From positions 1 to 64,000 of IMG/VR virus record IMGVR_UViG_3300045988_085724: a stretch of DNA of 64,000 nt; one strand, written 5' to 3'. The notes under the pieces were generated by a model, which saw only the letters and a list, made by a program, of their open reading frames with translations, was not told where the DNA came from and ran no database searches. Shown here piece by piece: positions 1 through 64,000 of the stretch. This DNA is from a virus. A program made the position numbers and the translations under genes. Every line of letters begins with the position of its first letter. The stretch's first letter is position 1.

Positions 1-807
1 AAACATAGTGGACAGAAATTAAAGAACTTAGCTCTAAAGTTAACTTTAAATTCTGTTACCGGGAAAATGCAACAAGAAACCAGTTGGATGTACGACCCAT
101 TCAGTGTCTTTAAGATACGTATCAATGGACAATTGATACTATTGATGTTAGTGGATCGACTGCTGGAGTTGAACTGTAAGATTGTGCAGGTCAACACAGA
201 TGGTGTGATGTATATTGCTCAAAAGACACAACGAGAAGCAGTGCAGGAAGCTATTTCAGAAGTTGAGCAATTAACACAACTGACTTTCGAGTCCGATGAC
301 TATGAGGCGTTTTATCAGTACGCCATAAATGACTATTTTGGTGTCGAAAAAGGGTATTCACAATCTCACGACCCTAAACTGATAGAGAAAAAGGGAATGT
401 TTATCACAGATCCTAGATTGGGTAAAGGGTTAGCACCAGCCATTATTCCAAAAGCTGTGATAAACTATTTTTTAACCAAACAACCAACTTTTGAGTACAT
501 CAAATCGTCCAAAGACATTAAAGACTTTATGATGTACCAGCGCGTAGATAAGAAGTTCAAAGTTCTACATGGTGATAAACCTGTACAACGGATAAATCGA
601 TTCTATGCATCAACAAACGATTACTCCTTGTTCAAGGTAGATGACACAGGTAAAGTAGCGAATATGCTTACCAAATCTGGCGTAACTATCTTAAACGAGA
701 TGAATGATATCCCAATTGAAAACAGACATATAAATTACCAGTATTATATTGGTGAGGCAAATAAAATCATATCAGAATTTGTCTGTCAACAATTGGAGCT
801 GTTTTAG
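1..807 (+). CDS. Family-B DNA polymerase, C-terminal part (5' end lies outside the window)
   Basis: The frame is open from base 1. Translation gives KLTLNSVTGKM (motif B, KxxxNSxYG-like) and then VQVNTDGVMY (motif C, DTD-like). The gene ends with TAG at 805-807, followed directly by in-frame TAA at 808-810. Confidence 0.7.
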   Translation, partial: KHSGQKLKNLALKLTLNSVTGKMQQETSWMYDPFSVFKIRINGQLILLMLVDRLLELNCKIVQVNTDGVMYIAQKTQREAVQEAISEVEQLTQLTFESDDYEAFYQYAINDYFGVEKGYSQSHDPKLIEKKGMFITDPRLGKGLAPAIIPKAVINYFLTKQPTFEYIKSSKDIKDFMMYQRVDKKFKVLHGDKPVQRINRFYASTNDYSLFKVDDTGKVANMLTKSGVTILNEMNDIPIENRHINYQYYIGEANKIISEFVCQQLELF

Positions 808-838
808 TAACCAGCTTGTTAACCAAAGAGTATAAGAG

Positions 839-1405
839 ATGATTATTGAAGTAGATACAAAGCTGCTAAATGCAGCACCAAATATCAATCTAAATCAGTT
901 GATATTCCTAAGTATGGTATTGAATAAGAATCAAATTCCAAATCAAGACGTTCGCAAAATTGTCAGCCTTATTAGCGACGATGAAATATCATACTTAATT
1001 TCTCAGGGACTTGTAACCTTGATAGAGAAAGGTAGTTCAAAGATATATCAGGAAACAGACCTCCTTAAACAAAAAATAGCACCCGATAAAGACTATTTCG
1101 ATCTGTTTTATGATATATACCCAGTATACGTATTACGTCCAGATGGTGTTAAAAGCTATCTTCGTGCAAACGTAAATAAATGTCGTCATTTCTTTACTGT
1201 TACAACTGGTAATAGTATAGCAATGAAGGAACATCTAATCAATTGTCTTCAATACGAGATAAATAAAAAAACTCGTGAAGGTAAAATTGGTTATATGAAA
1301 ACGATGTGGAGATGGTTAATAGACCATCAATGGGAAGAAACTGAGGAAGAGATGGCAGATAATAGTACAACAAACACAAATGCTTATGGAACAGAATTAT
1401 TGTAA
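839..1405 (+). CDS. Hypothetical early protein (188 aa); helicase loader or initiator is possible from position only
   Basis: Intact ATG-to-TAA ORF lying between the polymerase and helicase genes. I recognise no motif. Confidence 0.5.
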   Translation: MIIEVDTKLLNAAPNINLNQLIFLSMVLNKNQIPNQDVRKIVSLISDDEISYLISQGLVTLIEKGSSKIYQETDLLKQKIAPDKDYFDLFYDIYPVYVLRPDGVKSYLRANVNKCRHFFTVTTGNSIAMKEHLINCLQYEINKKTREGKIGYMKTMWRWLIDHQWEETEEEMADNSTTNTNAYGTELL

Positions 1406-2318
1406 TGTCGTTAGACCAATGTCAGTTGTAGCACAAGAAGCTATAAACTACATTGCGGCAAGACGAGATCACACCGTTACGTCGCTTAAGACTAGATGGA
1501 AAAAGTTTAATAAGCAATGTATGGGAGGTATAGAACCCAATACTGTTTATACTATTGCTGGCATTTCTGGAAGTGGTAAGTCTAGTTTTGCTAACTTACT
1601 ACAAAGTGATGTGATTGATTTAAATTCTTCAGAAGATGTTATTGTGCTAAACTTCTCACTTGAGATGGTTGGGTTTAGGCAAGTTGGAAGGACTCTTTCT
1701 AATAAATTACGAAAGACTACTTCGACTCTGTATAGTTCGGAAACGGACCTCGACGAAGAAACATTTAGAAAAGTCGTCGCTGTTTCCAACCAGCTAAAGG
1801 AGTATCCTATCTATTTTGTAGATAACCCGTGTACTCCCACGCAAGTTGAGCAAATAATATCTAGTTTCTATAACACCTATGTAAAGGGAACAAAGAAACA
1901 TTTTGTGATATTGTATGATCATGCCCTATTGACGAAACAAGTAGGCTCTGTAATAGAGACTATTAGTGAACTTGAGCGTGTATTTATTCAAGCTAAAAAG
2001 TTACCACTTACGTCGATTATACAATTAGCACAGATGAATCGAAATATAGAAGCGCCTGAAAGAATTAATAACCCGCTTTCGCATTACCCAATGCGTAGCG
2101 ATTTATCATCATCTGATGCAATTTTTCAAGCAAGTGATTATGTGTTAGTAATCCATAGACCGGAAATATTAAATATATCAGAATATGGACCAAATCATCT
2201 ACCTACACAAAACAAGGTATATATGCATATCTTGAAAAATAGAGATGCAGGTAAACCTTGTATCCTTGAATTCGAGAACGATCTAATGTATAACAACTTG
2301 ATTGAAAGTGTATCTTAA
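1380..2318 (+). CDS. DnaB-like (SF4, RecA-fold) replicative helicase
   Basis: Walker A is GISGSGKSS and Walker B-like is FVILYDHALL. A QLAQMNRNIE segment resembles the DnaB C-terminal domain. The true start could be an internal ATG (1386 or 1417). Confidence 0.65.
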   Translation: MLMEQNYCNVVRPMSVVAQEAINYIAARRDHTVTSLKTRWKKFNKQCMGGIEPNTVYTIAGISGSGKSSFANLLQSDVIDLNSSEDVIVLNFSLEMVGFRQVGRTLSNKLRKTTSTLYSSETDLDEETFRKVVAVSNQLKEYPIYFVDNPCTPTQVEQIISSFYNTYVKGTKKHFVILYDHALLTKQVGSVIETISELERVFIQAKKLPLTSIIQLAQMNRNIEAPERINNPLSHYPMRSDLSSSDAIFQASDYVLVIHRPEILNISEYGPNHLPTQNKVYMHILKNRDAGKPCILEFENDLMYNNLIESVS

Positions 2319-2344
2319 GTAAAACAAAATTAAGGCTGAATTTT

Positions 2345-2809
2345 ATGAAAACATATACATTTACTAAGAGTGATTTTAACAACAGTAAGAAAAATTTTAT
2401 CGATGAGATTATCGGCAAAAGTAAGTCTACAAACTATTCTAAGATTATTGACGACATTATATGTGCTGATGTGATCAAGAAGAATCAGTATTTGTTTACT
2501 AAACCTACTGTATGTAACTCTTACGCAGAGGATATCACTTCTGACTTCCTCAAGGCAGCTAACTTCTTGGCAAACTATAAGGAGCCTAAGAATAAGCTGT
2601 ATGACTTTATTATTGGTCGAACATATTATCTGTCTGACAATACGCCCATTATCTTCTACGATGATGAGATTCAGATCGGTTTTGATGTGTTTAAGTATTC
2701 GGACTTTACGTCAACTGATTTTATCAGCGCGATTGCCCCGAAGATGAAGAATACGATTATTGATATTTATACCAATGCTCGTAACTTGACCATTAATATT
2801 AACTTATAA
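2345..2809 (+). CDS. Hypothetical early protein (154 aa)
   Basis: Intact ORF ending in tandem TAA TAA (2807-2812). No motif recognised. Confidence 0.5.
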   Translation: MKTYTFTKSDFNNSKKNFIDEIIGKSKSTNYSKIIDDIICADVIKKNQYLFTKPTVCNSYAEDITSDFLKAANFLANYKEPKNKLYDFIIGRTYYLSDNTPIIFYDDEIQIGFDVFKYSDFTSTDFISAIAPKMKNTIIDIYTNARNLTININL

Positions 2810-2831
2810 TAACAAAATAGAGCTATAAGCC

Positions 2832-3581
2832 ATGCCATTAATATTACCTACTAAGAAAATTCCAGCAAGTACAACTAATCCAAAATTTTTAGTATTGTTC
2901 GGTCGTGAAAAAGTCGGAAAAACTTCTGCTTTAGCACAATTGGACAATAATCTAATCATAGACCTAGAAGGCGGTTCTACATTTGTCGATGCAATGGCAA
3001 TACAATGTAGAAATATAAACGATTTAGGTGAAGCTGCTCAAGCCATTAGAGCTAAGAATAAGGAAGTAGGGCATAATTTCTATAGACACATAACTATAGA
3101 TAATGCAACTTCTCTCGAGGAGATGTGTTTAAGTTATGCTGCTACGTTGTATAGACAACAACCAATGGGTAAAAATTGGACAGGTACAGATGTTAGAACT
3201 CTTCCACAGGGTTCTGGCTATTTGTATTTACGAGAAGCCGTATTAAAGGTTATCGATATGTTCAAAGAACTATGCGATGAATTTATATTAATCGGTCATG
3301 TTAGAGATAATATCGTAACTGATCCAGCTACAGAAGAAGAGCTGTCCGAACGATCGTTAGATTTAGTAGGACGACTATCAGGAATGGTATGTCGAAAATG
3401 TGATGGAGTAGGATATATGTACAGAGACGGAAACGAAGTACATATAAAATTCAAAGCAAATAAAAATATTGCTATGGGTTGCCGTAGCGATCATATTAAA
3501 AACAAAGACATCGTCATTTCAGAAATGGATGATGAAACAGGTGTCTTGACTACTCATTGGGATCGAATATATAAAGATTAA
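2832..3581 (+). CDS. AAA_24 / Sak4-like RecA-fold ATPase
   Basis: The N-terminal P-loop is KFLVLFGREKVGKTS. Size (249 aa) and the position next to the SSB are typical of phage Sak4-like recombination ATPases. The family assignment is from memory. Confidence 0.55.
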   Translation: MPLILPTKKIPASTTNPKFLVLFGREKVGKTSALAQLDNNLIIDLEGGSTFVDAMAIQCRNINDLGEAAQAIRAKNKEVGHNFYRHITIDNATSLEEMCLSYAATLYRQQPMGKNWTGTDVRTLPQGSGYLYLREAVLKVIDMFKELCDEFILIGHVRDNIVTDPATEEELSERSLDLVGRLSGMVCRKCDGVGYMYRDGNEVHIKFKANKNIAMGCRSDHIKNKDIVISEMDDETGVLTTHWDRIYKD

Positions 3582-3607
3582 GAACTATAAGTCAAAATAA
3601 AGAAATT

Positions 3608-4201
3608 ATGTATAATACTAAAACAGCAATTGTAAATAACGAAGAGTTTAATTCAAATTATATGCCTGTAGGCATTAACAACGATGTAACATTAAAATTA
3701 GTAGCAGTTGAAAAGAGTCCACAGGGAAAAGACTTCCTTCGTGTAACATTCGAGAATGGCGCAGGACAAACTGCAGAATTTACAGAGTGGAAAAACGAAA
3801 AGAATATGTGGATTAAAACAGATGAGGATTTGCAAAATCGAGATAACATTCAGTTTGGTCGTATTCTGCAACTTATCAATAGTTTTACTACTGCTCCTGA
3901 TGTAGAATTGAATTCTTTTACAGATATGATTAATTGGGTTAAAGCCACCTTAGACCCATTTATTCCTACCAATAAAAAGCTTAGACTTAAAGTTATTTAC
4001 GACAAGAAAGGATATACACAGGTATCTAAATATGGAACATATGTAGAACCTATGGATGTCAAAGATTCTCAGATTAAATTGTTCAAGAATGATCTTCTTG
4101 AACGTCCTGTAAAGGCTGATGAAGAGAAGCCTGTAGACCCGCTTGCTGCCACTATAAGCAGTACTCCGGTTACTGAGAAAACGGACGACCTACCGTTCTA
4201 A
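3608..4201 (+). CDS. ssb: Single-stranded DNA-binding protein (SSB-like)
   Basis: The C-terminus is an acidic, disordered tail ending ...EKTDDLPF, which matches the canonical SSB protein-interaction tip (DDDIPF type). It sits in the replication module. The gene ends TAA TAG. Confidence 0.55.
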   Translation: MYNTKTAIVNNEEFNSNYMPVGINNDVTLKLVAVEKSPQGKDFLRVTFENGAGQTAEFTEWKNEKNMWIKTDEDLQNRDNIQFGRILQLINSFTTAPDVELNSFTDMINWVKATLDPFIPTNKKLRLKVIYDKKGYTQVSKYGTYVEPMDVKDSQIKLFKNDLLERPVKADEEKPVDPLAATISSTPVTEKTDDLPF

Positions 4202-4231
4202 TAGGTCTGGTGGAGACCGGTTAACTCCGGG

Positions 4232-4274
4232 GTATCGGAATGGTTTTAGAGAGGTTCGATTCCTCTCCCGATAA
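4232..4274 (+). other. tRNA-like acceptor/T-arm minihelix (not a complete tRNA)
   Basis: A canonical T arm is present: AGAGG-TTCGATT-CCTCT (4250-4266). It is flanked by TATCGG (4233-4238) pairing with CCGATA (4268-4273). No D arm or anticodon arm can be built for it. Confidence 0.3.
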
Positions 4275-4477
4275 CATTGTCTAACCCGAAAATGCTTTCA
4301 GCGGAAAGTTATAAATGTCGTCCTTAAGGCGGACGTGAGGTTGAGAAACCCTCTATGTTAGATTTATTAAAAGTTTTCTTTTAGACAATTGAGTCGGCAT
4401 ATAAAACGTGCATTATCCGACAGTACGGCCTGCAAAGGTAGCAACAAGCAGCTATGCTTGGTACAAAAATAGCATCT

Positions 4478-4563
4478 GGCTTGATGGTGAAATTGGTATA
4501 CACACAACACTTAAAATGTTGCGTTCCGAAAGGAACTTGGGGGTTCGAGTCCCCTTTGAGCCA
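4478..4563 (+). tRNA. tRNA-Leu (anticodon UAA), type II with a long variable arm
   Basis: I folded this by hand.
- Acceptor stem: GGCTTGA pairs with TTGAGCC.
- D stem: GTG pairs with CAC.
- Anticodon arm: stem CAACA/TGTTG with loop CTTAAAA, giving anticodon TAA at 4512-4514.
- Variable arm: GTTCC-GAAA-GGAAC.
- T arm: GGGGG-TTCGAGT-CCCCT.
- Discriminator base: A. Confidence 0.85.
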
Positions 4564-4590
4564 CAAATACTAACTAAGAACTTATAAGTC

Positions 4591-5568
4591 ATGTATAGTA
4601 CAAGAACAGCTATCACAATGAGTCTAAAAGATTTATTGGATAAATTGACTGATTATGACATATATTCTTACTATGTTGGACAATTTAAAATAGGAAAATT
4701 ATTCAATAGTCCACTACGATCTGATGATAAAAACCCTTCGTTTGCTATCTTTAAAGGTATGAACGGAGGGTTGTTTTTCAAAGATCATGGTAGCGGAGAA
4801 GGCGGAAATGCTATTAAGTTTGTAAAACTATACAAGAACATCAATACAAAAGATGAACTTGAACGAGAATTGTTGCGCATCGTCCGAAAAATGAATCCTA
4901 ATAGTGGTAATGCTATACGCACGTACTCCTACTCGGTGGATTCAGGGCCGACAGATATCGGAATAGTAAGACAACCGTTTACAGATGTAGATAAACAATA
5001 TTGGAAACAATTTCATATATCATTAGATACATTGAAAAAGTTTCAAGTATTCAGCATTAAATACTTTCTTTGTAATAGAGTCGTCAGAGGAACCTACAAA
5101 GAGAATAGTCCTATGTATGCATATAAAGTGGATGATAAATTTAAAATATATCGTCCGCTTGCTTCCAAGTATACTAAATGGCGTACCAATCTGACAAATC
5201 GGAACGTACAGGGACTATCCGAATTGCCTATGGAAGGAGGTAATCTACTTATAATCACGAAAAGTCTTAAAGACGTGATGTGTTTATATGAGATGGGTTT
5301 TAATGCAATAGCTGCATCTAGCGAAACAACGTTTATTCCAGACGATATTTTAGATTCGTTACGACATAAATGGAAGAATGTTATAATGTTGTATGATAGA
5401 GATAAAACAGGAATGTTAGAATCTCGCAAATATAGTAAACAGTATAAACTGGATGCTTTGTTTGTACATAAACGCTTTAAAGCAAAAGATATATCTGATG
5501 CTGTAAAAGATAATTCATACAACGAAGTCAAACAATGGTTAACACAAACATTGATGAAATATGATTGA
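4591..5568 (+). CDS. DnaG-like TOPRIM primase with a degenerate (cysteine-free) zinc-ribbon region
   Basis: TOPRIM signatures are LLIITKSLKDV...AASSETTF (Glu) and MLYDRDKTG (DxD). The N-terminal SPLRSDDKNPSFAIF...KDHGSGEGG aligns by eye to the DnaG CPFHxEKTPSF...CFGCG motif, but all four Zn ligands are replaced. Confidence 0.7.
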   Translation: MYSTRTAITMSLKDLLDKLTDYDIYSYYVGQFKIGKLFNSPLRSDDKNPSFAIFKGMNGGLFFKDHGSGEGGNAIKFVKLYKNINTKDELERELLRIVRKMNPNSGNAIRTYSYSVDSGPTDIGIVRQPFTDVDKQYWKQFHISLDTLKKFQVFSIKYFLCNRVVRGTYKENSPMYAYKVDDKFKIYRPLASKYTKWRTNLTNRNVQGLSELPMEGGNLLIITKSLKDVMCLYEMGFNAIAASSETTFIPDDILDSLRHKWKNVIMLYDRDKTGMLESRKYSKQYKLDALFVHKRFKAKDISDAVKDNSYNEVKQWLTQTLMKYD

Positions 5569-5794
5569 AACTTTGATTCTATCAGTATTAAGCGGATTAG
5601 CTGGAGGTATTTTAGTAGCAGTAGTATCATTACTACGACAGAAACACTATTTTACTATAAATACTGGTACATATGGATATATATACAGAGATAAAAATGG
5701 CAAATTCTCTGTATCGATTAAATCGAAGAATAATTCTGTATACTTCTTCGGTGATAAAAATGGTGTAAACTCTATAAGTTATGCCAAAAAGTGA
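5561..5794 (+). CDS. Small membrane protein (77 aa)
   Basis: N-terminal hydrophobic helix LILSVLSGLAGGILVAVVSLL. It overlaps the primase stop (ATGATTGA). Confidence 0.4.
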   Translation: MIETLILSVLSGLAGGILVAVVSLLRQKHYFTINTGTYGYIYRDKNGKFSVSIKSKNNSVYFFGDKNGVNSISYAKK

Positions 5795-6173
5795 AGGTAG
5801 AGTTAAAAATGCGACTAAAGTCGATAAGTATGGTCTGCACTTTCGCAGTAAACTCGAATGCTATACTTATGAAGCTTTTATGAAAGCTGGAATACCAGTT
5901 GAGTATGAGCCAAAGCATTTTACTTTACTTAATAAATTTGAGTTCAACAAAGAAAAAATCAGAGCAATTACATATCTACCAGATTTTATTGGAAGTTATA
6001 AAAACAATAAGTTTGTAGTAGAATGTAAAGGAATGATAACAGAGTCATTCCCACTCAGATGGAAACTTTTTAAATATTATTTAAAACGTCATCGAAGTAA
6101 ATACAAATGCTATATGGTGCGTAATCATAAGCAAGTTGACGAGATGATAAACGATATTAAAAATGGAGCATAA
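5781..6173 (+). CDS. DUF1064-like PD-(D/E)XK nuclease (putative junction resolvase)
   Basis: F-S-K-L-E...YLPDF...VVECKG matches the D...E-x-K core and layout I associate with DUF1064. The family name is from memory. Confidence 0.45.
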   Translation: MPKSEGRVKNATKVDKYGLHFRSKLECYTYEAFMKAGIPVEYEPKHFTLLNKFEFNKEKIRAITYLPDFIGSYKNNKFVVECKGMITESFPLRWKLFKYYLKRHRSKYKCYMVRNHKQVDEMINDIKNGA

Positions 6174-6303
6174 AGAAATACGCCGTGAGATAACTCAAGT
6201 ACGATTACAAATAATAAATGCTTTACGTAGTATGAATGCTATAGAAGTAAAAAATTGTATAAAACGACTTAAAGAGTTAGATCGCAAACTTTATGACGAA
6301 TAA
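6163..6303 (+). CDS. Small ORF (46 aa, helical and basic)
   Basis: ATG at 6163 overlaps the upstream TAA. It translates to MEHKEIRREITQVRLQIINALRSMNAIEVKNCIKRLKELDRKLYDE. It is below the size cutoff of the ORF track. Confidence 0.3.
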   Translation: MEHKEIRREITQVRLQIINALRSMNAIEVKNCIKRLKELDRKLYDE

Positions 6304-6421
6304 CTTAGACTAATATGATGGATTTATCAATCCCATACTACGAGGATCTTACCCGTATAAGTTCGCAACCAAATAAGTTTAATATTCGTTATTATGTTGA
6401 ACATTTAATATAGTAACGGAT

Positions 6422-6976
6422 ATGGAAAACGAAATTTGGAAACCCGTTAAAGGGTTTGAAAACATTTATGAAGTTAGTAGTTTAGGTAGAGTTAAATCAT
6501 TGGCTAGACGTATAAAAGCTATATATGGAAGAGCCACCCATTATTCAGAACAAAAAGTAAAAGAGCGAATATTAAAACCAAGCTTTAGTACATATGGTTA
6601 CGCTTATGTAGCACTAGCTAAAAATGGTAAAAGTAAGACAACATTAGTACACAGACTTGTTGCCGAAGCATTTTTAGATAATCCAGATAATCTTCCATGT
6701 GTAAATCATAAAGATGAAAATCCAAGAAACGACGCTGTAGAAAATCTTGAGTGGTGTACTTATACGTATAATAATACATATAAGAATATACATTTAAGAC
6801 GTAAAAAAACAAATAGGCGAATAATTCAATATGATTTAGACATGCATGAGTTAAAAAGATGGGACAGTATTATAGAAGCTGCCAAATTTTACAACATAGA
6901 AACTACAAATATATCTTCTTGTTGTATGGGTAAACGTAACCATTGTGCAGGATTTAAATGGAGATATTATGAATAA
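6422..6976 (+). CDS. HNH homing endonuclease (NUMOD4-like N-terminus plus HNH_3-like core)
   Basis: EIWKPVKGFENIYEVSSLGRVKS is NUMOD4-like. HRLVAEAFL...VNHKDENPRNDAVENLEW is the HNH core. It is free-standing and abuts the start of the exonuclease gene. Confidence 0.8.
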   Translation: MENEIWKPVKGFENIYEVSSLGRVKSLARRIKAIYGRATHYSEQKVKERILKPSFSTYGYAYVALAKNGKSKTTLVHRLVAEAFLDNPDNLPCVNHKDENPRNDAVENLEWCTYTYNNTYKNIHLRRKKTNRRIIQYDLDMHELKRWDSIIEAAKFYNIETTNISSCCMGKRNHCAGFKWRYYE

Positions 6977-7979
6977 TTCTACTAACGATTACTACTCGGA
7001 CAACACGAGATTGTCCAATTCGAACATAGGCTGGTTTCTGAACAAGGGGCCAGCCTATTTACATAAAATGCTATCTGGCAAAGGTGAAGAGGAAAAATCT
7101 TTAGCTTTGACTAAAGGTACAATGATACATGAGTATCTTTTACAGCCTGAAGAATTCCAAAAAGACTATGTAGTCTGGGATAAAAGTAGACCTTCTTCTG
7201 TACAAGAAGAAATGTTCTGTCAGGCATTAGCAGATAGCATTGAAATAGAACCAAATAAAGCCCTTATAAGCGCATATAAAGCAGCTTACAGTACAAGTGG
7301 AAAGAGCGACGATAAAGTCCTCTCAGAAGCCCTTAAAAAGGCCTCTACGCTTAAGGATTATATTGACTTTAAGAAGTCAGGAGATAGGCGAGAGATGATT
7401 ACTAATTATCAGGCTATGCAACTCCAGACAATTAAGTCTAATATATCTAAACATAAAGCAGCTTCAAAACTATTAAAACCAGCAGACAATGAAAAAGTTT
7501 TTCATGAATTTCATATCAATTGGACGTACAGTAGTTCATCAAATGGCAAAGACGGTATTATTACTTGCCGTTGTAAGTCTTTACTTGATAGTGTTACCTT
7601 TAATTTTGATAAGAAACAAGTTATTTTAATGGACTTGAAGACAACATCTCATTTACACAACTTTGCAGATGCTGTCAATACGTATGATTATACAAGACAA
7701 TTGTATTATTATACATTAGCATTATACTGGTACATTAAAAATGAATTACATGAAAATCCAGATAGTTGGAAATTTAGCTGGTATATCATAGCCATAGATA
7801 GTTTTACATCCGATATCCGTGTGTTTGAATTTGATGAAGATCAAATATATTATGAAAAAAACAACATTGATAGAGTAGATTGTGCAATACGAGACATAGT
7901 ATGGCACATGGAAAATAATCTATGGGAACATAGTAGAGCGTACTATGAGGGGACAGGAGTCGAAAAATTGAGCCTATGA
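6969..7979 (+). CDS. PD-(D/E)XK exonuclease (RecE/RecB-like, DUF3799/PDDEXK_1 type)
   Basis: Motifs seen are YYSDNTRLSNS, GTMIHEYLL and VILMDLKTTS (D-x-K). The ATG at 6969 is preferred over the GTG at 6945 used by the ORF track. Its TGA overlaps the next ATG (ATGA). Confidence 0.6.
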   Translation: MNNSTNDYYSDNTRLSNSNIGWFLNKGPAYLHKMLSGKGEEEKSLALTKGTMIHEYLLQPEEFQKDYVVWDKSRPSSVQEEMFCQALADSIEIEPNKALISAYKAAYSTSGKSDDKVLSEALKKASTLKDYIDFKKSGDRREMITNYQAMQLQTIKSNISKHKAASKLLKPADNEKVFHEFHINWTYSSSSNGKDGIITCRCKSLLDSVTFNFDKKQVILMDLKTTSHLHNFADAVNTYDYTRQLYYYTLALYWYIKNELHENPDSWKFSWYIIAIDSFTSDIRVFEFDEDQIYYEKNNIDRVDCAIRDIVWHMENNLWEHSRAYYEGTGVEKLSL

Positions 7980-8440
7980 GTCTTTTTGAAAAAATAATAA
8001 TACCTTTTATCGCACCAGAATTAAAGAAACTTGATTTTACAAATTCGGTAGGGTTTAAAGATTGTTATACATACGATCCTGACAATCCTACTGGAAACAA
8101 TGAGTTTTATATAATGTTTGATAATTCTGTATACAATAAGTATACTATAGATTTGTTCCGAAGACTTGCATCTTCTTATAGTGTAAAGAAGACATATAAT
8201 AAAGTAATCGACAATAAGTCGTATGTAGTGTATTCGTTTTTTGTAAACCCAGAAGTATCTAAATTTTATAATAATCTCGTATCTCTATCGTTTGACCAAA
8301 AGAACCGTTATGTAGACTTTTGGGGTAAATTAGATGAAGACAAAGAAACCGTTACTGAAAATTCAATACTTGCGTTAGATAAAAAACATAGTATGCCATT
8401 GGCGGAGTTCGTTCCGCCACCATGGTATATATACGATTAA
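7976..8440 (+). CDS. Hypothetical protein (154 aa), last gene of the plus-strand block
   Basis: Intact ORF translationally coupled to the exonuclease gene (ATGA). It is followed by a strong terminator. Confidence 0.5.
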   Translation: MSLFEKIIIPFIAPELKKLDFTNSVGFKDCYTYDPDNPTGNNEFYIMFDNSVYNKYTIDLFRRLASSYSVKKTYNKVIDNKSYVVYSFFVNPEVSKFYNNLVSLSFDQKNRYVDFWGKLDEDKETVTENSILALDKKHSMPLAEFVPPPWYIYD

Positions 8441-8441
8441 A

Positions 8442-34703: not shown

Positions 34704-36848
34704 TTATTTATATAATGTTCTATTAAATCTTCTTTCTTCCAGATCTGCTTTGCGATCGTATAAGTTAATAAGTCTATTATTATAATCTTGTGCGCTTGCA
34801 AATTGTTGCTGCTAAAATAAATTCTTTCCAAGTGCTCCAAGCATATTAAGTCTACCTTGGTTAGCATTCTCCATACCAAGCAATCTACGTGCTATAGCCT
34901 CTCTATAAGCTTGCTGTTGTTGAGCAAGAGCAGTCTGTCGTCTAGTAGCATCTCTATCGCCAGCCTCCATTAATGCTTGTGCATAAGCTTGTTTATACTT
35001 ATTATTTATGTCATTAGCTTCTCCGTACAATTTGGCCATATTCATCATATAGTTGTTACCATGCGCAGCTAACATCTTAGTACGTTGTCCAGCACTAAGT
35101 CCACCTTGTTGATTTATATTATAAATACCTTGTCTATATGCATCACGTATCTATTGAGCTTGTTGATACGGATCAAAATACATTTGTCCAAGTATACTTA
35201 ATGCTCTATCAGCATTGCTATTACGGACATAGCTATTAGCAGCTTGTGGAGCAGAATTTTTATAATAGTTGTATTGGCTGTTAGGTATTCCGTATGCTCC
35301 AGCATATATTAATGGCTATAGCCAATTTAAATTAAATTTACCTTTATCATACTGAGGCATTGTACCGTCATATATATTCTATATCTTATGTTGCATTTCT
35401 TGTCTGTTTAATGGTTCTTTCGTGCTTTCTACAAGCTGCTATTGCATCAAGTCTAACTGCTTGAGGTTAAGCTCTTTAGTTTTGCTATCAGCATTTTTAT
35501 TAGACTCAATCAACTTACGCAGTTTTTCATTCTTAGCGTACTATTTAGACATAGGAGCTACTTGGTCTGCAAATGATTTTCCATTAGTCCAATCTATATC
35601 ATTACCTGCAATATAGTTATTGTCACCTTCCTGTACCGAACTATATTGATCATCTGCACGTTTCTTTCCTTTATCTATATAGGTCATCTTACCTTCATCG
35701 AAGTTTACAATAGTCTCTCCTTTACCAACCTTAGAGTTTATCGGGCCAAGATGATATCCATCTTTATCGAATACCATTCCATATCTACTTTTGCTAGGTT
35801 GATCTATTAAGTTATAATTTACAGCTGTTTTTCCTCTATCGGCATTATATAAAGATGTACCAGTATAAGTATCATTATCGAATTCATTTCTAAGTCCTTC
35901 TGATGCTGCTACAGATTCAGCTTGCTTATTCTGATTAGCGTAACTTGAAATCAAAGCTTCTTTTCTGCGTCGTAATTCACGCTTACGTCTGTCACGTCCA
36001 AATAATGATCCTAAACCACCTACGAGGCCACCAATTAATCCACCACCTATAATTCCAAGCGGACCGAGCGATGTACCAAGCAACGATCCTACTGCTAATG
36101 CAGATCCTACACCAGCTCCTACTCCAGAAATACTATTGGATAATACTCTGTTATTTTCTCCGTACTTCAGCATTCTATCGTACGCAGAAGTATCTCCGAG
36201 GTTTTTAGTAGTATAATCAACTCCATTTACAGATTGAGTGATTTCATTGTGACTTTGGTCTATCATGCCTGAAGTTGGAATACTCGGACCTTTTGCAAAG
36301 CCACTTCCGAGATTATATAATCCGTACGCAGCACCTACTGCACTTAATGCAGTTCCAACAGTACCTCCTAAAGCTGATGTTGCTTGTTTTGTAGTTTCTT
36401 GTATAGCTTTTTTGCTAGCTTCTTCTCCGGCCTATTTTGCACCGGCAGACATTGCCTATCCGAGTGTATTATTTGCAGCAGCTTTCAACATCTGATCTGT
36501 AGACATCTTCGATATATTTGACATCATAGTTTTTGTAGAGGCCTATAATGCTGCATTAGAAGCTTTTTGACCTAGCCCGCCCATTATTGATGAATATTTA
36601 AATGCACCAGTCAATGGTTGTTTTAACATGGTAACATAAGGCGTGCCTGTACTTACAGCACCTTGCAATGATGGTTTATACATTCTGGCCTCTGCAGACA
36701 TATCTTGTCCCTACTATATTGAAGGAGTACCTACATTAAAGTTATCACTTTGCTAATAACCAGATGCAGTCTATTTTGCTGCTAAATCATATCTAGGTAG
36801 TCCGTTTCGTATTTGTTTATATTGTAATAATCTATCTCTTTTATTCAT
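34704..36848 (-). CDS. Glycine-rich, membrane-segment-containing virion protein, 714 aa, 13 in-frame TAG
   Basis: ATG 36848, TAA 34704, with the whole frame checked by hand. It contains Gly/Ala/Leu-rich hydrophobic stretches (GVGAGVGSALAVGSLLGTSLGPLGIIGGGLIGGLVGGLG) followed by an RRKRELRRRK segment. An ejection or cargo role is only a guess. Confidence 0.65.
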
Positions 36849-36850
36849 AA

Positions 36851-39800
36851 TTAATTGTATGATTGTCTAAATTTGGTTATTATATGTGATATTGCATGAT
36901 CATTGTCATTACTATTCATCAACAGTTCTTCTATCATCCATTTACCGCGTAATCTACGAATTCCATCTGCACACCTTGGTATCGGGAAGCATATATTTCC
37001 TTCTCTATTTGTATATTTATCGATCATTCCAGCTTCATCTAAATCTGTATAGAGATTGCAGTTGAAATTATCGTAATCAGCAGTTTGTTTAGTATGACTA
37101 GAAGTCGTATTATATAATTGCGGGAAGACTATTTGCTGATTATCAAATACTTTTGTAACTGATGCATTTGGATTTACTACAAAGTTCAATCTGGCTGTAT
37201 CATCAGTTGTTGGAGTTTCGCCATCATTACACCAACGTGTATATGATGCAAAATTAGATCTTATCGAAATTGCATCAGTCTGATTTGTTAAATTATTATA
37301 TACTGTAGCTAATTGTCCATTTAACACATCATACATAGACTACGCTATACCTAATTTGCAGTTAAATGCTAATGTCATTTCCTCACTTAAAATAGCGTTA
37401 TTTTTAATTGGGTGAAACAATAATTCATCGTTAATTGTGTCGTATGTAATTGTAGGTACTTGAGTATCGCCATTAATGTTTATCTACATTAGTGTCTTTA
37501 CATTACAATTTTCCGTAAAGTCTAATACTGACATTTTAGTGCTACCATATGCGCCAGATGTAGCTTTGTATGCTGCAATACATTTATTGCCGTAATCAAA
37601 CCAATATATATCGTTATCGACATTTACTTTACACATATCTTGTGCCCTCATTCCAAACTTGGTACTTAAGTAGTCAGATCTCTGCAATACAGTTCCTTGT
37701 CCCAGTTGTATAAGGTTACTATTTTCATCTTTAACAAGTGAACGCTCATTAACAGATAACTTACCAAATGCTTTAGTTTGCCAGAAATACAATGTATCTT
37801 GTGTAGTAAATAAATCAGTTAATTCTCCGTATATTGGGTTAACGTCTATGTAATCCACAGGTTTAAATATATTCCAACTATTTAAAAGTTCTCCGTTAGT
37901 CTTTAGTTGTGAATAACATATTCTTTGTGTATAAGTATTCTACAGATATGTAGTGCTCTATGGAGAATATAAATCGTTACTGGTTCCGTTGTCAGAATAA
38001 ATAAGGTTATATTGATGTACTGGTCTATCTTGTGAAGTTACACCCTTTATTTCACCAGCTTCAGCTTGTAAGTTAGCGTTATTTGTATTACGATAATTCA
38101 TTCCATAATCGAAATACTGATTGATAGTACTTTCCATCGGAATATAATGTATTGTCTGCATAGACTGCAATGAACTCTTATCGTCATTAAAGTCATACGC
38201 TTTATACATGCCTTCGATCTCATATATCTGTGTATACATATCACCTGTAAATACGCTCATCTTATTGATGTCATTTTCTCCTAAAGAACATGCTTTATAA
38301 TCACCAAATCCATAATACGTATCATATTGCTTAGACGACATATCTTTACCAGAATAGTGTATAGCAGGATGTGTGATCTCACATAGAAGTGTTCCCGGAT
38401 AACTATTTAATTTAGATACTTCTTCCGGATCTTTAGAATTTACTTGAGGGTCGAATGATGGTATTAAAATTCCACCTAAAGCCGATGGACTGTAATAATT
38501 TGTTATAGGATTGGTCGTTATTACTTCTCCAAAAATATATTTTAGACTGTGAGATTTTATTATTCCCCCGTTCTACGAATCTATTAATTTGCCCAATTGT
38601 TCTCTATCATCAGATAACTATATTATCAAACACCTTGCGGCAGGACCGATTGGCCCAATAGAAGGGAAACTCCTGTGTTCATGGTTACCTGAATTCTCAA
38701 CGTTTGTAAATTCAACGACATCCTTCCATGTACCTTCTGTCCATCCGAATTCATTATTTGTCCCTACAGGAATATCATATTTACTACTACAAACCCAATT
38801 CAAATAACTAGACGTAGATATATTTTTAGCATATGATTTATATTTCTTTACAGCGTTACTTATTTTACTTCCATCCATGACATGATTAGAAAAACCATCC
38901 TCCCAATTAAGCATTCTTACGTTTGATATTTCACGTATCTACATAGAATAATTATTTTGGTTCAGATTAAATTTGGTATCTTTTGTAAACTAAACATTAT
39001 CTATGTCTACTTTGTATCCGGAATTTATATTGTTAGGCCTCAATACTGGCTCACCGTTGTCATATACAATTTTATTATCAGAATCTAGCATGAAAAATCG
39101 CCTAGAATATACAGTATTTGCTGAGTATAAGTACGACAATTTATTTACCTTATTGGATTTGTCTGATTTTGAATAACTTAACGCTTTATAATTTACATTT
39201 GTATATTTGCCAAATGTATAGCTGTATTTATCAAACCCGTCACTACTAAAATCTATAACAGGAACAAAACTTAACGAAAATATATGTGTTTTTTGTATCT
39301 AGTATGAGGCGACAGCACACTTAGACGTATAATCATCATATGCATCATCATTTGTAAATCTTACTATATCTGTTTCGGTTGGAGAATACAAATACAAAGC
39401 GGGCGTTAATGATATTTGATTTGTTTTAAGTTTGTTTAACGTGTCATCCACATACGTCTGTATCTCAGGGCAATATACCTAATATAGTCTATTATCAGAC
39501 GCACCACTAGTCATTTGTTCTGGCCATTGTGTTGCATTGCCATTCGGATATGGAGTATATCCTATATACTAAGGATTACTTATAATAAATCCTGTAGGAT
39601 AATATGGAGAGTACGTACCATCAACAAGTTTCTGTCTAACGGTACTTGCTATTACAACCTGTTGCAGTGATCTAGAATATTCATCTGTACGTTGACAACG
39701 TACTATTTCGTATCCGCATATGTGGTTTGTATTAGCAAAATCTTTAAATGCATCATTTAATGTAAATTCTATACCGATTTGTATTGTGCCTAATTCGTTT

Positions 39801-41560
39801 AATTTAATTATGCCCGGATGCGGAATTCGTATATCACCTATCCATATTACGTCACTTCTTGTACCGTCGTTCTTATACAATACTATGCCGTATCGGTATA
39901 CTTCACCACGTTTAAGAGATTTGATACAACTACTTGTAATAGCATCATTATGAGTCACCTTATCTGGACGTGGAAACCCACAATCAGAAATAATATCATA
40001 CGCATTCGGTAGAGGTACATTTTCTTCTTGGTCTTGAGGTATTTTGGGCTTGATATCAAAAACAGGTACAAATCTATCATCGGACAAATCGTACTGTAGA
40101 TAATACGAATTATTTGTATCTATCGCCTCATCGTCATCAATCTAAAGTAACTATAACCTCCATGAGATATAAACACCGCTACCTCCAATATAATTATTAT
40201 AATCAAACATGGCGTTACTGTACTGATTATCAAAATTATGATTTACATCGGCATATGGGTTTGAATAATCAGCATTGTTGAACATCTTATCGCTTATAAA
40301 AGCCTAAACTGCTTTATCACCATTGTCAACCTAGTCAGGAGATTTAGACTCTGGTTTGTTATATGTATTTACATCTAGATACGGAATATTATACTTATTA
40401 CCGCTAACCGGAGTAAACTATATAGCCCAGAACTTTTTAAGATCTTCTCTATCTAATTGAAATATAGTATCATCCTTTACATTTCCAGCGAATAAATAGC
40501 CTTGATTTTGTTCAAGTAATTTAGGTATAATGTCCTGTCCATGTATCTAAGCGAACTCTTCAACGGATATAGTCTGTAAAGTCTTACGCCCGTTATCTAT
40601 AACACTAATGTTTGTGCCTGTAAACTCACCGTCATATATCAGATCAATCTAAGCATTCTAATTAGGTTTTATATATTGTATTCTATATACCTATAGCCTA
40701 TCGAATTGATCTATCTTCTCATCAACTGCTATTCCTAACTATAAACCTATTGACGTAACTGTATCTTCAGCACAGCCAACTTCAGTATCACGAGAAGGAT
40801 TTATGACTTGATATTTACGACTTAATGGTGCTAATTTACTAGTTACTCCATATTTCTTATAGAATCTATAAGTATATTGTACCTATGAAGTTTTAAGTTG
40901 TCCTCCTACGATTGCCTTATATGTAATAGCATGTTTTGGGAAATACCTATTTTGACTAATTAAATCTATATCAATTTCTCCATCTGTTTTATGGGTTGTT
41001 TCATCTATTTTATACAGACTTTTAATATAATCAGTATCCTTTACATTGATCATCATTATCTTATGCTCGCCGTCTGCAATATATAGATTTACTACTTTGT
41101 CAGTTTCATACTGTAATACTGCCGAAACATTTCGCAAGTCAACTGCATCTTCTACTTTTTCTCGAATTTTTATTTTGCACAAGAATGCCCATCTGTATCT
41201 TGGTAATTCATCAGAAGCCTCTACTTTATACAAATATATGTAATTATTATGTAGCTTAATTAAGATATTAGTGTCTCCTGACGTAATTATTTTTATTATC
41301 CGCTGAGTTTTATCGTCGTCGAATTTAGGTACAATCTAAGTCGTATAAGTAATGTCTTCATTTAACGCTTTAACTGGAGTCATTACTCCGTATTTTCCAT
41401 ATGCAGCGATATCATTGTAGCTATTTATTTTTGACGTACCGTACGGCCGCAAATTAACAGCATATATGTACTGGTTATTTTTAATAGTGTCATACGCAGA
41501 ATCAGTATTCATACCACCAGTAAAAGTATTTATAAACGTATTATTCTGTTCAGTAGCCAT
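36851..41560 (-). CDS. Large tail-module structural protein, 1569 aa, 23 in-frame TAG (possible P22 gp10-like hub/stabilisation protein)
   Basis: ATG at 41560 overlaps the upstream TGA by 11 nt. TAA is at 36851. I hand-translated all six inter-fragment gaps and found TAG only. The N-terminal FTGGMNTDSAYD...AVNLR is reminiscent of gp10-like proteins annotated in crAss-like phages. The functional call is weak. Confidence 0.65.
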
Positions 41561-42458
41561 AGTAATAATCATTATATAAAGACTGTTGTTTACCAATATT
41601 ACTGAAGAATGTTTCATCTCCATCCCAATCTGGTATTAACTTATTCCAGTCTCTCTTTATGTTCTGCATATCATCTGCTGTAGGCATCATAGCTTCTGCA
41701 TATGCTTGATTTCTATAAAAATTCCACTGTTGCTGTAAGTAAGAATAAACAGCACCGTTATTATTCACGCCTTTACCGCCGAGCTTTCCTTTAAGGTATT
41801 TTGAGAAATTTATTTTCATTACTACATACCAATATATTGCCTCTTGATACGATGTCGTATCTGGGATAAGTGGATACCCACGCTCATCTGTAGCGATTGC
41901 TTTATATTGTAATTTAATGTACCCATCTCGCATATTAGTAGCAATCCAACCTGGCTTAATAAAATATTCTGGTTTTTCATTAAGTCTATTGCGCAAATAC
42001 TTCATTCCGTTTACTGTTGCAAACTGTGATTGAGTGGTTGGATATTTATACTTCATCTCCTCGTGTTCGGGCTTAATTTCTTGCCTTTCTGCGGCTAAAT
42101 TATTTGGGTCTGTAGGAAGTACGTATTCTTCTTGAGCCTTAGGTATTTGTTTGCTTTTAAACAACCCTGTAGCAGTACTCATTGGCTGCCATGGTCCATT
42201 TTCATTCTTAGAATATGCCACACCATCTAATACAATTAAATCGGCAGGCATCGGTATTTGATAGTCTTGTATTTTAAATATAGGTACGCCATCTATGCCA
42301 GACTCTCTAACTATATATTGCATAGGTGCGCCTATCTTTTCAGTAGCTTCAAATATCCATTCTCTAATATCCTCAATACGCTATCTTACCTCAGACGAAT
42401 CTAGGTCTGCCATAATCTTAGCTATGACAGCCTCACACTTAGTATACTTGTATATCAT
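41550..42458 (-). CDS. Tail-module protein, 302 aa, 1 in-frame TAG
   Basis: ATG at 42458 (MIYKYTKCEAVIAKIMADL...) and TGA at 41550. One TAG at 42381-42383. Function unknown. Confidence 0.6.
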
Positions 42459-42843
42459 TGATATCTATATAATCTTGTTTGTTGAATATTAACTAAGCTA
42501 GTTTACGTTTATTAGCGCGTACTAAATTAAGTTGATATCTATATCTGTCTGGGAACGTCCTAGGTATCTTAGACCAATATAATCTAAATTTATACCCATC
42601 TGAATGTTCATTTAAATAATATATTCGCTTATTGTACTCTTTACTAGCTTTATAATCTACAGATAGAGACTTGCCATCATAGTTCTTAGGTCTATATTTA
42701 CCAACCTATATCATACCTAATCCATAAGGCATTTTAAAGCCTTCTGAGCGCATGAATACGTGTTCTAGTATAATCTAGCACATACACTCTAATATGCGCT
42801 TATACGTAACGTAATCAATCTCTATTGGCATTCCTTTGTACAT
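42439..42843 (-). CDS. Small basic protein, 134 aa, 3 in-frame TAG (possible DNA-binding protein)
   Basis: This gene is missing from the ORF track because TAG splits it into pieces shorter than 60 aa. ATG 42843, TAA 42439. It is Lys/Arg/Tyr-rich (…RYRYQLNLVRANKRKLA…). The functional suggestion rests only on its position. Confidence 0.45.
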
Positions 42844-42862
42844 GTCTCTAAATGTAATTGAT

Positions 42863-43573
42863 TTACTATTGTTCATCTTGTGGTCCATGTGGTTTAACAC
42901 TGGCTAATGTAGCATTGTTACTATCATCGCTAGGTCTATTTAACATAAACGACAATTCGTTTTTAAGTATATTATTCTTGATTGGAGGAACTAACCATGC
43001 GGGTATCTTTACTTCATCCTCATCGATATCATCTCCATCTTCAGCATCTTCTATATCTTCGTATATAGCCATTACCCAAATATACTTAAATTTACTATCA
43101 TCAGGCAATCCTTGTACGTATATATAGCCTCCATCATAGTAAGCAGTAATAGCATTACCTGTGTACTTTCTAAATGCTTGGTAATGTTTACGTACGTGAT
43201 TCATGTACTGTATTATACAACCATTTTGATCATGCACGCTAAGTATGCTTGATTCGTCGTTATTATATATACCTTCTAATTTTTCCTTGGTACGCTTAGT
43301 GTTGTTTGGCCAATGATCATCGTCTGTAGGATTTATTAACTCTAAGGGACCTTTTTCTCTAATAAATATATCATCTATATAGTCCTCAAGCAGTTCGTCG
43401 TCGACAGCCTACTCCTTCTATTTATCAAGCCTGTCTTTAAGGATCATCTACTTATAAGCTCTAATCCAAACGGCTATTTGATGTCTTGACAAATCTTCAC
43501 TTTCACTAATATTGTTATTGCGTACTATTAAAAGTATATCATCTATAAATTCTCTTAGTGAAATATATGTCAT
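42863..43573 (-). CDS. Head-tail connector/adaptor-like protein, 236 aa, 4 in-frame TAG (the last lies directly before TAA)
   Basis: ATG at 43573 in an AATTATG context. The gene ends ...PQDEQ-TAG-TAA (42868-42863). It contains an acidic insert, DIEDAEDGDDIDEDE. Confidence 0.55.
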
Positions 43574-43578
43574 AATTA

Positions 43579-44235
43579 TTAATTGTTTGATTCAACTATT
43601 CTTACATCTTTACTTTTAAGTAAGTCGTTTGTATTTACTATGTTGTATTTATACTTAGTAACTTTCTTAAAGTCCAATGTAAATAATCGTTTAAAGAAAT
43701 TCTTTTTATTTTTATATTCTCTTTTAGTATATACGTATAGATATTGTTCATTTTGTAAGTCTATTGCTATATTTACAGTATCGTTACCTATAGTATATTT
43801 AACTTTAGTTAGAGGGTTATATAATATACTATCTGTATATATACTATCTTTAACTATAATATTACCCCCTACCCCCTTGCTGCCTATAACGTTTAATACC
43901 TAGGTTTGAGTTGCTGCAGTATGTAGCTGCTTTGGTTTTATTTTTAATTCTTTACGTACACTATCTAATTTATGAAGTACAGAATCCTTTGAATTCTGTA
44001 ATTGTTCGACTGTAAGCTTTAATACATTAGAAGCCTACTAAGAGTCGCTAAGCAACCCCTAATAGGCTTCAATGTTGTTCTAAGCTGTTTCTAAGCTCTG
44101 TGACAGCTTTTTATTCTAATTGTGAAGAATTACTCCCCAGCACAATAAAAGTCCAACACAAAGCCCGGAAATGGCCTTAAATAGAGTCTTACGATTGTTG
44201 AACAGATACTTCAGTATTGTTTTTATCGTCATCAT
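43579..44235 (-). CDS. Spanin-like / lysis accessory protein, 218 aa, 6 in-frame TAG
   Basis: Absent from the ORF track. ATGATG at 44235 lies inside the holin 3' end. It has an N-terminal TM helix (AISGLCVGLLLCWGVIL) followed by a coiled-coil-like segment. TAA at 43579. Confidence 0.4.
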
Positions 44236-44731
44236 GTTTTTTCAATTCAATTTCTACTCCAGTATAAGCCTCCCCTTTCTTCTTTAAGAATTTACTTAAA
44301 GCTCTCCAAGGACCGTTTGGATTCAATGTATTTAAATTTTCAAGTATTGACCATATTTCAGTTAATGTTATAATAACTGTCGCGCCACCTGTCAATACAA
44401 ATACGCCTTCGGTACCAAGAACTGCATATTCAAGCATTCGTGCTAAACATATTATAGCGAACTCAGCTTTTATTTTATTCCATGTACCATGCCTAGTATG
44501 GTCACTAGTAATTTTGCAATGCTATTTCTTTGCAACAGCTATTCCATAGAACATATCTACAGTAGATGCAGTGAAACAACATGCGAGTAAGCCTATAATA
44601 GGAGTAAAGTAAGCAGTAATAAGTGCTCCAGCAGCAACACAAATCTTTCCTAGTATTGTGTTACCACTTATTGTATTTATAACTTCATAGATACTTGAGC
44701 ATACTTTTATTATAGACTATCCTAAACTCAT
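44189..44731 (-). CDS. Holin (TIGR01593-like toxin-secretion/phage-lysis holin), 180 aa, 2 in-frame TAG
   Basis: Several hydrophobic helices and a TEIWSILENL motif (the E-x-x-S-I-L-E-N signature of this holin family, from memory). The ATG overlaps the lysin TGA (ATGA). TAG is at codon 5. Confidence 0.65.
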
Positions 44732-45156
44732 TGTATTGTAATATTAATTTTACCTTCTTTATAAGCTTTTTCTAATAACGGAAATAATTTGTCGTATGTA
44801 ATCTTTGATTCGACCACTTTACCGACAACTTTATTTTTACCTACTATTATACATCCTAGAGAATCCTTGGCTGTATTTCCAGTATGAATCCTTATACCTT
44901 CATAGCCTGGCACATTCAATATGTGTGCCATTCTACGTTTAAATCTATTACTGTAATCAATGATTAATGAATATGTACCTGTAGGTATTGCTGTTTCACC
45001 GTACACTTTCTTTTTCTTTATGTCATTGATTGACATGTTTTGATTTAATCCACGATCTTTATCTTCAATCGTGTCGCAGAAATACACATTGTCAATATAT
45101 AACTTGCCAATAGTATATGTTTCTTTCTTGGCTATACGTTTCAGTAATATATTCAT
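44728..45156 (-). CDS. DUF5675-like putative endolysin (YkuD-like H...GC motif), 142 aa, no TAG
   Basis: TYTIGKLYIDNVYFCDTIED...AIPTGTY...VPGYEGIRIHTGNTAKDSLGCIIVG matches my memory of Bacteroidota DUF5675 proteins. It lies immediately upstream of the holin. Confidence 0.55.
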   Translation of the reverse strand: MNILLKRIAKKETYTIGKLYIDNVYFCDTIEDKDRGLNQNMSINDIKKKKVYGETAIPTGTYSLIIDYSNRFKRRMAHILNVPGYEGIRIHTGNTAKDSLGCIIVGKNKVVGKVVESKITYDKLFPLLEKAYKEGKINITIQ

Positions 45157-45160
45157 ATCA

Positions 45161-46282
45161 TTAATCCTCCCAACTACCAGGGTCACTAGTAATAGTTATT
45201 GTAATATTGTTCTTTGTAATAGGACTATATATCCAGAACGTGCGATTATCATTAGTATTAACAGTACACCCGTCACCTTGAGCACCAGTAACATCTCCTA
45301 CAGATGCACCTGGGGTTTTAAATGCTTCAAACTAAATTATCTGTTTAGGGTCACCTGACAGACAATTATTGTTTACAAATATTTCGGAAGGGCCTTCAAC
45401 AGTAACAGTACTCTCATGAACGTATTTAACAGTATGCCATTTTCCAGAACTAACTACCTTCATTGTCGCATTTATAGCTACATTGTCCCTCAATAAATAT
45501 GTAATCTCTGTATTCACATCACTATATTTATCAATTCTATTAATTTGCCCGTTTTCACCTACAGCTATAGCAGATGGACCTCCATGCATGGCAACAGTAA
45601 ACAATTCATTGAATTCATCCGGAGTTACTTCTTTAGATGCACCGTTCGAGTAATGAAGCTCTATACTATATACAACATGGTTATAATCCTCATCTCCAAT
45701 ATTAAATACTTGCTATGTTTCAAGTGTTAATGTGTTAGGAATACTTATGCTTGTTATATATGGAGTATCTAAGTCGATTACTGTATCTGTGTCAATATCT
45801 TGGTCATTACTGGTTAATGCAAATACTACGCCTTTATCTATAGTATACGTACGTAAGTTATCTGCGCCCCATCCTGTTTGATACAGTGTAAGTACAATAA
45901 CTACACGATATTCTCCTAATAGCTTCTAGTCTACAGCAGGAAAATAAGCCTCTATCTTATTCTGTTCGGCCAACAGTCTAGACGGTGCTAAATATTCCTT
46001 CTTAATGCTCATAAAAGGCGTAGAATTTACGCCAAAACCATTGTATCCAGGAAACCAGTGAGGAGCGTCTATATTGCATGGGAATACATTGTACATCGGT
46101 TTGCCACAGTTACATATATTATATTGTGCAGGATCATATGTTTGAGGAAACGGATTAACGTTGCTATCAGATTCAGGTATGAAATAACATCTCAACTGTT
46201 TGATCATCGTAGCATCAAAATCCGTTAATTCATGTAATGTAGTCTATACACGAATATCATTGCCTATTCTTATTCTTTTCAT
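45161..46282 (-). CDS. Hypothetical structural protein, 373 aa, 4 in-frame TAG
   Basis: ATG at 46282 (MKRIRIGNDIRV...) and TAA at 45161. All gaps were codon-checked. It follows the terminator after the 364-aa abundant protein. Confidence 0.6.
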
Positions 46283-46303
46283 ATTATTCGTGTTAAAACA
46301 ATA

Positions 46304-46337
46304 AAAGCTAGAATGGGTAAATCCCCACCCTAGCTTT
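46304..46337 (-). terminator. Hairpin terminator downstream of the 364-aa capsid-associated gene
   Basis: On the minus strand, AAAGCTAG pairs with CTAGCTTT as an outer stem, with an inner TGGG/CCCA stem. It is followed by TATTGTTTT. Confidence 0.5.
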
Positions 46338-46357
46338 AGTGTTTGTTAATATTTAAA

Positions 46358-47452
46358 TTAAGCAGCTTTATATGCAATCTCTTCAAGATTTACTCCAACA
46401 TTTGTAAATTCGTCTTTAAGAGCTTTAATATCTGTTTCTGCAGGAGTTCCTGCAGCAGAAACATAAATCTCAATAGCTTGTTTTGTATGACGCTGAATAT
46501 CATCAGCAGCACGATACTTTGTCTCAAATTCGATAGTAATACCATCGTACTTCTTAGAAAGATCGGTAATCATAGCAGGCTTGATGATAGGATCTGTGCA
46601 GCAGTCACGATTGAGAATTCCCTCATAACCCATAGCTTGTGCCTCACGGTCACGTACATTCTTAGCGCTCATAGGATCGTTATAACCCTCTTTCTTATTG
46701 ATAGTAAGACCTGTGGGGAAATACTTATTCTTAGAAGCAAAACCGGCTGCCTGAGGATTAGTGTAGTATACGTTTGCATTGAAACGGACCTTATTGGCTA
46801 CGTTAAGTGTATCTACGCTATTGTCATCATCATAAGGCATTGCGGTAAGAATAAGTTTGCCTTTAGCATCGTCAGCTTCAGCAGAAACATTAGTGCCGGC
46901 TTTTGCCTCTACACGAGCACGCTTATACTGATCTGTAATTATTGTAGCAAAAGCTTTGGCAACATCATCAGCGGTATCACCTTTCTTCGTAAGATATTCA
47001 TAAGACTCTGTCCACTTACGGAAACGAGTAGGCATATCTTTGAAAGTAAGACGTACTACAATACGACGATTGCCCTGTGCAAACTCATTTTTATCATCAG
47101 TAAAAGCACCGTTGAAATTAATAGTTATAGTATCCTCTTCAGCAAGTTTTGTGTTCTTTTTGTAAGCATCTGCAAGCATAAACGTTGCAGACTTGATATA
47201 ATTCTTATCAATCCAGTTAGACCACTTTACGATATTGGTATAGGTTTCGGTTTTTGCACCATGTACGCGAAGTACACCATCTTTAACAAGACCGATACGG
47301 AATTCATCAGAATTCTTCTCATTCTTTTCAAATACGAACTTACCAACATTTCCAGCAACATTCGTTTCAGTTCCTTTAAGAGTCTTAGTTCCTTCTATTA
47401 CACCTGGATTGTTTGTGTTACTAACAAACACTGTATTTACATATGTAATCAT
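46358..47452 (-). CDS. Abundant capsid-associated protein (decoration, auxiliary or head-fibre candidate), 364 aa, no TAG
   Basis: Uninterrupted ATG-to-TAA ORF. It is flanked by hairpins and has its own upstream spacer. Composition is typical of a structural protein. The exact role is unknown. Confidence 0.6.
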   Translation of the reverse strand: MITYVNTVFVSNTNNPGVIEGTKTLKGTETNVAGNVGKFVFEKNEKNSDEFRIGLVKDGVLRVHGAKTETYTNIVKWSNWIDKNYIKSATFMLADAYKKNTKLAEEDTITINFNGAFTDDKNEFAQGNRRIVVRLTFKDMPTRFRKWTESYEYLTKKGDTADDVAKAFATIITDQYKRARVEAKAGTNVSAEADDAKGKLILTAMPYDDDNSVDTLNVANKVRFNANVYYTNPQAAGFASKNKYFPTGLTINKKEGYNDPMSAKNVRDREAQAMGYEGILNRDCCTDPIIKPAMITDLSKKYDGITIEFETKYRAADDIQRHTKQAIEIYVSAAGTPAETDIKALKDEFTNVGVNLEEIAYKAA

Positions 47453-47534
47453 AATTTATTATGTTTTAAATTTTCTACTTTCCCTATTAAATAAAATGCT
47501 AGACCCAACTAGCTGGGATTTCCACGTTAATTTA

Positions 47535-48233
47535 TCACTCTTGAGTATTCACTTCATTAGAAATAGTCTGATAGCGTTGCTGCATAGGTATCTAGCTTTC
47601 TATGTACATCTATGCTGCCATCTTGATTATCTCTGGCATTATTACATCTGGAAAATCGGAATACTCTTCTTTTGGATTATCCAGACTTATTTTATTTGGA
47701 TTTCTAAGATAACCTAATGTGTATTTAGTTATCTTATATTTCTTATCAGTTAAGAGATCGCATCCATTTTGTGTCTTAATACGCAATGGCCTAGCTTTAT
47801 AATGACGATAATGGAAGTCAGTAAGTGTATTATTTACACGATACATAAAGCTATCTGCAGTACATTCAAATACTGACGTATCGAGTTCATGTCCATCATC
47901 AATCGAATCTATAACTACATCCTCATTTAGTACAAACATCATATTTTCAGGATAAGTTACTGTATACTTATTATACGTAGCGCGACTTTCATCCACACTA
48001 CTTAAATCTAAATTGCTTGATACAAATAGGTTTATTAAATCTTTAGTACGTTTCTCATTCTACTCATATGATGTGAAATGTGGTGCATTGCCATTAAATC
48101 TAGTTTTACAGAATTTATAAACAGCCTGATTTAACCAATACAAAGAATCGTCAGTAGCAGGCTTATTGAGAGTATCATCTATTTGGTTTATCTCTCGCTC
48201 AAATGCGGCTAATATCTATATATTTGTCATCAT
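47535..48233 (-). CDS. Head-completion / connector-like protein, 232 aa, 4 in-frame TAG
   Basis: ATGATG at 48233 overlaps the upstream TGA. TAG is at codon 6. The gene ends with TGA at 47535. Confidence 0.55.
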
Positions 48234-48976
48234 TCATCCTCCTATTCATCTTGTTGGTTATTCTATTGATTAGATTGTCTCTAAGGCTATTTAGAAGCTG
48301 TCTAAGGCTATGAAGCACCTCCGCGCTTATAGTTTATAAATAACTAAACAGCGCCGCTTACAAGCTCATTAAAACACTCGTACGGAAGTTCACAAGCAAC
48401 GCCATCGCCAAGTATAGTAAAGTTTGCCGGTATCTTGATATACCTAATGTCTATAGCTATTATTTTAGTATATTCATCTGTAATTACTTCAAACGTAGTT
48501 CCTTTTCCAGCATTCTTCATAACTAGTAATGGTCTACGAAGTATTTTACCTTTATTATAAGGATCTCGCATTATTTGGTTATATTGCTGTGAATTTATAT
48601 AATCATTGCCAACCCAAACCTAAGTTTGCGAATCTTCTTCGTCATATGGTTTTGCATAAGAACCTTCTATTAAAGAAGTAGAATCAATATACATATTGAA
48701 ATCATCCAACTTAAACAGATTATATTCATCCGGGACACATTCTCCCCAAACAATAAGTGTTTTGAGATAATCATCAATACGATTAGAAGCATTTGAATTA
48801 GGCTAAACGCGATCTTTTGTTATATATAACTCTTTAACGAACTGATTTTGATATTCATTTAAGAATGCATAAATATCTTCAGTATCAATCTTATCAACTG
48901 TTTTAGTTGACGGAAGTATAGTTTGAATTCTACGTTCAAATTCTATCCCCAATTGTCTTGTCTATTCTAATGTCAT
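48230..48976 (-). CDS. Head-completion-like protein, 248 aa, 10 in-frame TAG including a TAG-rich Gln-rich C-terminal tail
   Basis: The ATG at 48976 overlaps the upstream TGA (ATGA). TAG is at codon 5. The last ~36 codons read ...V-TAG-LFINYKRGGAS-TAG-P-TAG-TASK-TAG-P-TAG-RQSNQ-TAG-NNQQDE-TAG-EDE-TGA. Confidence 0.6.
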
Positions 48977-49758
48977 GCCTCTAATGATTTAGTTTGTACT
49001 ACTGTTGCTAATCTAGGATCTTGTACATTTCTACAAGCAAATATTACAGCAAGATTAATAAGCTCTTCACACACAGTATTTGATAATGGGAACTTCTCAG
49101 TGTTTGTTTTCTATTGTGCAAAACTGGTCGGCATCATAATTCCACGTATGTGCAATGAGCTATTAGTTATTTTACCTTTACTACTATCTATAAGTATGTG
49201 TATACACGTACCTTCTTTTGAAGTAGTATTTTCACTATTTTCTTTTGAAGTAGTATTTTCGCGCTATACATACATTATAGGTTCTTTTATCCAAGGTTTA
49301 TTGTGAACAGTTTCCTTAAATTTATCCGCTATTACACTTGTTAATAACTAAACCGTTTCTTCATATTTATTTGTATCTTTTGAGCCTTCCGCTTTGCCGG
49401 TTTCTTTCTGTTTATCTGTATATGTTATCTTACCACCTAATATATAAACAGGCGGTGTAACACCGTTATCATATACATATACAAACTCATTGCTTGCAAT
49501 ACTTGGATCTGTAGTATTTGTAGATTGGGTGAGAGTCCATATATCTATTAATGGAGCTATATCTGACATAGCTTTAGAATCCATATCTAACGCTACTTTA
49601 CGAGGATTATTTCCTGTTACTTTTTGAGCTATTAAAGCATACATTGCTTTATCTAAGATAACTGCAATCTCTTCTTTTGTAAGTGAAGGATATGACGAAG
49701 ATACATCAGCCTTGTCATATTCAATCAAAAAATTTTTGTATATATCATTATACGTCAT
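48973..49758 (-). CDS. Head-tail joining-like protein, 261 aa, 3 in-frame TAG, with an in-frame 27-nt tandem duplication
   Basis: ATG 49758, TGA 48973. The sequence ENTTSKENS is repeated, encoded by the direct repeat at 49214-49260. Confidence 0.55.
49214..49260 (-). repeat. Tandem direct repeat, 27-nt period (20-nt perfect core, two copies)
   Basis: TCTTTTGAAGTAGTATTTTC occurs at 49214-49233 and again at 49241-49260. The period is in frame (9 codons). Confidence 0.85.
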
Positions 49759-49773
49759 ATCTCATTCTAAATA

Positions 49774-50526
49774 TTACTTATTCTTAGTTTCGTTTATGAT
49801 TGCAAGCTTAAGGTCTTGGTTCTTTTTGTTATCCAAATATGCGATTGCATCATTGAGTGAATCGGCAATCATCTCAGTACCATAATAGTACTATGTACGC
49901 TGCTTACGGATAACACCTTTAGCGATAGCTTCCTCAAGTATAAACTGAGTATCCTTAGACTTATTGTTTACCCACAAATCAAAAAATTTCTTAGGCTGCT
50001 TATCTACAAGATTAAATAATGTAGACTCAACAAGCTCATTAGACATACGCTCACCGTTAATACCAAACAGACGCAGACACTTACGCATCTGATCAAGAGT
50101 AAGCTTACCGAACTCGATAATAGCCTCTCTACGCTGCTTGTTAATCTTATTAGCTTCAATAGCTTCAGCCTGACGATTAATCAGAAGATAATCCTTACCT
50201 TCAGTAAATTTGTCAAGTGATGTAGCTACACGCTTATGTCCACTAAGGAATTTAATTGCCAAAGCCTAACTAGGAATTGAATCATCAAGTATAAGTGTGC
50301 GAGCACCTATTTTTACAGCATAATTAATCCAGAAATCGCTAGAACGTGAAAGTCTACCTTTTTCATAACCTAAAGCTTTTTCAAAATATTCTTCATCTTC
50401 TGGCGTAAGACCAGTATATCTCATCCCAGAACGAGTCCAATACGGACTAATATAATCAACGCATCCTTTATATTTAAGAAGACCTGCCCAGGGGTTTTTC
50501 TTTTTAATCTTTAATTCAACTACCAT
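49774..50526 (-). CDS. Hypothetical capsid-module protein, 250 aa, 2 in-frame TAG
   Basis: Track ORFs 50266-50526 and 49891-50262, plus a 39-codon tail, join in one frame across TAG. TAA is at 49774. Confidence 0.6.
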
Positions 50527-50558
50527 AATTTTAAATTAGTATGTTGTAATGTCGTACA

Positions 50559-50576
50559 CCGGGGAACACTCCCCGG
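50559..50576 (-). terminator. GC-rich hairpin downstream of the MCP gene (attenuator or terminator candidate)
   Basis: CCGGGGA-ACAC-TCCCCGG forms a 7-bp GC-rich stem. There is no clear T-tract on the minus strand. Confidence 0.35.
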
Positions 50577-50607
50577 CTCGAACATTATTTATATTTATTG
50601 TTTAATA

Positions 50608-52119
50608 TTAAGCACCAACTGTAGTCATGCCATTATTAGTATGCTCAGCGTCATCTGCATCGCAGTACATAATACCACAAGACAGCGGATTACGGAGCAT
50701 AATACCCTCCTCACCGAGGAAGTGTACCTGATAACCATCACGGCTGTTAGAACGTACAGTATTGATGTTGTTAGCGTATCCAGCAGGAGTTACTGAACCA
50801 GCAGTACACCACTGAACAAATTCACGACCCTTGCGGCAAACCTTAACAATGTTAGCCTGGCCATCACGCTGACCAAGATCAATGAACAAGAATGTGTATG
50901 ACATCAAAGGTTTACCTGACAGAGGATGAAGCTTACGGAACATTTCCATGTTATCAAACATAGCGCAACGCTTTACAGTAAGTTCAATACCATTAGTCAT
51001 CTTATAAGTTGTAAACTGTCCGCCAAGAGTAAGCTCCTGACCAGAACCAGTAATGAAGTGTGTATCAATCATCTGGAAGCTAGCTACCTTATCTTTCATG
51101 ATACGGTCGAATTCACGGATACCCATTTCTCCTGTCAAAGCCATAAATTTACGCTCATTAGTACCAAGCAGATTATAGCACAGATCGAAAAGGAATTCCT
51201 CGAACAACTCACATGTCAGAGTTGTATAGTAACGTATGTTAGCGGGCGAAATCTGCTCGAACAGACCTGCTGAAATAGCTACAGGACGTCCGTTTGAACC
51301 TTTAAGGTTGTATGTACCATCAGCATTACGGTTAGACTTAGAGAACAGAAGAGCCTTCTCTTCACGTTTCTTCCACTCACGAAGAGCCTTCCAGTACTGA
51401 TAATCTGACCACAAATAAGACTTCTTACCAGTCTCAGGATCAGTCAGAGCAATAGCAAGTACTGTAGAATAAGCATCACCAGTAATATCATAAGTAAGAC
51501 GCAGAGTCATAAGATTATTGCGCATCTTAAACGGCGTCTGATAGTTGATGATATCAGCCTCATCACTGTACTCTTCGTAAGCTGAACCTACGCGGTCTAC
51601 CTGACGACCTGGTAGCAGATATATACCAGGAATATAAGAGTTAGCAAAACCCTCAGCTACATAGCACTCGTATACCCAAGCGTTACCATCCTGATAAGGC
51701 ATACCCTTTACGCGTACCTGGAAGTTGATGTCATCGAATGCGAGGATTGCACCAGGACCGTACCATTTCTCTTCGAGAGCGATATAGATAGGAGTACCAT
51801 TAAGACCAGCTGCGGTATTTTCATTTACATCTACACCGTCACACTTAGCCCACATAATATTAACTGCGTGGTCACCATCAATCATCACAGACCACTCATA
51901 CTCACGATTATCAATAATCATAGTCTTGCCGAGACCACCGGTAATCATGTCAATGGCAGTAGATACGCCATCATCCTTTGTACCAAATACAAGTGAAAGC
52001 AGACCTGAAACCTGATGAGGATTTGTCAGCAAAGCGTTAGAAATCATATTCTCGTCTACCAGATCAGAAAAACGCTTACCGCGATAGAGCTGGAGACCAT
52101 TAAGCAAATTGTTATTCAT
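50608..52119 (-). CDS. Major capsid protein (HK97-fold, crAss-like), 503 aa, no TAG
   Basis: Uninterrupted ORF of the size expected for crAss-like MCPs. It lies directly downstream of an acidic scaffold-like gene. Codon usage looks like that of a highly expressed gene. Assignment rests on size and synteny. Confidence 0.7.
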   Translation of the reverse strand: MNNNLLNGLQLYRGKRFSDLVDENMISNALLTNPHQVSGLLSLVFGTKDDGVSTAIDMITGGLGKTMIIDNREYEWSVMIDGDHAVNIMWAKCDGVDVNENTAAGLNGTPIYIALEEKWYGPGAILAFDDINFQVRVKGMPYQDGNAWVYECYVAEGFANSYIPGIYLLPGRQVDRVGSAYEEYSDEADIINYQTPFKMRNNLMTLRLTYDITGDAYSTVLAIALTDPETGKKSYLWSDYQYWKALREWKKREEKALLFSKSNRNADGTYNLKGSNGRPVAISAGLFEQISPANIRYYTTLTCELFEEFLFDLCYNLLGTNERKFMALTGEMGIREFDRIMKDKVASFQMIDTHFITGSGQELTLGGQFTTYKMTNGIELTVKRCAMFDNMEMFRKLHPLSGKPLMSYTFLFIDLGQRDGQANIVKVCRKGREFVQWCTAGSVTPAGYANNINTVRSNSRDGYQVHFLGEEGIMLRNPLSCGIMYCDADDAEHTNNGMTTVGA

Positions 52120-52149
52120 ATAATATATTAATTGATTTTAAATTTATTG

Positions 52150-53328
52150 TCAAAAGAATCTTGACGCAAGATCTACGACTGATTTAGGTTTATCTTCGAC
52201 ATTATAGGCTGTATGATTTTTAGCCTGATGTCTTAACATTTTTCTAAGTTTTTCTGTAGCGGATGACTCTCCGTCACGTTTAGCAGTAGACACGAACGAA
52301 TCTCCCTTCATTGTAATATATGCAGTAGTAAGAAGATTATTGATAAAGTTATCCTTGTTGTTATAATCTCTTTGGAACTTTGATATTCCGTTTTGATCAA
52401 CATTAAAGATATAATCAGCAAGTTTAGCTCTATCTTCTTTTGGTATCTGTACACCTCTAATGCTTGAAAGTGACTTGATTTGATTCATGCAGTCATTATA
52501 GAACTGTTTAGATTGCTCTTCTTGTTGCTGCAAATATGCGGCCTGTTGCTGTTGAGCCATTTCAAGCTCATGCTGTTTAATCTATTTGAGCCTATCGAGA
52601 GCATCAGCAGATTCCTCTTCAAGCATATCGGCGTCTTCGTAACGTGATATTTTGTTTTTTATTTGATCATCTGTATATCCACTATAGCGTAGAAGTTCGC
52701 TTACAACAGCTTTCTGGTTATCTTCATCTTCCATATCCATATTATCGTATGAAATAGACTGCTGTTGTTTACCATAAAAGTCTTCAAACTTACCGCCATT
52801 TTTAACATATTCATCGAGCTACTATATTCGCTCATCTGCGTATTGAGGTACAGAGTTTTGCTGTACAACTTCACGCATGTAATTTGTCAAATCATCTACT
52901 GTTAAAGGACGATCTTCTTCTTTTATATCATCCATGTTCCAACCAAATGATTCGCCAATTGCGTCAAACAAGAGACCTACTTGTTGTGCTTCATGTACAT
53001 CTGCATCAGATGGTTCTTGCACATCTTCAGTATTATCTACTGTAGCATTAGCAGGTTCCTGAACTGGTTCTTCTTTTGGTTTTCCGTCCATTCTATCAAG
53101 GACGTCCTGTGGAATCTCACTATCATCGTCATTAATATTAGACGGATTAGTGTCATCCGCACTATTATCCTCAGCAGGTTTATCTGCTGGTTTATCGTCA
53201 TCCTCAACGACGTTTATAAATGAATCTTGTGTATCCATATTGGTAGTTTCAGGCATGTTACCTTCATTACCATATACACTATTCAATAGATCATCAAACG
53301 GCGTTGGAGTAGTATTCTTTTTTGCCAT
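52150..53328 (-). CDS. Scaffolding-like protein, 392 aa, 2 in-frame TAG
   Basis: Strongly acidic, low-complexity N-terminal half (DDDKPADKPAEDNSADD...) and a Gln-rich, coiled-coil-like C-terminal half. It lies immediately upstream of the MCP. Three track fragments join in one frame. Ends in TGA. Confidence 0.55.
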
Positions 53329-53386
53329 AAATTATTATAATAATTTAATTTGTTATACTTATTTTATTCACTGTTCATTCAGTGTA

Positions 53387-54574
53387 TTAGTGTTTCCATT
53401 TACGAGCGTTTAGTGCAAACTATGCTCTTTTTCTTGTCAAAGGATTCTTAGAATGACTAAGTTCCTCTGTAGTCTTACCTGTACGTTTTTTAGTAGCATT
53501 AAACTTACCACGATTAGCTGGATTTATATATATTCCAGATTTACCGTGATCAAAAGAGCCATCTGGTTTCTGATCGGGATATAACATAGGTTTTAATGGT
53601 ATGTTTATGTATGGATTTAACACTGTACGTATGTCTTGTGACATTGGTACGTGTACAGTACTTATGTTATAATCAGGACTCATTGGTATTTGTATATTAT
53701 TAGACGGTACCTATTGCACAATATTACCGTTCACAACACCTGTAGGCTGAAGGCCTTTCATAAACAAATCCTGCTCATATAATCTACGCTTACGTAGGCC
53801 AGATAATTTTTTATTATTCATACCTACATTTATGGTATCTCTAATGGCAGACAAATCGTCATATTTCATTCCATTTGCAGCCCATTGTCGTATTGCGTTC
53901 AATGTTGGATTAAAACTAGATGGCTTTATATTATAGTAATATGAAGTAAGCGCATCGCGCTGATTTTGTGTCAATGCGTCCCACGCATCATTTCCTATAA
54001 TATTTCCCAATCTTTTGTAGAACGTTCCTACTGCATCACCTCCCCATCTACGATTCTACCCGGCAAAATGCGAACCTTCAGCACTAGCTATATATTTACG
54101 AATAGATCGTGATGGACCGCCTTTTCCAGTATAATATTCAGGCAAGTTTATCTTTACTGGATGGTCTTCTGCATGATCTAAATAATCTCTAGTTCTGTTA
54201 TAATTCCAGTAGTTAGCTAACTAAGACATACTAGGTGTATATTCAGTACCAGCTTCGTTCCAGCTACCACCAACTATTCCATACGGATTATAATCACTTA
54301 CTTTTCCGCTATATATAGACTAATTAGAAAAAGTAGGATGATACATAGTTTTTGCATAATCGTCAAAATGTGCAAATGCAGGAGCATATAACATAGCATT
54401 GGCCATAAAAGGACGTCCTTCATAAAACTCATTATAGTTATACGTAGGATCGTTCAACATCTCTGTATATACTTCATCTGTAGACAAGGGCTTCATTGGA
54501 GCTTGTGTCCATTCTTGTGCTTTCTTATCAGCTATCTAATCTAGCCAAGTATAAAAATCATTTTTCTTTTTCAT
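53387..54574 (-). CDS. Virion protein with a lysozyme-like (GH24-type) domain, 395 aa, 6 in-frame TAG
   Basis: IRKYIASAEGS... is followed by LTQNQRDALTSYYYNIKPSSF...GLRKRRLYEQDLF. This resembles the LTQNQFDALVSxxFN...GLxxRRxxE motifs of lambda/P22-type lysozymes. ATG 54574, TAA 53387. Confidence 0.55.
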
Positions 54575-54605
54575 ATGCAGTTTTTCATATAATTATCTAT
54601 ACGGT

Positions 54606-55886
54606 TTACAACGGCTGCAAACTTTTTGTCCTAGAGTCTACAAACTTTAATAACTAGTCATAATCTTCAGCTTGATCAAATGTAATTCCAGGTTGAACAT
54701 ACCCAGTTCTCTAAGTATTAAAATCTCGCCTACGCCAAAAAGGACCGTTTTTCTCCCAGTAATTAAATTCAGATGCTGGTGCACTTGCATGTTTAGGACT
54801 TCCATTTTCTATCAATACGACTGGAGTTCCTTTATACATAGGAGCTTTTGTATCGTAGCTACCATGCATTCCTTTTGCAAATCTAGAAGCGTTTGTACCA
54901 TCTATAATATAATCGGTATTTGTTGGATCATAAAAATACTCACCTTTTACAAAACCAACAGTGCCTTCATGATTAGTAGAAGGGCGATATCCTAGGTTAA
55001 TCCCCGATTTACTCGTTCTTTCGGGCCTTCCAAACGAATTCCAATCTAAACCTAAGTCTTCTAAAGCCTATTCTAAATTTACTGGGTTCATGTTCGATAA
55101 TTCGTCTCTGGTAAAATATTTCAATAACTGTGGATGATGCTCAATAGCTTTATCTAAAGCACCATGATACCAACCTGTTCTAGATCTTATAATTCCTGTA
55201 TTAACAGCATCATCAATCATCGGAGAAGAACCTACCCTATAAAAATGTCCTGCTTGATTAGGCGGCAGTATAGTTCTATTAAAGATTGGATGTTTTGCTT
55301 GCCACTGTAAAGCAGAGTTTAAAGCGTCTCTTCCTGTATCATTGAGTATTCTATATACCTATGAATGTGGTACTTTAGATAGGACTCGCCCTGCTCCAGA
55401 AATAGGAACTTTCGATGCACCCAAATCAAACAACAAGTTAAGTTGTTTATCTCCGTAACTATCACCAAACCCAGGATTCTTTTCATCCCACATAGGTATT
55501 CCTGTGCGTAATGTACCAATCCAATTACTTGGTGTAAACGTTCTTAACACGGGCATTGCTCCAGGGATTTTACTAACCGGCTCCATTACTTTACCTACAG
55601 TATTTCCAAGTGCATATTGTATACCTTCTGTTAAAGCGTACGGATTAAATGCTGATTGATACGGATATTGTTTCTTGCCTATAACTTCTACATCAGGTGT
55701 AGTAACCTCAAGATTACGTGCATCAATTGCGCTAGGGTCTACATTAAATACACTACCGTCGTCAGTGACCACTGTGTTCTTATCTCCAGTATCATACCTA
55801 GGCAAATCAATACCTCTTATATCCCAGTAACGTTCACCATTCTTCCATCTATCATAGCGTGCTTGAAAATCTTTAATGTTTCTCAT
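54606..55886 (-). CDS. Hypothetical virion protein, 426 aa, 4 in-frame TAG
   Basis: ATG 55886, TAA 54606. The frame was codon-checked over its full length. Confidence 0.6.
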
Positions 55887-57312
55887 ATAATCGTCTGTTT
55901 AAATCTTCAGCTGCTTTGCGCAAAAAATCAGCGTCATATCCTTTTTTTGTTGCAGTTTCAGCACTTATTCCACTGGATCCAATCCCTAACTCTTTTCTTA
56001 ACTGTGCTTCAATTGGAGTCGCTCTATTATAAAACAACATATTACCACCAACAACTTTTTCTAGTGGTGTGTTTGGCACCTATGTAGCTTCTCTACTTAC
56101 AGTAATTGGTAATCCAGTCTATTCAGATTGATACATATAATCTTTATAAGTTGGCTATCCACGTTTCTACAGTAGTTTTCTTAAAGTTTCAGTATAATTT
56201 ATATCCTCATCAGAATATCCAGCTTTTCTAAAGCTCAAAGCTCTCATTATATTAGACTAGCTAGTTTGCTCAAACGTTTCCTATTCTGCATCTCTTGCGG
56301 CCTACATTTCTGCAAATCGCTTTCTTAGTTTTGGAGTACTTAGCGTTTCATATCCTGCACTTTTGGCTGCTCGTAAAAGATCAGTATTGCCACTTACAAT
56401 AGTATAATTGGACAGATTAAACGGGTCATTATTAAAACCTTGTAATATAAATGTGTCGGAAGGCTACGTACTTAAATACGCTTTTGGATCATACATAGCT
56501 GGATTTTTTACAATAACATCACTACCTGACCAATGTGCTTTTGGGTGGTCTCTGACAACTGTATCTGTAGTAGTATTCTACCATGGAAATCTTACCATCC
56601 TACCATTTTCATATGTCGGCATGTTATATATATCTATTCCTTTTTTCTCAGCTCTAAATAATTCTGGCATCCTAGGTTTGGTTGGCAAATGAAGTCTTCT
56701 TCCAAAAGTTCCTAAGACTCTATCAGATAATGAATTTCCGTAATAACCAAGAGATCCTCTAAATGTTGTATAAGGATCAAATAGCCCAGGCATAGAATTT
56801 TGTAAAAACTCAGTACCAGCTCCAATGCCATCTTTTAACATAAAAGGACTAGCTACATCAAAAATAACATTAGCAGTCATATTATTAAAGCCAGTTCCTC
56901 CAACAAGATTATCTCCAAAAGTACCATCACCTGTTAAACTTCTTGCAGCAGCTCCAACATATGTAGACGGACTAATTAATTTACCAATTGCAGAAACTCC
57001 CTCTGCAGCATTCTAATAATTCTGCTATTCGTGTATTCGTCTTTTGACATTCTATAGCGCAATATCATCCTACCTCTTCTAATAACTAGATCTATTGTCT
57101 TGCGATACAACTTCTTGTTTGCTTTTGACAATACCTGTAGGAAAACGCAATCCTTTTTTATATTTATATATAACAGTTTCTCCTTGATTTATTTTTCTAT
57201 TTACAGGTAATATTGGATGAGATATTCGTGTATTGTCTGACGTAGCAGAGTTGTTAGTATTTAATAGCGTAGATAATCTACGATATGATAATCGTTTATT
57301 TGGTTTTGTCAT
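55873..57312 (-). CDS. Hypothetical virion protein, 479 aa, 14 in-frame TAG (about 3% of codons)
   Basis: ATG at 57312 in a TAATTATG junction with the portal stop. TAA is at 55873. All gaps were hand-translated and contain TAG only. Confidence 0.6.
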
Positions 57313-57314
57313 AA

Positions 57315-59801
57315 TTAACGCTCTCCTACCGTTTTATTCCGCAAAGCGGTCTTAGCTTTAAGTTGTTCTCTTTCCATAGCAGCTTTATCTTTTTGCGCTT
57401 GAAGTTGCGATTCATGTTTCATCTTATCTTTCTCAAGCTGTATTTTAGCATCTTCGATCTCTTTCTTCTGTTTAGATTCGTAGCGCTTAGAGTACGCATC
57501 TTCACGTATCTTCATTTGTGCAGTAGCATCTTTAGCTATTTCCATAGGATCTGGTATACCATTCTGATTAGCATCTTTATCTTCAGTTCCGCGATATGCA
57601 GATATCTCAGCTACAGTAATCTTAGTGGCATTGTCTTGATCTATCTTATATCTATCAAGATCCATTTGAGCTTCTTGAAGCATGAGCTCTTGTTGTTTAG
57701 CTTCATTCTGCATCTGTTGAAGCTGTTGCTGTGCTTGTGCTTCAGCTTGTTGCTGTTGTTGTGCTTGTTCTTCTTGACGTTTTTGCATGGCTGCAAGTTT
57801 CTGTTTAATGATATTAAAGTTATCATTAGTGAGTATTTCAGCTGCTTCAAGTAGACTAGCACCATTCTGCATAGCAGGTTGTATAAGCTGTTGGAGCTTC
57901 TGTATGTTCTCAAGATCTTTAGAAGTATCGCTTACGAATACATCCATATCTTCATAGTAGAATTTGTCAGCTATATCGAGAAATGCACGTTCGCCATTGT
58001 CAAATATGTACGATAATTTCTTTTTACCAGTCTATTGCCAAGCACCTTTAGCTGTATTCAAAAGCATATTTAATACATGACGTTTACATTGAGCATGCGC
58101 CCAGAATAAAGGCTCTGTGATATGTGAAGATTGTACAACAGAACGCTCAACATTACCAACAAGTTCTGAAGAACTGATAGCACCTTGTCGTTGTTCTGTA
58201 ATACCAGATATAGTTCCAGCAAGTTGTTCAATCTTATCCATCAACTGAATATATTCAGATATAACATTAGACATTGTAAGATCTAATGCTGTAATCTGAT
58301 TAAATGAAGCAGGCTTTCCGCCTTCACGTCCAGGAACATTCCAGCCTTCTTCATATGGATTTATGAAGTTAACACCAACACTAGAAAGATAATGCATCCA
58401 ACGTTCTGGTGTAATGTTCATAGACTTAGGTATCTGCGTAATATCCATGTTGATAACTTTACCTTTGTCACGAGCGATAGCCAATTCAAGTCTATACCAT
58501 AATACAATATACATATACTGTAATGGTTTAAGAATACTTACAAGTGATCTAGGTTTGCTATTAGTATTACTATATACACAACCACAATATGGCAGCTTTT
58601 GACTATTAGGATTATCAATACTTACATGTTGATACTCAATAGGCTATATTCCAAAATACAAATCATTTCCTGCACGATATCCTTCCCATACTTCTACAAT
58701 CCAGTCTGGTTCCACAGATAATTCGTTGCCTATCTTTTTATACGACTCATCGGCAATTTGTACCTGAGGAGTGCCTGTCTCATCCATGACTGTTACGTAA
58801 AATATCTTTTTAAAAGACTTCCAGCAACAATGCCACACATTTATACAGTATCTACTTTTCTGATCGAATTCTGGATTATCGTATATATGCAATTGTATTC
58901 CTCCGCCTGTATCTACAGGATCGCCTTCTCGCATATCACCCATTGGTTTTCCAGTGAGCATTTCATTGAGTTTATTTAGATCTTTTTCATCTAATTTATT
59001 ATAATACCTATCATACACTTCTGCTACGGGCAGTCTCATCTTACGGCAACACCATGAACCATCTTCAATAAATTCTAGATCGGGACTTTTGTCATATGAA
59101 AAATATAACGGATTAACACGTTCCATATATGGCTCATCATTCTAAACACCTATATAGTATATCTCATTACCGGAGATAAGTGCATCTTTCCATCCTTTTA
59201 TAAATTCATTGTCTAGATTAAGCTTTTCTCTTAAGTAGACTAGCGTATGATACGCTGTATTTTCAACAACATCTTTATACGTACTATCCATATATTTAGC
59301 AATTTGTTCAGGAGGCATTATTTCGCCATTTTGTAATTGCTGTTGAAATTGCTATTGTTGTTCGGGATCCATTTTGGCCATTATTGCGGACATCATATAT
59401 TGGATCAGCATATCTTTTTCCTTATCCATTAAATCAGACGCTGCTTCCTAAGATGTACGCACTACTCTAAAGTTCATGGGTCTCTTTGTTTCCTCACCAA
59501 TGAGTAGGTCAATCTTAGGGCGTATGATATTAAAATCCTAAGGTGTTGCTGGGAATCCATCGTCTACTTTAAATGGGTTTGTTATACGTTTAAAATCTTT
59601 TTCGTCGAAAATACTATTATATAGATTATAATAAGTCTGCAGCTCCCCGAATTGTGTATTCTATCTTCCGCCGGATACAATATTACCTTCTCCGATAATA
59701 TAATTCACACAACTGTGTTGCCAATCCTCATTCTTCTTTGATAGAGGTAACTTCTGTTGCGGAAATGTTGCATTGTATAAATTATCTTCTATTCTAACCA
59801 T
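57315..59801 (-). CDS. Portal protein, 828 aa, 7 in-frame TAG
   Basis: It lies directly downstream of TerL (2-nt gap). Size and motifs are typical of portals (GELQTYYNLYNS, IRPKIDLLIGEE). The C-terminus is a Gln/Glu-rich coiled coil. TAA at 57315. Confidence 0.7.
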
Positions 59802-59803
59802 CG

Positions 59804-61861
59804 TTAAAAACTAAATATCGGTATATCATCTTGTACGCTATTGTCCTAGAACCACTGTGTTCCGAACAATGGCAATTCAAAGAGTTCAACCTATTTATTC
59901 TATTCTTGTGATTTGCTAACCTTCACCTAGTACAACTCTTCTCGATATATCATAACCATGCATAATGCTATAACACGGTCTACGTTCTTAACGCCATCAT
60001 TTTCTATAAGTTCTTCTATTAAAGGTTCGCTATATACTCTCTCTACGTTAGGATGCCCAGGTTCGTATTCTTCAAGTAACCATTCTAGAATAAGACCTTC
60101 TCCATATGCTCTAATCTATTTAGTCATATGACATCCTTTACGTCTTTGTACCTTACTGTCCTTAAAGACCTCAGAAATAATCTTATCGGGCTAATCTGCG
60201 AGTAAGTAATCACAGTGTTTGTTTGTGAAATAAGGATATATACCCTTACGTTCATTCTCAAATAATAATCTAGCATTATAGAACACTAATAGTTTTCTGA
60301 CGTTCTCATAATACTCTTCTGCTGTATCAGGTCTACCTGAATATTCTGCTACTATTACATCATTCCAAGCTTCTCCAGCTTTTACACGTTTGAATATGAA
60401 TACTGATCCTAATGAATTCGTAAATGAATCGTCGTGGTCGTAGGGATCACACCCTCCGATATACAATCCGAATGGCGGATCTTTTATAGGATATTCCCAT
60501 ATTACTATAGATCCATGTGGTTTATCTCCTTTCTTAAGTGGGTATTCAGTAATATCTCCAGACTTCTTTTCTGTAGCTATTATCTAACCGTTACCATCCC
60601 AATTGAGATCTACTATATGTTTCATATTACGTAACTTAGTGTTTGTACGTATACGTGTTAATTGATCCATTAGAAGTTTTCTTGGAAATATATTCTTACC
60701 TAATTCAAGTACAGCCTCTCTTGGCTTAATAGGACGTTCTGATATAAATCTATCTATGGACTATTGTGAAGCTCCTCCATCTTTAATCTTATTACGCTAC
60801 TCTATTAGATTCTCAATAGCTTTCTCACGAAGACTATTTCCATCTTTATCCATATAGATATAATTTCCATCTTTGTCAAAAGATTCTAGATTACTCCATG
60901 AAGGAACAAAGAATCCACAATTAGTTTGCTCAGCATTATCATCCCATATGTTAGGGAATGCCAGTACATTATATGCTTCAGGTTTATAGAACAGTTCCTT
61001 TAGACCAGTAAATGAAGCGCCCTCTGTACCACCTGTACCATAAGCTATCATTAATCCAAAAGCTACACCGTCGTCAGTTTCTACAGACGGCTGTTCTATT
61101 CGCCACGCATCTAACAAGCCAGGGAACTTACCTCCCTCCTCCCATAGTACTAATTTACCACGAGTACCACGAATACGTTCTGGGTCGTTCTTAAGTGTTA
61201 TTCCACTAATAGATGACATATAACCTTGTTCAGTCTATTTACCGAATTCATCAGTTACCTTATAACCAGCTACGCGTTCCATACGAGTAGATACAAGTCT
61301 TTGTTTAGCCCATGCTGTATTCTTGTCTATAAAATCCATGATTTGCCAAGCTTTTGTTAGTAAACCGTCTCCTATTAAGAACTTTTGTTCTGATGCTACA
61401 GCAAAGTTTTTAGATCCAGGTATCAATTCATAATTACGTACTAGCATTGATGCTCCTTTAAAGGAATACCCACGCTATCTGCTCTTAATCACCGACATGT
61501 GTTTACCTTGATCTTCCGCTTCTTCTATAGCGTTGTAGTAATAGTAATCATAGTCCCAAAATCTAGGAAAGTCTAATATACGTTCACGTCTTGTACGTAC
61601 ATTTCCATTTCTATCAGTATACTTAACTTCTTCTAGTTTCATAATAGGACTATAGTTTAGATAGAAATAATGATATCCAGTAATATAATCACCATCTGGC
61701 GCTATATAACCATTTAAACATCTATCTGTTTCTTGCTCCCAATATGTATTATAATCAGTAGTCCCTCTGGGAGCTAAAGTATAGCATTTATGCTTCTTAA
61801 AAAACTCAGCAGCAGGACTGAATTTTATAGAATTATAAATGCGTTTATTGAAATCTACCAT
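59804..61861 (-). CDS. terL: Terminase large subunit, 685 aa, 11 in-frame TAG
   Basis: Four track fragments plus gaps join in one frame. The ATPase-like region includes RGYSFKGASM and WEEGGKF. The RNase-H-like nuclease region includes LYIGGCDPYDHDD. ATG 61861, TAA 59804. Confidence 0.75.
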
Positions 61862-61863
61862 GT

Positions 61864-62157
61864 TTAATTTTTATCTTCGTAAGTATTGAATAATTCTGAA
61901 TCTCCAGTCTACGTATTTACGCCAATAGATGCTTTTAACGGATGAACATGTGTTACACTATCAGGAATCCCTGCAAATATATGCACCATTATGTTGTCGT
62001 CATTTTTAATACCGCCAGTACACCACGTGTGTTCTTTAAGAAATTCATCAATATTACCATTATACTAGTCGTTGATGAAATCTGTCATCATCTATTTTTT
62101 TGAGTAATCGCTACTCGTGAGCTTCTCAAAAGCAATTTTTGTAAAATTCATCATCAT
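61864..62157 (-). CDS. Small hypothetical protein, 97 aa, 3 in-frame TAG
   Basis: Absent from the track. ATGATGATG at 62157 lies 3 nt after the upstream TAA. TAA is at 61864, 2 nt before the TerL ATG. Confidence 0.45.
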
Positions 62158-62160
62158 TCG

Positions 62161-62679
62161 TTATCTAGGATTTTCGTAAAGACCTATTACACCTCCACCT
62201 TTAACTCTACCGGTTTCAGCCTGTTCAGCCTTTGCTTGTTTCATCGCCATATCAAGCGATTTAATTATTCCACTTATATCCTTGAGAAGCTTAGACACTT
62301 TAGTAGCACTATCTATATCTAAATCTGTCTCAGAATAACTATTCATTACACTCATAATCGCCTCTGCTGCATGTTTCGACGAAGTAAGCAAACGAGTCAT
62401 CGGAGTTTCTTGAAACTCGTTAAACCGTTTTGCCAACTCCATCATCTATGCATCAGGTTTAAAATTCTCATCCTTAAAGACATCCTTAGCTACTCTCCAC
62501 GTACGCTCCTTTTCTGGATATGCCTCATATGGAGTATTCCATTTATATCGCCATACTATAAATTCGATTTTCTTCAACGCTTCTTGTTTATCTTTAGCGT
62601 TATTATAGTAATCTTTAAATGGAGGTATAGCTAATTCATCAGTCTTTAGTATTATCTTATTTCCCTATATATCAAACAT
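62161..62679 (-). CDS. Small-terminase candidate or hypothetical protein, 172 aa, 2 in-frame TAG
   Basis: ATG at 62679 (MFDI-TAG-GNK...), with TAG at codon 5. TAA at 62161. It lies upstream of TerL. The functional call is based on position only. Confidence 0.4.
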
Positions 62680-63107
62680 TATGTTAGTTTAGTTAATGCG
62701 CCATGCATAATAAATGTAACTTGGCTATTATTTGCAGATAACTTACGCACAATCGCTGTAATAATGTACATGTTATTATTTGCAGTATTATAATAATTAG
62801 TAGTATAATATAACGTCATACTGTTGTCTGCACTCGTCTCACGCTATAAATTAAATATAAGCGTTGGGAAATCATTTACTCCGACTGGTCCAAATGCATC
62901 TTGTACACCATTCCAAATAATATATTGAGGTGGGTATCCATTTCCAAGAGCATCTCCTCTCTATGTAAATATTAGTTTTTGCTAGTCTTCTGGTATACTG
63001 TACGAGTACGTATCCGTTGTTTTACTACCTAAAGTAATCGATATAGGATGAGCAAATTTTGTCCAGTCTTTTAGGCGAACAAGTCCAGATCTGTCTAATG
63101 TTTCCAT
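62679..63107 (-). CDS. Hypothetical protein, 142 aa, 3 in-frame TAG
   Basis: Absent from the track. ATG 63107. Its TAA (62681-62679) overlaps the next ATG by 1 nt (TAATG). Confidence 0.45.
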
Positions 63108-63113
63108 AGGTTA

Positions 63114-64000
63114 TTATATTAATATTTTAGTTAATTCGTCATTAGAAATAGCTCTAAGCGTAGATTCATCCCAAACAGCTGCACCATCTATTGATAATGT
63201 ACTATGATCTGCACTATATTGGTACGTTAGAGAATCAACAAGTGTACCAACCTCATTAGTTTCAGAATCACATTCTCCAAGGATGCTGTATGTATTTCCT
63301 ATAGCAGTTGATGATAAATTGCTATTAGTCAGCTTGTGCGTATTAATAGCGTCATAGACAGCTTTGCCACTTACTGCATCAGTACCAGTACTTTCTACTT
63401 TATTCACGACTGTATTCCTAGTGGCACCATCTGCTATTCCATTCAACTTAGTCAACAGCGTAGGTGACATCAAACCGTTCGTATTAGTCGTTACAGTAGG
63501 TATTGTAGTAGGACCTACATTTGCGCCCTGATACTCAGTTAATTTCAATTGGAGATCACTAGAGCCATCTGTAGCTGGAACAAATCCTATAGTCTCAATG
63601 CGATGCTTGTTAATCTCACTAGCGATTTTCTTGTCTGCGTCAGTCTTAGTATAATAACCACTTAGATCAAATGAAGCAGTAACCTCGCCAAGTTTCTCCC
63701 ATTTAGTAGCATCATATGTAGCAGTAAGATCACCAGTGTAAATATATTCGGCATAATTATTCTTGTCTCCAGTAGTTCCTACAGCCTTCAAATAAATATG
63801 CTTCTTAATAGTAGCAATAGTACTGGGTAATTCAGTCACAACTTCAAACAATGTAGTATCGAGATTACCAAGTTGACTCAATGGTATAAATCCTTTAGTA
63901 TCAAGTGTAGCAAATCCATTTGGTAAACCAAATGTATTTAATTTGTCAGCAACTGCTCCACTCCAAAGGTTAAGACTCTCAAATTTAGCATCAGAATCAG
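63114..64000 (-). CDS. Tail-fibre-like protein, C-terminal part (5' end lies outside the window), no TAG in the visible part
   Basis: The frame is open to the window edge. It contains GFATLDTKGFIPLSQLGNLDTTLFEVV, the classic fibre motif (LD..GKIP..LP). TAA at 63114. Confidence 0.6.
   Translation of the reverse strand, partial: DSDAKFESLNLWSGAVADKLNTFGLPNGFATLDTKGFIPLSQLGNLDTTLFEVVTELPSTIATIKKHIYLKAVGTTGDKNNYAEYIYTGDLTATYDATKWEKLGEVTASFDLSGYYTKTDADKKIASEINKHRIETIGFVPATDGSSDLQLKLTEYQGANVGPTTIPTVTTNTNGLMSPTLLTKLNGIADGATRNTVVNKVESTGTDAVSGKAVYDAINTHKLTNSNLSSTAIGNTYSILGECDSETNEVGTLVDSLTYQYSADHSTLSIDGAAVWDESTLRAISNDELTKILI

What the first reader, a model, noticed from the sequence alone, without database searches (positions are those of the whole stretch)
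4202..4590. No canonical suppressor tRNA in the window; a 390-nt structured RNA region holds only one clear tRNA
A genome that needs about 225 TAG read-throughs should supply a tRNA with anticodon CUA. This is the largest non-coding stretch in the window and the one that carries the tRNA gene.

I can fold one textbook tRNA in it, Leu(UAA) at 4478-4563. The rest consists of:
- a perfect T arm with a 6-bp acceptor-like stem but no D or anticodon arm (4232-4274);
- hairpins at 4204-4218 and 4217-4230;
- a cloverleaf-like set of three hairpins (4295-4308; 4319-4335 with a 7-nt loop TTAAGGC; 4337-4353) closed by TAACAT/ATGTTA (4272-4277 with 4355-4360);
- further hairpins at 4392-4420 and 4445-4460.

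Three explanations remain open. The suppressor may lie outside the window, it may be non-canonical, or these may be degenerate or processed tRNA-like RNAs.
Basis: seen in the sequence. Interest (0 to 1): 0.65.

Follow-up and report, generated by a model that had tools for sequence, protein, structure and literature searches.

The report
Conserved structured spacer; suppressor tRNA lies elsewhere
The 390-base gap is the spacer between the single-strand-binding and primase genes of a crAss-like gut phage: it holds one real tRNA and a conserved, undescribed folded RNA leader, while the missing stop-codon suppressor tRNA almost certainly sits about 5.6 kb beyond the window's end, as in its closest relatives.

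Summary
The window has one tRNA, Leu(UAA) at 4478-4564, and every hairpin listed is present. 4202-4590 is the largest non-coding gap, and the minus-strand late genes carry 225 in-frame TAGs.

The missing suppressor is ordinary. The closest relative, crAssphage cr131_1 (Suoliviridae, Oafivirinae; 94-96% identical), carries a tRNA(CUA) about 5.6 kb past the position matching the window's end. The next relative carries it too.

4202-4477 is neither a hidden tRNA nor decaying junk. It starts with a once-per-genome module: a hairpin over the upstream stop codon, a near-invariant TGGTGGAG, then a second hairpin. This module sits upstream of primase in 69 of 84 fetched loci. Both stems covary and G-U pairs favour the + strand. 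An acceptor/T-arm minihelix follows, with the ACA trailer of real tRNAs, then three covarying hairpins.

Nothing matches Rfam, and four searches of the held papers found no description. Folding energy alone is no better than chance, so the support is comparative.

My best inference is a cis-acting processing or stability leader that feeds tRNA and tRNA-like units to RNase P. Function is untested. Single-strand DNA priming, promoter and tRNA-mimic readings remain open.

The parts
3608..4201 (+). Upstream gene (197 aa), a putative single-strand DNA-binding protein. Context only.
   Evidence: The ORF is listed. It ends ...TDDLPF*, an SSB-type acidic tip that is conserved as (D/E/N)(D/E/N)LPF* in nearly all relatives. 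It lies next to a Sak4-like annealing protein. It has no Pfam or PHROG hit of its own, so the SSB call is inferred.
4187..4207 (+). hp0: hairpin GACCTA / CCGTTCTAA / TAGGTC with the upstream gene's stop codon in its loop. Its 3' arm abuts the 8-mer.
   Evidence: Equivalent stems in relatives covary: GATCTAC/GTAGATC, GATCTGC/GCAGATC, ACGCCC/GGGCGT, ACACCC/GGGTGT, ATACCC/GGGTAT, ACGTCAG/CTGACGT. Synonymous changes in the coding arm are compensated in the non-coding arm.
4208..4215 (+). Near-invariant single-stranded 8-mer TGGTGGAG (UGGUGGAG in RNA).
   Evidence: It is on the + strand upstream of primase in 69 of 84 fetched loci. Rare variants are TGGTGGAA and TGGTGGAT. Chance expectation in the whole window is 0.85.
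4217..4230 (+). hp1: CCGG TTAACT CCGG, the hairpin that always follows the 8-mer.
   Evidence: L006 has CCAG/CTGG, a compensatory change. Other clades have TCCAG/CTGGA, TTCGG/CCGAA and GTTGAC/GTCAAC. In the main-class covariance-model alignment, 98.2% of cells are paired, 7 of 8 pairs show two-sided changes, and 0 of 500 shuffles match.
4233..4276 (+). tRNA-like minihelix: acceptor-like stem TATCGG/CCGATA, a 9-nt 5' bulge AATGGTTTT, and a T arm GAGAGG TTCGATT CCTCTC (4249-4267). An ACA trailer follows at 4274-4276.
   Evidence: The homologous long hairpin has 0 mismatches in four clades, with compensatory changes such as GAATGGTA/TACCATTC versus GAGTGGTA/TACCACTC. The 20-nt T arm is identical in L022 and L029. 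The same ACA trailer follows the real tRNAs of these phages. The canonical T-loop sequence is found only in the window clade.
4279..4293 (+). Conserved unpaired stretch GTCTAACCCGAAAAT.
   Evidence: It is conserved in the window clade and L007-L012. It contains TCTAA but has no flanking anticodon stem.
4294..4309 (+). hpA: GCTTTC AGCG GAAAGT.
   Evidence: In L007-9 it reads TAACAA AGCG TTGTTA. Every stem pair differs from the window's and all remain paired, while the loop AGCG is invariant.
4310..4317 (+). Conserved linker TATAAATG.
4319..4335 (+). hpB: CGTCC TTAAGGC GGACG. The loop has a conserved A-R-G-G core and a variable length of 6-13 nt.
   Evidence: Because the loop length varies, it is not an anticodon loop.
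4337..4353 (+). hpC: GAGG TTGAGAAAC CCTC.
   Evidence: Relatives have ACGG/CCGT, TAGG/CCTA and CAGG/CCTG.
4361..4477 (+). Lineage-specific spacer and leader of tRNA-Leu, with hairpins at 4393-4421 and 4445-4460.
   Evidence: It is found only in the window, cr131_1 and L006. There is one compensatory change: CAAGCA/TGCTTG versus CAAGTA/TACTTG.
4478..4564 (+). tRNA-Leu(UAA), class II with a long variable arm.
   Evidence: ARAGORN. Rfam tRNA scores 51.6 bits against a gathering score of 29.
4565..4590 (+). Conserved primase leader ending in the palindrome GA-ACTTATAAGT-C (4578-4590), directly before the ATG.
   Evidence: It is 100% identical in several diverged loci. The outer palindrome positions covary between loci.
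4591..5568 (+). DNA primase (zinc ribbon plus Toprim). Context only.

Best explanation
**What it is.**
- The window comes from a crAss-like phage of Suoliviridae/Oafivirinae, closest to Cacepaovirus cr131_1. Its late genes read TAG as sense.
- 4202-4590 is the spacer between the putative SSB gene and the primase gene in the standard-code early/replication operon.
- It contains no suppressor tRNA. The amber suppressor tRNA(CUA) lies elsewhere in the genome, about 5.6 kb beyond window position 64000, on the late-gene strand and upstream of the late block.

**What the spacer encodes.** It is a + strand structured RNA with three parts.
1. A once-per-genome module: hairpin hp0, the near-invariant single-stranded UGGUGGAG, then hairpin hp1.
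2. An acceptor/T-arm minihelix with the same ACA 3' trailer as genuine tRNAs, followed by three covarying hairpins.
3. tRNA-Leu(UAA), about 25 nt ahead of a conserved palindromic primase leader.

**How it most likely works (inferred).**
- The spacer is co-transcribed with the operon.
- RNase P and the 3' tRNA-processing enzymes excise the tRNA and the tRNA-like minihelix.
- This cuts the polycistronic RNA into an SSB message ending in a protective structured 3' end (hp0-8mer-hp1) and a separate primase message.
- The invariant 8-mer is the docking site for a trans factor, either a nuclease or a binding protein, that sets processing or stability.

**Shown versus inferred.**
- Shown: gene content, conservation, covariation, strand preference, and the absence of any tRNA(CUA).
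- Inferred: transcription of the spacer, RNase P cleavage, and the stabilising or processing role.
For: **Suppressor lies elsewhere.**
- Only tRNA-Leu is found in the window.
- cr131_1 is 94.6-96% identical and has tRNA(CUA) at 9258-9330.
- The window's end maps to cr131_1 at about 14.9 kb.
- The same suppressor is in the L006 contig and three other contigs.
- Published work places suppressor tRNAs in many recoded crAss-like phages (PMC7886860). A preprint describes a 'code change module' upstream of the lysis cassette, with the alternatively coded structural and lysis genes after it (10.64898/2026.08.21.746148).

**Conserved structured RNA.**
- TGGTGGAG is on the + strand upstream of primase in 69 of 84 loci.
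- An exact 19-mer of the module occurs once per contig in 40 IMG/VR contigs.
- hp1 covaries and hp0 covaries.
- The minihelix, hpA, hpB and hpC show 0 mismatches in every lineage with many two-sided changes.
- All wobble pairs are G-U on the + strand. There are 7 in the hand table and 12 G-U/U-G cells against 4 non-standard cells in the model alignment.
- The + strand folds better in 34 of 51 cases.

**Processing model.**
- The minihelix and the many tRNA-like units in relatives keep a perfect T arm, a 7-bp acceptor stem and an ACA trailer. Their anticodon region is deleted, expanded or capped by a GNRA loop.
- A T-arm unit lies between the upstream gene and the primase ATG in three other Suoliviridae subfamily genomes that lack the 8-mer, ending within about 60 nt of the ATG.
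- The module stays near the upstream gene's stop codon (5-146 nt) while its distance to primase ranges from 53 to 1876 nt.
- Remnants of the SSB 3' coding arm travel with duplicated modules and preserve hp0.
- Established knowledge supplies precedents: the tRNA-mRNA co-transcript of the E. coli tufB operon, and the T4 tRNA cluster with its stable RNAs.
Against: - There are no expression or end-mapping data, so transcription and cleavage are assumed.
- Folding energy of the window sequence alone is not better than shuffles.
- The canonical T-loop is present only in the window clade. Homologous hairpins in other clades have loops TTGGTT or ATCGCAA, so RNase P recognition may not be general.
- Minimal loci L027 and L080 keep the module without any tRNA-like unit. 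The module's role therefore cannot be tRNA processing as such.
- G-T wobbles are also tolerated in single-stranded DNA hairpins, so RNA versus + strand ssDNA is not settled.
- The rest of this exact genome could not be retrieved. The suppressor's presence rests on relatives.
Confidence: 0.55

Rival explanations
1. It is a DNA-level element. The hp0-TGGTGGAG-hp1 module, extruded as + strand single-stranded DNA between the SSB and primase genes, is a priming or replication-initiation signal. It would resemble G4-type single-strand initiation sites or plasmid single-strand origins, where SSB-free hairpins and a short conserved motif recruit the primase.
For: - It occurs once per genome.
- It sits between SSB and primase in a replication gene block.
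- It has an orientation-specific conserved motif flanked by covarying hairpins.
- G-T wobbles are also the best-tolerated mismatch in DNA hairpins.
Against: - Cumulative GC skew turns at the gene-orientation switches (window 8594; cr131_1 6580 and 71355), not at this spacer.
- The spacer is contiguous with bona fide + strand tRNA genes and T-arm units that make sense only as RNA.
- There are no iterons and no AT-rich unwinding element next to the module.
Confidence: 0.12
2. It is a dedicated promoter plus a 5'-terminal stabilising hairpin. An A/T-rich hexamer and GGTCAG lie just upstream, transcription starts in or near TGGTGGAG, and hp1 is the 5' stem-loop of a tRNA/primase transcript.
For: - A WATAAW-like hexamer lies 4-7 nt upstream of the 8-mer in most loci, and about 20 nt are nearly invariant in the main class.
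- tRNA cassettes are inserted downstream of the module and upstream of primase.
- In phi14:2-like phages the middle/late promoter motif lay upstream of a tRNA gene at least once in 12 of 14 genomes (10.1101/2020.03.07.982082).
Against: - There is no conserved -35 or -33 element at fixed spacing.
- hp0, which covaries and ends exactly at the 8-mer, would lie upstream of the start site and be unexplained.
- The motif occurs only once per genome, so it is not a general promoter class.
- It does not match the Bacteroidota -7 TAnnTTTG consensus (own knowledge).
Confidence: 0.12
3. It is a trans-acting tRNA-mimic system. The minihelix, and the non-decoding tRNA-like units in relatives, accumulate as small stable RNAs. 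They would act as decoys or sponges for tRNA-binding host factors such as anticodon nucleases, CCA-adding enzyme or modification enzymes. UGGUGGAG is complementary to CUCCACCA, the 3' end of tRNA-Ala and tmRNA, and its first six bases to any ...CC-A-CCA end. It would bind tRNA 3' ends in a T-box-like way.
For: - Many tRNA-like units keep the elbow and acceptor but not a decodable anticodon loop.
- The 8-mer is invariant, as expected for pairing with an invariant partner.
- It lies single-stranded between two helices.
- Highly abundant intergenic ncRNAs of unknown function exist in another crAss-like phage (10.1101/2020.03.07.982082).
Against: - Five of the eight complementary nucleotides lie in the base-paired or stacked part of a tRNA acceptor end.
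- There is no T-box hit, specifier loop or terminator.
- Minimal loci have the module but no tRNA mimic.
- Nothing here shows that these RNAs accumulate.
Confidence: 0.13
4. It is a neutral graveyard of decaying tRNA pseudogenes and terminator hairpins with no function of its own.
For: - This spacer gains and loses tRNA genes rapidly between relatives: Gln, Leu, Lys and others.
- The window's T arm is identical to that of tRNA-like units elsewhere, which suggests recombination between T arms.
- Folding energy is unremarkable.
Against: - Compensatory changes keep every stem fully paired across clades whose primases are only 67-85% identical.
- An 8-mer is conserved where flanking sequence is not alignable.
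- The module is retained even in a 90-nt minimal spacer.
Confidence: 0.05
5. A non-canonical amber suppressor (armless, permuted, split or intron-containing tRNA) is hidden in 4202-4477.
For: - The genome needs TAG decoding.
- At a lowered threshold ARAGORN proposes a 72-nt 'tRNA-?' at 4204-4275.
- Published work allows for divergent suppressors that are hard to detect (PMC7886860).
Against: - That low-threshold call has a 2-nt 'anticodon' gg and a mismatched acceptor stem. It is one of 21 junk calls in the window.
- Intron mode finds nothing and there is no covariance-model hit at E<=10.
- No hairpin loop carries U-CUA-purine.
- Loops of the conserved hairpins vary in length and sequence between relatives.
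- The closest relatives have the same spacer and also a normal tRNA(CUA) elsewhere.
Confidence: 0.02

Closest known systems
Suppressor tRNA(CUA) 'code-change' arrangement of TAG-recoded phages (crAss-like Suoliviridae; genetic code 15)
   Same: - Late genes are full of in-frame TAG and early genes are in the standard code.
- Relatives encode a tRNA(CUA) upstream of the late block.
   Different: - The suppressor is not in this window or in this spacer.
- The spacer's tRNA is an ordinary Leu(UAA).
tRNA-mRNA co-transcripts punctuated by RNase P (E. coli tufB operon; phage T4 tRNA cluster with stable RNAs 'species 1 and 2'; mitochondrial tRNA punctuation) - from established knowledge
   Same: - tRNA and tRNA-like units are embedded between protein genes of one operon.
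- The units keep exactly the parts RNase P and the 3' processing enzymes recognise: acceptor stem, T arm and trailer.
   Different: - Processing has not been shown here.
- Many units are non-decoding.
- An extra invariant 8-mer module has no counterpart in those systems.
tRNA-like minihelices and viral tRNA-like structures (mascRNA of MALAT1, gammaherpesvirus 68 vtRNAs, plant-virus 3' TLS)
   Same: - An acceptor stem stacked on a T arm, without a decoding anticodon arm.
- Location at a transcript boundary.
   Different: - Rfam mascRNA and tmRNA models match only the T hairpin, far below threshold.
- No CCA is encoded.
- A 9-nt 5' bulge replaces the D and anticodon domain.
- The T-loop consensus is not kept in other clades.
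T-box leader antiterminator (UGGN bulge pairing with tRNA NCCA-3')
   Same: - A conserved unpaired UGGU... sits between helices.
- It is complementary to a tRNA 3' end.
   Different: - There is no specifier loop, no terminator/antiterminator alternative and no Rfam hit.
- T-boxes are not a Bacteroidota feature (own knowledge).
- Here the two helices are separate hairpins.
Abundant intergenic ncRNAs of crAss-like phage phi14:2 (10.1101/2020.03.07.982082)
   Same: - A crAss-like phage with early-expressed non-coding intergenic regions of unknown function.
   Different: - It is a different phage family and a different locus.
- No sequence or structure comparison was possible.

Membership tests
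Canonical tRNA, including suppressor tRNA(CUA), for 4202-4477 | Cloverleaf scoring at or above the tRNA covariance-model threshold, or an ARAGORN call. | tested here: not met
   Rfam tRNA and ARAGORN hit only 4478-4564. A relaxed ARAGORN call at 4204-4275 has a 2-nt anticodon and a mismatched acceptor stem, among 21 spurious calls.
Canonical tRNA, including suppressor tRNA(CUA), for 4202-4477 | A 7-nt anticodon loop with U33, CUA at 34-36 and a purine at 37. | tested here: not met
   The loops are GGTGG, TTAACT, TTCGATT, AGCG, TTAAGGC, TTGAGAAAC and GCTA. None fits, and loop lengths vary between relatives.
Intron-containing or permuted tRNA | tRNA halves joined by an anticodon-loop intron, or halves in permuted order. 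| tested here: not met
   ARAGORN -i0,300 finds nothing new in the window. In relatives the same option does call many units with 3-83 nt inserts.
tmRNA | A tRNA-like domain plus a tag reading frame. | tested here: not met
   ARAGORN makes no tmRNA call in the window. The Rfam beta_tmRNA match covers only the 17-nt T hairpin, at 11.7 bits against a threshold of 84.
tRNA-like minihelix (acceptor/T-arm mimic) for 4233-4276 | An acceptor-type stem stacked on a 5-6 bp stem with a 7-nt T-loop (T54 T55 C56 R57 A58). | tested here: met
   TATCGG/CCGATA plus GAGAGG TTCGATT CCTCTC. The T-loop consensus holds only in the window clade.
tRNA-like minihelix (acceptor/T-arm mimic) for 4233-4276 | Recognition by RNase P, CCA-adding enzyme or a synthetase. 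| not testable with these tools
   This needs in vitro cleavage or CCA-addition assays, or end mapping.
tRNA-like minihelix (acceptor/T-arm mimic) for 4233-4276 | The same 3' trailer context as genuine tRNAs of the same genome. | tested here: met
   ACA follows the minihelix, tRNA-Leu, tRNA-Gln and most tRNA-like units.
T-box riboswitch | Specifier loop, T-box sequence, and competing terminator and antiterminator. | tested here: not met
   There is no Rfam hit at E<=10. The only + strand terminator-like site in the consensus scan of 3900-4900 is a weak 5-bp stem at 4226-4239, overlapping hp1, and it is not a T-box-type terminator/antiterminator pair.
Any described RNA family (Rfam 15) | A score at or above the family's gathering threshold. 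| tested here: not met
   The window, 20 related loci and cr272_1 (best hit skipping-rope at 16.6 bits against 36.7) give only tRNA hits.
Conserved structured RNA (generic criterion) | Helices kept by compensatory substitutions across diverged sequences. | tested here: met
   hp1: 7 of 8 pairs with two-sided changes and 0 of 500 shuffles matching. RNAalifold finds 10 of 32 pairs with two-sided changes in 5 sequences. A hand-checked table shows 0 mismatches in 8 helices. hp0 covaries as well. The model-fitted alignment leans towards its own structure.

The most novel reading that the evidence does not exclude
The hp0-UGGUGGAG-hp1 module and the attached array of non-decoding tRNA look-alikes form a previously undescribed phage RNA system. 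The 8-mer would capture an invariant partner, either the ...CCACCA/CUCCACCA 3' end of tRNAs or tmRNA, or a dedicated protein. The tRNA mimics would act as decoys or processing handles. Together they would let the phage manipulate the host's tRNA-processing or tRNA-targeting defence machinery while it switches genetic code.
Probability: 0.13. Interest if true: 0.75.

Novelty: new variant of a known kind. Interest (0 to 1): 0.42.

Why it matters
**For the question asked.**
- It removes a false mystery. This recoded phage does not lack a suppressor; the window simply ends about 5.6 kb short of it.

**Beyond that.**
- The spacer shows a conserved, once-per-genome RNA module that is absent from Rfam and was not found in the papers searched.
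- It appears across one subfamily of one of the most abundant groups of gut phages.
- It sits at a hot spot where tRNA and tRNA-like cassettes are gained and lost.
- If the processing model is right, it shows how these phages uncouple expression of an abundant SSB from a scarce primase, and how they mature their tRNAs.
- If the trans-acting reading is right, it would be a new kind of phage tRNA mimicry.
- Either reading can be tested with ordinary RNA end-mapping.

Tried and rejected
**Searches that found nothing useful.**
- Retrieving the rest of this genome: a code-11 fragment of the terminase is not on record. The exact primase lies on a 50-kb contig that ends near the window start.
- BLAST of the main-class module against GenBank phages found no match.
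- Four literature searches found no description of the motif.

**Readings tested and dropped.**
- Minus-strand reading. Its complement looks like a tRNA-Ala/tmRNA acceptor end, GGGG...CUCCACCA with G3-U70. I rejected it for three reasons: the wobble pairs favour the + strand, the GGGG partner exists only in one class, and the T arms and tRNAs are on the + strand.
- The 8-mer plus hp1 as the D and anticodon arms of a tRNA whose acceptor 5' strand lies upstream. No complementary 3' strand was found.
- Replication origin by GC skew: not supported.
- The second TGGTGGAG beside a T arm in cr131_1 at 8694: the number of copies in that genome is what chance predicts, so I did not count it.
- Long-range pairing of the 8-mer with GTCTAACC, proposed by RNAalifold: only 3 of the pairs are general, so I did not adopt it.

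**Technical limit.**
- MAFFT alignments across clades misplace stems of unequal length. Column-based pair counts were therefore replaced by a model-based alignment and a hand-checked table.
Full report
**Identity of the window**

- Window 3500-5500 is 94.6% identical to crAssphage cr131_1 (NC_055902; Crassvirales, Suoliviridae, Oafivirinae, Cacepaovirus). Weaker matches are to cr130_1, Bohxovirus, cr272_1 and cr273_1.
- The window runs antiparallel to the cr131_1 record and covers roughly 14.9-79.3 kb of its 96.7 kb.
- With TAG read as sense, the minus-strand ORFs from 8552 onward fuse into very long reading frames carrying 225 in-frame TAGs. The + strand replication genes at 1-8440 have almost none.
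- This is the early-standard, late-recoded layout described for crAss-like phages (PMC7886860).

**Checking the observation**

- ARAGORN finds one tRNA, Leu(UAA) at 4478-4564.
- Rfam finds the same single hit at gathering score, at E<=10 on 4100-4700 and at E<=1 on the whole window.
- ARAGORN with introns allowed gives nothing more.
  - Only at an 80% threshold does it propose a 'tRNA-?' at 4204-4275, with a 2-nt anticodon and a mismatched acceptor stem.
  - That call is one of 21 obviously spurious calls.
- 4202-4590 is the largest gap between ORFs.
- Two corrections are needed.
  - The hairpins at 4204-4218 and 4217-4230 overlap and compete.
  - The TAACAT/ATGTTA 'closing stem' is already broken in cr131_1.
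- Folding energy of the window sequence alone is not better than shuffled controls. The sequence by itself does not prove structure.

**Where the suppressor is**

- cr131_1 carries tRNA-Val, tRNA(CUA), tRNA-Leu, tRNA-Gln(UUG) and tRNA-Met.
- Its tRNA(CUA) is at 9258-9330. Window position 63932 aligns to cr131_1 position 14974.
- The homologous site therefore lies about 5.6 kb past the window's end, on the late-gene strand and upstream of the late block.
- A 20-nt anticodon-arm probe finds the same suppressor in five IMG/VR contigs, one of which is cr131_1 itself. One of the others also holds the window's second-closest relative, L006.
- I could not retrieve the remainder of this exact genome, so this step is an inference from relatives.

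**What the spacer is**

- The upstream gene (3608-4201) ends in ...DDLPF*, the acidic tip typical of SSB proteins. It follows a Sak4-like annealing protein.
- The downstream gene is a zinc-ribbon/Toprim primase.
- I fetched 80 primase relatives from IMG/VR. In them the spacer is a fast-changing tRNA locus with Gln(UUG), Leu(UAA), Lys and others.

**The hp0-TGGTGGAG-hp1 module**

- One thing is nearly constant. The 8-mer TGGTGGAG (window 4208-4215) is on the + strand upstream of primase in 69 of the 84 loci held at that point. Those 84 were the 80 primase relatives plus four cr131_1 and cr130_1 regions.
  - Rare variants are TGGTGGAA and TGGTGGAT.
  - Chance would give under one copy in 64 kb.
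- A 19-nt version occurs once per contig in 40 viral contigs.
- The 8-mer is always followed by a hairpin of variable sequence (hp1).
  - A covariance model built on four seeds recovers 33 instances at E<0.01.
  - In its alignment 98.2% of cells pair, 7 of 8 pairs show two-sided changes, and no shuffle or slid control comes close.
- The 8-mer is also preceded by a hairpin (hp0) whose 3' arm ends exactly at the 8-mer.
  - Its stems covary: ACGCCC/GGGCGT, ACACCC/GGGTGT, ATACCC/GGGTAT, ACGTCAG/CTGACGT, GATCTAC/GTAGATC, GATCTGC/GCAGATC. The window has GACCTA/TAGGTC.
- In the window clade and in L071-74, the 5' arm of hp0 is the SSB C-terminal coding sequence. Synonymous codon changes there are compensated in the non-coding arm.
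- Where extra modules occur, a remnant of that coding arm (GGTGCTGACnACC) has been copied along with them.
- The module stays 5-146 nt from the upstream stop in most loci, while its distance to primase ranges from 53 to 1876 nt.
- In L027 and L080 the whole spacer is just the module, with no tRNA at all.
- The 8-mer is limited to Oafivirinae-like genomes with primase at least about 61% identical.
  - Dulem virus 42 has it.
  - cr10_1, cr50_1, cr60_1 and cr118_1, from other subfamilies, do not. Three of those four still have a T-arm unit upstream of primase.

**The rest of 4202-4477**

- 4233-4273 is an acceptor-like stem (TATCGG/CCGATA) plus a textbook T arm, followed by ACA.
- The real tRNAs of these phages and dozens of tRNA-like units in relatives share that ACA trailer.
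- The homologous element is a fully paired hairpin in four clades.
  - In L007-L012 it is one continuous stem of 11-12 bp.
  - In L071-74 it keeps a 13-nt bulge on its 5' side, like the 9-nt bulge in the window.
  - Compensatory changes occur between clades. The canonical T-loop is present only in the window clade.
- Hairpins 4294-4309, 4319-4335 and 4337-4353 are conserved with compensatory changes in L006-L012.
  - For the first, every stem pair differs between the window and L007-9, while the loop AGCG is invariant.
- Every wobble seen is G-U on the + strand and none is A-C. The + strand also folds better in 34 of 51 cases.
- 4361-4477 is specific to the window, cr131_1 and L006, and shows one compensatory change.
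- None of this matches any Rfam family in the window, in 20 relatives or in cr272_1. Four literature searches found no description.

**Mechanism**

- The following is shown: a single-copy, strand-specific, covarying RNA-type structure that heads an array of tRNA and tRNA-like units between two replication genes.
- From here on it is inference.
- The tRNA-like units keep precisely what RNase P and the 3' trimming and CCA enzymes recognise. They discard what decoding needs.
- A T-arm unit upstream of primase is found across the family.
- This fits tRNA punctuation of a polycistronic transcript, as in the E. coli tufB operon or the T4 tRNA cluster (established knowledge).
- The module travels with the upstream gene and carries its own copy of the partner arm. 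That fits a structured 3' end or processing site for the SSB message, with the 8-mer as the docking site of a trans factor.
- I give this composite reading 0.55. About 0.85 applies to 'suppressor elsewhere, no hidden tRNA', and about 0.35 to the specific processing or stability role.

**Rivals**

- A + strand ssDNA priming signal between SSB and primase is not excluded, because G-T is tolerated in DNA. GC skew gives it no support, and the attached tRNA features argue for RNA.
- A promoter plus a 5' hairpin fits the A/T-rich hexamer upstream. It leaves hp0 unexplained and lacks any -35-type element.
- A trans-acting tRNA-mimic or tRNA-end-binding system is the most novel reading still open. UGGUGGAG is the exact complement of CUCCACCA, the 3' end of tRNA-Ala and tmRNA (own knowledge).
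- Neutral decay is contradicted by the covariation.
- A hidden suppressor is contradicted, and by relatives that have both this spacer and a normal tRNA(CUA).

**Verdict**

- The headline puzzle is ordinary and explained.
- The 'structured region' is real, conserved and undescribed, but its function is unproven.
- I rate it moderately interesting, as a new variant of known kinds: phage tRNA-cluster leaders and tRNA-like elements.

Noticed in passing
window 4578-4590 (GAACTTATAAGTC, directly before the primase ATG at 4591); L005-L084 positions about 2985-3000: A palindrome xyCTTATAAGy'x' abuts the primase start codon. Its outer positions covary between loci: GACTTATAAGTC, AACTTATAAGTT, GGCTTATAAGCC, AAGCTTAAGCTT, AATCTTAAGATT. 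It could be a translational operator hairpin or a dimer-binding operator for primase.
   Followed up: partly
L007-L084, about 1000-3000 (the spacer upstream of primase); e.g. L007 1923-2096, L038 2828-2932, L019 2144-2235, L014 2639-2704: Relatives carry many tRNA-like units with a perfect T arm, a 7-bp acceptor stem and an ACA trailer. The anticodon loop holds a 3-83 nt insert or is replaced by a GNRA-capped stub. They are either short-intron tRNAs or non-decoding mimics. I found no description of this in the papers searched.
   Followed up: partly
window 3608-4201: This 197-aa protein has no Pfam or PHROG hit. It has an SSB-type C-terminal tip ...DDLPF* that is conserved across all relatives, and it lies next to a Sak4-like annealing protein (2832-3581). 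It is probably a divergent SSB.
   Followed up: partly
L014, L015, L019, L068 (e.g. L019 2245-2268): Remnants of the SSB gene's 3' coding sequence (GGTGCTGACnACC) are duplicated in front of additional or displaced TGGTGGAG modules. This suggests cassette insertion or duplication at this spot that preserves the hp0 pairing.
   Followed up: partly
cr131_1 record 90571-90934 (L004 43572-43935, minus strand); outside the window's span: ARAGORN and the GenBank record call a permuted tmRNA with tag peptide GNYNVVDYTHVA*. I did not check whether it is real.
   Followed up: no
cr131_1 record 8530-8750 (L003): Downstream of tRNA-Val lie two further tRNA-like units. One has a 17-nt anticodon loop. The other is a 71-nt unit (8678-8748) in which TGGTGGAG sits where a D arm would be. 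The 8-mer there may be a chance occurrence.
   Followed up: partly
window 8552-15058 and 15046-33162 (minus strand): These are giant late ORFs of about 2169 and 6039 codons with 28 and 62 in-frame TAGs. On an identical contig they were called as single genes of 2163 and 6034 residues. The recorded Pfam hits are ART-PolyVal for the first and NADAR, DUF7831 and DUF1848 for the second.
   Followed up: no
window 6174-6421 and 6422-6976: The second-largest non-coding gap (248 nt) precedes a NUMOD4/I-HmuI-like homing endonuclease gene that cr131_1 lacks at this position.
   Followed up: no
L252 (cr272_1) 1818-1883: There is a sub-threshold Rfam match to the skipping-rope RNA motif (16.6 bits against 36.7, E = 0.23). 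It covers the GAGGGG TGAAATG CCCCTC hairpin that follows the module in the L037/Buhlduvirus class. It is probably chance.
   Followed up: no
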